DNA of 63,992 nt, filler included, from an uncultured Methanosarcinales archaeon (lineage in GTDB: Archaea > Nanobdellota > Nanobdellia > Woesearchaeales > CAYSVS01): assembly GCA_964434475.1 (NCBI GenBank). It is 5 parts of 5 records of this genome, joined end to end, with 100 filler letters (N's around TTAATTAATTAA, not from the genome) between each part and the next. Parts side by side here need not be neighbours in the genome. Positions count along the whole stretch, not along the records: positions 40,926 to 54,324 come from CAYSVS010000033.1; 4 more parts are not named here. One strand, 5' to 3'. The notes under the pieces were generated by a model. That model made no database searches and was not told the DNA's origin. It was given only the letters and a program-made list of their open reading frames with translations. Shown here piece after piece: positions 1-63,992 of this stretch. Position numbers and translations under genes: made by a program. Numbering within the stretch: the stretch's first letter is position 1; every line of letters begins with the position of its first letter.

Positions 1-51
1 TGTGCAATTAATCTAAAAAGCTAAGCTAAACAGCAATTATGCAAAGTTCTC
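1..51. mobile_element. Probable right end of an IS5-family element (transposase 3' end plus terminal repeat)
   Basis: 1-24 reads CAINLKS*, resembling the A-x-N-L-K C-terminus of IS5 transposases. 35-51 AATTATGCAAAGTTCTC matches 54459-54475 at 15/17 positions. Confidence 0.45.
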
Positions 52-113
52 TGAACATAAATTTAATTAGTATAGTAGAATGTAATAAAAAGATATTTGA
101 AAAATAGGATTTT

Positions 114-659
114 TTAAAGGACTTCTTGTATCTTTTTGCTTTTCATAATTCTTCTTTGCTTCTCAAGCCATTTATATACTTGCGAATGTGGTGAGCCAGT
201 CAACAAGCTTTCAATTGCTTTTCTTGCTCTTGCAACATCTTCAGGATAGCCGATTATGCCTGCTGTTTTTCCGTATATGGAAATATACGTCTCTGTCAAC
301 TCTTCTATCAATCTTCTTGATTTTCCTTCTGCTCCTATTACTCTTCCTTTAAGCCTTTGCGCAGTATTTTTAGATTTTCCTGCAAAGTCCATGATATTTA
401 TAATCTCTAAAGAATAATCTCCTTTAAGTAATAATCTTGCAAATTCAGGGTTAAAACCTCTGCTGATGGCTTTTACCATCTCTCTTGCATTAAACAACCC
501 TAATGCTTCTTCACCTCTTATGAAAACATCTCCTTCTTTGCTGTCAACCTCTATGTTTGTTTTAGTATACTCTTCAATCTCTTTTTTTACTTCTCCTTTT
601 TTTCCTATGAGTACAGCAATCCTGTCTTTAGGTATCTTAAGTTCATAATTGAATTCCAT
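114..659 (-). CDS. KH-domain pre-rRNA processing protein (Pno1/Dim2, Krr1-like)
   Basis: Two KH GxxG motifs (IGKKG, RVIGAEG); C-terminal GSPHSQVYKWLE; located next to RIO1. Confidence 0.92.
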   Translation of the reverse strand: MEFNYELKIPKDRIAVLIGKKGEVKKEIEEYTKTNIEVDSKEGDVFIRGEEALGLFNAREMVKAISRGFNPEFARLLLKGDYSLEIINIMDFAGKSKNTAQRLKGRVIGAEGKSRRLIEELTETYISIYGKTAGIIGYPEDVARARKAIESLLTGSPHSQVYKWLEKQRRIMKSKKIQEVL

Positions 660-898
660 AATTTACCAGTAAATCGCTATGTTTTTAAAGGTTTTTGAAT
701 TCAGAAGTTTATTTCATACATTGGAACATATCTATCTAACGTTTTTATTTGATTATAATTTTCAATTTAAATCTTTTTTTGCTAAACATATTATTTTCAT
801 CTTCAAAAACTATAGCAAAAAGCTCAGAATAAGGATTGTATATTTCATTTAGATTTCAGATTATTCATCTATCCTCTGATGAAACTTGTTTATTTAAA

Positions 899-1618
899 TT
901 ACTGTTTTTTAATGGATTCAATAATATTATCTTTTTTTATCGAAGATATTCCTATTTTCTTGAAATAATTGCAAATATTGGTGACATCTCTTATCAGGTA
1001 ATCTTCCGCATATATATCATTAACTGATGTTGCTTGAGAGAAATCTATAAAATACGGTTTATTATCCTTGACCAATATGTTAAAAGCACTTAAGTCAGCG
1101 TGCACCAATCCTGTTTTATATAGTTTTTTTGTATTATCTATAACATCTTCAAAGAGTTTCTTTTTGTTTTTTATTTCAGAATTAACTAACTTGGGAGCAG
1201 GTTCTTTATTTCCTATGTATTCTATTACCAGAACATTGTTTCTGTATGCGATAGGCGTAGGCACCCTAACGCTTGCTTTTCTTGCTATGTTTAAATTTCT
1301 GAATTCTCTTTGCGCCCACGAGAATATTATATTTCTTCTTGTTTTTTTAATTCCGTGATATCTTGGATCTTTTCTTATATAATCATACATCTTGTTGAAA
1401 TTGCAATTTTGTACTCTGTAGATCTTAACACACACTTTACTTCCATCTTTTCTTAAAGCACTGAAAACATTAGCTTCCTTGCCCAAAGCAATAGGACTCT
1501 GAAGTTCCGAAAACAATCCTTGTGTGCTTAATTTAAAAATAGTGCGTAATGTAAACTCGTCAAACACGTTTCCATATACCTTGATTTTATCTGTTGTGAG
1601 TTTCTTTAATTGTTTCAT
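899..1618 (-). CDS. rio1: Serine/threonine kinase RIO1
   Basis: GKEANVF, VKIYR, WAQREFRNL, LVHADLSAFNIL, IDFSQA. Confidence 0.95.
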   Translation of the reverse strand: MKQLKKLTTDKIKVYGNVFDEFTLRTIFKLSTQGLFSELQSPIALGKEANVFSALRKDGSKVCVKIYRVQNCNFNKMYDYIRKDPRYHGIKKTRRNIIFSWAQREFRNLNIARKASVRVPTPIAYRNNVLVIEYIGNKEPAPKLVNSEIKNKKKLFEDVIDNTKKLYKTGLVHADLSAFNILVKDNKPYFIDFSQATSVNDIYAEDYLIRDVTNICNYFKKIGISSIKKDNIIESIKKQ

Positions 1619-1717
1619 CGGTCTAAGGTGGTTTGAAGCATTTAAAAATGTATTGTTTGACTATCTAATGGTGGTGAAAAACAAAACATTTATATATTTG
1701 CTATGCTTATCACTATA

Positions 1718-1790
1718 ATGTGACAACAATAAGTTGTCATCTAAACACCTCTCTTTCCCCTACTATGTTTAGGCATTGTAGGGGTTTTAT
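1718..1790 (+). ncRNA. Candidate small RNA (hairpin, CU-rich loop region, hairpin, U tract)
   Basis: TATA-like TTTATATA at ~1689; hairpin TGACAAC/GTTGTCA 1721-1739; CACCTCTCTTT 1746-1756; hairpin CCCCTAC/GTAGGGG 1757-1784 followed by TTTT. Confidence 0.45.
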
Positions 1791-1844
1791 GATCCTGTTT
1801 AGTCAATATCCAATAAGTTTATAAATATACTATGATAACCATAT

Positions 1845-2163
1845 GAAGTCGAAAGGTACGCTTTATGGGTCCTTTTTTGAGCTGTTCTAACCAGAATGGC
1901 TGTGATATTGAGACACTATAGCGTATTTCAGCCCATCACGAGAGTACTCAAGGGAGCTAACGACAAAGTCAAGCTATGAGCTTGGGAGTTAGTGTAATGG
2001 GCAACAAACATTTATTCACGCTTAAAAAATCATAAGAAGAACAAGTTTGTCTTTAAAAAGTCAAAGGTATGTTTCATTCATATTCATCATATTCATCAAC
2101 ATTATGTTAAGTAGACTAAATAAAGCTAGATAAAACTTGTTCTGGAATTAGGAGGAGATAAAA
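1845..2163 (+). ncRNA. Candidate structured 5' leader / ncRNA upstream of dnaG
   Basis: TATA box TTTATAAA at 1818. Nested stems 1854-1862/1920-1928, 1880-1901, 1931-1936/1997-2002, 1957-1961/1988-1992, 1971-1983 and 2038-2048/2133-2143. RBS GGAGG at 2151. Confidence 0.55.
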
Positions 2164-3405
2164 ATGGGAAAGATAAGCCCAGTTTCAGCTAAATATATAG
2201 TTCATTCATCTATCAATATTGAAGGCGTAGTTGACAGACCAGATGTAATAGGTGCAATTTTTGGTCAGACAGAAGGTTTGTTAGGTGCTGATCTTGAATT
2301 AAGAGAACTTCAAAGAAGCGGCAGGATAGGAAGGATAGAAGTAAGTTTAGAAACCAAAAGTGGTAAAACAAAAGGAGATATCCTTATTCCTTCGAGTTTA
2401 GACAAAGCAGAAACCGCTATAGTTGGAGCTGCTTTAGAGATAATTCAAAGGATAGGTCCTTGCAACGCTAAGATACAAGTAGAAAAGATAGAAGATGTAA
2501 GGGTAAGTAAAAGAGCCTATGTTGTTGACAGGGCAAAATCATTGCTGAAGAATCTTATGGATTCTGTAATGCCTGACAGCCAAGAGATAGCTGACGAGGT
2601 TGCATATTCAGTAAGGGTTATGGAGATTCAAAATTATGGCAGAGATAGATTGCCGGCAGGACCTTCTATCGATGAAAGCGATGAGATAATAGTAGTAGAG
2701 GGAAGAGCAGATGTTCTTAATTTGTTGAAGCATGGTCTTAAAAACGCTATAGCTATGAACGGTTCTTCTGTACCTCAGACATTGGTTAATTTAAGCAAAC
2801 AAAAGATAGTTACTGTTTTTGTCGATGGAGATAGAGGCGGAGATTTGAATATTAAGGAATTACTGCAGGTTTCTGATATAGATTATGTTACAAAAGCGCC
2901 TGATGGAAAAGAGGTTGAAGAGATAACCAAAAAAGAGATACATAAGGCATTAAGAGGAAGGGTTGCTGCAGAGCAGGCAAAATTAGAAATAGGCAATACT
3001 GAAGAAAGGGTAGAAAGAAGAAAACATACATCGCCTAACCACTCATACCAAAGACATAATTCTAGGCAGTCTCAACAATCACAAAGATCTTCGTCTTCTT
3101 CAAGACCTGTTGTTTTGAGTGCAGAAAAAAAAGAAAAATTCAAGTCTATGTTAGAGGATCTTGTAGGAACAAAAGGTGCTTATCTGCTCGATGAAAAAAT
3201 GAATATACTTGGGAAAGTTCCTTACAGCGAACTTGCGACAACTATAAAAAGTCTAAAGACCGGAATATATGCTGTTATTTTTGACGGACAGATAAATAAA
3301 GATTTGCTACAGACAGCAGAATATACAAGAGTAAAACATCTGATAGGTATGGATTCAAACGTAAGGTCTAGCAGATTGAACATAATGACTATCAATGATT
3401 TTTAA
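2164..3405 (+). CDS. dnaG: Archaeal DnaG (bacterial-type primase fold, exosome-associated)
   Basis: N-terminal GVVDRPDVIGAIFGQTEGLLG; TOPRIM motifs VVEGRADV and DGDRGG; strong RBS. Confidence 0.96.
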   Translation: MGKISPVSAKYIVHSSINIEGVVDRPDVIGAIFGQTEGLLGADLELRELQRSGRIGRIEVSLETKSGKTKGDILIPSSLDKAETAIVGAALEIIQRIGPCNAKIQVEKIEDVRVSKRAYVVDRAKSLLKNLMDSVMPDSQEIADEVAYSVRVMEIQNYGRDRLPAGPSIDESDEIIVVEGRADVLNLLKHGLKNAIAMNGSSVPQTLVNLSKQKIVTVFVDGDRGGDLNIKELLQVSDIDYVTKAPDGKEVEEITKKEIHKALRGRVAAEQAKLEIGNTEERVERRKHTSPNHSYQRHNSRQSQQSQRSSSSSRPVVLSAEKKEKFKSMLEDLVGTKGAYLLDEKMNILGKVPYSELATTIKSLKTGIYAVIFDGQINKDLLQTAEYTRVKHLIGMDSNVRSSRLNIMTINDF

Positions 3406-3411
3406 AATTTT

Positions 3412-4490
3412 TTATTTTTTTAAGAATTTTTTTCTTGCTTCTTTCAACAGTTTTGGCTCAGGCAATCCTTGTGCTTTTGAATACCTTAATCTTGTGCCTT
3501 TTGAATAAGGGCTTGTCATATAACATCTTAAAAACCAATCTTTGACTTCTTCATTTATCTCAAGCCCTTCTTTTTGTAATTGCCTTACAACATCTATCCT
3601 CGCCAGATCGCGCTTATAGGAGCAGCCTGCATTGACTGGATACTTTAGTATGTAATCAATAGTCTCTTTTTCGCTTAAATCGATTAATCTGCCTATCTTG
3701 TTCTTTTGCTTCAGAACTCTTGAATGGTTGTAGCTACCAAATTGAGGAAAGTTTAATATTGCTTTCTTTACAGCAGCTTCATTGCCATATATTTTCACAG
3801 CTTCTTCCATTACTCTTGAATGGTTTAAGTTAGCAAATTNNNNNNNNNNNNNNNNNNNNNNNNNNNNNNNNNNNNNNNNNNNNNNNNNNNNNNNNNNNNN
3901 NNNNNNNNNNNNNNNNNNNNNNNNNNNNNNNNNNNNNNNAATATTGCTTTTTTAACATCCTTTTCATTACCATATATTTTCACAGCTTCTTCCATTACTC
4001 TTGAATGGTTTAAGTTAGCAAATTGAGGAAAGTTTAATATTGCTTTTTTAACATCCTTTTCATTACCATATATTTTCACAGCTTCTTCCAGAACTCTTGA
4101 ATGGTTGTAGCCAGCAAATTGAGGATTTCTTAATATTGCTTTCTTTACAGCAATTTCATTGCTATATATTTTCACAGCTTCTTCCAGAACTCTTGAATGG
4201 TTTAAGCCAGCAAATTGAGGAAAGTTTAATATTGCTTTCTTTACAGCAACTTCATTGCCATATATTTTTACAGCTTCTTCCATTACTCTTGAATGGTTTA
4301 AGCCAGCAAATGTAGGAAAGTTTAATATTGCTTTCTTTACAGCAACTTCATTGCCATATATTTTTACAGCTTCTTCCATTACTCTTGAATGGTTTAAGCC
4401 AGCAAATGTAGGAAAGTTTAATATTGCTTTTTTAACTAATTCTGTATCTCCATATACTTCAATAATTTGCTCAAGCTTTTTAGGTTTCAT
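3412..4490 (-). CDS. 32-aa tandem-repeat helical protein (mTERF-like); one gene interrupted by a 100-N gap
   Basis: ORFs 3825-4490 and 3412-3810 carry the same repeat (xEEAVKIYGNExxVKKAILNFPxFAxxNHSRV). The repeat continues on both sides of the gap, and the C-terminal cap is a degenerate repeat. Confidence 0.8.
3715..4460. repeat. 96-bp tandem repeat array (at least 7 units; true number unresolved by the gap)
   Basis: ACTCTTGAATGGTT recurs every 96 bp (for example ~3997, 4093, 4189, 4285, 4381). Confidence 0.92.
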
Positions 4491-4577
4491 ACACTCAATA
4501 GTGATTAAATACTTATAAAACTAATGCTCAAACTACAAAATAACATTAGAAATTATATATAAAAGAAAAAAAAGAAT

Positions 4578-5798
4578 CTAGCACAGTGCCAGTTCCATAA
4601 GCTCTTCTACTGTTTTGTATCCAGGATACATCTCACCATTAATCTCCCACGTAGGATAACCTTTAACATCTTCTTTGCAGTCTGTTGAGTCGCAGTATAC
4701 TAACTCAACATCAACATTGTCAAGCAGTTCAATCTGTTCATCGCAGTATTTGCAGTTATTTTTCACGATGTAAAGTTTAGCATTGTTATCTTTAAGACAG
4801 TCATTAAAAGTGTATTCTGATTCAACTGTTTCAACAACTTTTTCACCAAGATATATCTTGATGGTTGACTTGCTTTTAAGCTGCTCTATATATGTCTCTA
4901 AACCAGTTTGCTTTTTTGTTCCTAATAAAGATTCTCTTATTTGAGATTCAACGTCCGGCAGCTTTATCTCATTATTATCTCTTTTGATTATATGCCATCC
5001 GTATTGTGTCTGTACGGGCTCCGAAATCTCTCCTTGATCTAATGTGAAAAGCACATTCTCAAATTCTTCGACAAGCATGCCTTTGCCTACAACGCCTAAA
5101 TTTCCTCCGCTAGTGCTGCTAGGGCCTATTGATCTTTCTTTTGCAAGTTCAGCAAAATCCTTTCCGCTTAGTAATTCTTGTTTTATCACTTTTGCTTCTT
5201 CTTCTGTCTCAACAAGTATGTGTCTTGCTCTTACTTGTCCTTTTTGAATCAGGAATTGTTCAATATTATTGTCATAATATTCTTTTATCTCTTCATTGCT
5301 TATGGTTATCTCTTTGAACAGTGTTTCATTTATGAAATCATTTATGATTATCTGTTTTCTATAGCTATTTCTAAGCTCTTCATATGTTAATCCCTGCATC
5401 TTAAGCGATTCTTGAAGCTGCTCTTGAGTCATGCTTGTATCTTCAATAGCTTTATCAACAGCATCCTGCACTTTTTTATCATCTACTGTTTTGTCTGTTA
5501 TCTGCTGCATGATAAGCATTTCATTTATCATCTGATCCAGTAAATCATCTTTTGTTATCAAAGATTGATAAGTTTCTGGTAATATGCTGTATTTTTTATC
5601 CAATTCCTGCATTGTTATGTATTCATTATTAACCTGAGCAGCCATGCTTTCTTTTTTTTGCACAGCATTGCCAAGATTTGTTTTGACAGAATCAACATAA
5701 TTCATTATATCTGCTTTGTAAAAGTATACTAGAACCAATAAGATAATAAAAATAAGTCCGAAAATCCTTCCTTTTCTTAATTTAACTTTTTTTGCCAA
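4578..5798 (-). CDS. Membrane-anchored PrsA/SurA-type parvulin PPIase with C-terminal thioredoxin-like domain
   Basis: N-terminal TM helix; SurA-N-like AAQVNNEYIT; parvulin motifs ARHILV, FAELAKERS, GGNLG, QYGWHII; C-terminal CKYC...GYPTWEING. Confidence 0.88.
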   Translation of the reverse strand: MAKKVKLRKGRIFGLIFIILLVLVYFYKADIMNYVDSVKTNLGNAVQKKESMAAQVNNEYITMQELDKKYSILPETYQSLITKDDLLDQMINEMLIMQQITDKTVDDKKVQDAVDKAIEDTSMTQEQLQESLKMQGLTYEELRNSYRKQIIINDFINETLFKEITISNEEIKEYYDNNIEQFLIQKGQVRARHILVETEEEAKVIKQELLSGKDFAELAKERSIGPSSTSGGNLGVVGKGMLVEEFENVLFTLDQGEISEPVQTQYGWHIIKRDNNEIKLPDVESQIRESLLGTKKQTGLETYIEQLKSKSTIKIYLGEKVVETVESEYTFNDCLKDNNAKLYIVKNNCKYCDEQIELLDNVDVELVYCDSTDCKEDVKGYPTWEINGEMYPGYKTVEELMELALC

Positions 5799-5929
5799 TT
5801 TTAAATCCCCTCTCTATAATTAAATATTATAGACTGAAATTATAACTAATAAATAAATGTTTCTATAAATTCTTTATTACAAAATGGTTACAATATTATT
5901 TAAAAACCAAAGACTTTAACCATTTAATA

Positions 5930-7258
5930 ATGGCATATGACATAATAGTTGGCAGGAATGAGGCTGATAGAAAAAAATATGGTATGAAAGGCACAATCCT
6001 TATAGGTAAGCATTATGTTAAGATGGGTCAGTTAACTACTCTTTCCAATAAGGTATATATGGACATAGCAAAAGCACACGTTGTGTTTATATGCGGAAAA
6101 AGAGGCGGCGGTAAAAGTTATACTATGGGAGTAATAGCAGAAGGTATGTTGGATCTGCCGCCTGAAGTAAAAGAAAACTTGAGTATAATTATGCTTGATA
6201 CTATGGGTGTTTATTGGACCATGAAATACCCTAATCATAAGGATGAGGAACTGCTGAAAGATTGGGGTTTGGAAGGCAAAGAGCTGAATATAACAATTTA
6301 TACTCCTGTGGGTTATTACAAACAGTATAAAAAACAGGGTATTCCTACTGATTTTCCTTTCTCTATAAAACCTAATGACCTTGATGTTGACGATTGGCTT
6401 CTTACTTTTGATCTTGACATGAATGATCCTATAGGTGTTTTGATACAGAAAACATTGCATAGTTTGAGAAAGGAGAAACCAGAATTTTCAATAGAGGATT
6501 TTATAGAATTCGTAGGGAAAGATAATGATGCCGATTCTCATTCAAAAGAAGCGTTAATAAGCAGGCTTAAAGGCACAGAAGATTGGGGATTGTTTGAAGC
6601 AAAAGGTACTGCAATAAAAGATCTCGCTTTGCCTGGAGCTGTAGTGGTGCTTGATGTTAGCTGCTATGCTACCATGCCTGGAGGCTGGAAAGTAAAAAGT
6701 CTTGTTATTGGTATAGTCTCAAAAAAATTGTTTATAGATAGGATGAGATCAAGAAAAATGGAAGAATTTCGGGCTATCAGCGGAGCTGAGCATTATTTTG
6801 AGACTTCAAAACCTGTTAAAAAAGAAGAGAAGATGCCGCTTGTATGGCTTGTAATAGATGAAGCACATGAATTTCTGCCTATTAAGGGTAAGACGTCATC
6901 AACAGATGCTTTAGTGACTATAATGAGGGAAGGAAGGCAGCCGGGCATTAGCCTTATATTGGCAACTCAGCAGCCAGGAAAGATACACACAGATGTGATG
7001 ACACAATCAGATATAGTTTTGGCTCATAGGATAACAGCAAAGTTAGATACTGAAGCTTTGGGTCTATTGATGCAGAGTTATATGCGTAAAGGTTTAACAG
7101 AACAATTGGATAATTTGCCCAGGGTAAAAGGGGCAGCAATACTGTTTGATGATCAGAATGAAAGGATGTATCCTATAAGGATCAGGCCCAGATTCACATG
7201 GCACGGAGGCGAAGCTCCTATTGCTGTTCCGCCTGAGAAAAAGGAGATAGATCTTTAA
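5930..7258 (+). CDS. HerA/FtsK-superfamily ATPase (DUF87-type)
   Basis: Walker A GKRGGGKS, Walker B VIDEAH, REGRQPGISLILATQQP. Confidence 0.88.
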   Translation: MAYDIIVGRNEADRKKYGMKGTILIGKHYVKMGQLTTLSNKVYMDIAKAHVVFICGKRGGGKSYTMGVIAEGMLDLPPEVKENLSIIMLDTMGVYWTMKYPNHKDEELLKDWGLEGKELNITIYTPVGYYKQYKKQGIPTDFPFSIKPNDLDVDDWLLTFDLDMNDPIGVLIQKTLHSLRKEKPEFSIEDFIEFVGKDNDADSHSKEALISRLKGTEDWGLFEAKGTAIKDLALPGAVVVLDVSCYATMPGGWKVKSLVIGIVSKKLFIDRMRSRKMEEFRAISGAEHYFETSKPVKKEEKMPLVWLVIDEAHEFLPIKGKTSSTDALVTIMREGRQPGISLILATQQPGKIHTDVMTQSDIVLAHRITAKLDTEALGLLMQSYMRKGLTEQLDNLPRVKGAAILFDDQNERMYPIRIRPRFTWHGGEAPIAVPPEKKEIDL

Positions 7259-7259
7259 G

Positions 7260-7559
7260 ATGGTTTTTAACAAAACGTTTCCGCGCACGATAAAAGGCAA
7301 AAACTTTCCTGTTTGGGAAGAGATTGAACTTACAGAAAAAGAGGAAAAACAAGAAGAGGTAAAGTGCAGGTTTGAAAACATATTTTTGATGAAAGAATGC
7401 ATAGACGATGCAAAAAGTATTATTCGGTCAAAAGATTTAAGACGCTACCAGACTAACTTGGTAAACATAGCAATATCTTTATTCAGAAAACGTGCAAGCT
7501 ATTCTGTGCATTATAAAGAATCAAAAGCAAAAGAAAAATTTGATAAAAAATTTAAATAA
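7260..7559 (+). CDS. Hypothetical protein, coupled to the ATPase gene
   Basis: Starts 1 nt after the ATPase stop; GGAG RBS-like sequence upstream. Confidence 0.7.
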   Translation: MVFNKTFPRTIKGKNFPVWEEIELTEKEEKQEEVKCRFENIFLMKECIDDAKSIIRSKDLRRYQTNLVNIAISLFRKRASYSVHYKESKAKEKFDKKFK

Positions 7560-7572
7560 ATAAAAAAATTTA

Positions 7573-8007
7573 TTATTTCTTTTTTGCTGTTTTCTTCTTA
7601 GATTTATTGTTTGATTTCTTTCTTTTGGACTTCTTTTTCTTAGGTTTTTTAGAAGTTTTTTTCTTGGTCGATTTTTTTGTTGTTGTTTTCTTCTTAGATT
7701 TATTGTTTGATTTCTTTCTTGCTGTTTTCTTTTTTTTAGCAGGCTTTTTTCTTGCCTTAACAACCTTTTTTTCAACTTCTTCAGCATAACTTCTGCTTCT
7801 TTTTGGCAGCCTTGCTGATTCTAAGCTAATGACTGATGCAATGAACATTATTGCAAAGATTAGCCCGAATGTAAAACCCCATGTGTTGCCGTTTCCGACA
7901 AACCACTGGTCCATTTTGCCGCTTGCTGTGTAGACAATCGTCACGATTAATCCTAGCATACCTACAATCATAAAAGTTGCAGGTAATGGTCTTGATTTGT
8001 AGTACAT
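7573..8007 (-). CDS. Two-TM membrane protein with histone-H1-like Lys-rich tail
   Basis: Two hydrophobic helices then a K-rich tail with duplicated RKKSNNKSKKKT; RBS GAGGTG. Confidence 0.8.
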   Translation of the reverse strand: MYYKSRPLPATFMIVGMLGLIVTIVYTASGKMDQWFVGNGNTWGFTFGLIFAIMFIASVISLESARLPKRSRSYAEEVEKKVVKARKKPAKKKKTARKKSNNKSKKKTTTKKSTKKKTSKKPKKKKSKRKKSNNKSKKKTAKKK

Positions 8008-8071
8008 TTTTCCACCTCTCCTTTTTTATTGTTAACAAAGTATGATGTTTTTTATTAACTATGTAAATTTA

Positions 8072-9199
8072 TTAAATTTTTCTTTTGTATATGAACTTTT
8101 CAATATTCTTTTTCGCTTTTTCTCTTTCTTTTTGATGTTTTTCAAGAAATATGTTTAACTTGTCTATCAATATTTTCTTGAGTTCGCCAGACAATAGTTT
8201 GCCTGATCTATAATCTTCATATATTTTTTTAAGTTTTTCATCATTTTCTTCAAAAAACATGAGCCATTGATAACTTACATCAATATCTGGATTTCCTCCT
8301 TGTTTCCTATGCTCTTCAATAGTGTCTTTACCGCCGGAGAAAGCATATTTGTTTATTTTTTTCTTCACTGTCTTAGGATTATCTGTTGTGTATATTGTTG
8401 CATTGTCTCCAGAGCTTGTTGACATCTTCCCATCTGCACCCATCCCCCCTAATCCTGGTAGGAATCTGCACTGTATTGATGCTGGCTTGTAATGACCTAA
8501 TTTAGGTATAACATCGCGTGAAACACGAAAATGCGGATCCTGATCTATTGCGTGAGGAATCAAGCAAGGTATTTCTTTTTTCTTTATCACAGAAGGTAAA
8601 AACGCAGGTACTGCCTGCATAGCAGTATAAAAGATTGCTCCAATATTTTGATCATTTGTAAAGCCAAAAGCTGATTTAGCTGTAGAGAATGTTATCTTCT
8701 TTGCAACTTTTATAGCTTCTTTATACATCAGATCAGCATGCTTTGTATCTATGATGAAATGTGTTTTATCTGGATCAAATCCCAAAGCAATTATGTCCAG
8801 CATATTTTCATAAGTATATTTTTCTGTATCTTCTAAAGTAATTTTTTCTTTGAACAGAAATTTTTCTTCATCAGGAAATTGAAACCATAATTCAACATCA
8901 AACTTATCCTGCAGCCATTTGGTAAACATCCATGGGACTATGTGCCCAAGATGTGTATGGCCTGATGGCGCCCTTCCTGTATAAAGAAAAAATTTATTCC
9001 CTTTTTCATATTCCTCAAGTATCCATTTTAGGTCCCTGTGAGCAAAAAATATCCCTCTTCTTAAGAAATGATGCACTTCTTTAGCTTGTTTTTCTATCTT
9101 TTGCATCAATTGCTTGTCAATCTTAGAAACTCCGAAATCTTTTATCAATTTGTCATAATCTATGTTGCCTTTGACTTCCCAAGGTGTAACTGTTACCAT
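8072..9199 (-). CDS. trpS: Tryptophanyl-tRNA synthetase (archaeal type)
   Basis: VTPWEV, YTGRAPS..HLGH, AIDQDPHFR, KMSTS, KYAFSGG. Confidence 0.97.
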   Translation of the reverse strand: MVTVTPWEVKGNIDYDKLIKDFGVSKIDKQLMQKIEKQAKEVHHFLRRGIFFAHRDLKWILEEYEKGNKFFLYTGRAPSGHTHLGHIVPWMFTKWLQDKFDVELWFQFPDEEKFLFKEKITLEDTEKYTYENMLDIIALGFDPDKTHFIIDTKHADLMYKEAIKVAKKITFSTAKSAFGFTNDQNIGAIFYTAMQAVPAFLPSVIKKKEIPCLIPHAIDQDPHFRVSRDVIPKLGHYKPASIQCRFLPGLGGMGADGKMSTSSGDNATIYTTDNPKTVKKKINKYAFSGGKDTIEEHRKQGGNPDIDVSYQWLMFFEENDEKLKKIYEDYRSGKLLSGELKKILIDKLNIFLEKHQKEREKAKKNIEKFIYKRKI

Positions 9200-9293
9200 A
9201 TCAAAAAACGAGTGGATTTCAATATTTAAATGTTTTGATAATGTATTCTATAATTTAATAATATTTATAACATTACTTTGTTTTTCTTATGTT

Positions 9294-10157
9294 ATGTCCC
9301 AGACAGATGACAGGCTTCTGAACTTAATAACATGCAAGAAAGAGTATATTGATGATATGTTTATTAAAAAATATCCTGAACTGAAAAAATTTCTTGTAGT
9401 TCTACCTAATGCTGGGTCGCATATACCTTGCAGATATCTTAATAATGTTGATTTTGAAAACATATCTTTGATTGACGATGTTGATTATAATATTGAAGAG
9501 ATATTTGATCTTGTTGATATAGGCGGCACAATACTTTCTTCTGTGATAAGCAGGGATTTTGTTGATCTTGATAGAAGAAAAAAAGACTCGTCTGATGATG
9601 GTATTGTCAAGAAAGTATCTGTTGATGGAACTATGACAATCAAAAAGTTATACGATTTTTTTAGAGAATACCGTCCTATGGTAGGAACATATTACGAACC
9701 GTTTCATAAACTAATCCATAAAGAGATCAAGGAATTGAAGCAGAACTGCAAAAACTCCTTTCTTTTCATAAACGGCATGTCAACGCATTATCTTCCAGAG
9801 CCCTATAGGTCTGCAGATATTTGTATAGGAACAGCAGGCAAAAAATCCGCGAATCAGAATGAAATTAATTTCTTTCAAACAACACTTGCAAGATATGCTT
9901 GCCATATGGATGCGGAAGTTATATGTGATTCAATAGATGCTCCTGTTGGACATAAAGGATTGATATATAAATATAGAACAATAGATAAAAGAGATGGGAC
10001 TCTCATAACATTAAAAGAAAACAACTGCTTTTTGGTAGCCATAAACCGAAAACTGTATTTGAATCCTGATTTTTCGCCTAGAGAAGAAATGATTGAAAAG
10101 CTGAAAGAGATGATGCAAATAACTGTTAATGACTACATCCAAGAATTTCTTCAATAA
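9294..10157 (+). CDS. N-formylglutamate amidohydrolase-fold protein, probably catalytically degenerate
   Basis: VLPNAGSHIP, SRDFVDLDR, YYEPFH, ADICIGT; start moved to ATG 9294, after TATA TTTATAA. Confidence 0.7.
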   Translation: MSQTDDRLLNLITCKKEYIDDMFIKKYPELKKFLVVLPNAGSHIPCRYLNNVDFENISLIDDVDYNIEEIFDLVDIGGTILSSVISRDFVDLDRRKKDSSDDGIVKKVSVDGTMTIKKLYDFFREYRPMVGTYYEPFHKLIHKEIKELKQNCKNSFLFINGMSTHYLPEPYRSADICIGTAGKKSANQNEINFFQTTLARYACHMDAEVICDSIDAPVGHKGLIYKYRTIDKRDGTLITLKENNCFLVAINRKLYLNPDFSPREEMIEKLKEMMQITVNDYIQEFLQ

Positions 10158-10581
10158 TCTTGACAGCATTTTCCCTTGTCTTTGGAAAAGCTGCAATGGT
10201 TATCTTGATATGATAGCAGTTGCCTGAATCTGTTATTTTGTATTTGTTTTCTAATAATTTATCTTTCTCCAGTCTTATAAAAAAATTGTTATTTTTATCT
10301 AGCCTAGATTGCATCTGTTTTTTTATCAATTCAATATGTTCATCTATCTTTTTAATCAGATTTGCAAGAAAATTATTGATTTGCTTATTTCTTTTTAATT
10401 CTATCTCATAGATTTGTATCTTTCTTTCTTCAAAGCTTGTCGCTTCTGTCTTCTTTATCTTGACTTTTTCTTTTTCAAAGTCCTTTATCTGAGATAATAA
10501 CTTTAGTTTTTCAACTACCTTTTGCTCATCATCTTCTGGTTTTACAAAAACATTGATTTTTATATTATGTGCTAGTTTCAT
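10126..10581 (-). CDS. Archaeal predicted RNA-binding protein (COG1325-like, exosome-associated)
   Basis: HNIKINVFVKPEDD, FFIRLEK, IKITIAAFP; start overlaps the upstream gene stop. Confidence 0.75.
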   Translation of the reverse strand: MKLAHNIKINVFVKPEDDEQKVVEKLKLLSQIKDFEKEKVKIKKTEATSFEERKIQIYEIELKRNKQINNFLANLIKKIDEHIELIKKQMQSRLDKNNNFFIRLEKDKLLENKYKITDSGNCYHIKITIAAFPKTRENAVKIIEEILGCSH

Positions 10582-11615
10582 TTTCTTAACATACTGTTTG
10601 CGAATATATACATTGCATGGCTCCAGCATAAAGGTTTTACTCCTTTTTGTACGCTGTTGTTAAATATCTGCTCAGGAATATGGTTATCCTTTATATCTTT
10701 AAGAATCTTATTGTAATATTTTGATGCTTTTTGTCTATCTTTGGCTTTTATATGATAAATAGCCATCCAGAAATTAAGCAATGGCCAGTATCCTGCACCT
10801 TTTTTTCTTTGATGTTTTTTGTGCATCCAGCCGTCATACCTGTCATTAGCATATCTATACACTTTGTAATCTTTTGCTATGGTCTGTTCCATGATTTTTA
10901 CTGTATTCTTTATCTTATTATCTTTGGCTTTAACAATATCAAAAGGCCATACCAATCCTAATAAGGATGCATCAACTTCCTTGTCTCTTAGTTTACCAGA
11001 ACTTCTTGAGAAGTATCTTTTTTGTTTTAACAATGTTTTTTTCATCTCATTGGCAGTCTTTATCCATCTCTTTTTTGGAAACAATTCATTAGCACACATC
11101 AATCCTCTATAACATGCAGCCAAAGAATACGCAAAATTTTCTTTTAAGTCAGGAAAACAATATCTTTCTTCCCAAAGGTCTTGCGTTATAACATTGAAAT
11201 GATCTCTGCTCCATATTTCACATAACGCATCTGCTGATTTAGTGATTGCTTTCTTGAATTTATTTGCATCTTCTTTATTTTCTTTGTAAAAGTCATGCAT
11301 AGCCCAAAGCAATGTTCCTGTTTGGTCTGGCTGAAAATTATGTCTTGCTTTTTTTCCGTTAACAAAATATTTTTCATAGAACAATCCTTTTGTCTCTGCT
11401 TTTATGCACCATTTGAAAAACTTCTCTTGTACATCTCTTATTCCTATCAAATTAAGTGCAACGCAGATATAAGCGCCGTCTCTTGGCCATACATATCTGT
11501 AATTCTTTGCTTGTTTTGGATAATATCTTTTCTTAGGATTAGCTGCAACAATAGCACCATTGCTTAGGCAGCAGTCTTTTATTACTTTTACGCTCTCTTC
11601 TATTAATGTTTTCAT
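10578..11615 (-). CDS. Glycoside hydrolase family 15 (glucoamylase-like)
   Basis: YRYVWPRDG, QPDQTG, DLWEE, DASLLGL, PEQ, PLCWSHAM. Confidence 0.92.
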   Translation of the reverse strand: MKTLIEESVKVIKDCCLSNGAIVAANPKKRYYPKQAKNYRYVWPRDGAYICVALNLIGIRDVQEKFFKWCIKAETKGLFYEKYFVNGKKARHNFQPDQTGTLLWAMHDFYKENKEDANKFKKAITKSADALCEIWSRDHFNVITQDLWEERYCFPDLKENFAYSLAACYRGLMCANELFPKKRWIKTANEMKKTLLKQKRYFSRSSGKLRDKEVDASLLGLVWPFDIVKAKDNKIKNTVKIMEQTIAKDYKVYRYANDRYDGWMHKKHQRKKGAGYWPLLNFWMAIYHIKAKDRQKASKYYNKILKDIKDNHIPEQIFNNSVQKGVKPLCWSHAMYIFANSMLRK

Positions 11616-11687
11616 ATTATGGTATTTTTAAAATGCTTTATTTAAATTTTTTCAAAATATTTATATATTCTATATATTATTCTTATC

Positions 11688-12545
11688 TTGATGAAACATA
11701 CGCATAAGGTTACTATCCTGCTTATAGCATTGTTCTTATTGTCACAATTCTTTGGATTGTTTATAGTCAAGCAGTATTTAGGTGAATCTGACTCGGGCGA
11801 GATTGAATGGCAGCAATTGCCTATGAATATAGAACGGCCAGATATAGAAGAGACATATTCTTTTGTTCCTTTGTTTTTTGCTATCTTGTTGGGTACTTTG
11901 TTATTTTTATTTTTTGTAAGATTCAAGACATTCCTTTTATGGAAAGCTATGTTCTTTTTTGCAGTGCTTATGACTTTGACAATAGCATTCAATGCTTTTA
12001 TTCCTGAGAAGATTGCAGTAACTTTGGCTTTATTGCTGGCGATTTTCAAGGTTGTCAGGCCAAATATACTGGTGCATAACCTTACTGAACTTTTTATCTA
12101 TGGTGGATTAGCAGCAATATTTGCGCCATTGATGAACCTTGTTTCAGCTTTTATGCTATTGATACTTATATCATTGTATGATATGTGGGCTGTATGGAAA
12201 ACAAAGCACATGATTAAACTAGCAGAATTTCAGAAACAAAGCAAGATATTTGCTGGACTTTATGTTCCTTATGTAATGCCAAAACAAAAGCCAGTAAAGG
12301 GCAAAAAGATAAAAGTAGAAGTAAAAAGCGGAATACTTGGAGGCGGAGATGTAGGTTTTCCTTTGATATTCGCTTCTGTTGTGATGAAACAGTTCGGCTT
12401 TGCAAGAGCATTGTTCATCCCTCTGTTCGCTACTGCTGCGCTATACCTATTATTCTACTACGCAGAGAAAAACAAGTACTATCCAGCGATGCCTTTCTTA
12501 TCAGCCGGATGTTTTTTAGGGTATTTGGTTATGTTGCTGTTTTAG
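11688..12545 (+). CDS. Presenilin-family intramembrane aspartyl protease
   Basis: Multi-TM; YD motif (LYDMWAV), LGGGD, PAMP (PAL-like). Confidence 0.93.
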   Translation: MMKHTHKVTILLIALFLLSQFFGLFIVKQYLGESDSGEIEWQQLPMNIERPDIEETYSFVPLFFAILLGTLLFLFFVRFKTFLLWKAMFFFAVLMTLTIAFNAFIPEKIAVTLALLLAIFKVVRPNILVHNLTELFIYGGLAAIFAPLMNLVSAFMLLILISLYDMWAVWKTKHMIKLAEFQKQSKIFAGLYVPYVMPKQKPVKGKKIKVEVKSGILGGGDVGFPLIFASVVMKQFGFARALFIPLFATAALYLLFYYAEKNKYYPAMPFLSAGCFLGYLVMLLF

Positions 12546-12690
12546 GAGTTAATTAAAATTTAAATATTTTTTAAACCATTTCTTTATTTTGTTATATCTT
12601 TTATGTCTATCATTCCAAGAAAGAGATAATTCATTACCTAATCCTATATCTTAGCGATTATCACCATAAGCTTTTTTTCGTTTACTATAT

Positions 12691-13521
12691 CTACTCGTCA
12701 TTACTCCTGACCATATTCAAGAGATTCTTTTGCTTTGCTTTTGCTGCGTAATTTTCTGGCGAGACAACCATGCCATCCTTTGCAGCTATCACCTGGACAT
12801 TTGTCTTTTTCTGTATCTCTCTTGCTTCATATATAGGATCTGCTTTAAGCATCTTTAGACCAAAATGTGTAATGATAGCCAGTCTTGGTTTTATCTTTTC
12901 TATCATCTTGACAGCGTCGTCAGCATTCATCTGGCCATCTATCTTTGTTCCTGAAGGAGCAACAACATTCATTATTATGATATCGCAGCCTTTGTACTCT
13001 TCAGAGATATCATTCGTAAATTTAGTATCTCCTGTATACCCTAATGTAAAATAAGGTGTTAAAAACTTAAAACCTATGGCATTAGGTTCTGTGTGGTTGG
13101 TTTTAGTGCCTATAATATCCACATTCTCTATACCTATCTTTTTACCAGGCTCAAGAACTATAATCTTCTCAACACAGTCAGTATGGAATTCTGTTAGATA
13201 TGGCTTTATATCTTCGGTTCCATTCATCAATGTTTTGTTGCATATAAGCACTCCTTTCTTGTCTAATCCAGAATAAGTCATAGCATCTATCAAAGCATTG
13301 ACGTCGTTGCAATGTCCAAGATGATTGTGCGAAACAAGAATTCCTGTATTTTCCCTAACATTTACACCGTGCTCTGCAGCTCTTACTAATGCTCCTGTTC
13401 CTGGATCTATATGGAATTGAACACTATCTACATTAAGGACTATTCCGCCGCTTCCTCTGAACTGCTTTCCGTATACATAGCAATCCCCTCCGCTTCCAAG
13501 AAAAGTGATTTTTGAAGCCAT
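12691..13521 (-). CDS. Metallo-beta-lactamase-fold hydrolase
   Basis: FLGSGG, IDPG, SHNHLGHCND, YTGDT, ITHFG. Confidence 0.9.
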   Translation of the reverse strand: MASKITFLGSGGDCYVYGKQFRGSGGIVLNVDSVQFHIDPGTGALVRAAEHGVNVRENTGILVSHNHLGHCNDVNALIDAMTYSGLDKKGVLICNKTLMNGTEDIKPYLTEFHTDCVEKIIVLEPGKKIGIENVDIIGTKTNHTEPNAIGFKFLTPYFTLGYTGDTKFTNDISEEYKGCDIIIMNVVAPSGTKIDGQMNADDAVKMIEKIKPRLAIITHFGLKMLKADPIYEAREIQKKTNVQVIAAKDGMVVSPENYAAKAKQKNLLNMVRSNDE

Positions 13522-13723
13522 TTAGATTATAATTTCATCAAGTATGTTAATAAATATTTCTATACTGTAGAAAAACTGTACGATTTGAAAATTCTTGCAA
13601 TTTCTATATTTATTAATTTTGCANNNNNNNNNNNNNNNNNNNNNNNNNNNNNNNNNNNNNNNNNNNNTTAATTAATTAANNNNNNNNNNNNNNNNNNNNN
13701 NNNNNNNNNNNNNNNNNNNNNNN

Positions 13724-14138
13724 CACACCCAGTATCAATGCAAGATTTTATCTTGCTTTCCATCTCTTCACCCATATAATCAGCATATCCGACCCAATGT
13801 TCTTCTCCGATGAATGTTGTTGGAACTCCTTGTGCTCTAGTTTCATAAGCTTGTGCAACCTCTTGGAAAAGCTTTGCATTTTCCGGATTTTTCCATGTTT
13901 CAAACATCTTTATCTCAATTTCTGGATACTTTTGCTGCATTTCTTCAAGGAAAGGCTTTTCATGAGCGCAGTGAGGACACCCATCTCCCCAGAAAAAATA
14001 AACAGTTACTTTATCAGAACTGTCTGTTATATCCTCAACAACATTGCCTGTCGGGTTAGATTGTACATTATTTGAACATCCTGCAATCGCAAGAATTATT
14101 AACATCATCATAACTATATATATTGTTTTTAATTTCAT
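13724..14138 (-). CDS. Lipoprotein thioredoxin/glutaredoxin (3' end lost in linker)
   Basis: Lipobox IAGC; CPHC; GVPTTFI; RBS GGGAGG. Confidence 0.85.
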
Positions 14139-14197
14139 TTTATCTTTTCCTCCCTAATCTTTTCAACAGTTTATGAATATACTTTATCATTTAAACC

Positions 14198-14422
14198 TTA
14201 TATTTTATTTCTCTGTTCAACAAAATCTCTCGCTCTTTGTTTAGAGACTCCAAGCTGCTTTAGATGACTCTGTACTTCACTATCATTTAATCTCGAAAGG
14301 TATTTGCTATAACTTATTGTTGTTTGCATAGTTATCTTTGCGGGGAGCATATCTCCCAAATGTCTACTAGGAACATATTTAATACATAAATCTTCCAATT
14401 GGTGTATTTGTTGGTCATACAT
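14198..14422 (-). CDS. Small hypothetical protein
   Basis: 74 aa; start overlaps the gcvH stop. Confidence 0.55.
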   Translation of the reverse strand: MYDQQIHQLEDLCIKYVPSRHLGDMLPAKITMQTTISYSKYLSRLNDSEVQSHLKQLGVSKQRARDFVEQRNKI

Positions 14423-14813
14423 TTTTTATTTTTACCTCATAATATTTTTCTGCTTCTTTTGAGCTCATCAACTCTTCTGCTTCTTTTGGATTGTCCAGCT
14501 TTATCTTCATAATCCAGCTTTTGTAAGGATCTTTGTTTATCTTTGATGGTTCGTCAAAAAGAGAATCATTCACTTCTATGATTTCCCCGCTTACTGGGCT
14601 TGATAAGTGGCCCGACCATTTTACTGCTTCTACTGAAACATAATTTTCTTCTTTTTTTATTTTTTTACCTTTTTTAGGTAATTTAATAAAAACAAATTCT
14701 TTTACTTTCTTTGCAGCAGGCTCAACTATCCCTATAGTTGAGGTGTCCCCTTCAACCTTAACCCAAGAGTAATCTTTATTGTACTTTAAATCATTTGGAA
14801 TCTTCATTTTCAA
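14415..14813 (-). CDS. gcvH: Glycine cleavage H-protein-like lipoyl carrier
   Basis: IPNDLKY..SWVKVEG, VEAVK (lipoyl-Lys), SPVSGEIIEVN, INKDPY.SWIMK; RBS GGAGG. Confidence 0.9.
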   Translation of the reverse strand: MKMKIPNDLKYNKDYSWVKVEGDTSTIGIVEPAAKKVKEFVFIKLPKKGKKIKKEENYVSVEAVKWSGHLSSPVSGEIIEVNDSLFDEPSKINKDPYKSWIMKIKLDNPKEAEELMSSKEAEKYYEVKIKNV

Positions 14814-16536
14814 CCTCCTTTTTATTATTTTCAGTTTTTTCTTTTATCATGTTCTCATTTTTATCAGCTTCATCTGGTTTTTTGTTTTTCTTGATTTTCT
14901 TTGTAATGTAGATAATAATTCCTGCTGTTGTCAGGGCTATAGCGACTAGTCCTAAAGAAACTAAGGCGTTGTTCATCAAGGCCGGCTTAATTATCAAGAC
15001 CAGGCCTAAACATAGCATCATCATTCCTGAAATCAGTTTCAGAATCTGTCCCTGCCATTCTGTAAGTTTTTTAGCTCCTAAAGTAATCACAAACATCAAG
15101 ACAATGAACAACAATGGAATCACATAAACCAAGTTATAAAACCCAAGGTACATATAATATTGTGCTGTTGATAAATTGTGAAGAGTTAATACTCTTGTAA
15201 AGACCATAGGGAATCCCGCAGTACACAATAGCTCATAACTATTTGCAGCAATGGCAAGGATAATCGTACCTATCATCATCGAAGGTATCGAAGATGCCTT
15301 AAGCAAATTTCTCATCCTTTGAAAAAGCTTTGGCTTTGCACTTTCAGGTATAACTAAAGAAACTCCTTTTTCAAAAAAGAAGAAATCTTTTATGTTTATT
15401 GCACCAACAATCAAAGCGACAACCCCCGCAATGGTTGTTATTATCATCAATTGACCAATTAATAAAAATAGATTAAGCCAGGCAGACATAAAAAGAAAAT
15501 ATATCAATCCTGAGAAAAATATAAATGTTCCGCCTATCAGCAGCATTCTTTTTCTTGATTTTGCATAGATAAGCATACTTAATAAAAAGAACAGTACAAA
15601 GAATGCGCAGGGGTTAAAACTATCCACTCCTGCAAGTACTATCGTCAAGACAGGAAGAGACATCTTTGATGCGTCCAATTCCCCAAGAACAGGTAATTTT
15701 ATACTTTCCTTTGTTTCAGGAGTGATATCTTTTGGCTGTGGTGGATAAGGAGTTAATCCCTGTATCTTTTCTGCAGGGCAGATGCATCCTTTCTCTTTGC
15801 AGTTAATTATCTCCTGTTCAAAATTCTCTTTGATAGAAGTCTCGCCAAGCAAAAATCTATTGCCTATAAACAAGATCGGAAAACCACTATCTATTATGCT
15901 GTAAGTTTCTTTAAATTTATCATAAAGTTCTTTTTCTTTTGAATCTGAAACATCATGTCTTGTTAAGTCAATATTATGCTTTTCAATTAAAGAATCAAGA
16001 AAAGGAGACACAGAATCGCATTGCGGACAGTCTCCATGCGCAAAAATATGAGCACAAACTTCTTTTAATGGAGATAATGCTTCTGCTGATTCAGATATTT
16101 CTGCATTTTCAGAAGGTTTTTGCAGTTTTTCTATGGGATCTGTGCAGCCTTGCTCAATACATAAATTTACCTTCTTTTCAATCTCCTCTCCCATATAATC
16201 AGCATATCCTACCCAAACTTTATCATCAATGAAAGTTGTTGGAACTCCTTGTGCTGATGTTCCCTGGGCTTCTGCCATATCAGAAAAAAGCTTGGCATTT
16301 TCCTGATTATACCAGGTTTCGTAAGATTTCACCTCTACTTCAGGATAGTCTTGTTCTAATTGTTCTAAAAAAGGCTTTTCATGATCACAATGTGGACAGC
16401 CCTCTCCCCAGAAAAAATAAACTGTTACTTTAGATGAATCGGTTTGCGCTGATGCTAAAGACATAAGCATCATTGTAAATAAAGCTAAGAAAGCTAATAA
16501 CAATAATCGCTTTTTCAATAGTTTCATTTTATTCAT
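14791..16536 (-). CDS. Two thioredoxin/glutaredoxin domains fused to a CcdA/DsbD-like membrane domain
   Basis: Signal peptide; CPHC and CPQC; TM region with DSFNPCAF and ELLCTAGFP cysteines. Confidence 0.88.
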   Translation of the reverse strand: MNKMKLLKKRLLLLAFLALFTMMLMSLASAQTDSSKVTVYFFWGEGCPHCDHEKPFLEQLEQDYPEVEVKSYETWYNQENAKLFSDMAEAQGTSAQGVPTTFIDDKVWVGYADYMGEEIEKKVNLCIEQGCTDPIEKLQKPSENAEISESAEALSPLKEVCAHIFAHGDCPQCDSVSPFLDSLIEKHNIDLTRHDVSDSKEKELYDKFKETYSIIDSGFPILFIGNRFLLGETSIKENFEQEIINCKEKGCICPAEKIQGLTPYPPQPKDITPETKESIKLPVLGELDASKMSLPVLTIVLAGVDSFNPCAFFVLFFLLSMLIYAKSRKRMLLIGGTFIFFSGLIYFLFMSAWLNLFLLIGQLMIITTIAGVVALIVGAINIKDFFFFEKGVSLVIPESAKPKLFQRMRNLLKASSIPSMMIGTIILAIAANSYELLCTAGFPMVFTRVLTLHNLSTAQYYMYLGFYNLVYVIPLLFIVLMFVITLGAKKLTEWQGQILKLISGMMMLCLGLVLIIKPALMNNALVSLGLVAIALTTAGIIIYITKKIKKNKKPDEADKNENMIKEKTENNKKEVENEDSK

Positions 16537-16710
16537 AGTATTTTAAATGATGAAATGGTTTATAAATATTTGTTTCAAAAAATGAAATGACCCTTAAAAT
16601 GGGTTTCATTTTGTGAAAAAGGCCACAATATAAGCCACTAATTCTTTGCACTCTAGTTTAAATCTTTATTAATCAAAGCTCCATTTAATTAGTTGGTATG
16701 TAATCAACAA

Positions 16711-16993
16711 TCAGTAGCACTTGTTATTCTTTTCTGCACTATTGCATCCGCAGTCTGAAATTGTTGCTTTCTTGTCGCATAATTTTTCAGCAAGATTTAG
16801 TATTGAGTTTGCAGGAGTCTGTTTAACTTTGCATGTCATATTTATCGTATTCCATATATCCTCTTTGGATATTCCTAGCTGCCTTGCCTCATTGATATTT
16901 CAGGCACATCTCACAATTTGACCCTGTCGCTGCTCCGATGGCAACAATCTCTTTGACAGTATTGTTAAAGATACTTTCTTTTTTTTCAACCAT
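16711..16993 (-). pseudogene. Frameshifted carboxymuconolactone decarboxylase/AhpD-family gene
   Basis: MVEKKESIFNNTVKEIVAIGAATGSNCEMCLKY reads into a premature TGA. It continues in another frame as NEARQLGISKEDIWNTINMTCKVKQTPANSILNLAEKLCDKKATISDCGCNSAEKNNKCY*. RBS GGGAGG. Confidence 0.85.
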
Positions 16994-17009
16994 TGTTTTT
17001 CCTCCCTTT

Positions 17010-17510
17010 TTAGTTATTTTTTACAAAGATTTCCTTAAAATCAGTATCAAGGATTATTTTATTAGTCATACCATTCTTTACTTTATGCACAATACCTTTA
17101 GATTTAAGACTGGCGAGTCTTCTATGAAGTTTTACAGGATTAATTTTTGTTTTTTTACTTAAACTATTTTGGGGGATTTCTCCTTTGTTTTCAATTATTG
17201 AAAAAAGTATGGCTTTTTCTTCATGATCTAAAAAATTCAATGTTTTTTCAACATTTCCAAAGATTTTCTCTTTTTCTTTAGAAAATGACTTTGAAAGAAA
17301 ATAATAAGTCATGATGCCAACTAAAACTCCTAAGGATGTAAGGATGGCTATGATGATAGGCACAGGAACTTTGCAGCTGCATGAAGTTCCGTAATTGTCT
17401 TTTATAAAATATATTGCTAGTGAAACAAGAAATATGAACCCCATAATCAATGCCGCTGCAAGCAATATATTGTATAAATCTTTTTTTTCATGTATTTTGC
17501 TGGTGTTCAA
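17010..17510 (-). CDS. Membrane-anchored winged-HTH protein
   Basis: Two TM helices with CSC in the loop; C-terminal GEIPQNSL...KLHRRLASLKSKGIV...GMTNKI. Confidence 0.82.
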   Translation of the reverse strand: MNTSKIHEKKDLYNILLAAALIMGFIFLVSLAIYFIKDNYGTSCSCKVPVPIIIAILTSLGVLVGIMTYYFLSKSFSKEKEKIFGNVEKTLNFLDHEEKAILFSIIENKGEIPQNSLSKKTKINPVKLHRRLASLKSKGIVHKVKNGMTNKIILDTDFKEIFVKNN

Positions 17511-17764
17511 TTTATCATCATCTTTTCAATTTTGTTTTGTATGTTTTTATCTTTAATGTTATAAAAAACATTTTTGCCTTTTCTTCTTGATTTTAATATT
17601 CCTGCTTTCTCAAGTTTCCTTAATTGTATTGATGTTGTTGATTGTGTTCTTTTGACATGCGGGAAGATTTCGCAGACACATTTCTCTCCATCCAAAAGAA
17701 AATCAACTATTTTTAATCTTGTAGCATCTGATAAAGCTTTCATTATTTTTAATGTTTTATCCAT
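17507..17764 (-). CDS. arsR: ArsR/SmtB-family repressor
   Basis: KALSDATRLKI, EKCVCEI, QSTTSIQL, RKGKNVFY. Confidence 0.9.
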   Translation of the reverse strand: MDKTLKIMKALSDATRLKIVDFLLDGEKCVCEIFPHVKRTQSTTSIQLRKLEKAGILKSRRKGKNVFYNIKDKNIQNKIEKMMIN

Positions 17765-17769
17765 TTTAT

Positions 17770-17789
17770 ATATTGACAAATATCAATAT
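17770..17789. promoter_or_regulatory. Putative ArsR operator palindrome ATATTGA-N6-TCAATAT
   Basis: Perfect 7-bp inverted repeat between the TATA-like box (~17791-17798) and the arsR ATG. Confidence 0.7.
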
Positions 17790-18004
17790 GTTTATAAATT
17801 TTTCTGTTGATATTATAAAAACAAAAAACTGCCAGCTAAAGTTTGCAGTATCTATTATTATCAATCGGTATAGTCATTTATCCTATTCTTAAAATATTAT
17901 GTATATTCTGTCTAATTGTAATAACGAAAACTCGTTACTCGGAGTTATCTACAGACTAAATTTCGCAGTATTGCACTCCTCGCTTAGACAAGTGAGTTTT
18001 AGGA

Positions 18005-18056
18005 ATTGAAAATTTCATGCTAAAGTATGAGGTATTACACTTATGAAATTTTCAAT
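18005..18056. repeat. 14-bp perfect inverted repeat (hairpin) 3' of the antiporter gene
   Basis: ATTGAAAATTTCAT 18005-18018 / ATGAAATTTTCAAT 18043-18056. Confidence 0.6.
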
Positions 18057-18073
18057 AAATAAAGAAGAAAGTT

Positions 18074-19792
18074 TTATCTATGCCTGTGAACTGGATGTTT
18101 ATGTCCTAGATTCTTTCTGTGTTTTAAATGTTCAATATGGGCAATTTTTTCTTTCAGAAACTTATTTATGCTTAACTTATTCTTTTCTATCATTGTTGAG
18201 AAGTGTTTTCCTCCCAAAAAATGAGGCATGATTACATATGTTGCTCCCTGTTCATAAAGCCTTTCTGCTTCATCGATTTGATGAGAGACTACTGCTATAA
18301 CGCATTTTTTATTTACATCTCTTATTTTATTTATGATCAACAGATTAGTATCAATCAATGGTATTGTTGAAATCACCATCTTTGCTTTATTAAAATTGAT
18401 TTCATTCAATAGTTCAGAGTCATTTGCATCACCATATCTGCAGTCATAACCTTCTTTTGATAATTGTGTTATGATTTCAGGATCATAATCTATCAATAGA
18501 AATTTCTTTTTTATTTTTTTTATTGATTCAAAAACATCAAATCCTATCCTGTTATATCCAAATAGTATTATCTCGTGGTCATTATCCTCGTGGTATTTGT
18601 GTTCATCCACTTTTTTGCCTTTTCTTTCAAAAAATGTAAGATATTTTGAAAGCTTTGAATAAATCTTGTTCGAGTAAATGATCATATATGACGAACCTGC
18701 AAAAGTTATCAAACCAATTGCAGTTATAAGCGATAATATTTCTTGTGAAATATGGCCTACTGAAACACCTAGTGCTACAACTATTAAAGAAAATTCGCTT
18801 ATTTGTGCCACAGTCAATCCAGATAGAAAGCTGTTTCTTTTAGTATAACCTAATAATCCCATCAAAGTCATGACAATGATCGGATTTCCTATCAAGACAA
18901 AAAATGAGAGTCCTAATATGATTGATACATCTTCCACTATATTTGCAAATATCATTTGTGAACCCAACATTATAAAAAATAATATCAGGAAAAAATCCCT
19001 TAGAGGCTTCATCTTTGAACTGATCTCGAAGTGATAAGGTGACATGGAAAGTGTAATTCCAGCAAGCAATGCTCCAGCTTCAATTGAAAAATTAAGGTAA
19101 TAAAATATAGATGCAATTATGAAACACCAGCTAATAGAGAACAAGAGTAAAAATTCCTGCGATTTTGCTATTACTTTCATTAATTTTGGAAGAACATATA
19201 TTGTCAATAAAAATAGAACTATTATTCCTTCTATACCTTTCAAAATAGTCTCTATCGCTAATGATGTTAAGTTGGTTCCATTGTTTAAAGATGAGATTAT
19301 CAATAAAATAAATATTGCTATAAAATCTTGGATTATAAGAAATCCTATAGATATTCTTCCATACAATGATTCTAGCTCTTTCTTATCAGAAAGTAGCTTC
19401 ATTATTATAATTGTACTGCTGAACGCTAGAGCAATAGCGATGTATAAGCACGTTATTATTGAAAATCCTATTAACTTTGCTATAACAAAACCTATTGAAG
19501 AAGTAAATATAACCTGCCCTAAACCTGTTATCAAGGATATCTTACCAACGTCCTTGATTATTTTTGGATTAAGATTAAGACCTACAAAAAATAAAAGCAA
19601 TGCAACACCTATCTGAGAAAAAGCAGTGAGTGTATCTGTTGAATCTATTATATTAAGTACTACAGGTCCTGCTATTATGCCGCTTAAAATGTACCCTATT
19701 ATTGCAGGCTGTTTTAAAATTCGAATAATGCCTGTAACAATAACTGTTATTGCCAAAAGTGTACTCAATTCAATAAATATTTCTGGGTTCAT
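18074..19792 (-). CDS. CPA2 cation:proton antiporter (Kef-type) with TrkA-N/RCK domain
   Basis: Many TM helices; FSSTIII, QDF, AQISEFS; C-terminal GYNRIG, YGDAND. Confidence 0.93.
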   Translation of the reverse strand: MNPEIFIELSTLLAITVIVTGIIRILKQPAIIGYILSGIIAGPVVLNIIDSTDTLTAFSQIGVALLLFFVGLNLNPKIIKDVGKISLITGLGQVIFTSSIGFVIAKLIGFSIITCLYIAIALAFSSTIIIMKLLSDKKELESLYGRISIGFLIIQDFIAIFILLIISSLNNGTNLTSLAIETILKGIEGIIVLFLLTIYVLPKLMKVIAKSQEFLLLFSISWCFIIASIFYYLNFSIEAGALLAGITLSMSPYHFEISSKMKPLRDFFLILFFIMLGSQMIFANIVEDVSIILGLSFFVLIGNPIIVMTLMGLLGYTKRNSFLSGLTVAQISEFSLIVVALGVSVGHISQEILSLITAIGLITFAGSSYMIIYSNKIYSKLSKYLTFFERKGKKVDEHKYHEDNDHEIILFGYNRIGFDVFESIKKIKKKFLLIDYDPEIITQLSKEGYDCRYGDANDSELLNEINFNKAKMVISTIPLIDTNLLIINKIRDVNKKCVIAVVSHQIDEAERLYEQGATYVIMPHFLGGKHFSTMIEKNKLSINKFLKEKIAHIEHLKHRKNLGHKHPVHRHR

Positions 19793-20209
19793 TTTTTATC
19801 CTAGTAATCTTTAAGTAAATTTATAAGGTGCTTGTGAGTTCAATATGTAAAAGTTCAGCTTGTTCTTTTCTTAAATCAGCATAATTCATTTTGCACTTCC
19901 TATTTTTATTTCGTTAACAAATAATTCTTCTTTTATGTGGGCACAGATCATGTCTCTTCTAATTCTTGAAACTGAATCTCTTGTTAATTTTTCATCTCTC
20001 ATATGTATTTTAAAAATAAAATAATATATAAAGGTTCCCATATTGCGAAACAAAGAAATAATGAGAAATTAAATCATGTTAAAGATGTAAAATAGGTGTG
20101 CGTTTTGATGTATATTTTATACTGCTCATTGTTTTTGATATATTTCATGCAGACTGTGTTGAGCTCTCGTAAGATATGGTTTAGTGATGATGAATCTTAT
20201 GTGTATTTT

Positions 20210-20668
20210 TTATTCTGCCATTATTTTTCCGTGTTCTTTTACTGTTTCAAGTACAATAGTTGAATGTGTTTTTTCGATCTCTGGCCAGGATCTTAATCCT
20301 TTTATTCCATAGAGGATGTTTCCTAATTCTTTTGTGTTATTTAATAATGCTTTTACCATGATGTCGTGGCTGCCTGCTGTTATGAACGTTTCAATTACAA
20401 AATGCCTTTTTTTTAGTTTATCGGCTAATTCTCTTGCGTTCTTGTCAGGAGAAACAACTACCTGAATAAATACGACAACCTTTTTTCCTAGTTTTTCTGG
20501 GTCTATTATGGCTTTATATTTTTTTATTATCTTTTTGTTTTCTAATCTTTTTATCCTGTTAGCTAATGTGGTTCTCGGTAAATTCAGTACTTTGCTTAAC
20601 TTGAATATTGTTCTGTTTGAATTTTTTTGCAGTTCTTCAATAATTTTTTTGTCTATTTTATCTAACAT
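20210..20668 (-). CDS. Lrp/AsnC transcriptional regulator
   Basis: LDKIDKKIIEELQ, RIKRLE, IDPEKLG, AGSHDI. Confidence 0.92.
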   Translation of the reverse strand: MLDKIDKKIIEELQKNSNRTIFKLSKVLNLPRTTLANRIKRLENKKIIKKYKAIIDPEKLGKKVVVFIQVVVSPDKNARELADKLKKRHFVIETFITAGSHDIMVKALLNNTKELGNILYGIKGLRSWPEIEKTHSTIVLETVKEHGKIMAE

Positions 20669-20842
20669 GCTTTGTGTAAAATAAGGTATATATTTAAACT
20701 TTATTGATTTTAAACGTGATATTTTTTATTTTTAGACATTATGGTTTTATTTTTATTTTTTTAGGTTATTTTGTTTTTTAAATAAGAAATTTCGGGTTTT
20801 TTGACTATATTTTTTTAGTTAAATATATATACTTCTTTCTTT

Positions 20843-21142
20843 TTGTATATGTTGGTGATATGTATGGGGCATTCCAAGGTAATATTAAAATATATAGATT
20901 ACAGTCAGAAGGATGTAATAAAAAACTTTGCGCATTCCGTAAGAGTACCGGCTATATTGTGCAGTGATGATGCTTATAGAAAGTATGAAGGATTGAATGT
21001 GAAAATAGATTCAATTGGATCTTTTTTGGATAATCTGACAAAGGTCAGTACAATAGTTGAGTTTTTTTATTGCGATTTGAACTCAAGAAGCAGGCTTGTA
21101 AAGATGTTGGATAATAGAAAGATAGGTTTTATAGAAGAATGA
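20843..21142 (+). CDS. Hypothetical protein
   Basis: ORF fills the gap; real start probably the ATG at 20864, after GGTG. Confidence 0.55.
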   Translation: MYMLVICMGHSKVILKYIDYSQKDVIKNFAHSVRVPAILCSDDAYRKYEGLNVKIDSIGSFLDNLTKVSTIVEFFYCDLNSRSRLVKMLDNRKIGFIEE

Positions 21143-21943
21143 TCAAGCTTTAACGATCTTTTCCATAGCTTTGACAAAATCTTCAGCTTCTTTAAAATAA
21201 CTGTCATATTCTGGTCCTGATATTGTCTTAATCTCTCTATGTGTTATTAATTTCATTAGATTATAGAATTTTCTCATTGTACCAACGTATTTTTTGTTGA
21301 TTACCTTTTTTGCTACTAATTCAGACTGCATCAAATCAGCTAATTCTGACGGTGCTGGAGGAACAATCTCTTTCCTCATCAATGCTGCGTGTGCAGAGTC
21401 TGTAACTGCCCAATATAAGTCTAATGTTGCTTGTAGAATGTGCCATTTTGAATTATATAATGTTCTAGGAGAACGTTCAAAATATGAATGTATAGCTTCC
21501 ATAGTCGGTCTTATCCTGCCCTGCTTAAGCAGATATTGTGCAGGTGTAAAGAAATTCTGATCCATTATAGGAGCTCCATCCCTTAATATATTGATGATTA
21601 TAGGATCTCCGTTCCTTACATAATCCCAGAAGCTCGTAAACTTAAGGCTAATTATATGCAACTTTGTTGAAATTTTATTGACTGTATTTTCTGTTATTAT
21701 CCTATATGCTTCTACTACTTCTGGAGTCATTCTTATGCTGATATCATCAACAACTACAAGAACATCTATATCTCCTTTCTCTTTTCTGGTACCTTTTGCT
21801 GCGCTGCCGAACATAACTATGGCTTTGACGAAATTGCCAAATTCTTTGTACATCTCTTTTGCAAAATCTCTTGCAATAGTTAATTCGTTGGTATTGTACT
21901 TATTTATGTTAGGATTTGGTCTTTCCTTGATTTTAAAATTCAT
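21143..21943 (-). CDS. Minimal nucleotidyltransferase fused to a HEPN-like domain
   Basis: FGSAAKG...DIDVLVVVDD; C-terminal LYWAVTDSAHAALM...AEDFV. Confidence 0.85.
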   Translation of the reverse strand: MNFKIKERPNPNINKYNTNELTIARDFAKEMYKEFGNFVKAIVMFGSAAKGTRKEKGDIDVLVVVDDISIRMTPEVVEAYRIITENTVNKISTKLHIISLKFTSFWDYVRNGDPIIINILRDGAPIMDQNFFTPAQYLLKQGRIRPTMEAIHSYFERSPRTLYNSKWHILQATLDLYWAVTDSAHAALMRKEIVPPAPSELADLMQSELVAKKVINKKYVGTMRKFYNLMKLITHREIKTISGPEYDSYFKEAEDFVKAMEKIVKA

Positions 21944-22046
21944 AATTATATATTTTTGTTTTTGCTTTATTAATGTTTTGTAAGGATTTAGTAGTAGTCA
22001 ACACCAAACAAAGAATATTTAAATGCGGATTATAATAATCCTAAAA

Positions 22047-22700
22047 ATGGTGCAAAAAGAAAATTTAGAGAAAGTGATGAAACATAAGGTTGAGCCTATT
22101 ATAGAAGAAGCCATGGAAAAATATCTAGGAGTAAAGATAGGCAAGATAAACGAGGATATAAGTGATAAGATAGAAGCTACTCCTCTGATTAGTTTTAGTA
22201 TAGATATAAGCATACCTTATAAGATCGCAAAGAAGATGTTCAAAAAAGATTTTTTGACAAAAGTTATCCAGACACATTACTGTAATATTTCAAAGGTTGC
22301 AGAAATATTGGATGTTAATAGGAGAAGTTTGCATAGGGTGATTAAGGATTTAGGTATAGAAGTAGAACAGTTGAGAAAAGAGATGCTAAGACCTACTTAC
22401 TATAAACAGGAGATGGTCGATACAGTGTTGAGGAAAGTTCTGGACAATTATAAGACTGTACTGCATCCTAGAAGATTGCAGCAGGCATACGATAAGGTAG
22501 AGATGTTGAGTGAGAATATAGCAAAAGAATTGGCTGGGCAAGAGCTCACCTTGAAACAGGCAGAAGAGATGTTTGAGAAAGAATATCTTCGTAAAGCGAT
22601 AATAGAATATAAAGGCAATATAACAAAGACAGCTAAAGCAATCAAGTTAAGGTATGAAACTTTGTTGAGGAAGATAAAAAAATTAGGCATAGAGTTATGA
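22047..22700 (+). CDS. Protein with two Fis-type HTH domains
   Basis: NISKVAEILDVNRRSLHRVIKDLGI and GNITKTAKAIKLRYETLLRKIKKLGI. Confidence 0.8.
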   Translation: MVQKENLEKVMKHKVEPIIEEAMEKYLGVKIGKINEDISDKIEATPLISFSIDISIPYKIAKKMFKKDFLTKVIQTHYCNISKVAEILDVNRRSLHRVIKDLGIEVEQLRKEMLRPTYYKQEMVDTVLRKVLDNYKTVLHPRRLQQAYDKVEMLSENIAKELAGQELTLKQAEEMFEKEYLRKAIIEYKGNITKTAKAIKLRYETLLRKIKKLGIEL

Positions 22701-22984
22701 TCTATTAATTCTTGTTATTGAAAATATCGCAGAGATTTAAATGAGGGTTTAATGGTTCACACTTTAGTGCGAGATTTTTAATCCTATAAATTTGTCTTAA
22801 TAGTGAGTCTGTAATACGGGGATATGCTGATAAATCGTAGATTTGTGGCTTGTTGAACTTTGTTTAACAGGACGAAAAATCAAAAGACAAATTGTTGTTA
22901 TTTTGGTAATTTTATCTTTTTAAAACTTTATTTTGACATTCTAATATGGTAATGTTTATTAATCTGTGTTTGAATTGATAAATT

Positions 22985-23332
22985 ATGGCTAGAAAGATAT
23001 ACGGCGTAGATTTAGGGGATGATGTAACTCCTTTGATGATAAGGGATGCTATCATAAATTGTTTTGTTGAAGCTCATAATTCTGTTCTTGAACAGATGAG
23101 AGCTTTTATAGATTTTGAATCTGAAGAGAAGTTTAAAGAAACAAAAAAGACTGAAGTTAAATTGATACTGATAAATATATTTCATGAGATAAATGGAAGT
23201 TTTGACAATCCTACTAAAGAAGATCTTATAAAAGTCTGCGATAAACTGGCAAAAATAGCTAAAAATCACAGAAGCGATGATATAATTAAAAAGAATTATG
23301 GAGACATAATGCAGTTGATAGAAAGATTATAA
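22985..23332 (+). CDS. Hypothetical helical protein
   Basis: 115-aa ORF with a TATA-like box upstream. Confidence 0.75.
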   Translation: MARKIYGVDLGDDVTPLMIRDAIINCFVEAHNSVLEQMRAFIDFESEEKFKETKKTEVKLILINIFHEINGSFDNPTKEDLIKVCDKLAKIAKNHRSDDIIKKNYGDIMQLIERL

Positions 23333-23337
23333 TTCTT

Positions 23338-24423
23338 TCATTCGTTCAACTTGAATTCTTTAACCTCTAGTTTACCTTCACTCGCTTTGATGATATAATC
23401 CTTGTCTTCTTTGAAGTTAGTCAGTTTAGTGACTACTTCAGGCATGAGTATTCTTTTAGCTCTGAAGTCAAGGTTAGTGACTATGTCTTGTGTGGCTTTA
23501 TGTATTCCTAGGTCTTTTAATATTTCTTTGCTTCCGGTCTCTTTATGTCCTTCTACCCTTATTTTTGTTTGGTCATACAAGTATTTTGAAATTTTTTCTG
23601 CAACATTCACTTTTGTAGCTGCTGTTATGCCTTGTAATCCTGGAGAAGCATTTATCTCTATAACAACCGGGCCTTTACTGCTTTCAAGTATGTCGACACC
23701 GCATATTTCTGCACCTACTGATTTTGCAGCTTCTATGGCTATCTTTTTTGTATAAGTATCAAGTTCGCAAGCTTCTCCGTATCCGCCTGCGTGTATGTTG
23801 GCTCTTGTTTCACCTTGTTTCGCAACCCTTTTCATACTTGCAACTACTTTGTTTCCTATAACTATGGCTCTTATATCTATTCCGCCTGTATCGACGAATT
23901 CCTGGATAAGGAATGGCTGTTTCAATGCTGTAAGTGCATCCATCATCGATGTTGCACTTGCTAATGAATCTGCGACCATAACTCCTTTCCCTTGTGTTCC
24001 TTGCGGAAATTTCATGATGATAGGATAATTAAGGCTTTCAAGAATCTCTTTTGCTGCTTCAGGTGTTGGTGTTAAGTATGTCCTGGGCATAGGAATCTTG
24101 TTTCTTTGCATCTCTAATTGTGTAAGCAGTTTATCGTGCACAATGGTGAAAGAGCTCGCTTCTAAAGGCATATATGTTCCTTTTGATGATAATATGGTTG
24201 TTACTGCTCTCAAGAAAGGTGCATATCTAAATGAGCCTTTAAGATATACGCAGTCATATTTGCCAAATTGTTTTCCTTTGTATAACAATTCAACTCTTTG
24301 GTCTCCAAGTATGACTTCAATATCTTTGAGGTTGATCTCATCAACTTCTTTGAAATATTTTCTCATTTCTTCAGCGGTCCATTGCGAACTTTTGCTTCCT
24401 AAACTTATTATGGCAGCTTTCAT
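23338..24423 (-). CDS. rimK: RimK-family ATP-grasp ligase with C-terminal AbrB-like domain
   Basis: DKLLT, IPMPRT, GTQGKGV, IQEFV, DIRA, RANIHAGG, GVDIL, EINASPG. Confidence 0.9.
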   Translation of the reverse strand: MKAAIISLGSKSSQWTAEEMRKYFKEVDEINLKDIEVILGDQRVELLYKGKQFGKYDCVYLKGSFRYAPFLRAVTTILSSKGTYMPLEASSFTIVHDKLLTQLEMQRNKIPMPRTYLTPTPEAAKEILESLNYPIIMKFPQGTQGKGVMVADSLASATSMMDALTALKQPFLIQEFVDTGGIDIRAIVIGNKVVASMKRVAKQGETRANIHAGGYGEACELDTYTKKIAIEAAKSVGAEICGVDILESSKGPVVIEINASPGLQGITAATKVNVAEKISKYLYDQTKIRVEGHKETGSKEILKDLGIHKATQDIVTNLDFRAKRILMPEVVTKLTNFKEDKDYIIKASEGKLEVKEFKLNE

Positions 24424-24435
24424 TTTTTATCAACC

Positions 24436-24774
24436 TTATTTTTTACTGGGATCTATCAAAAATCCTCTTAATTGATTCTGACCCAGTAATACTCTGTATT
24501 TCATATGACTTCTATCTGCTAAAGTAAACAAGCTTCTGAATTTCTTTCCTGCGATATCCAATTTAGCTTCAACAACAGCTCTTGTTGAGTTGCCGTGTGC
24601 AGAATTTACTCTCTTTGTCTTGATTATAGGGCCCAGGTTTAGTTCAGATGCAAGCTTTACATCTATAGAACCTATTGTTGCTCCAGTATCTATTCTTGCT
24701 GTTACTTTATGCTTAAGGCCTGTAGGGCCTGTAAGTTCAATCTTTTCGCTTAATCCTATAACTTGTTTATTCAT
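24436..24774 (-). CDS. RimK-associated retropepsin-like protease (RimB / 'ATP-dependent Zn protease' family)
   Basis: ARIDTGA, FTLADRSHMKYRVLLG, FLIDP. Confidence 0.88.
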   Translation of the reverse strand: MNKQVIGLSEKIELTGPTGLKHKVTARIDTGATIGSIDVKLASELNLGPIIKTKRVNSAHGNSTRAVVEAKLDIAGKKFRSLFTLADRSHMKYRVLLGQNQLRGFLIDPSKK

Positions 24775-26260
24775 TTTTGTTTACCTCTATTGGTTTCATC
24801 GTAGGAAATAATATTACATCTCTGATAGAATCTATCCCAGTAATAAGCATAACCATCCTGTCAACTCCAAAACCCAATCCGCCTGCAGGAGGCATACCGT
24901 ATTCCATAGCTTCAACAAAATCTTCATCCATAGGATGCGCTTCTTCATCTCCTGCTCTACCTTTTTCTGCTTGTTCTTTCAGTAATTTTTTTTGTACTAT
25001 AGGATCATTAAGTTCACTATAGCCGTTTCCGCATTCAAATCCTGCAATAAAAAACTCTGTTCTTTCTACAAGTTTGTCATCGTATTTCGTTTTTTTGCAC
25101 AAAGGTGTGCTTTCTACAGGATGATCCAATATGTGGATTGGTTGTATAAGTTTAGGCTCTACCAGTTCTTCAAACAATAGGCTTAACGCAATATTTTTTG
25201 TAAAGTCTCCTTCATATTCTATGTTGTATCCTCTCATTATGTCTTTGATCTCTTCGTCGCTAAGATTGTCTATGTCTATTTCTCCGTGTTCTTTCAAGGC
25301 TTCTTTCATAGTCAATCTTTTCCATGGTGTTTTTAGATCTATTTCTTTGCCTTCAAACAGGATTTTGGTAGTGCCGTTTATCTTTTTGACAACATGCTCC
25401 CAAAGCTCTTCTGTCAGGTTCATTATGTCTTCTCTGTTGGCATAAGCCCAATAATATTCTATCATAAAAAATTCTGGGTTGTGGGTCTTGTCACTGCCTT
25501 CATTCCTGAAATTATAGTTCATATCATAAATCTTTTCAAAACCGCCTACCATCAGTCTTTTTAAGTATAGTTCAGGACTTATTTTGAGATACATTGGCAT
25601 GTCCCATGCATTTATATGTGTGATGAAAGGTCTTGCATTAGCACCGCCGTACTGTGTCTGTAATATAGGTGTTTGTACTTCTAGAAACCCTTTGTTGTCA
25701 AGAAAATTCCTTATTTCGCGGATAATTCTTGATTTTTTGATAAAAGTATCTTTTATTTCGTGATTCATTATCAAATCAAGATATCTTTTTCTGTATCTGA
25801 TCTCTTCATCCTTAAGTCCGTGATATTTTTCAGGAAAAGGTCTTAATGATTTTGAAAGCAATGTAAGTTTTTTTACCTGTATACTTACCTCTCCTGTTCT
25901 TGTCTTAAAAATATTGCCTTCTATGCCTACTATGTCTCCTATGTCCAGTAATTTGAATACTTTGAAATCTGTCTCATCAACATTGTCTTTTCTTATGTAT
26001 AACTGTATCTTATCTGTTTCGTCTAGTATGTGTGCAAAAGCTGCTTTGCCCATCTTCCTAAGCTGCATTATCCTGCCTGTTATTTTAACTTCTGTTTTTG
26101 AATGCTCTTCTGGCTTTAATTTTTCGTGTTCTTTTTTGATATCTTTAGCATTGCTGTCTTTTTCAAACTTATATGGAAAAGGATCTATGTTCAATTCCCT
26201 TATTTTTTCAAGTTTGTCTTTTCTTTCTTTTATCAGCTTATTATCTTCTTCATTATCCAT
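24767..26260 (-). CDS. lysS: Lysyl-tRNA synthetase, class II
   Basis: OB-fold N-terminus; RYRKRYLDL, GGANARPF, FRNEG, HNPEF, YGMPPAGGLGFGVDR. Confidence 0.97.
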   Translation of the reverse strand: MDNEEDNKLIKERKDKLEKIRELNIDPFPYKFEKDSNAKDIKKEHEKLKPEEHSKTEVKITGRIMQLRKMGKAAFAHILDETDKIQLYIRKDNVDETDFKVFKLLDIGDIVGIEGNIFKTRTGEVSIQVKKLTLLSKSLRPFPEKYHGLKDEEIRYRKRYLDLIMNHEIKDTFIKKSRIIREIRNFLDNKGFLEVQTPILQTQYGGANARPFITHINAWDMPMYLKISPELYLKRLMVGGFEKIYDMNYNFRNEGSDKTHNPEFFMIEYYWAYANREDIMNLTEELWEHVVKKINGTTKILFEGKEIDLKTPWKRLTMKEALKEHGEIDIDNLSDEEIKDIMRGYNIEYEGDFTKNIALSLLFEELVEPKLIQPIHILDHPVESTPLCKKTKYDDKLVERTEFFIAGFECGNGYSELNDPIVQKKLLKEQAEKGRAGDEEAHPMDEDFVEAMEYGMPPAGGLGFGVDRMVMLITGIDSIRDVILFPTMKPIEVNKNE

Positions 26261-26345
26261 TTTAGGAATAGAATAAATAATGTATTTTTAAAGGTTTTGC
26301 TTGATTTTGGGTTGTTTTTATAAAAGAAAGCGTTTTATCAATGTT

Positions 26346-26711
26346 ATGAGAAATATGACTTGTGAAACCGAGATTTTAGAGAATATAATTAAATTATCTG
26401 TTCGTGAAGACGGCAGGCTTTTGGGGTATTATAATCTGCATATTCATGAAGATTATGATTTAAAACGGCTCTATGGAAATATATTTTCTTATCAAAGGAA
26501 TTCAGGAATACCTAGATTGTTGATCGGGTGTGCAGTAAAAGAAATAGATAAACTTGCTAAAGAAACAGGTGAAACTTATGTTCATAATCTGCATTTAAAT
26601 TCAGATAAGTCTAGATCTAAACTGCTTCATATTTATCTAGAAAATGGATATAAGGATAGTGCTTCAGATGGAAAGTATTTGTATAAAGTATTTGAATCAC
26701 ATCATAGGTAA
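26346..26711 (+). CDS. Hypothetical protein (possible GNAT-like fold)
   Basis: QRNSGIPRLL and IYLENGY resemble GNAT motifs A/B; weak. Confidence 0.55.
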   Translation: MRNMTCETEILENIIKLSVREDGRLLGYYNLHIHEDYDLKRLYGNIFSYQRNSGIPRLLIGCAVKEIDKLAKETGETYVHNLHLNSDKSRSKLLHIYLENGYKDSASDGKYLYKVFESHHR

Positions 26712-27047
26712 ATTGCCTGTGATTAAATCTATTTCTTCTTCTTTATCAGGACCTATTGCTCCACAGGTTACTGTTCCTGGTTTTATGACTGTCTTTCCAG
26801 CGTCTGTTATTGTTGAGGTTGTAAGACCTTGGTCTTTAGCTTGTTGTATGTATTTGTACAATTCTTTGTCATCCTTTATTTTCAGAACCACTTTCTTCTG
26901 GCCTTCTGAATGCCATTTTTTTAGTTTTGTTTTGTCTGTTTTTAATACAGCTTCAACAGCAGCGTGTGCTGTCTGTGCAGCCATCTTGCCTTTTGGCAGC
27001 TTTAGGTCTTGACGCATAAGTATAACTTGTTTCATTTCTTCTGTCAT
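26697..27047 (-). CDS. pth2: Peptidyl-tRNA hydrolase Pth2
   Basis: KQVILMRQDL, GKMAAQTAHA, GQKKVVLK, DAGKT, IGP. Confidence 0.96.
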   Translation of the reverse strand: MTEEMKQVILMRQDLKLPKGKMAAQTAHAAVEAVLKTDKTKLKKWHSEGQKKVVLKIKDDKELYKYIQQAKDQGLTTSTITDAGKTVIKPGTVTCGAIGPDKEEEIDLITGNLPMM

Positions 27048-27842
27048 ATTAGGAATGTAGATGTTTGGGTTTTTATATTTATTGTTTTCTATCTTTCAAT
27101 ATTTTTCCTGTTTTGTAATATAATTGCTGATTTCACAGGTAAACGTATTTTCTAATTGTAAAACAATACTTTTTATTTCAGGATACTAGCGAATCTTGTG
27201 TGCATGTGCTGTAGTGAACGAGACTTGTTCTACAGAGCCATTTTTCCGATGATGGGTCTTTGTTCTGGCTTTTTAAAAAATAACAAAAACGCTTCCTATG
27301 GNNNNNNNNNNNNNNNNNNNNNNNNNNNNNNNNNNNNNNNNNNNNTTAATTAATTAANNNNNNNNNNNNNNNNNNNNNNNNNNNNNNNNNNNNNNNNNNN
27401 NTTTATAAACCAACTTGATCAAATAAATTTTGCAGAATTATCGAATTTCACAATTTAATCTCTTTATACAGATAATATTGTTTATCTTTTATCATAATGT
27501 CTAGCTTCTGTTCATCTGTCATTTTTTGCTGTTTGAACATGTTTGAGAAGTCATTATAGCATTATTGTTTATCTTATCTGATTGTTGTTCTATTACTATA
27601 TTTATTATTTTAACCTTGCCTGAGCTTATTTTTATGCGGTTTTGCGCTAGAAACACATTGATAATTTTAAGACAACTATTGCTGATGCTAAAAATTTCAA
27701 AATATCCTCTTTCCTAATTATTATACAAGAAAGTACGTTATTTAAATATTTAGAACATATATCAATGGTAAAACTCTTGTTTTCATCATAAAGTTTTTAT
27801 ATGTGATATTTTATTCTAAATTTAAGATATGTAAGGTGGTAT

Positions 27843-28271
27843 ATGATGAAAAAAATATTAATGATCTTGATTTTTTTGGCACTTATAGGATGCACTAAAG
27901 AACTTCCAGAAGAGGTTGTTGTTCCAGAATCAACAGACATACCTTCTATTTTGAACTGCGAAGATTATGTGGATGAGCTTCCTGGTGTTGATGAAGTCAT
28001 AGTTTATGTATATGATGCAGAGACAGAAGAAAATTTAAAGGATTATTCTGTTTATATAAACGATATCTTTATAGATCCTATGTCTATAGAAGGTTTTGCT
28101 TTTCAGGATTATGAAGGAGGTAAACTCTTCAAGTTCTGTGCAAGAGAGAAGTGGGCTTATGGCATGGAGATAAAAAAAGAGGGTTATGCAGATAAATTTA
28201 AGATAATAGATACTCATGGTGAAGTCGGTAGAGAGATGGATATATACTTAAATAAAAAGAAAGAAGAATAA
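27843..28271 (+). CDS. Putative lipoprotein with beta-sandwich (PEGA/carboxypeptidase-regulatory-like) domain
   Basis: Lipobox LIGC; VYDAET and KEGY motifs. Confidence 0.7.
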   Translation: MMKKILMILIFLALIGCTKELPEEVVVPESTDIPSILNCEDYVDELPGVDEVIVYVYDAETEENLKDYSVYINDIFIDPMSIEGFAFQDYEGGKLFKFCAREKWAYGMEIKKEGYADKFKIIDTHGEVGREMDIYLNKKKEE

Positions 28272-28273
28272 AA

Positions 28274-29584
28274 TTATTTTATTTTTCTGCATTCTAAGTA
28301 GAATCTTTTTTCATCAGCTTCTCCCATAGAAAATGTTTTTCTTGGCAAAGCACCGTCTACTATCACTGTCTTAAAAAGCTCATGTTTTGACATAGGCGGC
28401 AGGAAAAATCCCATGTTGTCTTGTTTTTTTCCAAGATCTTTTACAACATCCTCTCCATGGATATAGTCTATGTTTGATTCTTTTCTTTTCAGATAATGAT
28501 CTAAGAAAGCTTGTAAAGTACCAACTTCAAGATTAAATATAGGGTTCTTAATTTTTATTTTTCCTAACTTGTCTCCTGCTACGAAATGTATCATATGCGT
28601 GTTTTCTTCTGGTTTAATCTCTTGTTTTTCTTCGTATAAATCATAGCTGAATTCACAACCTTGTTCTTCATAGTACTTTTTCATGTTTTCAAGCATATTG
28701 TTATAGTCTACATTAAAAACAACCCTGTGTATAGGTTCAAATTCTAATCCTGAGTCGTGCACGTTTACTAATTCAACTAATGCAAATCTTGCCGGATCCT
28801 TCATTGAAGCGCCTTGTTTCTTTTTCTCTTCCCAGATTGCTTTTGCCGTAGCCAATGAATGGTTCCCATCACCCATAGCAAACAACAAAACACCTTTGTC
28901 GCTAACTTGATATTTGTTGTTGAAATTCTCAAGATCTGCTATTTTGCTTAGTTTTTCTGCAACTTCTTTTAATGTATTTTCATCCTCTATTTTATAGCCT
29001 TTTATATGCCCGCTGTCCATCATAAGTTCAAAATCATAAGCTTTTTCCAGATTTTTTTCAAATAACGGTTCTAACACTGTTTTTTCAGGATCATCTATTA
29101 GCACCATAATGTGTGGAGATTCTATAGGGGCATTTTCTCTAATCTTTATCCTTGGCGGCAGTCTTTCTACAATTGTTTTTTCTGTTGCTCGTATTAATGT
29201 CTGTGAGCCTTTGCTGTAATCATATTTTTCAAGGTCTAAAGCAACAATTAACCCTTTTCGGGATTCAACCTGTGATGTTTTTCTGTCTACTAGTATAAAT
29301 CCTTTAACATTTTGGAAAACATCATTGTTAAGATAATCTTCCATAATAGAATTAATATTTTCTATCCTTTGCTGAGCTTCATGCTCAGATTCTTCCAAGT
29401 AAACTTCTGGATATATTATGTTTAATGTTGATGGTGAGTCACCTATGTATTCTTTTACTTTTTGCCAGTATTCTGGCTCTGAAGTGTATTGATCACAAGC
29501 GACAACTGTCCATTTCGTCATATCAATGCCTTGTTTAGGCAGTAGAATCTCTGGCACTTTAAGTCCTATATCTTCGAATAGCAT
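28274..29584 (-). CDS. DUF1015-family protein
   Basis: VVACDQYTSEP, IRATE, AMGDGNHSLATAK, IHRV, LPRKTFSMG. Confidence 0.9.
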   Translation of the reverse strand: MLFEDIGLKVPEILLPKQGIDMTKWTVVACDQYTSEPEYWQKVKEYIGDSPSTLNIIYPEVYLEESEHEAQQRIENINSIMEDYLNNDVFQNVKGFILVDRKTSQVESRKGLIVALDLEKYDYSKGSQTLIRATEKTIVERLPPRIKIRENAPIESPHIMVLIDDPEKTVLEPLFEKNLEKAYDFELMMDSGHIKGYKIEDENTLKEVAEKLSKIADLENFNNKYQVSDKGVLLFAMGDGNHSLATAKAIWEEKKKQGASMKDPARFALVELVNVHDSGLEFEPIHRVVFNVDYNNMLENMKKYYEEQGCEFSYDLYEEKQEIKPEENTHMIHFVAGDKLGKIKIKNPIFNLEVGTLQAFLDHYLKRKESNIDYIHGEDVVKDLGKKQDNMGFFLPPMSKHELFKTVIVDGALPRKTFSMGEADEKRFYLECRKIK

Positions 29585-29808
29585 TTTTAGTTTACCTCCA
29601 CGATTTAATATGATGAAGAGGTTTTTGTTTATTTTATTTAAAGCTAATTGTTAGAACTCAATCTTCTTATAAATTCAGCTATGTTCTGAAGAGAAAAGTT
29701 TTCATTTTATTGAGTGTTATAAGATAATATGAAAAAATAACGTTCCTGCTAGGCTGTTTATCATATGGATGTGATTTTTGAAGTAGATTTTACGCTTGAT
29801 AGTAAAAG

Positions 29809-29899
29809 CGCCCCTGCGAAGGATTGAACTCCGGTTTCAAGGTCCGCAACCTCGCGTACTTAATGGCGCTGTGTAACGCATCCACTATACTACAGGGGC
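29809..29899 (-). tRNA. tRNA-Arg(GCG) with 19-nt D-loop intron (29861-29879)
   Basis: Acceptor GCCCCTG/CAGGGGC; anticodon arm CGAGG-TTGCGGA-CCTTG; T-arm CGGAG-TTCAATC-CTTCG; BHB-like GTGG/CCAT with ATG and TAA bulges; 72 nt after splicing. Confidence 0.9.
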
Positions 29900-29974
29900 T
29901 TGTAAATTTGATTGTGGGCTCGACGAACTTTGTTAGGAGACCCACTTTGCGCGCCAGCCGAGCGTAACCGGCTG

Positions 29975-29992
29975 CCACTATACTACAGGGGC
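29975..29992 (-). repeat. Exact 18-bp duplicate of the tRNA-Arg 5' end
   Basis: GCCCCTGTAGTATAGTGG at 29992-29975 and 29899-29882. Confidence 0.95.
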
Positions 29993-30029
29993 ATAAAGAA
30001 ATATAATAATAAATTACTTTTAAACTTAT

Positions 30030-30530
30030 CTAATATCTATACAGGTTAAGCAATGCTTTTATCCTTGTATGCAAATGATGTACATCACTTACAAGCATAG
30101 ACTCAAACTTATTTGTATACATCCTGTATACATATTTATCTATTAATGATCTAAGAAAGTAGAAAATAGGTTTGTTCTCCCATCTTCCTTCGTAATCTGT
30201 TTCAAGGTAGCCGTCGAATATCATCTGTATCTCTGCTTGGTTAAGTTTCATCTTGACACCTTCTTTTTCAACTTCCATCTCTTTAAGATCTTTTATGTAA
30301 AGCCTTATCCTTATCTCGTTTTTTGCGTAATCTGTTGTTTTTTTCCACGGCCTTAGTTCAATCTCTATATCCTTTCCTGTAGGAGTAACTATTTCAACAT
30401 TCTTTTTCTCGAACATGTCATAACCTCTTTCATAAAACCATGACGTTATTGTCCTATATAATTCAGGTACACTGAATAATCCTGTATAATTGAGCCTTAA
30501 TTGATCTATCACTAATTTTTTTTCGCTCAT
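30030..30530 (-). CDS. Conserved hypothetical protein (paralog of the adjacent gene)
   Basis: YTGLFS..LY...WF; KKTTDY; DYEGRW. Confidence 0.8.
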   Translation of the reverse strand: MSEKKLVIDQLRLNYTGLFSVPELYRTITSWFYERGYDMFEKKNVEIVTPTGKDIEIELRPWKKTTDYAKNEIRIRLYIKDLKEMEVEKEGVKMKLNQAEIQMIFDGYLETDYEGRWENKPIFYFLRSLIDKYVYRMYTNKFESMLVSDVHHLHTRIKALLNLYRY

Positions 30531-31072
30531 TGACTATCACCCAGATAATGTTCGTATTCATTGGCTTTTGCTTCCATATCAAGATAATTCTTTATGAATG
30601 CATGAAATTTTATCAATCTGTAATATACTGTATCTCCCCAAAAACTGGTCCATTCTTTTTTTATAACATAGTTGGTATAAAATTTATACAACGCTTTATA
30701 AAATTTTGATTTTTGCCATCTGTTTTGATATTCTAGTGTTATTTCTGCATTGAGTTTAATCTCTATCCTGGCTTTTTGCAGCTTCTTTTTTTTGCCGTCC
30801 TTTATCACTTCTACATCCTTCAGGTCCCAAATGTGAAAACTAACCTTCATGGTTGTCTTGTGAAAATCAGTGACTTTTTTTTCAGCTCTCCAACTTATTT
30901 CAAGCTCTTTTCCAAACGGTCCGCCGGGTTTATGTTTGTATACGTCTTCATGGAACCAATATCTTCTGGATTTAAGCCATTTTACCATGGCTTGATATAA
31001 TCCGTTGAAGTCAAATATTCCTGTATATCTTATGATTGGAACGCTTGGTTCTGCTGCTACTTTTTGGCTCAT
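30527..31072 (-). CDS. Conserved hypothetical protein (paralog of the adjacent gene)
   Basis: YTGIFD..LY...WL; KKVTDF; EYQNRW; stop overlaps the next start. Confidence 0.8.
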   Translation of the reverse strand: MSQKVAAEPSVPIIRYTGIFDFNGLYQAMVKWLKSRRYWFHEDVYKHKPGGPFGKELEISWRAEKKVTDFHKTTMKVSFHIWDLKDVEVIKDGKKKKLQKARIEIKLNAEITLEYQNRWQKSKFYKALYKFYTNYVIKKEWTSFWGDTVYYRLIKFHAFIKNYLDMEAKANEYEHYLGDSQ

Positions 31073-31156
31073 ATAGTGTATAATATATATTGTTCTATTT
31101 ATATACTTTTTGATTTAACGTAAAATTTATAAAATATCTCTTAATTTATATGTACA

Positions 31157-31906
31157 ATGAAAGAAAAAATAATTGTTGGGATTTTACTTTTGGTTTTGAT
31201 TAGCGGCTGTAATATTACTGGTCAATTTTTTAGGAATGAATGTTCTGATTATAATGGAGAAGAGAAAGATGGCTGCTATTATGATAAGGCTATCACTAAT
31301 TTAAAAACAGATTATTGTGATAATATAAACCGCACTTCTTTAAAAGATACGTGTTATGGCGAAATAGCAAAGCTTACCTATAATCTAGATATGTGCAAAA
31401 ATATAGAGGATACAAGAACAAGAGGAAGCTATGAGTATTATTTTGCTCTTAATAATGGCGATAAGGAGCTGTGTGCAAATAATCCTGATCCTTATTGGAA
31501 AGATATGTGTTATAAGGAGCTTGCACAAAGAGCCAAAGATTTTGAGGCTTGCAATGATGTTATTGATGGTCCTTTAAGGATAAGATGCCATTATAACATA
31601 TCTATTAGCACAAGAGACAGCGAAAAATGCGCTCTTATCTTAGATGCGCCAAAGCAAAATGATTGTTATCTTTTCTTTGCATATCATCTTAAAGATAAAT
31701 CTTTCTGCGATAAATATTACGGATCAAGTCTTGATAAGAACGTATGCTACAAAAAGGTTGCAAGGTATGCACAGGATAAGGAGATATGCGAAAATATAGC
31801 TTTTAGTGTGATCAAGCAAGACTGTTATGATATGTTTGATGGAGATAATAATCTTACAGAAAGACAGAAAGATATAAGGGAAAAACAGCTGAAAAAATAT
31901 CAATAA
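31157..31906 (+). CDS. Lipoprotein with Cys-rich ~26-aa repeats
   Basis: Lipobox ISGC; repeated C..I.....D.CY...A. Confidence 0.85.
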   Translation: MKEKIIVGILLLVLISGCNITGQFFRNECSDYNGEEKDGCYYDKAITNLKTDYCDNINRTSLKDTCYGEIAKLTYNLDMCKNIEDTRTRGSYEYYFALNNGDKELCANNPDPYWKDMCYKELAQRAKDFEACNDVIDGPLRIRCHYNISISTRDSEKCALILDAPKQNDCYLFFAYHLKDKSFCDKYYGSSLDKNVCYKKVARYAQDKEICENIAFSVIKQDCYDMFDGDNNLTERQKDIREKQLKKYQ

Positions 31907-32823
31907 AGTTCTTTTATCTCTTTTTTTAATTCTTTCATATCTTTTATCTTGGCTATTTTATTCCTGATTTTTGCGCTGCCTTCAAATCCTTTAAGGAAAT
32001 ATAATGCTTGCTGTTTTGCTTTAGGAAATATTTTTAAGTTATACTTATCGAATAATTCAAGATATTCAAAATACATTCTTATTTTTTGGTTTTTGTTAAG
32101 CTGCTCTAATTTTTTGCCTGTATCAAGGTAATGTCTAATACTTCTAAATATAAAAGGATTGCCTATGGCTGCTCTTCCTATCATTATTGAATTGCAATCG
32201 GTTTCATCAAGCATTCTCTTGGCATAATCTTCATTCCAAATATCTCCGTTGCCTATGACTGGAATGCCTGAATTGTCTTTCAACTCCTTGATGCATCTCC
32301 AGTCAGCTTTGCCTGAATAACCTTGACTCATCGTTCTGGGGTGCAAAGTTATAGCGCTTGCTCCTGCTTTTTCTATCTGTTCTGCTATTTCTATGAAATT
32401 TTTTCTTTTATATCCTGAACGTATTTTAGCAGTTACTGGTCTGTCGGTTAAGCTTACTATCATTTCAATTATATCAAAAACTTTTTTAGGTCTTTTCATC
32501 AGTGCGCAGCCAGCACCCTGTCTTATTATCCTGCTTGCAGGGCATCCTAAATTAAAGTCTATTATGTCACATTTATTATCAACAACCTTTACAGCTTTTT
32601 TTATATTTTCCAGTTTTGTGCCGAACAACTGTATGGCAAACTGCTTTTCTTCTTTAGATGAGTCGATCATCTTTAATGTAGATTTGTTGTTCCTTGCTAA
32701 AGCATTGCAGTTTATCATCTCAGAAAAAGTTATATCTGCACCATATCTCTTGCACATTGTCCTGAATGCTATATCATTTATATCTGCTAGTGGAGCTAGT
32801 ATTATTTTATTTTTGAACACCAT
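31900..32823 (-). CDS. dus: tRNA-dihydrouridine synthase (DusB-like)
   Basis: LAPLA, IQLFG, DFNLGCP, TAKIRSG, HPRT, GNGDI, MIGRAAIGNP. Confidence 0.95.
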   Translation of the reverse strand: MVFKNKIILAPLADINDIAFRTMCKRYGADITFSEMINCNALARNNKSTLKMIDSSKEEKQFAIQLFGTKLENIKKAVKVVDNKCDIIDFNLGCPASRIIRQGAGCALMKRPKKVFDIIEMIVSLTDRPVTAKIRSGYKRKNFIEIAEQIEKAGASAITLHPRTMSQGYSGKADWRCIKELKDNSGIPVIGNGDIWNEDYAKRMLDETDCNSIMIGRAAIGNPFIFRSIRHYLDTGKKLEQLNKNQKIRMYFEYLELFDKYNLKIFPKAKQQALYFLKGFEGSAKIRNKIAKIKDMKELKKEIKELY

Positions 32824-33688
32824 ACTTTTCCAAGAAATTAGTCTGATTTATTAAGTTTATGACTGTTTGTTTCATGCTTTCATATATGTCCTCTATTTTT
32901 TTGTCTGCCCTTATGCAGTATTCATACTTTTTATATTCGCATTCATCCTGACATTCACAGAAATCCACATAACTGGTATGGAGTTTAGCTTTTTGAAGAG
33001 TTTCACAGTCTTTTAACGTATATTCTATGTTTACAACCAATCTTTTTCTTTCTTTTCCAATTATCAGTCTTGATTTTATATCTTCTTTGATCTGTTTAAT
33101 ATATTGCTGATGAAAATTTTCAGCATATCCAGTTCTGATATAATTTTCTATTGCCGCTTTCCATCCTACATCTTTCTCTTCTTTTTCTGACATATACCAT
33201 TTGTTTTTAACGATGCCCTTCATCTCTTCAACGATGTACATCATCAAAAAAGAATCAGTATCTGTTTTATTAGGAAATTTGTTGCATATAGGAAGACTGT
33301 CTTGTTTTAATTCTTTATAGTCACATTTCTCTATAGATTCACAAAAGGATATCTTTTCATAATCTACTATTTTCGAAATGCCTGATTTACATTCCTTCTC
33401 GAGAAATTTAATCTCTATTTCAAGTAGTCTTTTTTGACCTATTTTTTTAATTTCTGATTCTGCACAAGTAATCTTATTCTTTTTTCCAAAGTATTCCTCG
33501 TATAACTTATGAGGACTTTTTTGGGTTATGGGATCTGTTTTCAACCATATTTGAGAAAGAAAATCATTGAAGAAATCCTTGTTTTTATCATATGAATAAT
33601 CACTATATTTAGGATCAAGTTCTGAAAGTATCTCAGGGATTATACTAATCTGAAGGTCAATATATTTATTCAATACTTTAACAGTCAT
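32807..33688 (-). CDS. Hypothetical protein with DUF4032-like motif and two Cys-rich repeats
   Basis: KWYMSEKEEKDVGWKAAIENY; FCESIEKCDYK and FCECQDECEYK. Confidence 0.65.
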   Translation of the reverse strand: MTVKVLNKYIDLQISIIPEILSELDPKYSDYSYDKNKDFFNDFLSQIWLKTDPITQKSPHKLYEEYFGKKNKITCAESEIKKIGQKRLLEIEIKFLEKECKSGISKIVDYEKISFCESIEKCDYKELKQDSLPICNKFPNKTDTDSFLMMYIVEEMKGIVKNKWYMSEKEEKDVGWKAAIENYIRTGYAENFHQQYIKQIKEDIKSRLIIGKERKRLVVNIEYTLKDCETLQKAKLHTSYVDFCECQDECEYKKYEYCIRADKKIEDIYESMKQTVINLINQTNFLEKYGVQK

Positions 33689-33776
33689 AAAACAAGTATA
33701 TTATTTAATTTTTTAAATATTATCTATTGGATTATCCAAGAATCAATTTAATCTGTTTTTTATTTAAAATAAGACA

Positions 33777-35504
33777 TTATCCCTTTCTTTTGAACTTTCT
33801 CTCTAGTTCTTGTTTGGTCATCTTTATCATCGTTGGCCTTCCATGAGGGCATGTATAAGGAACCTTGGCTTTATTCAGCCTTTTAAGCAGATCATACATC
33901 TGCGTATTGCTTAATGCATCTCCTTGCTTTATGCTTGCTTTACAGGCTTTCATTATTAGCATATTTTCTTCTAGGTTATTTAAAGATTTGACTTCATCTA
34001 TAAGGTCAAGTATCTTCTTCTTATCCTGAAGTTTTCCGAGCACAACAGGTAATGTTCTTAGTATAAAACTATTGTGGCCAAATTCTTCTATATCAAATCC
34101 TATGTTCTTGAACTTTTCAATCTTGTTTTGTATTGCTGTAGAATCTTTAGGTTCTAGTTCAAACATTATTGGCTCAAGAAGTTCTTGAATATTGATATTC
34201 TTATTGTGATACATTTCCATGAATCTTTCGTAGTTGATCCTTTCTTCAGCTGCATGTTGGTCTATCAAGAGTATGCCTTCTTCATCTTCTGCAATTATAT
34301 AACAGTTATGCACTTGTCCGAGGATATTATATTTTTGTTCCTCTTCTTCTGTTTGTTGTCGATCTTCTTTTCCTGTATTTATTTCTTTTTCATCAAACTC
34401 AAGTTCTTGCTGCCTGCTCTTTTCAATCTTATATCTTTTCTTGAACTTTTCCCTTTCGAATTTTATGTCGTCGATGAATATCCTTTGCGGTCTATCTGTG
34501 TCTTTAGGCACAAGATTGTCCTTTTCCAGAGCTTCCCCTACTGCTTTCTGTACAGCTTCTTTCATCTCTTGCTCTCTGTTTATTCTTATCTCTTTTTTTG
34601 TAGGATGGACGTTTACGTCTATCAATTTAGGTTCAACGCTTATGTTCAGCACAACAACAGGATGCCTGTGGTTGAATAATAATGTGTGGTATGCATCGTA
34701 TATGCCTGATGTTATGGTGCTGTTCTTAACATATCTATTGTTGACGTATATGCTTTGGTGGGTCTTGTCTGCCCTTGTCAACTTAGGCTTACTTACAAAT
34801 CCCATTATCTCGTAAGTGCCGTCAGAATAGTTTACAGGAAGAAGTTCTTTCGCCGTGTCTTTTCCATATATGTTTATTATGCTTCCCTGCCAGTCGCTTG
34901 TAGAAGGAGCGATGAATATATTTTTGCCGTTGTGCACCAATTTAAAGAATATTTTTGGACTTATCAAAGCATATCTTGATACTATATCTACTATGTTTTG
35001 AAATTCTAGTCTAAAATTCTTCAAGAATTTTTTTCTTGCAGGAACATTGAAAAACAGATCCTTGATTTCTAAGGTAGTTCCGTCCTGATATCCTAACTCT
35101 TTTTCGTTATATATCCTTCCTGCTTCTGCACTGATCTGATAAGCTTCTTTGTCTTTTTTTCTTTTTGTGGTTATTTTGATGTTGCTTATTGCTGCGATGC
35201 TTGCTAACGCTTCTCCTCTAAATCCTAATGTTTTTATCTTGAACAGGTCGTCTTTCTCTTTTATCTTGCTTGTAGCGTGTCTTTCTATGCTTAGTTTTGC
35301 ATCTTCCTTGTCCATGCCTTTTCCGTTGTCTATTACTTTTATCAGGCTGAAGCCGGATTCTTTTATCTCAACACTTATTTTTGTTGCTTCTGCATCTATG
35401 GCATTCTCTATCAGTTCTTTAACCACACTGGCAGGCCGTTCTATGACCTCTCCTGCCGCTATCTTGTTTATCAGTGCATTATCCAGTTTATTGATCGTAG
35501 GCAT
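33777..35504 (-). CDS. mutL: DNA mismatch repair endonuclease MutL
   Basis: IAAGEVIERP, GFRGEAL, DVNVHPTK, DQHAAEERINYE, ACK, CPHGRP. Confidence 0.98.
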   Translation of the reverse strand: MPTINKLDNALINKIAAGEVIERPASVVKELIENAIDAEATKISVEIKESGFSLIKVIDNGKGMDKEDAKLSIERHATSKIKEKDDLFKIKTLGFRGEALASIAAISNIKITTKRKKDKEAYQISAEAGRIYNEKELGYQDGTTLEIKDLFFNVPARKKFLKNFRLEFQNIVDIVSRYALISPKIFFKLVHNGKNIFIAPSTSDWQGSIINIYGKDTAKELLPVNYSDGTYEIMGFVSKPKLTRADKTHQSIYVNNRYVKNSTITSGIYDAYHTLLFNHRHPVVVLNISVEPKLIDVNVHPTKKEIRINREQEMKEAVQKAVGEALEKDNLVPKDTDRPQRIFIDDIKFEREKFKKRYKIEKSRQQELEFDEKEINTGKEDRQQTEEEEQKYNILGQVHNCYIIAEDEEGILLIDQHAAEERINYERFMEMYHNKNINIQELLEPIMFELEPKDSTAIQNKIEKFKNIGFDIEEFGHNSFILRTLPVVLGKLQDKKKILDLIDEVKSLNNLEENMLIMKACKASIKQGDALSNTQMYDLLKRLNKAKVPYTCPHGRPTMIKMTKQELERKFKRKG

Positions 35505-35505
35505 T

Positions 35506-35820
35506 TTATATTTGATATTTTTCTTTTATCTTTTTTAAGCTTGCTAAGACTCCTGATTGATTATGCTCTCTGGTTAAGCCGTTATAGATATTGTTAATAT
35601 CGCCATATATTCCTTTCTCAATTTCATCATGAGTCAATTGAAGATATGGTTCCTTGTTATTTAGTTCTAATATTGTATTTAGTGCTCCATTTAATTCTGC
35701 CTTTAACCCATTTGAGTTCAACTGGTTTGCTTTTGCAATTTCATCTATTGTTATCTCCAATTTTTCTGATGCATGTTTGTTAAATGTTTTCAATATTTGT
35801 TTTTTATCCATACTTATCAC
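35506..35820 (-). CDS. Hypothetical protein between mutS and mutL
   Basis: Fills the mutS-mutL spacer exactly; low GC. Confidence 0.65.
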   Translation of the reverse strand: MISMDKKQILKTFNKHASEKLEITIDEIAKANQLNSNGLKAELNGALNTILELNNKEPYLQLTHDEIEKGIYGDINNIYNGLTREHNQSGVLASLKKIKEKYQI

Positions 35821-38331
35821 CTACATATTAAGCAGTGTCTTTTGCTTGTCTTTTTCATAATCTATCTTTTTGTTTTCCTTTTTTATCTTTATATTTTTCT
35901 TTTTTAGGTCGTTATGTATCTTTTCAGATATCTTGTCATCCATCTCGAGCTGCGTCATTATGTGTTTGCTTCTTGTAATCACATCTTTCGGCAGTCCTGC
36001 AAGTTTAGCCACCTGTATTCCGTAGCTTTTATCTGTACCGCCTTCCAAAAGTTTATGCAGGAATATTATGTTGTCATCCTCTTCTTTGATAGCTATATTG
36101 AAATTCACTACATTGCTGAACTTATCTGCTAACTTGTTCAGTTGGTGATAGTGTGTGGCGAATAATGTTTTTGCGTTCAATGTGCCTGCGATGTATTCAG
36201 CAACAGCCCATGCTATGCTTATACCATCAAAAGTAGATGTGCCTCTACCTATCTCATCCAGGATTATAAGAGAGTTTGATGTTGCGTTGTTGAGTATGTT
36301 GGCTGTTTCGTTCATCTCGACCATAAACGTGCTTTGTCCCATCGTAAGATCATCATACGCTCCCACTCTTGTAAATATCCTGTCTACTATGCTTAGGTTT
36401 GCGTTTGTCGCAGCTACAAAACATCCTATCTGGGCCATAAGCTGTATCAAGGCAACCTGTCTCATGACTGTTGATTTTCCGCTCATGTTAGGGCCTGTTA
36501 TTATCATTATTCTTTTTTTTTCATTTATATCTATGTTGTTCGGTATAAACATGTCTTCGAGCTGTTCTACTACGGGATGTCTGCCGTCCTTTATTATCAT
36601 GATGTTCTCTTCAAACAATCTGGGTTTTGCATAATTGTTGTTGACTGAAACATTTGCAAAACCTAATATTACGTCAAGCTGACCGATCTGTTTTGCAGCT
36701 TCCTGCAATTTTTTGGTAAATTCTTTTATCCTTTCGATTACTCCTAGAAACAAAGTATATTCCATCTCATATATCTTATCCTGTGCATTTAATATCGTGC
36801 TTTCCTGTTCTTTAAGCTCAGGTGTTATGTATCTTTCAGCATTTGTCAATGTCTGTTTTCTTACATAATATTCTGGCACCAGTTTTTTGTTTGTATTGCT
36901 CACTTCTATATAATATCCAAACACTTTATTGAAACCTACTTTCAGTGAGTTGATGCCTGTCTTTTTTCTTTCCTGCTCTTGTAATTTGGCAATCCATTCT
37001 TTTCCTCCACTTCTTATATCTTGGAGTTTGTCAAGTTCCTGGCTATAGCCTTTCCTGATAATATTTCCTTCTCTTAATGAAAAACCCGGCTCTTCTTTTA
37101 CCGCACTTTCGATAAGTTCTTTTATCTCTGAAAAATTGTTTATCCTTTTTCCTGTCAATTCAGAATCAAGTTCAGACAATTGGGAATTTATTTTAGGTAT
37201 TACAGATAGAGATCTTTTAAGGCTTATCAGGTCTCTTGCATTGGCATTTCCGTAATTAATTCTGCTTATCAGCCGTTCTATGTCTTGAACATTATTCAGT
37301 ATATCTCTTAATTCCTGTCTTTGAAAATTTTTCTTCATGAGTTCATCAACAGCATCTAGTCTTTTGTTTATAGAATTAATATCAAGTAAAGGCCTTAACA
37401 GCCATGACTTCAACAATCTTGATCCCATAGGCGTTATTGTATTGTCCAGCACAGACAACAAGCTTCCTCTTTTTGAGTTGTCCCTTATATTCTGTACAAG
37501 TTCCAGGTTGCGTTGGGTGCTTGAGTCTAATGTCATGAATTCATTCACGAAAAAAGGCTTTATTGTATTGATATAGTCCAAAGAATTCTTTTGCGTATCC
37601 TTAAGATAATTCAATAAAGCTCCTGAAGCGTTTATCGCCAGACTATTTATCTTCAAACCAAAACCTTCCAAGCTTACTGTATTAAAATGTTCTAGAAGCG
37701 ACTGGTTGGCATTGCTCAATTTAAAATGTCTGTCGTCATAGCTGTTGACAAAACATTGCAGCTTATCTACGAAATCCTTGTTTACATTTAATGAATAAGG
37801 TATAAGGCATTCGCTTGGATTAAACCTTTGCAGTTCGTTCATAAGCTTTTCTTCAGATTCCAATTCAGAACAATAAAAGCTTCCTGTGCTTATATCTACT
37901 AATGCTATGCCGAACTTATCAAGATAAGGATATACTGATGCAAGATAATTATTGGATCTTTCATCTAACATAACAGAATCTATCAATGTTCCAGGAGTTA
38001 CTATCCTAACAACCTCTCTTTTAACAATACCTTTTGCTTTCTTCGGATCTTCTACTTGTTCACATATTGCAACCTTATGACCTTTTTTTACTAATTTTGC
38101 AAGATATGGCTCTAATGCGTGATAAGGGATTCCTGCTAAAGGAGCTTTTGATTCTCCTTTCCCTCTTGCAGTCAATGTGATTTCTAGCTCTTTTGCAGCT
38201 TTTTCAGCATCTTCGTAGAACATCTCATAGAAATCTCCCATCCTGAACATAATTAAACAATCAGGATATAATTTCTTATTATGCATATATTGCTGCATTG
38301 CTGGTGTTAATTTCTTGGGATTGAGACTCAT
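35821..38331 (-). CDS. mutS: DNA mismatch repair protein MutS1
   Basis: TPAMQQY, FRMGDFYE, TGPNMSGKST, STFMVEM, DEIGRGTST, SYGIQVAKLAG. Confidence 0.98.
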   Translation of the reverse strand: MSLNPKKLTPAMQQYMHNKKLYPDCLIMFRMGDFYEMFYEDAEKAAKELEITLTARGKGESKAPLAGIPYHALEPYLAKLVKKGHKVAICEQVEDPKKAKGIVKREVVRIVTPGTLIDSVMLDERSNNYLASVYPYLDKFGIALVDISTGSFYCSELESEEKLMNELQRFNPSECLIPYSLNVNKDFVDKLQCFVNSYDDRHFKLSNANQSLLEHFNTVSLEGFGLKINSLAINASGALLNYLKDTQKNSLDYINTIKPFFVNEFMTLDSSTQRNLELVQNIRDNSKRGSLLSVLDNTITPMGSRLLKSWLLRPLLDINSINKRLDAVDELMKKNFQRQELRDILNNVQDIERLISRINYGNANARDLISLKRSLSVIPKINSQLSELDSELTGKRINNFSEIKELIESAVKEEPGFSLREGNIIRKGYSQELDKLQDIRSGGKEWIAKLQEQERKKTGINSLKVGFNKVFGYYIEVSNTNKKLVPEYYVRKQTLTNAERYITPELKEQESTILNAQDKIYEMEYTLFLGVIERIKEFTKKLQEAAKQIGQLDVILGFANVSVNNNYAKPRLFEENIMIIKDGRHPVVEQLEDMFIPNNIDINEKKRIMIITGPNMSGKSTVMRQVALIQLMAQIGCFVAATNANLSIVDRIFTRVGAYDDLTMGQSTFMVEMNETANILNNATSNSLIILDEIGRGTSTFDGISIAWAVAEYIAGTLNAKTLFATHYHQLNKLADKFSNVVNFNIAIKEEDDNIIFLHKLLEGGTDKSYGIQVAKLAGLPKDVITRSKHIMTQLEMDDKISEKIHNDLKKKNIKIKKENKKIDYEKDKQKTLLNM

Positions 38332-38477
38332 AATTTTTTGTTTAAATAAATGATATATATAAATTATTAAAAACTATAATATATTCTATTTATCATATGT
38401 TTTTAGGAGTTGCTTTTTGACACTACCTAGTAACTAAAATACACAAGTTTTTTAAATAAGTGTTATTTAGCACACTC

Positions 38478-39512
38478 ATGAGATATCTTAATCCTATAGC
38501 GACTATTGCATTTATTTTAGCTATTTATAGTGCAGGCAATCAAAAAATGGTTTATACTCCAAAAACATCAGAAAAGCCAGCTTTGGTCAAGAAAATTGAT
38601 GATTTGAGTTTTGAATTGCCTAATCTTGAGAAAAAGATAAAAAAAGAAGATATCAGGGATATATTCAAACCTTCTGGAAGGTTTAATGTATATTCTGCAG
38701 TTTATACTGATAAATTAGTAGACAAGTTAAAACAAGGGAAGCTTGATGAAGATGACAAAAAGCTTTTGAACCCTAATGCCTATATTATGTATTTCTGGAA
38801 TGAAAGATCAAAACATAAGGATAAAGGAGATGCTACCCATCTGGGATTGTTTTATCTTGACAAGGACAAGAACATGAGACTTCTGCATTCAGAGTATTCT
38901 TCAAACAGAAGGGATGTTCAAAGGTTTGATTATATAGAAAATATAGACGGAGAATATAAGGTAGTGAGAAAAACATTGGACAAGAAAGGCAATGTTATTG
39001 GTTCAAGGATAATGCAGAAGTATAATCTTACAGGAATAGTAAAAGAAAATATGTACTTTACACAATTCATGAACTTTATAACAAAAACAAGAAAAATGGA
39101 AGAGACAGGCAAAGTGCCTCAATGGAGAAAAAAGGGATGGAGCAGAGACTGCGGAAGATTTGTAAGAAGACATTCTGTATATTTTGACAGTAACTTATCT
39201 TCTGTTTTAGATGAATTTTCTCTTGATGCTAAAAGAGATACTAATTGGATGAAATGGGGTGAAGTATGGCAGCAATATAATAAATACTCCAATACAGATA
39301 AGATGATATTTTCATCAAACGATAATTTTAAAGGTAAACTGGATAATATATTAGAATATATTGTTGAGAATTTTGAAAGAAATGTTAAAAGGTTTATGCT
39401 ATGCTCGGTAGGAGAACAATTATTCGAAAAATATAATTGGGAAAACGATTATGAGGTTGTAGAAAAACCCAAATTAGAAAATGATATATCTATTTCCGTA
39501 GCCGAGAGATAA
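38478..39512 (+). CDS. Secreted/membrane-anchored protein with putative circularly permuted NlpC/P60 motifs
   Basis: N-terminal hydrophobic segment; THLGLFY...LLHS followed later by RDCGRFVR. Confidence 0.6.
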   Translation: MRYLNPIATIAFILAIYSAGNQKMVYTPKTSEKPALVKKIDDLSFELPNLEKKIKKEDIRDIFKPSGRFNVYSAVYTDKLVDKLKQGKLDEDDKKLLNPNAYIMYFWNERSKHKDKGDATHLGLFYLDKDKNMRLLHSEYSSNRRDVQRFDYIENIDGEYKVVRKTLDKKGNVIGSRIMQKYNLTGIVKENMYFTQFMNFITKTRKMEETGKVPQWRKKGWSRDCGRFVRRHSVYFDSNLSSVLDEFSLDAKRDTNWMKWGEVWQQYNKYSNTDKMIFSSNDNFKGKLDNILEYIVENFERNVKRFMLCSVGEQLFEKYNWENDYEVVEKPKLENDISISVAER

Positions 39513-39568
39513 GTATATTAATATACAGAAACGTAAACTTTATATATCTGCTGGTTTATTTATATTTT

Positions 39569-39733
39569 ATGAACAAAAATGAGTTAAAAAGGGTTTTGCA
39601 GCATAGGATGTCAAAATTCAACCATATTCTAAAAAAGCATCCCGAAGATCTTGAGGACGCCCAAAGACATCAGTTTGTTGGAGCTATGAATGAGATTTCT
39701 GTAATATTAAGAGCATTAGAATGTGAAGAGTGA
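39569..39733 (+). CDS. Small hypothetical protein (54 aa; not in the ORF track)
   Basis: MNKNELKRVLQHRMSKFNHILKKHPEDLEDAQRHQFVGAMNEISVILRALECEE; TATA TTTATATA ~30 nt upstream (leaderless). Confidence 0.7.
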   Translation: MNKNELKRVLQHRMSKFNHILKKHPEDLEDAQRHQFVGAMNEISVILRALECEE

Positions 39734-39932
39734 GATTTAATATTTATTTATTCTTGATATTTATCTTAAGACTCGTTCGTTCACCTGAAACCTAATATAA
39801 ATAAATATAAATATTATTACTCAGCTGACAGTTTTGTTTTACGAATAGAATATAAACTCACTGACCAATTGGCGTCTTAGACATAATCATTCTTGATAAG
39901 TTTTATATAAGAACTGTTTTTACGCGATTCAG

Positions 39933-40517
39933 ATGGAGATAAATAAAATTATGGCAGGAACAGGTATCTTCTTGACATTAGCAAGTTATGCTGCTGCAGA
40001 TAGCATATCTTCAAGGATAGATGTTGTTGATTCAATATCTGAAATAGAACAGAAACTGGAAAATAAATCTTTCAAGGATTATATAGACAACTATATGTGT
40101 GACGAAATAGATAATTATGTAAAGAAAGAATTGAACTTTTTGAATAAATACTATGGCCTGATGCATAAAGGCATTGTAATGGATGTTAGCAAACAGCAAA
40201 AATATTTTGTAGATATGATAAGAAACGAATTAGTGTCATATAAAGAAGGACCGCGTACATATATTGATATAGAGGGTGAAAAGCCATATGTTTCGAGTGA
40301 ATATGTTGCTGTGATAAAAGAGAAAGTAAAACTGAAGATGGACTATTTTGTAAGATTTATGTATAGCGCAACAAAATATCGCCCTATAAAAAGGCATAAT
40401 ATGTTAAACTTAGCAAAACAATTGCTGTTAAATAACAATAATCTTAATTATGTCAATAAAAACATAGAACAATTCTTTAATGTTAAGATTGCTTACTGCA
40501 GGGAAAAGGATAAATGA
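39933..40517 (+). CDS. Hypothetical secreted protein
   Basis: Signal-peptide-like N-terminus; TATA-like box upstream. Confidence 0.7.
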   Translation: MEINKIMAGTGIFLTLASYAAADSISSRIDVVDSISEIEQKLENKSFKDYIDNYMCDEIDNYVKKELNFLNKYYGLMHKGIVMDVSKQQKYFVDMIRNELVSYKEGPRTYIDIEGEKPYVSSEYVAVIKEKVKLKMDYFVRFMYSATKYRPIKRHNMLNLAKQLLLNNNNLNYVNKNIEQFFNVKIAYCREKDK

Positions 40518-40770
40518 GGATAAACAAACCATTTCTTTTTTAATCGTTGAACAGTAAAAAATGATCAAAAAGATATCTGCAAAATATTGTGTGAATTAGC
40601 AAAGGAAAGATTTGGCATAATTACGCGTTTTATCAATGAGTTAGGTGTACAATTATACACTCTTAAAAATAGTTCTTCAAGAAAAATTACTAGAAATAAG
40701 ATTGTAAACTATTTTGGTTTTACAACTGAATAAGTAGATGATATTTTTAGTAAATAAATTTTGAATTTAT

Positions 40771-40825
40771 GGGTTCATCCGGAAAAGAATAAATATGTAT
40801 ACTGAATACTAAATTGCGAGGTGTT
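40771..40825. mobile_element. IS terminal sequence at a contig end (TIR GGGTTCATCCGGAA)
   Basis: Exact reverse complement of 40926-40979; first 14 bp shared with 54270-54283. Confidence 0.65.
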
Positions 40826-40925
40826 NNNNNNNNNNNNNNNNNNNNNNNNNNNNNNNNNNNNNNNNNNNNTTAATTAATTAANNNNNNNNNNNNNNNNNNN
40901 NNNNNNNNNNNNNNNNNNNNNNNNN

Positions 40926-40979
40926 ACACCTCGCAATTTAGTATTCAGTATACATATTTATTCTTTTCCGGATGAACCC
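40926..40979. mobile_element. Same IS end in opposite orientation at the start of the next contig
   Basis: 54-bp inverted identity with 40771-40824; flanked by TAA. Confidence 0.65.
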
Positions 40980-41027
40980 TAATAATCAAAAACTATATAA
41001 ATAGGATATACACTACATAATATAATA

Positions 41028-44000
41028 ATGACATTGATCAAAAGAATGGTGATGAGAGGATTTAAGTCTTTTGCTAAGCGAACAGAGTTTGTTTTTGGTA
41101 AGGATTTCAACTGTATTCTAGGGCCTAATGGAAGCGGTAAAAGTAATGTTATCGATGCTTTATGTTTTGTATTGGGAAGAGGAAGTGCTAAATCATTAAG
41201 AGCAGAAAAATCTGCAAATCTTATCTATAACGGCGGAAAATCAAAGAAACCTGCAAAAGATGGAGAAGTTAGCATAATCTTTGAGAATAAGAACGAAATC
41301 TTTCCTATAGATACTGACGAATTGAAGGTTACGAGGATAATTAGGAAATCAGGTCAAAGTGTATATAGGATAAATGATAAGACATGTACAAGACAAAATA
41401 TCCTTGATATGCTTGGAAGAGCAAAGATAGATCCAGATGGATTTAATATAGTGCTTCAGGGAGATATTATCAGATTTGTAGAGATGTCAGGGAACGAAAG
41501 AAGACAGGTTCTGGAAGAGGTATCAGGTATAGGTGTATATGAAGAAAAGAAACAGAAGGCTTTAAGAGAACTGGAAAAAGTTGAAAACAGGTTAAATGAA
41601 GCTGAAATAATCCTTAAAGAAAGAGAAACTTATCTCAAAGAATTGAAGAAAGAAAGGGATCAGGCATTGAGGTTCAAGGAGTTAAAGGATAGGTTGAGTA
41701 TAAACAAGGCAACTTTATTGGATTATCAGATATCTGCTAAAAGACAGGAAAAAGAAAAGATAGATTCTGAAGTGGATGGTTATAAAGAGAATTTTGAAAA
41801 ATATGAGAAAGATATATCTGAGCTAAAAGATAATATTGAACAGTTAAGAAAAGATGCAGAGAGTATAACAAAAGAGATAGAAGAGAAAGGGGAAAAAGAA
41901 CAGGTTAGGATACATAAGGAAGTCGAGAAGTTAAAGATAGATCTTGCGACCAACAATACAAGGATAGACAACTTGAACAATGAGATAGAAAGGGTAAAGC
42001 AAAGAAAGCTTGAACTTAAGGCTGAGATGGGTGCTTTCAAGGAAAGGAATCAGGATCTTGAGAAAGAAAAAGCCCGTCTTGAAAAACTTAGGCAGCAAAG
42101 GAACAAAGAACTGAAGATTGTTGAAGAGGAGCTTGACAAGTTCAGGAAAAAGAACAAGATGGATGATGCAGGAGATATTGATAAAGAGATAGATGAGATA
42201 GATGTATTAACAGAGGATAAACAGAAAAATATAAATGAATTAAGAGAGAAGCAGCAACAGTTGTTTAGGGAAAAAGATAAAATAGAATATCAACTCCAGT
42301 CTATGGATGAGCGTATAGCGAAAGTTAAGGAAATTGCAAAAGAACACGATGCTGAGATAAAGAATCTTAAGAACAGGAAAGATATGTTCAAAAAAGCTAC
42401 GCTTGAGCTTAATAAATGTCTTACAGAGGATTCTGGTATAGCTGCGAGGCTAGGAGATGCAAGAAAAAGACTTACTTCTGTCCAAGAACAGCATTCCAAA
42501 CTTAATGTAAGGAATGCAAGTATCAAAGAGTTTGCTTCTGCAGATATAGCAATAAAGAAGATACTGGAGTTAAATAAACCTGGAATATATGGGACAGTAT
42601 CTGAATTAGGCAAAGTAAGTAAAAAATATAGTTTAGCTCTTGAGATTGCAGCAGGCAATAAGATAAAACACATAGTTGTCAAAGATGATAAGATTGCAGC
42701 AGAATGTATAAGGTATCTTAAGAAAAATAAATTGGGTGTTGTTACATTTATTCCTTTAAATAAGATAAGACCTGCGATAAAAAGACCTGAGATAGAGAAA
42801 CTTAATAAAAGCAATGGAGTGCACGGGATGGCTTTGGATTTGATAAAGTTTGATTCTAAGTTTAAAAATGTCTTTTCATATGTTTTTGGAAACATACTTG
42901 TTGTTGAAAATATAGATACTTCAAGAAGAATAGGTATAGGAAAAGCCAAGATGGTAACTTTAGAAGGAGATCTGGCAGATATTTCTGGAAGTATGAGGGG
43001 TGGTTTTAGGAGAAAATCTAAAGGATTAGGTTTTGCTGAAGAAGAAGTGGCTAAGGAACTAGAACAGACAGAAAAAGAACTTGCAGATCTTAACAATCTT
43101 ATATCTACATATGGTAAGAAAAGAGCAGATAATGAAGAAAAGATAGTTATGTTAAGAAAGAATAAAGCTGAACTTGAAGGAGATATAATAAAGACTGAAA
43201 AATCTCTTCATCTTGACTCTGGTGATTTGGATGCCACTAAAATAGAGAAAAAAGAACTGAATGATAATTTAGACAGTATAGAAAAATTATTAAGAGAAGT
43301 ACAGACAAATATTTCTAGTGTGAACAGAGAACTTGCGCAGGATAAGATGAAAAAACAAAGCCTGAGAGCGAAGATCAGCCAGTTAAGGAGTCCAAGATTG
43401 GTTGCGCAGATGAATGCTTATGAGGATAAAAAATCAAAACTCAAAGAAGATATTATTCATATTGATGCTGATCTAAGGAATATCGTAAATCAGTTGGAAG
43501 TGAGCAATCCTGAGAGCGATAAGATATTGAATATAATTAAACAACATGATAAGGAATTGGAAAACTTTAATTCTGAGATACAACAGTTGAATGAGAAGAT
43601 TAAACATGATACAAAAGTTCTTAAAGAAAAAGAGAAGCAAAGCCAGGAATTCTATGCAAAATATAAGAAACTGTTCAGTAAAAGAAGCAAGATAACTGAG
43701 GATATAAACAAAGGCAGCAATAAGATGGAATCTTTAAGGGAAAATAGTAGAAAAGTGGAAATCAAGATGAACACTATGTCTTTGGAAAATGCAAGATTGA
43801 ATGCAGAACTTTCTGGATTAGAGCATGAATTTAAACAGTATGAAGGGATAGAGCTAGATACAAACAAATCAGAATCACAGCTTAAGGCAGAGGTTGCAAA
43901 ATTCGAGAGGATGGCAAGTGATATGGGTGCTGTGAATATGAAAGCCTTGGAGATTTATGATAAAGTAGAGAAAGAATATCATGGTTTATTGTCTAAAAGA

Positions 44001-44513
44001 GAGAGCTTAGTAGGAGAGAAAGGCGATGTATTGATTATGATCGATGAGATTGAAGTGAAGAAGAAAGATAGATTTATGAAAACATTTGATACCATTAACG
44101 AGAATTTTAAGGCAATATTTAAGAATATATCTACTAAAGGTGAAGCATTCCTTAAGCTAGAGAATCTTGAAAATCCTTTTGATGATGGTGTTAGGGTCCT
44201 AGTAAGATTATCGGGAACAAAATTCATGGATATACGTTCCTTATCTGGCGGAGAAAAGACAATGACTGCTTTAGCTTTTATATTTGCTATACAGGAGCAT
44301 GAGCCGCACAGTTTCTATGTAATGGATGAAGTAGATGCTGCTTTGGATAAGCATAATTCTGAGAAATTAGCTAAATTGATAAGACAGTATGTGGATCATG
44401 CCCAGTATGTTGTTATCAGCCATAATGATGCGATGATATCAGAAGCTGATAATCTTTATGGAGTAAGCATGAATGATCATGGTATGACTGCTGTGACTAG
44501 TTTGAAGTTGTAG
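41028..44513 (+). CDS. smc: Chromosome segregation protein SMC
   Basis: GFKSF, GPNGSGKSN, QGDI, coiled coils, hinge, LSGGEK, DEVDAALD. Confidence 0.98.
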   Translation: MTLIKRMVMRGFKSFAKRTEFVFGKDFNCILGPNGSGKSNVIDALCFVLGRGSAKSLRAEKSANLIYNGGKSKKPAKDGEVSIIFENKNEIFPIDTDELKVTRIIRKSGQSVYRINDKTCTRQNILDMLGRAKIDPDGFNIVLQGDIIRFVEMSGNERRQVLEEVSGIGVYEEKKQKALRELEKVENRLNEAEIILKERETYLKELKKERDQALRFKELKDRLSINKATLLDYQISAKRQEKEKIDSEVDGYKENFEKYEKDISELKDNIEQLRKDAESITKEIEEKGEKEQVRIHKEVEKLKIDLATNNTRIDNLNNEIERVKQRKLELKAEMGAFKERNQDLEKEKARLEKLRQQRNKELKIVEEELDKFRKKNKMDDAGDIDKEIDEIDVLTEDKQKNINELREKQQQLFREKDKIEYQLQSMDERIAKVKEIAKEHDAEIKNLKNRKDMFKKATLELNKCLTEDSGIAARLGDARKRLTSVQEQHSKLNVRNASIKEFASADIAIKKILELNKPGIYGTVSELGKVSKKYSLALEIAAGNKIKHIVVKDDKIAAECIRYLKKNKLGVVTFIPLNKIRPAIKRPEIEKLNKSNGVHGMALDLIKFDSKFKNVFSYVFGNILVVENIDTSRRIGIGKAKMVTLEGDLADISGSMRGGFRRKSKGLGFAEEEVAKELEQTEKELADLNNLISTYGKKRADNEEKIVMLRKNKAELEGDIIKTEKSLHLDSGDLDATKIEKKELNDNLDSIEKLLREVQTNISSVNRELAQDKMKKQSLRAKISQLRSPRLVAQMNAYEDKKSKLKEDIIHIDADLRNIVNQLEVSNPESDKILNIIKQHDKELENFNSEIQQLNEKIKHDTKVLKEKEKQSQEFYAKYKKLFSKRSKITEDINKGSNKMESLRENSRKVEIKMNTMSLENARLNAELSGLEHEFKQYEGIELDTNKSESQLKAEVAKFERMASDMGAVNMKALEIYDKVEKEYHGLLSKRESLVGEKGDVLIMIDEIEVKKKDRFMKTFDTINENFKAIFKNISTKGEAFLKLENLENPFDDGVRVLVRLSGTKFMDIRSLSGGEKTMTALAFIFAIQEHEPHSFYVMDEVDAALDKHNSEKLAKLIRQYVDHAQYVVISHNDAMISEADNLYGVSMNDHGMTAVTSLKL

Positions 44514-44515
44514 AA

Positions 44516-45643
44516 TTAAAAACTACTTAACACTTTTTTAATATCTTCTATCGTTTTTTGCCATGAGAATCGTTCAATAACGCTTTTTCTTGCGTTATGA
44601 CTTATGGTGTCTCTTAAGTCGTCGTCATCAAGAAGTTTTTGAAGTTTCTTGTACAAGGCAAAGCTGTTTCTTGCAGGAAAAAAGAATCCATTTTCATTAT
44701 TGTCTATGTATTCAGATGTCCTTCCCACTTTTGTTGAAACTACATTGCATCCGCATGACATTGCTTCGATGGTTGTCAATGATGTTGTTTCTGTTAATGA
44801 AGGCAATACATAGATGTCCATAGCCTGCATATATGGTATTACATTATCTTTTGCTCCTGTTACTATAACATCTTTTCTTTTTTTGAACATATTCATAAGC
44901 TCTTTAACTCCATCTCCCACAATAAGCAATACGACATCGTCTCTTTTTCTTTGTAGTTGTGTAAATGCTCTGTATAATGTGGGCAGGTCTTTCTCTCTTG
45001 CAATCCTTCCGACGAATCCAATCACTTTTTTATCTGATTCTATTCCTAATGCTTGCTTAGCATCTGGTTTAAAATTAGGGGGTGTGAACTTGTTTATGTT
45101 TGTTCCTAATTTAACGATTGTTATCGGCGCATTAATCTTATTATTCTTGAACTTTCTTGCCACATCTATAGTCGGCATCATTAACATATCGCATTTATTG
45201 TAGATATATCTTGCAATTATTTTTGAGATAAACCCAATTATTCCTTTGGTCAGTTTGTTATTCGCTATACTGTTAGGCACAAGCTCCCATTCTATTGAGT
45301 GGATATAGCCAACACAAGATTTATTATATTTGTCTGCATAATATGCTGCCAATGCTCCTATAGGACCTATAGTCTGTATCCAGACTATGTCTGCTTGTTT
45401 AATATATTTTCTTATCTTTTTGAAAGGCGGTTTAGCGGGGCAAAAATCACCTAGTTCAAAATTGAAAGTTGGAAACCTTACAACAGTGGCATGATTGAAT
45501 CCGTGTAATGATTTATCAAACATAGGAGCAAGTATGGTTATCTCATATTCATGTACTAATTTAGGTACGACTTCATTTAAGAATCTGGCAATGCCATCCC
45601 ATCTTGGCAAAAAATTGTCTGTGGCGATAACTAGCTGTTTCAT
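44516..45643 (-). CDS. Glycosyltransferase family 4
   Basis: DNFLPRWDG, FVGRIAREK, VLPSLTET....IEAMSCG. Confidence 0.93.
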   Translation of the reverse strand: MKQLVIATDNFLPRWDGIARFLNEVVPKLVHEYEITILAPMFDKSLHGFNHATVVRFPTFNFELGDFCPAKPPFKKIRKYIKQADIVWIQTIGPIGALAAYYADKYNKSCVGYIHSIEWELVPNSIANNKLTKGIIGFISKIIARYIYNKCDMLMMPTIDVARKFKNNKINAPITIVKLGTNINKFTPPNFKPDAKQALGIESDKKVIGFVGRIAREKDLPTLYRAFTQLQRKRDDVVLLIVGDGVKELMNMFKKRKDVIVTGAKDNVIPYMQAMDIYVLPSLTETTSLTTIEAMSCGCNVVSTKVGRTSEYIDNNENGFFFPARNSFALYKKLQKLLDDDDLRDTISHNARKSVIERFSWQKTIEDIKKVLSSF

Positions 45644-46284
45644 CTTATCTTATAAAACCTCTCTGCAAACCTGACACCAAGATTCAATCCGTGACGTATG
45701 GCTTTTACATATACGCTCCATTTCAGCATCAACATAGCCATCCATTGGCTTTCAAAACAGTTTAATGCTTTGAGTTTTGTTGAAAAAGTATCACTTATAT
45801 CTACATACATTTTCGGCATGTCCCTTTTTTTTAATCTTAAGAGGTTCCACACGTCAAATATATACACATCTCCTTTGAATTTCATCTTATCGACAATCTC
45901 TATTGTTGTTTTTGATACTATTTTGTGATCAGGATGATTGTCTTCATCAGAATGCGTGAATATCTTATCTGGTTTGAAATCTTTTATTATCTTTATTATT
46001 TTTGAAATTATATGTTTTTGTTCTATCTCTTTTTTGAATCTTCCTTCTGTTAATGCTAAGAAAGTCACGCCTTTGCCGCCTATTATTTTGTCAGCTTCCT
46101 GCGCCTCTTTGACCCTTTTCATTATAATTATTTCTTTTTTTAGATGGGGGTGTGATTTTTCACCATAAGAGAATATTATCGTTTTTACTTCTTTCCCCTG
46201 TTTTGAGTATTTAACTATCGTACCTCCAGGCCCTAATATCTGATCATCTGAATGTGCACACATAACTAATATTCTTTCAGTCAT
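45640..46284 (-). CDS. PIG-L-family deacetylase
   Basis: AHSDD, HPDH, VDIS, FESQ, AERF. Confidence 0.92.
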   Translation of the reverse strand: MTERILVMCAHSDDQILGPGGTIVKYSKQGKEVKTIIFSYGEKSHPHLKKEIIIMKRVKEAQEADKIIGGKGVTFLALTEGRFKKEIEQKHIISKIIKIIKDFKPDKIFTHSDEDNHPDHKIVSKTTIEIVDKMKFKGDVYIFDVWNLLRLKKRDMPKMYVDISDTFSTKLKALNCFESQWMAMLMLKWSVYVKAIRHGLNLGVRFAERFYKIR

Positions 46285-46324
46285 CTATAGACTAGAACGA
46301 GGTTTGTTTTAAAAAGGTTACTGT

Positions 46325-46699
46325 TTAAAATAGTTTCTTTATATTGGTGTTTTCCATGATATGGCATATGAGTTCGTCTCTATTGCTAAACATATGTTTG
46401 TAATAGTCTCCAGCGCCGTGCTTTTCGCAGTCTTGTTGAGTGTATTCTTTGCAGATATTTGGTCTAGTGCTGTATACTTTGCATAATCCTTTGTTATCTA
46501 ATGCTTTGCATTTTGTCTGGAATTCTATAATCCAGTCATTATCATAATCTATGTATACTTTGATATTTTCGTGAAGCAAATACCACATAATATGATGAAA
46601 ATCTTCTTTAGATTTAGGCTTGTCTATCTGGATTGCTATATGCTCACAGCATTTTGTGCAGCCTTTGCATAGTTTTTTGTTAAGTTCGTCGCTGTTCAT
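46325..46699 (-). CDS. YkgJ-family CxxCxxCC metal-cluster protein
   Basis: CKGCTKCC, CKAL, CKVYSTRPNICKEY. Confidence 0.9.
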   Translation of the reverse strand: MNSDELNKKLCKGCTKCCEHIAIQIDKPKSKEDFHHIMWYLLHENIKVYIDYDNDWIIEFQTKCKALDNKGLCKVYSTRPNICKEYTQQDCEKHGAGDYYKHMFSNRDELICHIMENTNIKKLF

Positions 46700-46705
46700 T
46701 TTTAG

Positions 46706-47425
46706 TTAAGGTTTTTGTTTTAATTTATATATCTTTTCGATTATGTTTTTCATGGAGCTGTGTAAGAATTTGTTTTCTTTTGCGTTGTTATTAAGTATTT
46801 TTTTGATCATCTCTCTTTTTGAATCTTGTTTTTTTAGAAAACATTTTTGTTTAACTATAGGGTACTTCTTTTCTTTTGCAAGCTTTTGGATATCAGACTC
46901 TCTTACATTTATCAAAGGCCTGATGATTATGTTGTTTTTGTCATCTGAAATGTATCTTGGTTTCAATGCTTCTAGTTTTGATGAGTACATTATATTGAGT
47001 AATAATGTTTGCATAGAATCATCCAGATTATGGCCTAAAGCTATCTTGTTGCATTCTAACTTATTTGCTAGTTTGTATATTATGCCTCTTCTTAATCTAG
47101 AGCATAAAAAACAGCAATTCCTTGGACTTTTCTTTTTTACAATATCTGCAATAATTGTTTTTTTTATGTGATAGTTTATTTTGTTTCTATTAAAATAATC
47201 TTCTACTTTCCTGTAGTTCATCTCCTTAAATCCTTGATCAATGATTACTGCCAGGATTGAGAATTTAATTGGTGCTTTTTTTTGTAGAGTTTGGAGAACT
47301 TCTAATAACGCATAACTGTCTTTTCCTCCTGAGAATGCAATTAAGATATTATCTCCTTCTTTAATCATCCTGTGTTTGTGTATCGCTTCTCCAGCATTAT
47401 GTAAAATTCTTGATATTATTGCCAT
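46706..47425 (-). CDS. ttcA: tRNA 2-thiolation PP-loop ATPase (TtcA-like)
   Basis: SGGKDS, CFLCSRLRRG, IALGHNLDD, IIRPL. Confidence 0.85.
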   Translation of the reverse strand: MAIISRILHNAGEAIHKHRMIKEGDNILIAFSGGKDSYALLEVLQTLQKKAPIKFSILAVIIDQGFKEMNYRKVEDYFNRNKINYHIKKTIIADIVKKKSPRNCCFLCSRLRRGIIYKLANKLECNKIALGHNLDDSMQTLLLNIMYSSKLEALKPRYISDDKNNIIIRPLINVRESDIQKLAKEKKYPIVKQKCFLKKQDSKREMIKKILNNNAKENKFLHSSMKNIIEKIYKLKQKP

Positions 47426-47437
47426 TTTATTATTTTA

Positions 47438-47513
47438 AGATGTGGCCTTGGTTACTCTCCCATTCTCCTTGTTTTTCCGAAGAAAAGCTCAAAGGGGTTT
47501 AAGACCAAGGCCT
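47438..47513 (-). ncRNA. Candidate H/ACA pseudouridylation guide RNA
   Basis: 9-bp basal stem GGCCUUGGU/ACCAAGGCC followed directly by ACA; 6+6 pocket; ACA 15 nt from the upper stem; cUUCGg apical loop; TATA-like TTTAAA ~25 nt upstream. Confidence 0.6.
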
Positions 47514-47877
47514 GAGATAAATTAATCAAGAGTATTTAAAAAATTACCTCTTATGTTACACTGTTTTTGAAGTGTCTCTTTACTTTTGCAGGCGAAATTC
47601 ATTATTTTTTCTTTAAAACCTTGTTTTTGAAAAACTTAAAATATCATGAAAACTTAATTTTTTTTGTTGATATAAAATGAGTGATGAAATTAAAATTATA
47701 GATCAAAAGGTGGAGGATTTTAAAGTAAGATTTAATGATTTATCATCTTTTGAAGCTGATGATTCTCTTCTGCTTAATCCTGAATATCAATAGGGAAACG
47801 AGATAAAGATGAACATAAGATATTATACTTTAGATGCGGATAATATCTGATTGTTTTTAAAATTCTTAAGAAATATA

Positions 47878-48003
47878 TGCGCCGACGGGGACTTTCATGG
47901 ATGAAAAATGATTCAAACCAGTTTGAACCCCGATAAGCGGCTCACTTCTCCATAACAAGTATGAATTGGAAGGCCGCTGTCATAGCCATTAGACCATCGG
48001 CGC
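47878..48003 (-). tRNA. tRNA-Gly(TCC) with two introns: 37/38 (47943-47966) and 59/60 (47892-47921)
   Basis: Acceptor GCGCCGA/TCGGCGC; BHB motifs CTTC/GAAG and TTCA/TGAA with 3-nt bulges; 72-nt mature tRNA. Confidence 0.93.
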
Positions 48004-48045
48004 TTAGATAGAAAGGATTTAATTTTTCTTTATAAATTTATTGGT

Positions 48046-48384
48046 TTACAGGTGTTGTTTCAAAACATCTTCAAGCGTATCGTATGTTGTTATTACGTGT
48101 ATCAATTTTGTAAGTTCAATAACTGATTTTACATAGTTGTTAAACCCATAGTATGCCACTTTCTTGTCGCCCTCTTTCATCTCTTTCTGCATCTCCAAAA
48201 GTAAGCCAATTCCTGATCTGTCTATAAAATTAACTTTTTTGAAATCGATATAAAGAGCTTTGCAGTCTAGTGATGATAATGTATTTTTTGCTTTAGGAGT
48301 GTTGTCATAATTAAGATGGCCATCTAGATGAGCAATAATAATATTTTTTCCCTTATTTTCAAGCCCTATGTCCAGTTTATACAT
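48046..48384 (-). CDS. STAS domain protein (anti-sigma antagonist-like)
   Basis: LDGHL, IDFKKVNFIDRSGIGLL, VIELTKL. Confidence 0.88.
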   Translation of the reverse strand: MYKLDIGLENKGKNIIIAHLDGHLNYDNTPKAKNTLSSLDCKALYIDFKKVNFIDRSGIGLLLEMQKEMKEGDKKVAYYGFNNYVKSVIELTKLIHVITTYDTLEDVLKQHL

Positions 48385-48437
48385 TTTTTATTATCATTAG
48401 GAATAATTTTATAAATGTATCTCTTTGTCGTCTTACT

Positions 48438-48962
48438 ATGGACAGTAGATTAAGTCAAATCAAAGAAGAATACTGTGCTTTCTATAAGTATCTTCTTAGC
48501 GGCGGCAGACTTCCCTATAAGGAAACTGAGTTAGGAATATGGGCAAAGGCAATTCCTGATGAGGTTTATGAGATATTTAAGAATATCGAACTAGAGAAAT
48601 ACGATACGTTTCTTGATTTTGGTTCTGGAGATGGAATAGTTGTTCTTATTGCTTCTTTGTTTACTGATTCGACAGGTATAGAGATAGATAAGGAATTACT
48701 TATGGCGGGTGTTAATATAAGAGATAATCTAGGATTAAATGCAAAATTTATACATGGTGATTTTAATGAAATTGATATTGGTAAGTATGATGTCATTTTT
48801 ATACACCCAGACAAGCCTTTTTTTAGAGGACTAGATGAAATTTTCAAGGATTTTAATGGAATTCTGATAGTTAATGGAGAGCATTATCTGCCTACAAGGA
48901 TGAAGCAGGTAAAGGATTTGAGAAAGCATAAGTTGAATGCCTTTATATACAAAAATCAATAA
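48438..48962 (+). CDS. Class I SAM-dependent methyltransferase
   Basis: FLDFGSGDG, GIEID, GDF, YDVIF. Confidence 0.88.
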   Translation: MDSRLSQIKEEYCAFYKYLLSGGRLPYKETELGIWAKAIPDEVYEIFKNIELEKYDTFLDFGSGDGIVVLIASLFTDSTGIEIDKELLMAGVNIRDNLGLNAKFIHGDFNEIDIGKYDVIFIHPDKPFFRGLDEIFKDFNGILIVNGEHYLPTRMKQVKDLRKHKLNAFIYKNQ

Positions 48963-49791
48963 TGACCATATTATTGCTTCTCATAGTTTCCTTATTTATC
49001 TTGAAACAGTTTTTGTCTACCAATTCAAGTTTTTTTGAGTTGTAAAGCATATTGTAAAAGTCATTCTTGTTTGTTGTCAATATCTTTTTGTAATGAAATA
49101 CCTTTTTGTTGTTCTCATCATAATCGCCGTATAATATATTTATGGATTCTGGAGTATATATTGCGATGCACTTTAGCACAGTGATATAATCCATGGCTAT
49201 CTTTATCGAATATTTTTTTATAGCTTCAAAATGTTTTTTTGCTAGTGCGATGCTTTCTGGACAGTCAAAGCTATGCGGAAAATGGCTTATCAACGCATGG
49301 TCAAAGTAAGTTGTCAGTATATTGTTGTAGAATGGGTTATTTATGTTTGTTGTATTATTACTTATAGGAATTATATAGTCATTATTCTTTCTTGATTCTT
49401 CTTGAAAATTTTTTACAAAAAACTTGCAGCAGCATTCTGGGTAGCCTAAAATCAAACCCAATCCATAATGATCATTGTCTTGTTCAAACTCTTTAGCTAT
49501 CTTTGCTTTTTCCTGTATCTTGCTTATGTATAATACAAGATGACCTGGTATGGGAGAATTATTCTTTATCTTCATGCCTTTGTTGCTGTATTGTTTTTTT
49601 GCATCTAGCATAGCTATCTTGAAATCTGCTTGTTCTATAAATAGTCCGTTTTTTGAACAGAAGACTTCTATATTTGGCAATTCCTCTTTTTTTGCCATTA
49701 TCCTTGCAGCTGGCTTTATATCTTCTATAACATAAAGTATATCTAAGCTTTTTATCCTTGTCTTGAATATATTCAATAGTTTTTCAAGCAT
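48943..49791 (-). CDS. Hypothetical protein (DUF483-like LGYPECC motif)
   Basis: GLILGYPECC, HFPHSFDC. Confidence 0.7.
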   Translation of the reverse strand: MLEKLLNIFKTRIKSLDILYVIEDIKPAARIMAKKEELPNIEVFCSKNGLFIEQADFKIAMLDAKKQYSNKGMKIKNNSPIPGHLVLYISKIQEKAKIAKEFEQDNDHYGLGLILGYPECCCKFFVKNFQEESRKNNDYIIPISNNTTNINNPFYNNILTTYFDHALISHFPHSFDCPESIALAKKHFEAIKKYSIKIAMDYITVLKCIAIYTPESINILYGDYDENNKKVFHYKKILTTNKNDFYNMLYNSKKLELVDKNCFKINKETMRSNNMVIIDFCI

Positions 49792-49855
49792 ATTATGAAC
49801 TCCTCATCTTGTGATTATTAATTATTTATGTGCTCTTATTTATATTTTTAAGAAT

Positions 49856-50293
49856 CTATTTTTTGCTTGATGAAGCTTTAGCTGCACCATAAGAGCCTTT
49901 AATTGTTGGACAGTATGATGTAGAACTGCTGCTTCCTTTAACTCTGTTCCTTACTTTTAAGCCCAATCCATAATTTAAGCTTGTTTTGGTTCCTAATTTA
50001 TAATCGGGATTGCTTTGGCTGTTTCCTTTTTTATAGACATTATCATAAGTATTTTGGTATGTGTTTGCAAGATTATTGTATCCTAACAGTTTGTCATCTA
50101 TTGAATTATAGATATCGCTTTTTTTTCCATCTTTAACCATAAGTTCAGCAAGCTGTGTAAAATAGCCTTTCTGCTCTTTTATGATTTCTGGCGGCATAGC
50201 ATAGTTTGATTGCATACTGCTATACATGCCCATCAATCTCGATCTTTTCTTTAGTTCTTCCATCTCTTTTTCTAGCTCTTTTTCAGGATTCAT
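49856..50293 (-). CDS. Hypothetical protein, low-complexity C-terminus
   Basis: Last gene of a three-gene operon; AGGT RBS-like sequence. Confidence 0.7.
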   Translation of the reverse strand: MNPEKELEKEMEELKKRSRLMGMYSSMQSNYAMPPEIIKEQKGYFTQLAELMVKDGKKSDIYNSIDDKLLGYNNLANTYQNTYDNVYKKGNSQSNPDYKLGTKTSLNYGLGLKVRNRVKGSSSSTSYCPTIKGSYGAAKASSSKK

Positions 50294-50305
50294 TTTTCAT
50301 TACCT

Positions 50306-51100
50306 TTATTGAAAAGTTATCTGTTTTTGTACTATGCCTCTAAAAATCTCTAATGGTTTTGTTCCGTTTGTAATCAATCTTGAAACATGGTTGAATGCAA
50401 CATTATGTATTCCGTTTGTTGCAGGATTAAAGTCAAGATTTATGCAGTTCCTCATATTTGCAACATTATATTCGTGCAAAGAATGCATGAATGCGACCTG
50501 AAATGCAAAAGCTTTTGCTTCTTCATTTATATCATCTACTAAAGGCAAGGATATAGCATGGCCAAGTTCATGTCCTATTGTCAGCATGATCTTGGCAAAT
50601 TCGTCCTCTTTTATGATTATGTTGGTTATCTGGCCTAGATGTCTTCTGTTTAAAGTTACACCTCTTACACCTGGATCCTCTATTTTTGTATTCTCTTTGA
50701 ATTCTTTTTCTGAACATATTATTATGTCTATATCGTCAGGTAATGCATTGTTGGTTGTCTTTTCAAAAGCATCCTTTATGTAGTGCTTTATATCTTCTGC
50801 TTTCCCTGTAAACCTTTCTCTTGGCCTATTGGGGTTAAGGAAAGGGTCAGGAGAAAAGTAATATGAATTGTTTGATGTTGTGGTGTATTGCTTATCGTTT
50901 GTGTAGGTTGATGTATAATTATCTATGACACTGTTGTTTATTATATCGTTCAATGGAGAAGGATGATTGTTTTCGATTATCTTAGTTTCTAGTCCTTGAT
51001 TGCATATATAATCATTGCTGCTGGACGCACAACTAGCGCAATAACTTATCTTTGGTGCATACTGCACCATATTTGTCAATGAATAATTGCTAGTGTACAT
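50306..51100 (-). CDS. HExxH zinc-metallopeptidase-like protein
   Basis: GHELGHA followed by EEAKAFAF. Confidence 0.75.
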   Translation of the reverse strand: MYTSNYSLTNMVQYAPKISYCASCASSSNDYICNQGLETKIIENNHPSPLNDIINNSVIDNYTSTYTNDKQYTTTSNNSYYFSPDPFLNPNRPRERFTGKAEDIKHYIKDAFEKTTNNALPDDIDIIICSEKEFKENTKIEDPGVRGVTLNRRHLGQITNIIIKEDEFAKIMLTIGHELGHAISLPLVDDINEEAKAFAFQVAFMHSLHEYNVANMRNCINLDFNPATNGIHNVAFNHVSRLITNGTKPLEIFRGIVQKQITFQ

Positions 51101-51452
51101 TTTTTACAAATCCCATAAATGATCCATAACTTAAGTCATGTGTTGATTGTGCGTATTGTAATAAGTCAATTTTATTAAATCCGTATTTTATTTTTTGATC
51201 ATTAAATGCTAGATGTGGAGCATCATTTTTATCGTATCCTAATGTTTTAAAAAATTCATACATGAAAACCCCTATTTTCTTGTCTTTGTGTTTTAAGTCA
51301 GATTCTGAAATCTCCATTCTCTTTAGTGTCTGATTATAAGCTTCATTTACTACAGCAATTCTGTGGTCATATAATTCGCTATAGCCTTTAATTACATTTA
51401 GACCTTGCTTTGCTCTTTCCATAAGTGTTTCTAGGTTTGATTCATTTGTCAT
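51090..51452 (-). CDS. Hypothetical protein
   Basis: Overlaps the next gene start; operon-like. Confidence 0.65.
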   Translation of the reverse strand: MTNESNLETLMERAKQGLNVIKGYSELYDHRIAVVNEAYNQTLKRMEISESDLKHKDKKIGVFMYEFFKTLGYDKNDAPHLAFNDQKIKYGFNKIDLLQYAQSTHDLSYGSFMGFVKNVH

Positions 51453-51596
51453 ATTGATCTAACTGCACCATATTAATCATAATATCTATAATGGGCGTTT
51501 TAACTTTATAAATAAAACCTAAAAAAAACAAACAAAAGTGAGACTTTTTTGTCATAATAGGAATGTTTTTATATTTAAAGTATTTATTGATATAAT

Positions 51597-51818
51597 ATGT
51601 CTTTGTTCAAAAAACCAGTTTCAGATTACAAACGAAATATAAAACACCTTCATGAAGAGTTGTTGCGGAAAGATAAGAAAATTGAGGAACTCAAAGAACA
51701 GAACGCAATCCTTATGAGGACAATGATGAGGGAGAACGAGAAGTCAAACCAAATAACTGACCATGCTAAGGAATTGCTTAGGATAAATAAAGAACTTAAG
51801 AAGAAAATAAGAGGTTGA
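51597..51818 (+). CDS. Small coiled-coil protein
   Basis: Heptad pattern; TATA upstream. Confidence 0.7.
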   Translation: MSLFKKPVSDYKRNIKHLHEELLRKDKKIEELKEQNAILMRTMMRENEKSNQITDHAKELLRINKELKKKIRG

Positions 51819-51820
51819 GA

Positions 51821-52438
51821 ATGTATTTAAGAAAAGATCAATGGAAAATATTATATTTTGCTATTATTGCAGTTATATTTTATTCGATAATTTTTATATC
51901 ACAGAAGAACTATGAATTTATGATATATATAGTAGAAATATTGTTTTTTCTATTTCTGATTATTATTACTAATGAGAAGATGGATTATCCTAATTATGTT
52001 TTATGGGGTTTGACTATTTGGGCGATTTTTCATATGTCAGGAGGAGCTTTATATTTTGGAGGTAAAAGATTGTATGATCTTATTTTACTTCCCATAGCAG
52101 GAGCTCCTTATCATATATTTAGGTATGATCAGTTTACGCATCTGTTCGGTTTTGCAGTTGCAACGCTTGTGATGTATCATTTGTTGAAACCAAACTTTAA
52201 GAAGAATTTCAATGCCTGGATATCTATATCTATAGTTGTTATAATGGCAGGGACTGGTGCAGGAGCTTTGAATGAAGTGATAGAATTTTTGACTACTGTT
52301 GTTGCACCTTCAACAGGTGTTGGTGGTTATATCAATAATTCTCTTGATTTGGTATTCAATCTTTTGGGTGCTATCTGTGCTATGGTTTTCTTGATATACA
52401 AAGAAAAAGAAAAGGTCTCAAACGTCTCCAAAAAATAA
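51821..52438 (+). CDS. DUF2238/YjdF-like membrane protein
   Basis: HMSGG, YDQFTHLFG, NEVIEF, DLVFN; multi-TM. Confidence 0.8.
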   Translation: MYLRKDQWKILYFAIIAVIFYSIIFISQKNYEFMIYIVEILFFLFLIIITNEKMDYPNYVLWGLTIWAIFHMSGGALYFGGKRLYDLILLPIAGAPYHIFRYDQFTHLFGFAVATLVMYHLLKPNFKKNFNAWISISIVVIMAGTGAGALNEVIEFLTTVVAPSTGVGGYINNSLDLVFNLLGAICAMVFLIYKEKEKVSNVSKK

Positions 52439-53020
52439 TATTTCGGCAGCAATCTTTCCAAACATAGGCTCTTTTACTGTATATGCTTTTAGTTTGCTGT
52501 GCGGCAAATACTTCTTGAACTTTTCTATTATTGCGTATTTGTCTTTGCTAGTAAATTCTCCTTTTAGTAGAAGGATAGTATAATTAACGTTTCTGTTGTT
52601 AACATCAGAGAATATTCTGTTTATGTTCTTTTCAGCTTCTTTTGTTTCTATCTCGAAAGCAGTATGTTTATTGTCTATATCAACTATCTTTTTGCATGCA
52701 AAATGTGTTCTATAGACTTTATATGCTGGCTCTACCTGCATGAGTTTGTCTATATGTTCCACTATATCTGGATTGCTTCTTACATCTTCGGAGAATTCCA
52801 TATTTAAGACAATCTCTGGATTCTCTAAGCTTGCCATTTCGTCGCTTATTCTGTCCAATATTTCTGTATTTTGGTTCAATGCTTCAACTATCTTCTTTAG
52901 TTCTTTAAGACAGGATAATGGATTATCTGTAGATAGATTAAGCTTAAGATTAGGATATGAAATTGTCAATGACATATTTTCTTTAGAATCTTTTGGTTTG
53001 TTTTTATTCTCTTTTGCCAT
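52418..53020 (-). CDS. Hypothetical protein (possible FtsZ/tubulin C-terminal-like fold)
   Basis: C-terminal beta-alpha-beta-beta pattern ending GKIAAEILFFGDV. Confidence 0.6.
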   Translation of the reverse strand: MAKENKNKPKDSKENMSLTISYPNLKLNLSTDNPLSCLKELKKIVEALNQNTEILDRISDEMASLENPEIVLNMEFSEDVRSNPDIVEHIDKLMQVEPAYKVYRTHFACKKIVDIDNKHTAFEIETKEAEKNINRIFSDVNNRNVNYTILLLKGEFTSKDKYAIIEKFKKYLPHSKLKAYTVKEPMFGKIAAEILFFGDV

Positions 53021-53076
53021 TATGATTAGAATTCAAAGAATATTTATATTATTTTCTGTTTTCTTTGCTATTTTTT

Positions 53077-53244
53077 TCAAATCAATCCCTGCTCTTTCTT
53101 TGCTTTTCTTCTGTATCTTGCATAAGGGTCTTCTGGAGAATATTTTGCGGGTTTTGGCGTCACTGTTTCAATATTGCATTTAGGACAGACAGATTTCATA
53201 GTATATTGTTTGCATATAGGACATTTAAGGATATGGCGTGCCAT
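53077..53244 (-). CDS. nop10: H/ACA RNP protein Nop10 (not in the ORF track)
   Basis: MARHILKCPICKQYTMKSVCPKC...PAKYSPEDPYARYRR; conserved position after aIF2-alpha. Confidence 0.95.
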   Translation of the reverse strand: MARHILKCPICKQYTMKSVCPKCNIETVTPKPAKYSPEDPYARYRRKAKKEQGLI

Positions 53245-53246
53245 TT

Positions 53247-54041
53247 TTATTTGAGTTTTTTACTCTCTTCTTTTATGAATTCGTATGTGCTGTTTGTCTC
53301 TTCCAGCTTATTTTCTATGTAGCTGGTAATGTTTTCCAGTATTTTTTCTGCAATATCGTAATTATCTGCTATTATCTGTAGAGCGAATATTCCTGCTCCG
53401 TTGTATTTGATGGTTGTGCCTTCTTTGTCTTTCAACGCTTCAACAAGAGCATTTTTGATTATATCCACTCCATCGGGTTCATAGGAGCTAAGTTCAAACT
53501 TGCCGTTGATTATCACTTTCATAGGTTTTATCCTTTGTTTGATTATTTCAGAAAGTTTTTTTGCAACTTTTGCTTCTATCCCTAACTTTGAAAGGTCAAG
53601 ATCCTTGTCTACGACCTCATAGAAACAAGGGAATATGTGTTCGTATTTTGGTAGTATGTGTTTGCTTATGTCATAGTATAGTTCTTTTACGCTTTTTTTC
53701 ATCTCGTTTGCGACGTATTCTATTATTTTTTCTGCTTTTTGCTCCTGTTTAATTTCTTCGTTTTTTGTTCTTCTTTGGTTTTCATTGACTCTTCTTAAAC
53801 TGAGGTCAATGTGTCCTTTTTCCTGATTTATTTTTAAGATTTTACATATTATCTTTTTTCCTTCAACAACATAGTCTCTTATGTTCCTGATCCTTCCTGG
53901 ACTTATTTCTGATATGTGAAGCATACCTGATTTGTGTTCATATTCATCAAGCTTAGCGAAAACAGAATGGTGCTGCACTTTAGTGACTGTGCATAATACT
54001 AATTCTCCTTCCTCTGGATAACCTTGTTTTTTATATAACAT
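53247..54041 (-). CDS. eif2a: Translation initiation factor aIF2 alpha subunit
   Basis: PEEGELV, LHISEISPGRIRNIRD, KGHIDLSLRRV. Confidence 0.96.
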   Translation of the reverse strand: MLYKKQGYPEEGELVLCTVTKVQHHSVFAKLDEYEHKSGMLHISEISPGRIRNIRDYVVEGKKIICKILKINQEKGHIDLSLRRVNENQRRTKNEEIKQEQKAEKIIEYVANEMKKSVKELYYDISKHILPKYEHIFPCFYEVVDKDLDLSKLGIEAKVAKKLSEIIKQRIKPMKVIINGKFELSSYEPDGVDIIKNALVEALKDKEGTTIKYNGAGIFALQIIADNYDIAEKILENITSYIENKLEETNSTYEFIKEESKKLK

Positions 54042-54042
54042 T

Positions 54043-54213
54043 TTATTCAAGTACTTCTAATATCCTTGCTTTTATTTTTGATTTTCCGCCAGTAGGTTCT
54101 GCCAATGTTTTATCACATACAAGACATTTTACCTTCTCAGCACTCTTGCCGAACATAATCTGTTCGTTTTTGCATTTTGGACATCTTATCTTAACGAATT
54201 TTGAATTTGTCAT
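54043..54213 (-). CDS. rps27e: 30S ribosomal protein S27e (not in the ORF track)
   Basis: SKFVKIRCPKCKNEQIMF...CLVC..LAEPTGGK; RBS AGGTGA. Confidence 0.96.
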   Translation of the reverse strand: MTNSKFVKIRCPKCKNEQIMFGKSAEKVKCLVCDKTLAEPTGGKSKIKARILEVLE

Positions 54214-54269
54214 AATTAATCACCTTATCTTGAAAAATTAGGGTTGATTTATAAATCTTATGATATTTA

Positions 54270-54324
54270 GGGTTCATCCGGAATAAGGTTCAAATAATAT
54301 TCTAAATATGAGATTAATCATTCT
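54270..54324. mobile_element. Opposite end of the GGGTTCATCCGGAA-TIR IS at a contig end
   Basis: 14-bp identity with 40771-40784, then diverges; preceded by TTA. Confidence 0.55.
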
Positions 54325-54424
54325 NNNNNNNNNNNNNNNNNNNNNNNNNNNNNNNNNNNNNNNNNNNNTTAATTAATTAANNNNNNNNNNNNNNNNNNNN
54401 NNNNNNNNNNNNNNNNNNNNNNNN

Positions 54425-54475
54425 TATCAAGTAGATATATAGAGTTTACGTTTTTGCTAATTTTGCAAAGTTCCC
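54425..54475. mobile_element. Probable IS5-family end abutting the transglutaminase gene
   Basis: AATTTTGCAAAGTTCCC (reverse complement GGGAACTTTGCAAAATT), similar to 35-51 and to IS1106-type ends. Confidence 0.5.
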
Positions 54476-56796
54476 TAAAGAGAACTTTCACAACTCTTCT
54501 TGCTACAACATACATAGCAGCAATGCTTGCAGTCCCAACATTAAGCGTGATAGAAGCATTGCAGCCTAAACCAAAAGAATATGTTGCTGAAAAATCAATA
54601 GATGATAAATTTGATGATTACAAAAAGAAACTAGAAACTGAAAAAGAAAATAAGAGTATTCCTATGATTTCAGAGGATAAAGATAAGCTATTCAGATACG
54701 ATAAAAAGATAGCAAAAAAACTCAAATCTCTTCATCCAAAAAGATTGAAGCCAGGCATATCAGATAAAGAAATAGGTTTCCTTGAACCTATAGCAAGCAC
54801 AGGAATAAAAAAAGACTTTTATTACAAGCTGGGTCATTTTGATGTTTGGCAGAACAATGAGTGGAGCTTCAGTAAAACTATATCAAAAGAAGATTATATA
54901 ATAGGAAATTATGATTTCAAAGATTTTATTCATGACTTCAACTCAAGCCAATATTCTCTAGATGATTTTGTAAACGTATTGGCGACAGAAAGATTAAGTG
55001 AAGTTTCTGAAAAAATAGCACAATCAGAAGCATTTAAAGCAAGATACACACAAAAAATCGACATTGAAATTCCTAACGATTTAAAACGTTTCATTCTTGT
55101 AGGCAACCAATGCAAATCATTTGACGAACTTAGAGAAAAGTTAAATACATTTCATTTTGAAGGTATAATAGACAGCATAAAGAGAGATATTGTTCCTTAT
55201 TTCAAATATGCATTAGCAGAAAAAGAACTTTCACAAAAATACGCTCATTCAGACGATATCCTGAAAACTCTTATAGAGACAAAAACAGGTGATTGTGACA
55301 TAGTCAACACTTATTTTGTTGCTTTGATGAGACAATTAAATATTCCTGCAAGACTTGCTTATGGTTATAGATCAAACCAAGGCAGCTTTACCAACCTAAG
55401 ACACGCATGGTCAGAAATTTTCCATCCCCTAAAAGGTTGGGTTATTGTAGACGCAACACCTCATTCAAATCATACTCTGCGCAAGATTCCTGTAGTAAGC
55501 AACGAATATAAAGAAACAGAAAAGATATCAGATGGAAAATATTGTTTTAAGGAATTTGAATATTTAAGCAAACTAATTTCAAACGCAACACCTCAACAAA
55601 CAAAAGAACGTATAAATAAATTTAATATCTTGCATTCTGAACTATTTCCAAACAAAAAAATAAAAGATGAAGTTATGGGCATAATTGCAGATTTTGCATT
55701 GATTGAAAAAAATTCTGAATTAAAACATAATAAATCTTTGGCAGCACTTATGCTTAATATTTATTCTGCTGAACATTCTCAGGAAGCTACTTTGGCAGCG
55801 CTTATGCTTAATATTCATTCTGCCGAACATTCTCGTGAAGATAGGCTGCCTGAACTATATAGGGCAGTAAGCAAAGATTCTTCTGATATAATAAGGTCTG
55901 CAAATTTCATAATTGATGAAAAAGGCATAAATAGAAACTATGGTTCTATGTTATACGACATGATAAAAGACTTGGTAAAAAAGAAGCTTGATGTTGGCTT
56001 CATACGTAAAGTTCTAGAATGTTCTAGCATGTCATTTTATCGCCCTGGAGATTATGGCGAAGATGCAAAAGCAGATCTTGTCACACTTTTTGAACAACTT
56101 CCTGAAAAAGAAAGAGAAAGGTATTTTATGAGTAATTATAGTAGAGGCGGTATAGCATTTTATTTCAACTTGTTTGCAGATACATTGGACAGGAACTTTT
56201 ACAACAATTTGATAGCTCCTAAAATAATATCTGATGAAAAAAAGGATTCTTTAAAGCGTATCAAAAGTGTGGAATCGTGTATTAAACAATACAAAAACAT
56301 ACCTGATTTGTTAGCATTTGGATTTACTAGTTTTGTTGATTTTGAGAATAGCATAGATGACCTTGCAATTATATTGTCATCAGATAGCTATAACCCTGAA
56401 CATCTAGGAAATGAACTTGATAATATTGCAAGAACATATTTTGAAGCGCGTAAAGATATCAAAGCTAAGTTAAATGAGAATTCAAACTATTATCCTAAAT
56501 TTATTCAATTAGATACTTTGTTTAATCTTTATACTTTGCCTTCAGCCAAAGAATATGTTGCTAAAATAATTTCAGAAGAAGCTGAACTGAATAAACACGG
56601 ATATTCTTATTCCATAAAGACAAACAAAGATTTAGCACTAAACTTCCTTGAAACTGCACAAAATGATTTGGCTAAATTAAGTTACTGGAATATATCGTCC
56701 TGCGTAGAATGTCAAGACAAAATTGACGTGTTAAAAGAAGTGATAGGCATAGTTTCAGACATGTATGGTCAAGAACATACTGATTTCACATTCTAA
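54454..56796 (+). CDS. Exported transglutaminase-like (Cys-His-Asp) domain protein; native start probably lost
   Basis: GDCD, PARLAYGY, HAWSE, GWVIVDATP; N-terminal hydrophobic segment; internal 18-aa duplication. Confidence 0.85.
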   Translation: MLILQSSLKRTFTTLLATTYIAAMLAVPTLSVIEALQPKPKEYVAEKSIDDKFDDYKKKLETEKENKSIPMISEDKDKLFRYDKKIAKKLKSLHPKRLKPGISDKEIGFLEPIASTGIKKDFYYKLGHFDVWQNNEWSFSKTISKEDYIIGNYDFKDFIHDFNSSQYSLDDFVNVLATERLSEVSEKIAQSEAFKARYTQKIDIEIPNDLKRFILVGNQCKSFDELREKLNTFHFEGIIDSIKRDIVPYFKYALAEKELSQKYAHSDDILKTLIETKTGDCDIVNTYFVALMRQLNIPARLAYGYRSNQGSFTNLRHAWSEIFHPLKGWVIVDATPHSNHTLRKIPVVSNEYKETEKISDGKYCFKEFEYLSKLISNATPQQTKERINKFNILHSELFPNKKIKDEVMGIIADFALIEKNSELKHNKSLAALMLNIYSAEHSQEATLAALMLNIHSAEHSREDRLPELYRAVSKDSSDIIRSANFIIDEKGINRNYGSMLYDMIKDLVKKKLDVGFIRKVLECSSMSFYRPGDYGEDAKADLVTLFEQLPEKERERYFMSNYSRGGIAFYFNLFADTLDRNFYNNLIAPKIISDEKKDSLKRIKSVESCIKQYKNIPDLLAFGFTSFVDFENSIDDLAIILSSDSYNPEHLGNELDNIARTYFEARKDIKAKLNENSNYYPKFIQLDTLFNLYTLPSAKEYVAKIISEEAELNKHGYSYSIKTNKDLALNFLETAQNDLAKLSYWNISSCVECQDKIDVLKEVIGIVSDMYGQEHTDFTF

Positions 56797-56861
56797 AGCG
56801 TCATATTTAAATAAATGTTATATAATCCTTTTATTATTAATAATTATAGGGTGAACTAATC

Positions 56862-59303
56862 ATGGAAATTCCAAAAAAATACAATCCTCAATTTGAAGAA
56901 CCAGAAATACAAAAGTTTTGGGAAGATAACAAGATATTTGCGTTTGATATTAAATCAAAGAAAAAGATATACAGCATAGACACTCCTCCGCCTACTGTTT
57001 CTGGAAAGATGCATATGGGTCATGCTTTCGGAAACAGCCAGCAGGATTTTGTTGCAAGATTTAAGCGTATGAGAGGATTTAATGTTCTGCAGCCGTTTGG
57101 CACAGATGACAATGGCTTGCCAACACAAAATCTTATCCAAAAATTAAAAAAAGTAAAAGCAAGCATGATGGATAGGAAAGAGTTTGTCAAGCTATGCAAC
57201 GATACATTGGCAAAAGAACTAAGGCCAAAGTATTTATCTGACTGGAAAAGATTAGGGATAAGCTGTGATTGGGATATCAGCTATTCAACAATAGATGAGC
57301 ATTGCAGAAAGATAAGCCAATGGAGTTTTATTGAATTGTTCAAAAAAGATAGAGCTTATAGAAAAGAAGCTCCTGTAATATGGTGTCCTAAATGTCAGAC
57401 TGCTGTTGCACAGGTTGAATTAGAAGATAAAGAGCTGGACAGCCACTTCAATGACATAGTATTCAAGGTGGATGATAAAGAGCTAATAATAGCTACAACA
57501 AGGCCAGAGCTATTGCCTGCTTGTGTATCTGTATTCTTCCATCCTGATGATGAAAGATATAAGAAGTTTGAAGGCAAGAAAGCTAAAGTGCCATTGTTTG
57601 ATTTTGAAGTTCCTATATTGCCGGATATTAAAGCAGATCCTGATAAAGGAACAGGAATAGTGATGTGTTGTACTTTCGGTGACCAGACAGATATGGAATG
57701 GCAAAAGCAGCATAATCTTGAGATTAAGACAGCAATAAACAAAGACGGAACTATGACAGAATTAGCAGGCAAGTATCAAGGTATGAAGATAAAGGAAGCA
57801 AGAAAAGCGATTATAGAGGATATGAAAGAAGCAGGATTTTTGCTTAAACAGCAGCAGATAAAACATGATGTTAATGTGCATGAAAGATGTGGCACAGAGG
57901 TTGAATTTGTGCATAGTAAGCAATGGTTCATAAGATATTTAGATCTCAAGGAAGACATGCTAAAATGGGGCAATGAACTTGATTGGTTCCCTACACATAT
58001 GAAGAATAGATACGATAATTGGGTTCAAGGATTGCAATGGGATTGGTGCATATCAAGGCAGATTTATTTTGGCATACCTTTTCCTGTTTGGTATTGTGAG
58101 GATTGTGGCAATATAATATTGGCAGACGAAAAACACCTGCCTGTAGATCCTATGGAGGATAAGCCGCCAGTTGATGCTTGTCCAAAATGCGAAAGCAAGA
58201 ATATTGTTGGAGAAAAGGACATAATAAACACTTGGGCAACATCTTCATTAACTCCGACAATAGTAAAAGATCTTTTCAAAGGCACAGATGTTTATGATGA
58301 TTTGATAAATAATCCTATGGACTTAAGACCTCAAGGACACGATATAATATCTTTCTGGTTGTTCAACACAGTCGTAAAAAGTCAGCTGCATTTCAACATA
58401 AAGCCTTGGCAAGATTGTTTCATAAACGGCTGGATGCTTGATCCTAAAGGCAAGAAGATGTCAAAGTCAAAAGGCAATATTATCGAGCCTCAAGTGATGA
58501 TAGATAAGTATTCTGCTGACGCTTTAAGATTTATGGCGGGTGGATGCAAGCTTGGCGAGGATCTGCCTTTCCAAGAAAAAGATTTGGTTACAGGCATGAA
58601 GATGACAAACAAGTTATGGAACGCAAGCAAGTTCAGCTTTATGCATCTTGATGATTTTGATATTAAAGTAAAGTCTAAGCTTGAATTGATGGACAGATGG
58701 ATGATGAGCAGACTTCATAAGCTAATTGAATTTTCAACAAAAAGTTTTGACAGCCACGATTTCTCAAAAGCAAAAGCTGAAACAGAGAAATTCTTTTATC
58801 AACTACTTTGCGACCAATATTTAGAGGTTGTTAAGGACAGACTTTATAATCCAGACAAAAGAGGGAAAAAAGAAAGACAAGCAGCGCAATATGTTTTGTA
58901 TAATGCATTGCTTGCTAACATCAAGATGATAGCCCCTATAATGCCTTTTGTTACAGAGAAGATATATTTGCTTTTCTTTAAGGCATTTGAAGGCGAAGAA
59001 TCTATACACTTATCTTCTTGGCCTGAGTTTGACAAAACTATGATTGATGAAGAAGCAGAGAAAGCTGGAGATATGGTTGTCAATATAATTAGCAGGATAA
59101 GAAAATTTAAATCAGATAACAAGAAATCTCTAAAAGAGGATATCAAGAAGCTAAGGATAAAATGCACCAAGGAACAGCAAAGACTTATTGAGCTTGCAAT
59201 TGAAGATCTAAAAGCAACAACTAGAGCTATTGAAGTTGAGTTTGAAGGAGATGCAAGGATAGAAGTAGAAGGGACTGATATTAATATAGGGGTGGAGATG
59301 TGA
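56862..59303 (+). CDS. valS: Valyl-tRNA synthetase (archaeal type)
   Basis: IDTPPPTVSGKMHMGH, GTGIVMCCTFGD, DWCISRQ, RPQGHDII, KMSKS. Confidence 0.97.
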   Translation: MEIPKKYNPQFEEPEIQKFWEDNKIFAFDIKSKKKIYSIDTPPPTVSGKMHMGHAFGNSQQDFVARFKRMRGFNVLQPFGTDDNGLPTQNLIQKLKKVKASMMDRKEFVKLCNDTLAKELRPKYLSDWKRLGISCDWDISYSTIDEHCRKISQWSFIELFKKDRAYRKEAPVIWCPKCQTAVAQVELEDKELDSHFNDIVFKVDDKELIIATTRPELLPACVSVFFHPDDERYKKFEGKKAKVPLFDFEVPILPDIKADPDKGTGIVMCCTFGDQTDMEWQKQHNLEIKTAINKDGTMTELAGKYQGMKIKEARKAIIEDMKEAGFLLKQQQIKHDVNVHERCGTEVEFVHSKQWFIRYLDLKEDMLKWGNELDWFPTHMKNRYDNWVQGLQWDWCISRQIYFGIPFPVWYCEDCGNIILADEKHLPVDPMEDKPPVDACPKCESKNIVGEKDIINTWATSSLTPTIVKDLFKGTDVYDDLINNPMDLRPQGHDIISFWLFNTVVKSQLHFNIKPWQDCFINGWMLDPKGKKMSKSKGNIIEPQVMIDKYSADALRFMAGGCKLGEDLPFQEKDLVTGMKMTNKLWNASKFSFMHLDDFDIKVKSKLELMDRWMMSRLHKLIEFSTKSFDSHDFSKAKAETEKFFYQLLCDQYLEVVKDRLYNPDKRGKKERQAAQYVLYNALLANIKMIAPIMPFVTEKIYLLFFKAFEGEESIHLSSWPEFDKTMIDEEAEKAGDMVVNIISRIRKFKSDNKKSLKEDIKKLRIKCTKEQQRLIELAIEDLKATTRAIEVEFEGDARIEVEGTDINIGVEM

Positions 59304-59334
59304 TGGTTGAACTAAATACAATAAAAAAATTAGT

Positions 59335-59535
59335 TTAAAATAAAACACCTAATCTAAATAACGCATATCCTATCCATGCAACTAATACTATATAATATAG
59401 AGCCATTGTCCAATGCAAAGGAATACCTTTCCAGAAATGGTGCGCTTTTTTGCTGTGATGGCGTGCTGTGAATGTTAATACAGCATATCCTATGCTGTCT
59501 AATGCAACCAGACACCATAATATTTTTTCTATCAT
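59335..59535 (-). CDS. Small membrane protein
   Basis: Two hydrophobic segments; coupled to the upstream gene. Confidence 0.65.
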   Translation of the reverse strand: MIEKILWCLVALDSIGYAVLTFTARHHSKKAHHFWKGIPLHWTMALYYIVLVAWIGYALFRLGVLF

Positions 59536-59536
59536 C

Positions 59537-59818
59537 TTATTTCATCTCATCCCAACTTATCTCTTTTTTTGTTGTTTTCGTGAAAAACTCATCATTTTTT
59601 ATCTTTTCTTTTGCTCCAAGAGCAGCAATATATTTTCCTTTTATCTTTATTATGCAGACATCAAACTTGTCTGATTCTGTTGGTGTTAATTCAAATAATC
59701 TTTTAGGAAAATCTTTGAATTTATCTATAGCTTTTTTAGCCTCCTCTTTAGAATTATATACATTTGCATGCAGTTTCTGGTCCTTCATTATTGTTAGCAA
59801 ATAAAATTTGTCTGTCAT
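59537..59818 (-). CDS. Hypothetical protein
   Basis: Tightly coupled downstream of cysS. Confidence 0.65.
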   Translation of the reverse strand: MTDKFYLLTIMKDQKLHANVYNSKEEAKKAIDKFKDFPKRLFELTPTESDKFDVCIIKIKGKYIAALGAKEKIKNDEFFTKTTKKEISWDEMK

Positions 59819-59819
59819 C

Positions 59820-61214
59820 TTATGCTTTCTTTAACCTATATCCTTCTTTTTTGTCTTCAATAATATATCCTTTTATTTTTATTTCATCCCTTAGCTTATC
59901 TGACATTTGCCAATCTTTATTTTTTCTTACTTCTAATCTTTTTTTAGCTAATTCAATAACGTCTTCAGGTGCTTCTGTTTTTTTATGTTCCATTACACCT
60001 AAAACAGTGTCAAACTTCATCATTGTTTTTTTTATCTTGGCTGCATCTTTTTTGCTTAGATCATCAATTATTTTATTAGCTGCACTCATAAAATCAAATA
60101 TTGCTGCCAATCCGCCAGATATGTTTATATCATTGTCCATATTTTTCTCAAAATTTTCTTGAGCTTTGTTTATAAGTTTGTCAACATCCTTTCCTTTGCC
60201 ATCACATTCATCCAACTTATCCAAAAAGTCATAGAACTTCTGCAAAGTATTGTTTATATTTTTCAAATTGTCTTCCCTAAAGTCCATCTTTTGTCTATAA
60301 TGGGTAGATAATAATTCATACCTTATGGCTTTAGGATTATGTCCTTTATCTAGCAGATTCCTAAGAGTATAGAAATTGCCTGTTGATTTTGACATCTTTT
60401 CTCCATTAACCATCAAATGTTCATTATGCAGCCAGAAATTACATAATTTCTTATCATAAGCTGCTTCTGACTGTGCAATCTCATTAGTATGGTGAGGAAA
60501 TATTAAGTCTACTCCTCCCATGTGGATGTCAAATGGTTGTCCTAGATATTTTGCACTCATGACCGAACATTCTATGTGCCAGCCTGGTCTTCCTTTGCCA
60601 ATTTCAGTTTTCCAGAATACATTGCCATCTTCTTCATCATAAGTTTTCCATAATGCGAAATCTCTGGCATCCTCTTTTTCGTATTCATCAGCATTGTTTA
60701 ATCTTTTGTTAGCATCTTTCTTTAGATTCTCTTTATCAAGGTTTGCTAATTCACCATATTCTTTGAACTTTGATATCTTGAAATAAATATCTCCTTTTTC
60801 TGTTTTATATGCATATCCTTTATCTAATAATATTTGGATCAGTTCGACCATCTCATCAATCTCTTCTGTCGCTTTCGGCATTGTCTCTGGAATCTCTATG
60901 TTCAATATCTTTAAGTCATCAAGAAATGCTTTAGTGTAGAACTCTGTAAATTTTTTTAATGACTTGCCTTCTTTTTGACTATCCCTGATAGTTTTGTCAT
61001 CAACATCTGTGATGTTCATCACATGCTTTAGCTTAAAGCCTTTGTATTTTAAATAACGTCTGACCAGATCATAAGATGTCATAGCTCTTAGGTTGCCTAT
61101 ATGAACATAATTATAAACAGTAGGTCCGCAGGTATATAAACTGACTTGACCTTTCCTTATTGGTTTAAATTCCTGTTTCTTATGTCCTAATGTGTTGTAA
61201 AATTTTAGAGCCAT
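59820..61214 (-). CDS. cysS: Cysteinyl-tRNA synthetase
   Basis: [38 protein letters not shown]. Confidence 0.98.
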
Positions 61215-61264
61215 AGATAAACTTAACAACAAAGTTTATATAAATTTTATTATTTTATTGTCCT

Positions 61265-61843
61265 ATGTTTGAATTCAGATATGATTTTTTTAGCGATATG
61301 GATAAAGGCGTTAAAAAAACTCTGATTAACCACTTACTTTCTTTAGATGAACATATGTTGCTGGCGGATCCTTGGGATATATTCAAACGGATGAATTGGG
61401 CAAAAGCCAAGTTAGAGTTGATGAAAGATATAATAGATAAGAATGAAATATCTGATGCTATCCTTTATAAGGCATTTAAGCCAAAGCCTATATTACTTAC
61501 TTATCCTATAAGATGTAAGAAAAAAATAGATATCTATGAAAAATATCTTGACAAACTGGAAAAAGTAAAGATGGATTATAAGTTGATGAGTAATTATTTT
61601 AAGGCAATAAAGCACGCGCCCAACAGACAGAAAAAGCTTAAATTAAAAGAAGATATAATTTGCTATATCAAAAATCACAGATTGTTTGGTGAATATTACT
61701 ATCCTCAGGCTTATTTTGGTCAAAAAGAACACTTTTATGAAATTGCAAAGATATTTAGTCATAGTAGCTTAAGTTTAAGCCTTTCTTATAAGCATATCTA
61801 TGAGGCGTATATCAAAAGTAGGACAATAGATATATATGTTTAA
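61265..61843 (+). CDS. Hypothetical protein
   Basis: 192-aa ORF with a TATA box upstream. Confidence 0.65.
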   Translation: MFEFRYDFFSDMDKGVKKTLINHLLSLDEHMLLADPWDIFKRMNWAKAKLELMKDIIDKNEISDAILYKAFKPKPILLTYPIRCKKKIDIYEKYLDKLEKVKMDYKLMSNYFKAIKHAPNRQKKLKLKEDIICYIKNHRLFGEYYYPQAYFGQKEHFYEIAKIFSHSSLSLSLSYKHIYEAYIKSRTIDIYV

Positions 61844-62637
61844 TTTAATTTTCTAACAAGAAATATAGTATGATCCTTTTCAAAAGGAGCAAGGTTTTTT
61901 TCATCTACTATTTTGAAATTATTTTCTAATTCTTTTCTTACTATATTAAATATCTCTTTTGGCTTTTTTGTTACATCAACACTTCTTGCTTTTAATGCAA
62001 GCATAGCTAATCCGTTCTTTTTCAAGAATTTTTTTACATTCTTTGTAAAAATCTCTGTTTGGTTTTTTTGGGCAATATCCATAAAAACAAAATCTACTTG
62101 AGGCAATACTAGATGAGCGTAAGTGTCTGGTTTATTGGCATCTGCCATCATAGGAGTTGTATTTTTCCTGTCAATGCATACATAAACTAGATCCCTAACA
62201 ACTCTTGGTGCAAAATCCAATGCAAAAACGCACCCCTCTTTGCCGACTATATCTGAGACATGTGAAACAGTTGTGCCAGAAGCAGCACCCAAATATAATA
62301 TTGAATCTCCTTGCTTGAATCCTAGCTGTTTAATACCATTCATCACAGCAGCACCTAATTTGGATTTTTTAGGATCCCATTCCCTTAGTTCGTAATCATC
62401 CTTTTGGATTAACTTTTCATCATAAACTTTCTTTCCAGGAGCCAGATTAACAGTAAATATCTTTTTTCTTTTTTTATTCATTACTTTTATTCCAGGATAA
62501 TTTATTTTTTGGAATTGTTTTTTATTGTTTTTTTTATCAAATTCTTTCTTGAATCCTTTTTTATAATCTTTTGTGAATTCCTTCTTACCTTTACCAAATT
62601 CTTTATTCTTTTTTTTGTCAGATCTTTTGTTTTTCAT
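61840..62637 (-). CDS. flpA: Fibrillarin (box C/D methyltransferase) with Lys-rich N-terminal extension
   Basis: REWDPKKSKLGAA, LYLGAASGTTVSHVSD, DIAQ, PFEKDH. Confidence 0.96.
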   Translation of the reverse strand: MKNKRSDKKKNKEFGKGKKEFTKDYKKGFKKEFDKKNNKKQFQKINYPGIKVMNKKRKKIFTVNLAPGKKVYDEKLIQKDDYELREWDPKKSKLGAAVMNGIKQLGFKQGDSILYLGAASGTTVSHVSDIVGKEGCVFALDFAPRVVRDLVYVCIDRKNTTPMMADANKPDTYAHLVLPQVDFVFMDIAQKNQTEIFTKNVKKFLKKNGLAMLALKARSVDVTKKPKEIFNIVRKELENNFKIVDEKNLAPFEKDHTIFLVRKLN

Positions 62638-63620
62638 CCCATCTGATCCTCTACTTGTTTTCTTAGCTTATTTCCTATGAACTCTCCCTTATAAAGATCA
62701 ACCTTGACAGCTATGCATATCTTGTCAGCTAATTTTCTTGCTGCTCTGCCTTTATCACTCATCTTAGCTTTTGATACTATAGGATGATTTATCAGCACAC
62801 CATACTTAGGACATCTTGCTCCTGTCCTTATATGTCTGAATAAAGCGCTTTCAGCTCCCAATAGTTGTATTGTAGAGCCAGGCATCATAGCAAGTCTATG
62901 TAGGTCGCCTGCATGAGCCAACAATTGCGCACCTATGTTTGCGCCTGCTATTGCCAGCAAGTTAGGGCAATATGTTTTCATCTTTGTTTCTAGGTAAGTT
63001 TCTTGTTCCTCTTTTAGCTTATGTAATGCCTTAATTTTTTGAGCAAGATTTATTATGGGCTTAACATCCTCTTCTGGTAGATCAGCACCCATACTGTCTT
63101 TTGCACTTAATTTAATCTCTTTTAATAATTCTTGTTTGTTATTTTCCAATATTAATCTTACAAAAGCTTCATGCTCTTCTACTTGTTTAGATAACTCCGG
63201 TAGATAAAGTTCATACCACTCCCTTAATCTTTTTGATAATGTGTTTGCTCCCTTATTCAGTTCTTCTATGTTTCTTATGGTCTGTATAATAAGTAAATCG
63301 TCTTTTATAGAAGCTTTTATCTTTAGTTTAGTAAGCCTTAAGTTTAATTTATATAACTCATCAAACTTTTTTTTGAAAAATTCCTGCAATGCTTTTAGCT
63401 TCTTAGGATCTTTGCTTGTCCTTATACCCTCTAACTTTGTTTCTTTGTTTCCTATATAGAATAATTTGTCATCCTTGTATTTATTGATAAACATTTTCTC
63501 ACTTTCAAGCCATGATGAATAATCACTAATGTCTTTATTCTGCACAGTTTCAACTACATCAAAGCTTTCATCAAAAACAAATGTTCCAAGTGCATTGCTT
63601 ATCAGATATTTTTCTCCCAT
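62634..63620 (-). CDS. nop5: Nop5 (Nop56/58) box C/D RNP protein
   Basis: RLREWY..YLPEL, CPNL, STIQLLGAESALFRH, PKYG. Confidence 0.95.
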   Translation of the reverse strand: MGEKYLISNALGTFVFDESFDVVETVQNKDISDYSSWLESEKMFINKYKDDKLFYIGNKETKLEGIRTSKDPKKLKALQEFFKKKFDELYKLNLRLTKLKIKASIKDDLLIIQTIRNIEELNKGANTLSKRLREWYELYLPELSKQVEEHEAFVRLILENNKQELLKEIKLSAKDSMGADLPEEDVKPIINLAQKIKALHKLKEEQETYLETKMKTYCPNLLAIAGANIGAQLLAHAGDLHRLAMMPGSTIQLLGAESALFRHIRTGARCPKYGVLINHPIVSKAKMSDKGRAARKLADKICIAVKVDLYKGEFIGNKLRKQVEDQMG

Positions 63621-63702
63621 AATAATCAAAATAGAATATATTTCTTTATAAACGTATCGTAAAAACAAGTATTTATATATCAAATAAAAAGTAATTGTGA
63701 GT

Positions 63703-63840
63703 ATGTAATCTGAAGAAGATTTCAAAAATATATTAAAATATTATAGCTTAGGAAAATTCAGGTAATCGGGAAAGATAATTAAGGATGATCATGAGTCTTT
63801 TGGTCAGGCTATACAACAAAAGGCAACAAAAGGTGTTTAA
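63703..63840 (+). pseudogene. Possible decayed N-terminus of a phosphotransferase (homoserine kinase/APH-like)
   Basis: M*SEEDFKNILKYYSLGKFR*...KATKG with two in-frame stops, after a TATA box. Confidence 0.3.
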
Positions 63841-63992
63841 ATATGGTTTCCTCCTTTTGTTGATTTAGAAGGACAGAAGATAAAGTATGGTGTGATTTTT
63901 TATGCTTTCTATAAAGCGTGTAAAAAACTTAAATTACAATACTGGAGTTGTGCAGATTTAAACTCTAGCCTTGGCTAAACCTCTAAATATTG

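Follow-up and report, generated by a model that had tools for sequence, protein, structure and literature searches.

Near-identical repeat units, few hypervariable positions and a variable number of units are what made the TALE and PPR proteins decodable and engineerable. TALEs are assembled from two-helix repeats of 33–35 aa that carry a hypervariable di-residue at positions 12/13 and read one base per repeat, and the PPR motif is a 35-aa helix-turn-helix. Helical repeat proteins also often bind proteins.

The closest described system to the archaeal gene considered here is the mTERF family (PF02536; human MTERF1–4 and the plant mTERFs), whose members are presented, in the relevant passages, as eukaryotic, nuclear-encoded and organelle-targeted proteins (PMC7826268, PMC12977773) and as eukaryote-specific organellar factors (PMC7826268). 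The passages on their distribution report mTERF proteins in metazoans and plants (PMC3471360) and their absence from bacterial and fungal genomes (PMC12977773). An mTERF unit, in the section that treats its structure, consists of two antiparallel helices followed by a short helix (PMC7826268). In the structural work on MTERF1 the protein has eight 33-residue motifs, with a conserved proline capping each central helix; over the 22 bp of its footprint these prolines line the major groove, and five arginines, R162, R202, R251, R350 and R387, read bases (PMC4705650). The relevant text also states that mTERF proteins can work via protein contacts (PMC7826268). Among the 15 best-ranked of 636 papers in a full-text literature search that included the names of DPANN lineages, none mentioned mTERF, and no description of archaeal mTERF proteins was found.

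Organization of the repeat gene

The gene lies on the minus strand of the window, the whole 63,992-nucleotide stretch of DNA that was analysed, from an uncultured Methanosarcinales archaeon (GCA_964434475.1). Its parts are as follows.

3412..4490, minus strand: whole mTERF-like repeat gene, stop codon included (3412-3414); from the ORF, its translation and family conservation
4476..4490, minus strand: start codon and basic 5-residue N-terminus; from translation
4380..4475, minus strand: unit 1, a divergent N-terminal cap repeat of 32 aa; from translation and unit comparison
3996..4379, minus strand: units 2-5, four complete 96-bp / 32-aa repeats; from Tandem Repeats Finder and the AF2 model
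4284-4379, 4188-4283, 4092-4187 and 3996-4091, minus strand: units 2, 3, 4 and 5 in turn
3940..3995, minus strand: start of unit 6, first 18 codons and 2 nt, cut by the gap; from translation
3840..3939, no strand: 100-N scaffold gap within the array; true length 11 + 96k nt, from the repeat phase
3811..3839, minus strand: last 9 codons and 2 nt of a gap-cut unit; from translation
3715..3810, minus strand: unit 7, the last canonical 32-aa repeat; from translation
3415..3714, minus strand: C-terminal module, 100 aa, net charge +11; from family-wide conservation
4491..4577, minus strand: AT-rich intergenic stretch of 87 bp upstream of the start; from the sequence

Before the gap the coding sequence translates into 183 aa, which cover the divergent unit, the four complete internal ones and the first 18 residues of a sixth; the 141 aa encoded after it start with the 9 residues that end a unit and continue through a complete and a degenerate unit into the C-terminal module. 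Were the gap closed by the minimal 11 nt, the product would number at least 329 aa. The window protein is without the long N-terminal extension seen in many homologues. In its C-terminal module, one or two degenerate mTERF-like motifs are accompanied by a basic tail and by an ordered loop in which S-P-Y is nearly invariant. The gene as called by the source is limited to the 132 aa that follow the gap, and a promoter is presumed, by inference only, to lie within 4491-4577. Short plus-strand ORFs inside the array were rejected as genes, being mirror frames of the repeat. The window's own genome holds a single copy of the family gene, and among the public sequencing runs listed there was no RNA run with the locus.

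Tandem Repeats Finder gives a 96-bp period with 5.2 copies, 92% matches and a score of 749 over 3940-4436. The five internal complete units differ pairwise at 3–16 of 96 nt, the cap unit differs from the others at 21–31 of 96, and the degenerate unit after unit 7 differs from canonical units at 60–68 nt. A preliminary description had counted at least seven near-identical 32-aa units, and the translation bears this out. It had also proposed a recent expansion of the array, which holds for some units only: one pair is 3 nt apart, whereas pS between the window units is 0.14.

The run of 100 N is a placeholder. It is the only N run that sits inside a contig, the others in the window being 44-N contig spacers, and its true length must be 11 + 96k nt because the phase of both flanks has to close (our own arithmetic). 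In Logan unitigs from one public run, which contained 95% of the flank's sampled words, the unit type flanking the gap has 1.8–2.5 times the depth of the single-copy flanks; this agrees with k of 0 or 1, which puts the array at seven or perhaps eight canonical units. No Logan unitig or contig of that run bridges the gap, all of them breaking inside the array. The earlier expectation of more units than are shown is thus narrowed by the unitig depth, which suggests at most about one extra.

Fold and homology to mTERF proteins

AlphaFold2 models of the array and C-terminal pieces (pLDDT 95.0 and 94.7) show each 32-aa unit as a long helix, a central helix and a short helix; in DSSP terms a helix-12/helix-10/helix-5 pattern is repeated 5.7 times in the array model and twice more in the model of the C-terminal piece. 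Position 22 is a proline in every window unit and in 204 of the family's 225 repeats; in the models it directly follows helix B, capping the central helix as in mTERF motifs.

A structural search with VIA-align against 48,161 PDB representatives placed MTERF3 first (3m66, Z 12.6, rmsd 2.9 Å over 180 of 183 residues), followed by DNA-bound MTERF1 (3n6s, Z 11.5, 3.5 Å, 183 residues) and a mitoribosome chain (6z1p_BY, Z 11.2), and then by two algal mitoribosome chains together with MTERF4 at Z 8.6–9.7. BurrH and the TALEs come after these at Z 5.6–8.3 and about 5 Å, and everything else has Z of 4.5 or less. With the C-terminal piece, all seven chains that reach Z of at least 5 are MTERF1/3/4 or mitoribosome chains, MTERF3 3m66 scoring Z 9.9. 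Of the two structural checks that had been proposed at the outset, the AlphaFold fold is mTERF-like, whereas Foldseek against the PDB returned nothing at E ≤ 0.001 (E-values around 1), its low-rmsd rows being MTERF chains.

Sequence comparison places the homology at the level of profiles. The window's own pieces, unlike those of described mTERF proteins, fall below Pfam detection: they have no PF02536 match at E ≤ 1 in a Pfam search, and their genome has none at E ≤ 10. Of 84 family members, 41 match PF02536 at E ≤ 1e-3, the best at 2e-12, and every other Pfam family is matched by at most two of the 84. Among 12 full-length relatives, seven score above the Pfam cut-off of 23.1 bits, and a precomputed PF02536 label is present on three of seven database matches. 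In an hhalign comparison the family profile is in register with a eukaryote-type mTERF protein along 216 columns, at a probability of 93% and E 3.3e-7. In a PDB sequence profile search the Tetrahymena mitoribosome protein 6z1p_BY (E 3.9e-4) is the sole match below 1e-3, with MTERF1 chains at E 0.4–0.9 in the same search. A language-model look-up, used as a lead only, gave eukaryotic mTERF clusters as nearest, with a score of 0.89.

Searches of the window's own pieces against Pfam, NCBIfam and PDB sequences gave only short partial matches, KH_DUF2096_C (38.6 bits; best stretch 19 residues) and KOW1_SPT5 among them, which were rejected because their scores were attributed to one short match recurring in each repeat.

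From these profile alignments and predicted structures we conclude that these DPANN alpha-solenoid proteins form a divergent branch of the mTERF superfamily within the archaea, and the mTERF-like fold and homology proposed earlier are supported by the AlphaFold2 models, the structural matches, the Pfam matches of relatives and hhalign alike. The likenesses to mTERF proteins are tandem motifs of about 30 aa, each with two antiparallel helices plus a short one, a superhelix that superposes on MTERF3 and MTERF1, and a basic protein. Unlike the degenerate units of mTERF proteins, those of the window are nearly identical, and the signature Y8, F24, H29, R31 and V32 together with a conserved C-terminal module is specific to the archaeal family. 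The genes also lie on archaeal (DPANN) chromosomes and are not eukaryotic nuclear genes for organelle proteins; the eukaryotic, organellar setting is thus missing, a difference that concerns distribution, not fold. The best reading places the protein in the cytoplasm.

The TALE and TALE-like proteins (AvrBs3/PthXo1, BurrH/Bat) share with this family near-identical repeats of about 33 aa, few hypervariable positions and a variable number of units, and they are the second-best group of structural matches to the array model. Membership was nevertheless rejected: each unit here has three helices, the fit is poorer (about 5 Å versus 2.9–3.5 Å), there is no TALE sequence match, and the variable sites are not a single 12/13 pair, the main ones standing at 21, 23, 26 and 27, with no indication of a one-unit-one-base geometry. 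The PPR and PUF RNA binders resemble the family in concept, being modular helical repeats whose specificity residues sit at fixed places, and differ from its three-helix units. No PPR or PUF Pfam match was found in the window's pieces or in 84 relatives, on which ground PPR membership was rejected, and no PPR or PUF entry stands among the fold-search matches listed.

Family extent and distribution

Searched against 1.84 billion representative proteins, the C-terminal piece gave 128 matches at E ≤ 1e-3, the window's own piece being one of them, with 96 at ≤ 1e-10 and 20 at ≤ 1e-30; with so many matches in such a database, the gene is not a chance reading frame. One of the 128 is an mTERF protein of eukaryotic type that scores 265 bits against PF02536, and three were set aside as non-family, namely P0105 and P0119 (ankyrin) and P0108 (an unrelated long protein). 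The family comes to about 124 representative clusters, a set that includes P0131 from a separate word-indexed protein search; the word-indexed protein searches returned only 1 and 7 matches. With an HMM of the window's repeat units, 120 of the 124 proteins prove to carry 1 to 6 units, and the overall range of unit number is 1 to 13. Y8, P22, F24, H29, R31 and V32 are nearly invariant in the family's units, and the C-terminal module with its S-P-Y is common to family members, which their sources label 'hypothetical protein'. Among individual relatives, P0033 is unusual in having two copies of the C-terminal module, P0104 has weak N-terminal helix-turn-helix matches (HTH_23 at 22.4 bits, under the cut-off), and P0050 bears the source name of a CopG/Arc/MetJ-type regulator.

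With eight close sequences as query, 24 related loci were found in species-representative genomes, which divide by record title as follows: eight in Woesearchaeota, nine Micrarchaeota-type (one of which is merely a 30-residue fragment), three Nanoarchaeia-type, two in Pacearchaeota, one in Methanosarcinales and one from an 'uncultured archaeon'. The named genome matches are almost all DPANN archaea, and the archaeal origin that had been proposed for the gene is borne out by these homologous loci on DPANN archaeal contigs. Twenty pattern matches on viral contigs included no relatives.

A second mTERF-like subfamily occurs in the same phylum, represented by L032 580-1551 (plus strand) and L033 363-1706 (plus strand). 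Like the window's family it consists of tandem units of about 33 aa, and it scores above the PF02536 cut-off; unlike that family it has a different unit sequence, no motif proline and no shared C-terminal module, and the window-family profile misses it at E ≤ 1e-5. Across the 401 genomes of the phylum, 10 match PF02536 at E ≤ 1e-3, five of them above the cut-off, and the genomes concerned mostly differ from those with the window's family.

The prominence of MTERF3, MTERF4 and mitoribosome-bound chains among the best structural matches, and of a mitoribosome protein as the only PDB profile match below 1e-3, raises the question of whether the protein acts on RNA or in ribosome biogenesis as MTERF3, MTERF4 or mTERF9 do, binding structured RNA such as rRNA with no per-unit code. 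The distribution fits such a role poorly: within the window's own phylum, 401 genomes of 90% completeness or more include just 8 with the family (2%; 8 of 281 genera), which would be odd for a ribosomal function, and the single genome of the same genus that was searched lacks it. The family's range of 1 to 13 units, with variable unit contents, also speaks against a role in ribosome biogenesis, which we regard as improbable.

Positions that vary between units

Within-protein variation was analysed in repeat pairs at least 70% identical, taken from 24 proteins with 225 full repeats; the pairs in these counts are not independent. The most variable positions are listed below.

Position 21: differing fraction 0.69; F/H/Y/N/W; varies in 20 of 24 proteins
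Position 27: differing fraction 0.55; L/Y; varies in 16 of 24 proteins
Position 23: differing fraction 0.50; P/Q/R/S; varies in 14 of 24 proteins
Position 26: differing fraction 0.43; G/S/D/N; varies in 13 of 24 proteins
Position 12: differing fraction 0.41; E/D/K/S/A/Q; varies in 11 of 24 proteins

The differing fraction is 0 at Y8, F24, H29 and V32 across the 24 proteins, and F, P, G and L, which are not typical base readers, are the residues most often found at the variable positions. In the window the five internal complete units vary at positions 1, 9, 12, 13, 20, 21, 23, 25, 26 and 27. The preliminary description had seen a fixed scaffold with variation at the proline turn and at one dipeptide, and positions 12-13 and 20-27 correspond to just these; positions 1 and 9 are two minor additions to that picture. 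These ten positions, expected to hold 31% of the within-protein differences in the 23 other proteins, in fact hold 54%, a share reached by only 109 of 100,000 random sets of positions, so that the variation predicted to concentrate at the same positions in homologues does so over the 24 proteins.

At positions 21/23/26/27 the window's array shows no synonymous change. In nine other genes these positions have pN 0.355, about equal to pS 0.345, with 0.067 and 0.289 elsewhere; taken over the window-defined positions, the pN/pS ratio in other genes is 0.71 versus 0.16. A dN/dS of 1.6–1.7 had been obtained at sites chosen post hoc and was discarded as evidence, since the sites had been picked for being variable; cross-validated counts replaced it.

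A pN that roughly equals pS, as in the other genes, is also what neutral tolerance gives, and the variable positions could then be the least constrained surface sites of a protein that coats or organizes nucleic acid non-specifically. The limited, mostly non-polar alphabet at these sites and the basic C-terminal tail would suit such an architectural protein. The window's own array points the other way, with pN at these four positions (0.383) exceeding pS at the remaining 28 codon positions (0.141, where pN is 0.063), as does the fact that the sites varying most between proteins (5, 6, 11-13 and 30) are a different set, uniform within proteins. The patchy distribution of the family moreover fits a chromatin role poorly, and we judge non-specific coating very unlikely.

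Another genome of the same order encodes a 13-unit paralogue of 547 aa (L034 264-1907, minus strand), in which units are 32 or 34 aa long, whole unit types recur and positions 26-28 co-switch between two types. This co-switching suggests shuffling of a few unit types and not free site-by-site tuning, and with the recurring unit types the arrays therefore look like mosaics of few unit types.

Relation to the DNA contacts of MTERF1

PDB titles name MTERF1 R162A, F243A and Y288A as base-flipping mutants, and HMMER alignment of the repeat to 5crj_O places R162 at position 20, R202 and F243 at position 23, and R251 at R31. The numbering takes chain index 1 of 5crj_O as residue 73, which gives arginine at 162, 202 and 251 and phenylalanine at 243. 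The MTERF1 alignment segments are individually insignificant (-1.5 to 5 bits), and the residue register is trusted only because the prolines and the range of the structural alignment agree: model residues 1-183 align with MTERF1 103-314, and by linear interpolation the model's five prolines fall within a few residues of P129, P164, P201, P242 and P277.

By homology, then, the hypervariable sites would flank the equivalent of the groove-lining proline of MTERF1, and position 23 would correspond to an MTERF1 base contact. The proposed correspondence of variable residues with MTERF1 base contacts is upheld to the extent that, on this alignment and by homology only, they coincide or are adjacent. 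The further proposal that each repeat reads one base is unsupported, because the geometry is MTERF-like, fitting MTERF1/MTERF3 at 2.9–3.5 Å and TALEs at about 5 Å, and MTERF1 covers about 2.75 bp per motif (our own arithmetic, from 22 bp and eight motifs).

Genomic neighbourhood

The window consists of five contigs joined by spacers, at 13624-13723, 27302-27401, 40826-40925 and 54325-54424, each made of two 44-N runs around 12 bases, and gene order across these four joins is for that reason not real. Within the gene's own contig, a Toprim-domain gene (2164-3405, plus strand), which we take to be DnaG-like from its sequence type, adjoins and converges with the mTERF-like gene (3412-4490, minus strand), with 6 bp between the stop codons. 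Upstream on the same strand, the gene at 4578-5798 (minus strand) encodes a SurA-N and parvulin-type PPIase protein with a hydrophobic N-terminus and a Cys-rich C-terminal part, an architecture typical of a bacterial-style periplasmic chaperone that stands here in an archaeal-type genome; the gene ends at 4578 with a terminator-like hairpin (site 4592-4578). A HerA-like ATPase gene (DUF87; window 5930-7258, plus strand) is also close, and in one Woesearchaeota locus a HerA-like homologue (L009 3513-5669, plus strand) lies directly upstream of the family gene; this association is seen in 2 of 25 places and may be mere local synteny. Elsewhere in the window, Rfam identifies a tRNA, possibly an archaeal one with an intron, at 29809-29899 (minus strand; 47.1 bits, 91 nt), although ARAGORN reported none anywhere in the window.

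When the neighbours at the 24 related loci and in the window are clustered, each cluster is confined to three loci at most. A Pfam scan of 53 neighbours in 16 related loci, the closest of 91 neighbour ORFs listed, found unrelated housekeeping genes, among them an Rpb2-type RNA polymerase subunit, ribosomal proteins, ribonucleotide reductase, TruD and an IF-2-type translation GTPase, and no integrase or transposase. The mTERF-like gene is distributed patchily, as a stand-alone gene among housekeeping genes.

This setting bears on whether the solenoid might serve as a protein–protein scaffold or adaptor, its surface binding one or more protein partners and its variable positions tuning the contact. 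Protein binding is often the role of helical repeat proteins, and hydrophobic or aromatic residues are common at the variable positions. Within the mTERF family itself, the passages concerned describe direct protein contacts of mTERF9 and the binding of NSUN4 by MTERF4 (PMC7826268; PDB titles 4fzv and 7o9k). A conserved partner gene is, however, nowhere to be seen among the neighbours described above, the family is basic, and on the alignment above the variable sites match the base-contact positions given for MTERF1 in the text on its DNA contacts (PMC4705650), so that we consider a scaffold role unlikely.

Proposed function and implications

The median pI of the family is 9.78, with 80 of 83 members above 8, versus 8.68 for 37 ORFs of the window; the extra basicity over the window background is modest. 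By analogy with MTERF1, we give about even chances to the reading in which the protein is a sequence-preferring nucleic-acid binder that tracks a groove, with specificity set beside the proline and retargeted by shuffling of units. A ridge of prolines would follow the groove of a target that is most likely double-stranded DNA and possibly structured RNA. Conserved His29 and Arg31, together with the basic C-terminal module, may give general affinity, and the residues that differ from unit to unit (at positions 21, 23, 26, 27 and 12) would set the sequence preference. Gain, loss and shuffling of units could then change the target.

Databases already attach PF02536 automatically to some of the family's 'hypothetical proteins', and an atlas cluster of bacterial proteins carries it as well; the novelty of the present work accordingly lies in recognition and analysis and not in first detection. 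A well-supported mTERF-fold family on archaeal chromosomes widens the eukaryote-specific picture, and its members make simple models, small and soluble, of a fold whose rules of recognition are still little understood. The combination that opened the TALE and PPR proteins to decoding recurs here, with hypervariable positions at sites that correspond by homology to MTERF1's base contacts, and if binding proves specific the code might be readable from natural arrays. A bolder and distinctly doubtful extension is that DPANN archaea possess a reprogrammable nucleic-acid reader built on the mTERF scaffold, in which a few groove-facing residues would form the code and arrays of 1–13 units would be reshuffled for retargeting. 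If that were so, the 'eukaryote-specific' mTERF fold would have a prokaryotic branch, one that may be older than the organellar family or have given rise to it.

Follow-up and report, generated by a model that had tools for sequence, protein, structure and literature searches.

A candidate single-hairpin box H/ACA guide RNA with predicted pairing to 23S rRNA helix 69 in a DPANN archaeon

The hairpin upstream of ttcA

The window, by which we mean the whole 63,992-nt stretch of DNA that was analysed, carries a compact hairpin on its minus strand, immediately upstream of ttcA. The initial annotation had proposed this element as an H/ACA guide RNA, and re-reading the letters of positions 47513-47438 gave the same strand sequence: A-GGCCUUGGU-CUUAAA-CCCCUUUGAGC-UUUUC-UUCG-GAAAA-ACAAGGAGAAU-GGG-AGAGUA-ACCAAGGCC-ACA-UCU. 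Position 47513 is the leading A, and the lower stem begins at 47512. The features of the locus are as follows.

47533..47540, minus strand: TATA-like promoter box TTTAAATA, about 20-21 nt 5′ of the first stem G
47504..47512, minus strand: lower stem 5′ arm GGCCUUGGU, pairing with 47452-47444
47499..47503, minus strand: 5′ guide strand CUUAA of the candidate pseudouridylation pocket, with predicted pairing to 23S UUAAG
47489..47498, minus strand: GA stem 5′ strand A-CCCC-UUU-GA, the non-bulged K-turn strand
47471..47488, minus strand: K-turn C-stem and apical loop, GCUUUUC-UUCG-GAAAAAC
47468..47470, minus strand: 3-nt K-turn bulge AAG
47458..47467, minus strand: GA stem 3′ strand GA-GAAU-GGG-A, the bulged K-turn strand
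47453..47457, minus strand: 3′ guide strand GAGUA of the pocket, of which GAGU has predicted pairing to 23S ACUC
47444..47452, minus strand: lower stem 3′ arm ACCAAGGCC, pairing with the 5′ arm
47441..47443, minus strand: ACA box, 14 nt from the closing layer of the upper stem
47426..47440, minus strand: 15-nt spacer UCUUAAAAUAAUAAA between ACA and the ttcA start codon, without a T-run terminator and without a separate TATA box
46706-47425, minus strand: ttcA, downstream of the hairpin
53077..53244, minus strand: nop10, an H/ACA RNP protein partner, downstream of S27e and eIF2-alpha (PF04135)

The lower stem consists of nine Watson-Crick pairs, which falls within the 7-9 bp of archaeal box H/ACA guides, and opens into a 5+5-nt internal loop, the putative pocket, with strands CUUAA(A) on the 5′ side and (A)GAGUA on the 3′ side. 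Above the pocket, the GA stem comprises 10 stacked layers, counted from the closing layer A16.A56 to the second sheared G.A pair; its 5′ strand (47489..47498) supplies, in order, the A.A closing layer, six to seven stem layers, and the G and A of the sheared pairs. In the window, an A.A mismatch closes the pocket, and a C.U mismatch occurs within the upper stem. The 9-bp basal stem, the C-UUCG-G loop and the ACA abutting the stem (47443-47441) all read as first described, as do the TATA-like box TTTAAATA at 47540-47533 and the presence of nop10 within the window (PF04135, E 6.8e-20). The initial annotation erred on one structural point, the statement that no canonical K-turn is obvious. A K-turn motif is formed by the sheared pairs G24.A48 and A25.G47 with the 3-nt bulge A44-A45-G46, and its C-stem (G26-C43) is capped by UUCG.

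The 5-nt 3′ pocket strand, the K-turn at 10 layers and the ACA at 14 nt all agree with the criteria for archaeal H/ACA hairpins. In the sections of PMC4652768 on which we draw, productive Pyrococcus H/ACA guides are described as having a "10/5/9" fold with a 10-layer GA stem, and the 3′ single strand of the pocket as following a 5-6 nt rule; the distance from the pocket-closing pair to the ANA box is given as 14-15 nt in PMC2377435, as far as cited here. The predicted folding energy is -26.1 kcal/mol (z = -2.2, with 5/200 shuffles folding equally well), and folding by itself is only mildly above chance. No Rfam family reached its gathering score on the hairpin region; the best match is snoR77, a plant H/ACA family, at 21 bits versus a cut-off of 47 (E 0.4). 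A 14-sequence covariance model, run with filters off, found no second copy or paralog within the window. Among sequencing runs searched for the locus, it turned up in one DNA run, which may be the source of the window, and in no RNA run.

Orthologs, covariation and protein partners

Relatives were sought in 151 genomes of one DPANN, Woesearchaeales-like order and in one class-level sample. A covariance model built from the single sequence gave three strong matches at E<=2e-7 in the 151 genomes, and matches in 14/151 at E<=1. Refined models gave full-length matches in 13 of the 151 genomes (E 2e-18 to 5e-12), with no further genome in that set at E<=0.01. The class-level sample contributed one more ortholog, plus paralogs with other pockets, and family-level searches around two genomes, G037 and G103 (one genome each), added no ortholog.

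The initial annotation had proposed a covariation search of this kind, and its outcome is positive, with orthologs at E values down to 2e-18 and changes on both sides in 16 of the 21 stem pairs (14 sequences). In an alignment that had been fitted to the model's own structure, 88.3% of cells in the ortholog stems are paired, versus 38-48% with slid partners, and the covariation values were reached by 0/500 shuffles. The lower stem shows both-sided changes in 5/9 pairs (14 sequences), and 95.9% of its cells are paired. In the C-stem, 4/5 pairs covary, and the closing pair is G-C in 13/14 sequences and A-U in one; in ortholog L172, a short K-loop replaces the C-stem. The GA/GA core and 3-nt bulge of the K-turn are found in 14/15 orthologs, the exception being L118, which has AA instead of GA. 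The letters of the bulge vary (UAU, UGU, AAU and others), with GA next. The hairpin is more than a chance structure, because its relatives show covariance matches and compensatory changes, and, judged from sequence, it is a conserved small RNA gene of a DPANN-type archaeon.

The 5′ strand of the pocket is CUUAA in 15/15 orthologs, while the stems change, and its 3′ strand begins GAG in 15/15, followed by U (10 orthologs) or A (5) at the fourth nucleotide and by A (13), U (1) or C (1) at the fifth. The two pocket-top nucleotides vary among orthologs and pair with each other in most of them. Conservation of both the pocket and the ACA in relatives had been named at the outset as something to check, and only the first part stands: the pocket is kept (CUUAA and GAG in 15/15), and the ACA is not (3/15).

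Of the proteins expected of an H/ACA RNP, five guide-bearing relatives yielded Cbf5 in 4/5, L7Ae in 5/5 and Nop10 in 5/5, and the two Cbf5 proteins examined contain DKCLD, TruB_N and PUA domains. Gar1 (PF04410) was found in 0/5 of these relatives, with a model that also missed one of four control archaea.

Predicted target and competing readings

The organism's own 23S rRNA is not in the window, and the target was read from relatives with 41-59% CysRS identity. The pocket is predicted to pair with 23S ACUC[UC]UUAAG(G) in the register GAGU/ACUC and CUUAA/UUAAG, which leaves a U and a C unpaired, and the nucleotides conserved in the 15 orthologs support this register, which the initial annotation had already given. 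In many orthologs CUUAA is preceded by a further C, which would pair with the following G of the rRNA. Aligned with E. coli 23S, the target U falls on U1923, which lies six nt to the 3′ side of U1917; as had been proposed, it corresponds to yeast position 2266 (PMC11077068, Table 1). Registers that use the two pocket-top nucleotides were rejected because they would place C rather than U at the target position and because those nucleotides vary among orthologs.

Each of the 49 23S matches from the related order contains the target sequence ACUCUCUUAAGG; by a flanking-pattern search for helix 69, 49/49 read ACTCTCTTAAGG (48 of 151 genomes, a set that includes one unpublished genome, G135). The 23S sequences of G002 and G103 read identically at the site. 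No 23S rRNA was found in the relatives G001, G003, G037 and G015, and only a partial one in G103. In the 16S and 23S rRNAs of four guide-bearing genomes, helix 69 is the only Watson-Crick target of at least 9 bp, whether the guide used is that of the window or the one native to the genome; shuffled pockets attain 9 bp in 14 and 16 of 2000 trials. With G.U pairs allowed, other rRNA sites of 9-10 bp appear, and these differ between genomes. The guide duplex is short, with 4+5 bp in the window and, for the five orthologs that carry GAGAA, 3+6 bp; it is the duplex on the 3′ guide side that earlier work emphasises (PMC2377435, in the part cited).

It also weighs against a helix 69 guide that the RNA occurs in only 13 of the 151 sampled genomes, though the target sequence is present in every 23S matched.

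We consider it likely that positions 47512-47441 of the minus strand are the gene for an archaeal box H/ACA guide sRNA, about 73 nt long and with one hairpin, that directs pseudouridine formation at the helix 69 equivalent of U1923. By analogy with the H/ACA family, we infer that the RNA would be transcribed from its own TATA box and that L7Ae would bind the K-turn of the upper stem. In E. coli numbers, GAGU would then pair with A1919-C1922 and CUUAA with U1925-G1929, on the 3′ side of helix 69. U1923 and C1924 would be left unpaired in the active site of Cbf5, where U1923 would be isomerised to pseudouridine. Within helix 69, the predicted site falls in the region that forms the subunit bridge and contacts tRNA.

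The same hairpin might instead be an H/ACA-type K-turn RNP RNA whose substrate is something other than U1923 of helix 69 (a tRNA, sRNA or mRNA), or an orphan or chaperone RNA, and we regard this as unlikely. In its favour are the shortness of the duplexes, 9 bp in the window and, among the orthologs, five with just 3 bp for the 3′ guide strand, and the several further rRNA sites of 9-10 bp that come in once G.U is allowed, in a scan that covered rRNA. A guide found in 13/151 genomes also sits awkwardly with a site found in every 23S matched. Those G.U alternatives are, however, not conserved between genomes, whereas helix 69 is the sole Watson-Crick target of at least 9 bp and is identical in four rRNA sets. 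The invariant pocket letters are exactly those that pair with helix 69, and the extra 5′ C of many orthologs lengthens the pairing by one rRNA G. In S. islandicus, moreover, the site is a known pseudouridine that depends on Cbf5, and yeast has a pseudouridine there too, according to Table 1 of PMC11077068.

A further possibility, which we judge very improbable, is that the hairpin is not a trans-acting guide but acts in cis, as the 5′ leader of ttcA mRNA; it could then be, for instance, a K-turn switch of translation operated by L7Ae. The end of the hairpin does lie 15 nt before the start codon, and since there is neither a terminator nor a second TATA box between the hairpin and ttcA, both are probably on one transcript; in this genome, ttcA would thus probably be transcribed behind an sRNA gene. 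The ribosome-binding region and start codon of ttcA are nevertheless outside the hairpin, and the orthologs have quite different surroundings. The initial annotation had allowed that the RNA might exist only as the ttcA 5′ UTR, but 0/14 orthologs sit upstream of ttcA or another PP-loop gene, and therefore the hairpin is not a ttcA leader element. Among the eight orthologs that have a next gene on the same strand, that gene encodes pyruvate kinase (two cases), Cyt-b5, a HAD hydrolase, UPF0113 or a protein without a family (three cases), with no PP-loop protein among those scanned; in five orthologs the neighbouring gene is convergent, and one ortholog lies at the end of its contig. An A/T-rich TATA-like box precedes 14/14 orthologs and paralog L120 at a similar distance, as read from the sequence, with coordinates measured in the window only. 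T-rich, terminator-like tails are found 3′ of many orthologs.

A scan of genome contigs with the TtcA protein alone found no relative, and a scan with a TtcA alignment found TtcA loci that were for the most part bacterial, with three from archaea. At L047, the nearest of the TtcA loci (55% identity), the hairpin is absent upstream of ttcA, and blastn of the hairpin against the three archaeal TtcA genomes gave chance-level matches only (best E 0.089).

A chance hairpin, or a structure of the opposite strand, would suit the folding z-score of only -2.2 and the weak score of the plus strand with the model (19.8 bits, because the hairpin is largely self-complementary), but is refuted by covariance matches down to E 2e-18, by covariation, and by the G.U/U.G ortholog pairs, GA/GA core and upstream TATA boxes, which fit the minus strand only. 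A box C/D sRNA, in which guides of 10-12 nt would lie upstream of D and D′, was also considered, as the K-turn resembles a D′/C′ pair, and was rejected because terminal C and D boxes are absent: the hairpin contains no terminal C box (RUGAUGA) or D box (CUGA), and its ends are the paired arms GGCCUUGGU and ACCAAGGCC.

The ACA box and comparison with known guides

ACA is found at the canonical place in only three of the 15 orthologs (the window RNA, L090 and L119), and the others have AAU, AAC, UUU, UUC, GCA, GUU, GCC, CCA or GUA there; the paralogs L120, L173 and L174 have ACA, ACA and AUA, respectively. Most same-order orthologs are without an ANA box, yet retain the full lower stem, which is strongly conserved in the guide family (GCCCUG...CAGGGC). 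The H/ACA-like RNAs of Pyrobaculum and Sulfolobus have neither the lower stem nor the ACA. Tentatively, and with rather more reserve than for the guide itself, we suggest that the window RNA might represent the canonical form, with ACA, of a DPANN guide family whose members have for the most part lost that box. If the ACA-less RNAs act as guides, they would be a natural intermediate between classic H/ACA RNA and H/ACA-like RNA, and Cbf5 in these reduced archaea (no Gar1 detected, 5 genomes) would anchor its guide without the PUA-ACA contact. One ortholog family with the ACA retained in some species and lost in most would also provide a natural test of the ACA box.

One close likeness is to the classic single-hairpin guides, as represented by Pyrococcus Pab and Pf RNAs and by S. 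islandicus sR115 and sR435 in the portions of PMC2377435, PMC4652768 and PMC11077068 used here. The window hairpin has in common with these the 9-bp lower stem and bipartite pocket, and it shares the "10/5/9" geometry of productive archaeal H/ACA folds (PMC4652768). The 5-nt 3′ pocket strand, the ACA at 14 nt from the closing layer and a promoter of its own are further points of agreement. Unlike the classic guides, the window RNA has an A.A closing layer and very short guide duplexes of 4+5 bp, shows no Rfam similarity at gathering score, and has same-order orthologs that mostly lack an ANA box.

The yeast guide for 25S pseudouridine 2266, which we take to be snR84, serves the same rRNA position in the same target context, ACUCUCUUAAG, as predicted for the window RNA. 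It is a two-hairpin eukaryotic H/ACA snoRNA that has an H box and lacks a K-turn, and Nhp2 replaces L7Ae.

At the level of the substrate, a close archaeal counterpart is sR148, an atypical H/ACA RNA of S. islandicus. Table 1 of PMC11077068 equates S. islandicus U2060 with pseudouridine 1917 in E. coli and 2260 in yeast, and U2066 with pseudouridine 2266 in yeast, and the same source describes the Cbf5-bound sR148 as guiding both U2060 and U2066. The predicted substrate of the window RNA is the same position as pseudouridine 2066, and in both cases the duplex is very short, with 6 bp reported for sR148 at U2066 (PMC11077068). sR148 is described there as a Cbf5 guide with a K-turn; the window RNA likewise has a K-turn, and its Cbf5 role is predicted. 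Unlike sR148, it combines a complete lower stem with two guide strands, and no pairing with the 1917 equivalent is predicted. Since the site is already a pseudouridine in yeast and Sulfolobus, the position appears to be served by unrelated guides in three lineages.

Few DPANN H/ACA guides are known, and our literature search found one report, on Nanoarchaeum equitans (PMC3491384). The 159-nt H/ACA sRNA of that organism, likened here by its published description, likewise has a DPANN host, K-turn bulges with GA-GA pairs, ACA motifs, its own box A promoter and a T-stretch; it differs in that two hairpins are joined by ACA, and its targets are given in the cited text as predicted only (PMC3491384). 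To this single case the window RNA would add an RNA gene that fills the unannotated gap upstream of ttcA, and a defined family with a covariance model and a specific predicted target.

Stem-loop 2 of Haloferax volcanii sR-h45 is, like the window hairpin, an archaeal H/ACA hairpin acting on helix 69, as presented in PMC7075261. It differs in modifying the helix 69 loop, at pseudouridines 1940 and 1942 (E. coli 1915 and 1917) and not at U1923, and in belonging to a double stem-loop RNA. The account of sR-h45 in that source also makes the ACA-less orthologs plausible as guides.

Architecture of the hairpin

The feature on the minus strand is real. Its sequence is best explained as a box H/ACA guide sRNA of the canonical single-hairpin type, whose predicted role is to direct pseudouridylation at the equivalent of U1923 in 23S rRNA, within the 3′ strand of helix 69 (H69). 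The minus-strand sequence was re-read, and the initial annotation had parsed it correctly into a 9-bp lower stem, an internal loop between the lower and upper stems, an apical stem with a C-UUCG-G cap, and an ACA.

Elements of the window hairpin (all on the minus strand and read from the sequence; model position p = coordinate 47514 - p)
47540-47533, minus: TATA-like box, TTTAAATA
47513-47436, minus: hairpin region, reading AGGCCUUGGUCUUAAACCCCUUUGAGCUUUUCUUCGGAAAAACAAGGAGAAUGGGAGAGUAACCAAGGCCACAUCUUA
47512-47504 with 47452-47444, minus: lower stem, 9 bp
47443-47441, minus: ACA
A16.A56, minus: pocket-closing layer
C17-G55, C18-G54, C19-G53, C20.U52, U21-A51, U22-A50, U23.G49, minus: upper-stem layers
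G24.A48 and A25.G47, minus: tandem sheared pairs of the K-turn
A44 A45 G46, minus: 3-nt bulge of the K-turn, 3′ strand
G26-C43 through C32-G37, minus: canonical C-stem
between C32 and G37, minus: apical loop UUCG

Where that annotation saw no obvious canonical K-turn, one is in fact present in the upper stem, made of the tandem sheared G.A pairs and the 3-nt bulge, in the standard layout with the non-canonical stem facing the pocket. Up to the second G.A there are ten layers, the closing layer being the first; the 3′ pocket strand (GAGUA) is 5 nt long, and the lower stem has 9 bp. In productive Pyrococcus H/ACA folds (types 10/5/9 and 10/6/9), as described in PMC4652768, the “GA stem” stacks exactly 10 layers, the 3′ single strand measures 5 or 6 nt, and the ANA box lies at a distance of 14-15 nt; the same distance rule appears in PMC2377435. 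Set against these folds, the window RNA is a 10/5/9 type with its ACA at 14 nt. Thermodynamic folding gives a modest gain over shuffled sequences (z = -2.2). No Rfam family reached its gathering score in the hairpin region, and the best match at a loose threshold, to the plant H/ACA family snoR77 (21 bits vs a cut-off of 47, E 0.4), is by itself no evidence.

Orthologs, covariation and the ACA box

Related genomes were reached through their TtcA loci and then used as centres for genome searches with covariance models of the hairpin built from 1, 4 and 14 sequences (R1, R2 and R3). Among 151 genomes of the order of one relative (G001), R1 gave three strong full-length matches (E 7e-11 to 2e-7) and matches at E≤1 in 14 genomes, and R2 gave matches at E≤0.1 in 15. 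With R3, the related-genome covariation search that the initial annotation had proposed recovered orthologs with covarying stems in 13 of the 151 (E 2e-18 to 5e-12), with none beyond these at E≤0.01. In 151 class-level genomes, R3 added one further ortholog (L172 in G159, in K-loop form) and two paralogs with different pocket sequences, a third paralog coming from the order sample. The sample is without any close relative of the window organism; CysRS identity to the window is 58-59% for G103 and G001, and 41-50% for G037, G131 and G159.

Paralog hairpins
L120, 912-987, plus strand, genome G094
L173, 1501-1575, plus strand, genome G263
L174, 1501-1576, plus strand, genome G159

The paralogs have the orthologs’ scaffold (GCCC..GGGC lower stem, K-turn) with different pockets, and are likely to be further H/ACA guides for other sites.

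In the 14-sequence ortholog alignment, which was fitted to the covariance model and so leans towards structure, 16 of 21 pairs change on both sides, and standard pairs fill 88.3% of cells, as against 38-48% after a shift of the 3′ partners by 1-3 columns. None of 500 shuffles matched the observed percentage paired, double-change pairs, double-change cells or covariation score; the observed value for further pair types was reached in 6 of 500. The helices are secure despite the model-fitted alignment, because of the size of the effect and because lower-stem swaps are visible among the orthologs (GGU/ACC, GCU/AGC, GCC/GGC, GUU/AAC and GUG/CAC).

Counting the window, the 5′ pocket strand is CUUAA in 15/15 orthologs, and the 3′ strand begins with GAG in 15/15, followed by U in ten or A in five, and then by A in 13, U in one and C in one. 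Invariant loop letters amid covarying stems are characteristic of a guide RNA. At the pocket top, the two nucleotides (A16 and A56 in the window) differ among orthologs, most of which could pair them (as G.U, G-C or A-U), so that the 5+5-nt working pocket of the original register is upheld. One ortholog (L118 in G033; 1501-1576, minus strand) has AA instead of GA on the non-bulged strand of the K-turn.

Conservation in relatives, on which the initial annotation had staked both pocket and ACA, is thus found for the pocket but not for the ACA, which directly follows the lower stem in only three of the 15 orthologs (the window, L090 in G037 and L119 in G131). The other twelve have AAU, AAU, UUU, UUU, AAC, UUC, GCA, GUU, GCC, AAC, CCA and GUA in the same place, and paralogs L120, L173 and L174 have ACA, ACA and AUA. 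The CCA is that of L118, and resembles a tRNA 3′ end. The ACA is therefore not a conserved feature of the ortholog family, whereas the lower stem is (GCCCUG/CAGGGC, nearly invariant). Loss of the ACA is compatible with guide function, because CCA replaces ANA in one Pyrobaculum species (PMC4652768) and functional “H/ACA-like” RNAs with neither ACA nor stem are described from Pyrobaculum and Sulfolobus (PMC11077068). In the parts of the H/ACA literature cited here, we met no guide family that has lost the box while retaining the entire stem. What is less usual in the present case is therefore not the window RNA but the orthologs that lack an ACA.

Relation to ttcA and gene setting

The window is that of an AT-rich archaeon (31-34% G+C), and its genes include those for a RIO kinase, eIF2-alpha, S27e, fibrillarin and Nop5.

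Genes of the window
46706-47425, minus: ttcA-like PP-loop gene (Pfam PF01171)
47426-47440, minus: 15-nt spacer from the ACA to the ttcA start
53077-54213, minus: S27e, eIF2-alpha and nop10 cluster
53077-53244, minus: nop10 (Pfam PF04135, E 6.8e-20)
61840-63725, minus: fibrillarin and Nop5 gene pair

The alternative that the RNA exists only as the 5′ UTR of ttcA fails on several counts. A TATA-like box lies upstream of the hairpin at a similar distance in 14/14 orthologs and in paralog L120, and T-rich tails follow many orthologs. Neighbours differ (LeuRS and the L18e-L13-S9 cluster at L091; endonuclease III and an EamA-like gene at L092), and the next same-strand genes of eight scanned orthologs encode pyruvate kinase (two), Cyt-b5, a HAD hydrolase and UPF0113 (one each) or belong to no family (three), with no PP-loop protein among the eight. 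Five orthologs converge with the gene that comes next and one is at a contig end, and the closest TtcA locus of the collected genomes (L047) has no such hairpin upstream. These arrangements point to the hairpin being a gene in its own right and not a leader of ttcA. In L118, the HAD-hydrolase gene begins 2 nt downstream.

Neither a terminator nor a second TATA box was found in the window’s 15-nt spacer, so ttcA would be transcribed behind the sRNA. Its mRNA probably begins as read-through of the guide RNA gene, in which case the sRNA would need excision or would share a transcript with ttcA. The best relatives of the window’s TtcA have at most 60% identity, some being labelled Woesearchaeota or Nanoarchaeota by their sources. 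The window fibrillarin has about 45 additional N-terminal residues ahead of its Pfam domain. A 91-nt stretch (29809-29899, minus strand) matches the Rfam tRNA model at 47.1 bits, but ARAGORN called no tRNA in any part of the window; the stretch is probably an archaeal tRNA gene that contains an intron or is atypical in some other way.

Protein partners and the predicted target

The nop10 gene noted earlier in the window is confirmed by its PF04135 match. Partner proteins were scanned for in the whole (incomplete) genomes of five guide-bearing relatives (G037, G131, G103, G015 and G021): L7Ae and Nop10 are each present in 5/5 and TruB_N (Cbf5) in 4/5, and the two Cbf5 proteins examined, one from an ACA-bearing and one from an ACA-less species, both carry DKCLD, TruB_N and PUA domains. 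Gar1 (PF04410) was detected in none of these five incomplete genomes, with a model that also failed in one of four control archaea, which may reflect real gene loss in genomes as reduced as these or else a problem of sensitivity or completeness.

The conserved pocket letters predict the target 5′-ACUC-[U N]-UUAAG-3′, and the 23S rRNAs of G002 and G103 read GUAACUAUAACUCUCUUAAGGUAGCG at this site. A flank-only pattern gave 49 matches in 48 of the 151 genomes (47 without the unpublished G135), the remainder being without a recovered 23S, and all 49 read ACTCTCTTAAGG (AAC in 48, GAC in one). The window organism’s own 23S presumably carries the site as well. A scripted scan of the 16S and 23S of four guide-bearing genomes (Watson-Crick pairs alone, a minimum of 3 bp on each side, 0-1 unpaired pocket-top guide nucleotide) returned the H69 site as the sole target of at least 9 bp, both for the window guide on all four and for each genome’s own guide. 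Shuffles of the ten pocket letters reached a target of at least 9 bp in 14/2000 (G149) and 16/2000 (G095) cases. Orthologs with an additional 5′ C would form a sixth pair with the following rRNA G; with G.U pairs permitted, further A/U-rich sites appear at 9-10 bp, differing from genome to genome.

The guide is found in only 13 of the 151 order-level genomes, yet the target sequence is in every 23S matched. In other lineages, either this U is unmodified, or an unrelated guide or enzyme acts on it, or copies of the guide have diverged too far or were lost to incomplete assembly. For the window RNA, the predicted course would be expression, assembly into an RNP and modification of this uridine. 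Among sequencing runs, the locus was found in no RNA run.

In an annotated E. coli 23S gene, the flanking pattern starts 1909 nt into a 2903-nt feature, and we take its first G to be G1910, assuming that the feature starts one nt late relative to the 2904-nt standard. This numbering places uridines at 1911, 1915 and 1917 and makes U1923, which lies six nt 3′ of U1917, the predicted target. Table 1 of PMC11077068 equates Sulfolobus islandicus 23S-U2060 with pseudouridine 2260 in yeast and 1917 in E. coli, and 23S-U2066 with pseudouridine 2266 in yeast. U2066 likewise lies six nt 3′ of U2060, and with these equivalences the assignment of the target to yeast 2266 holds. Deletion of sR148, a Cbf5-associated atypical H/ACA RNA, abolished the pseudouridines at both U2060 and U2066 (PMC11077068); in one other archaeon, S. 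islandicus, the site predicted here is thus proven to be a pseudouridine made under RNA guidance.
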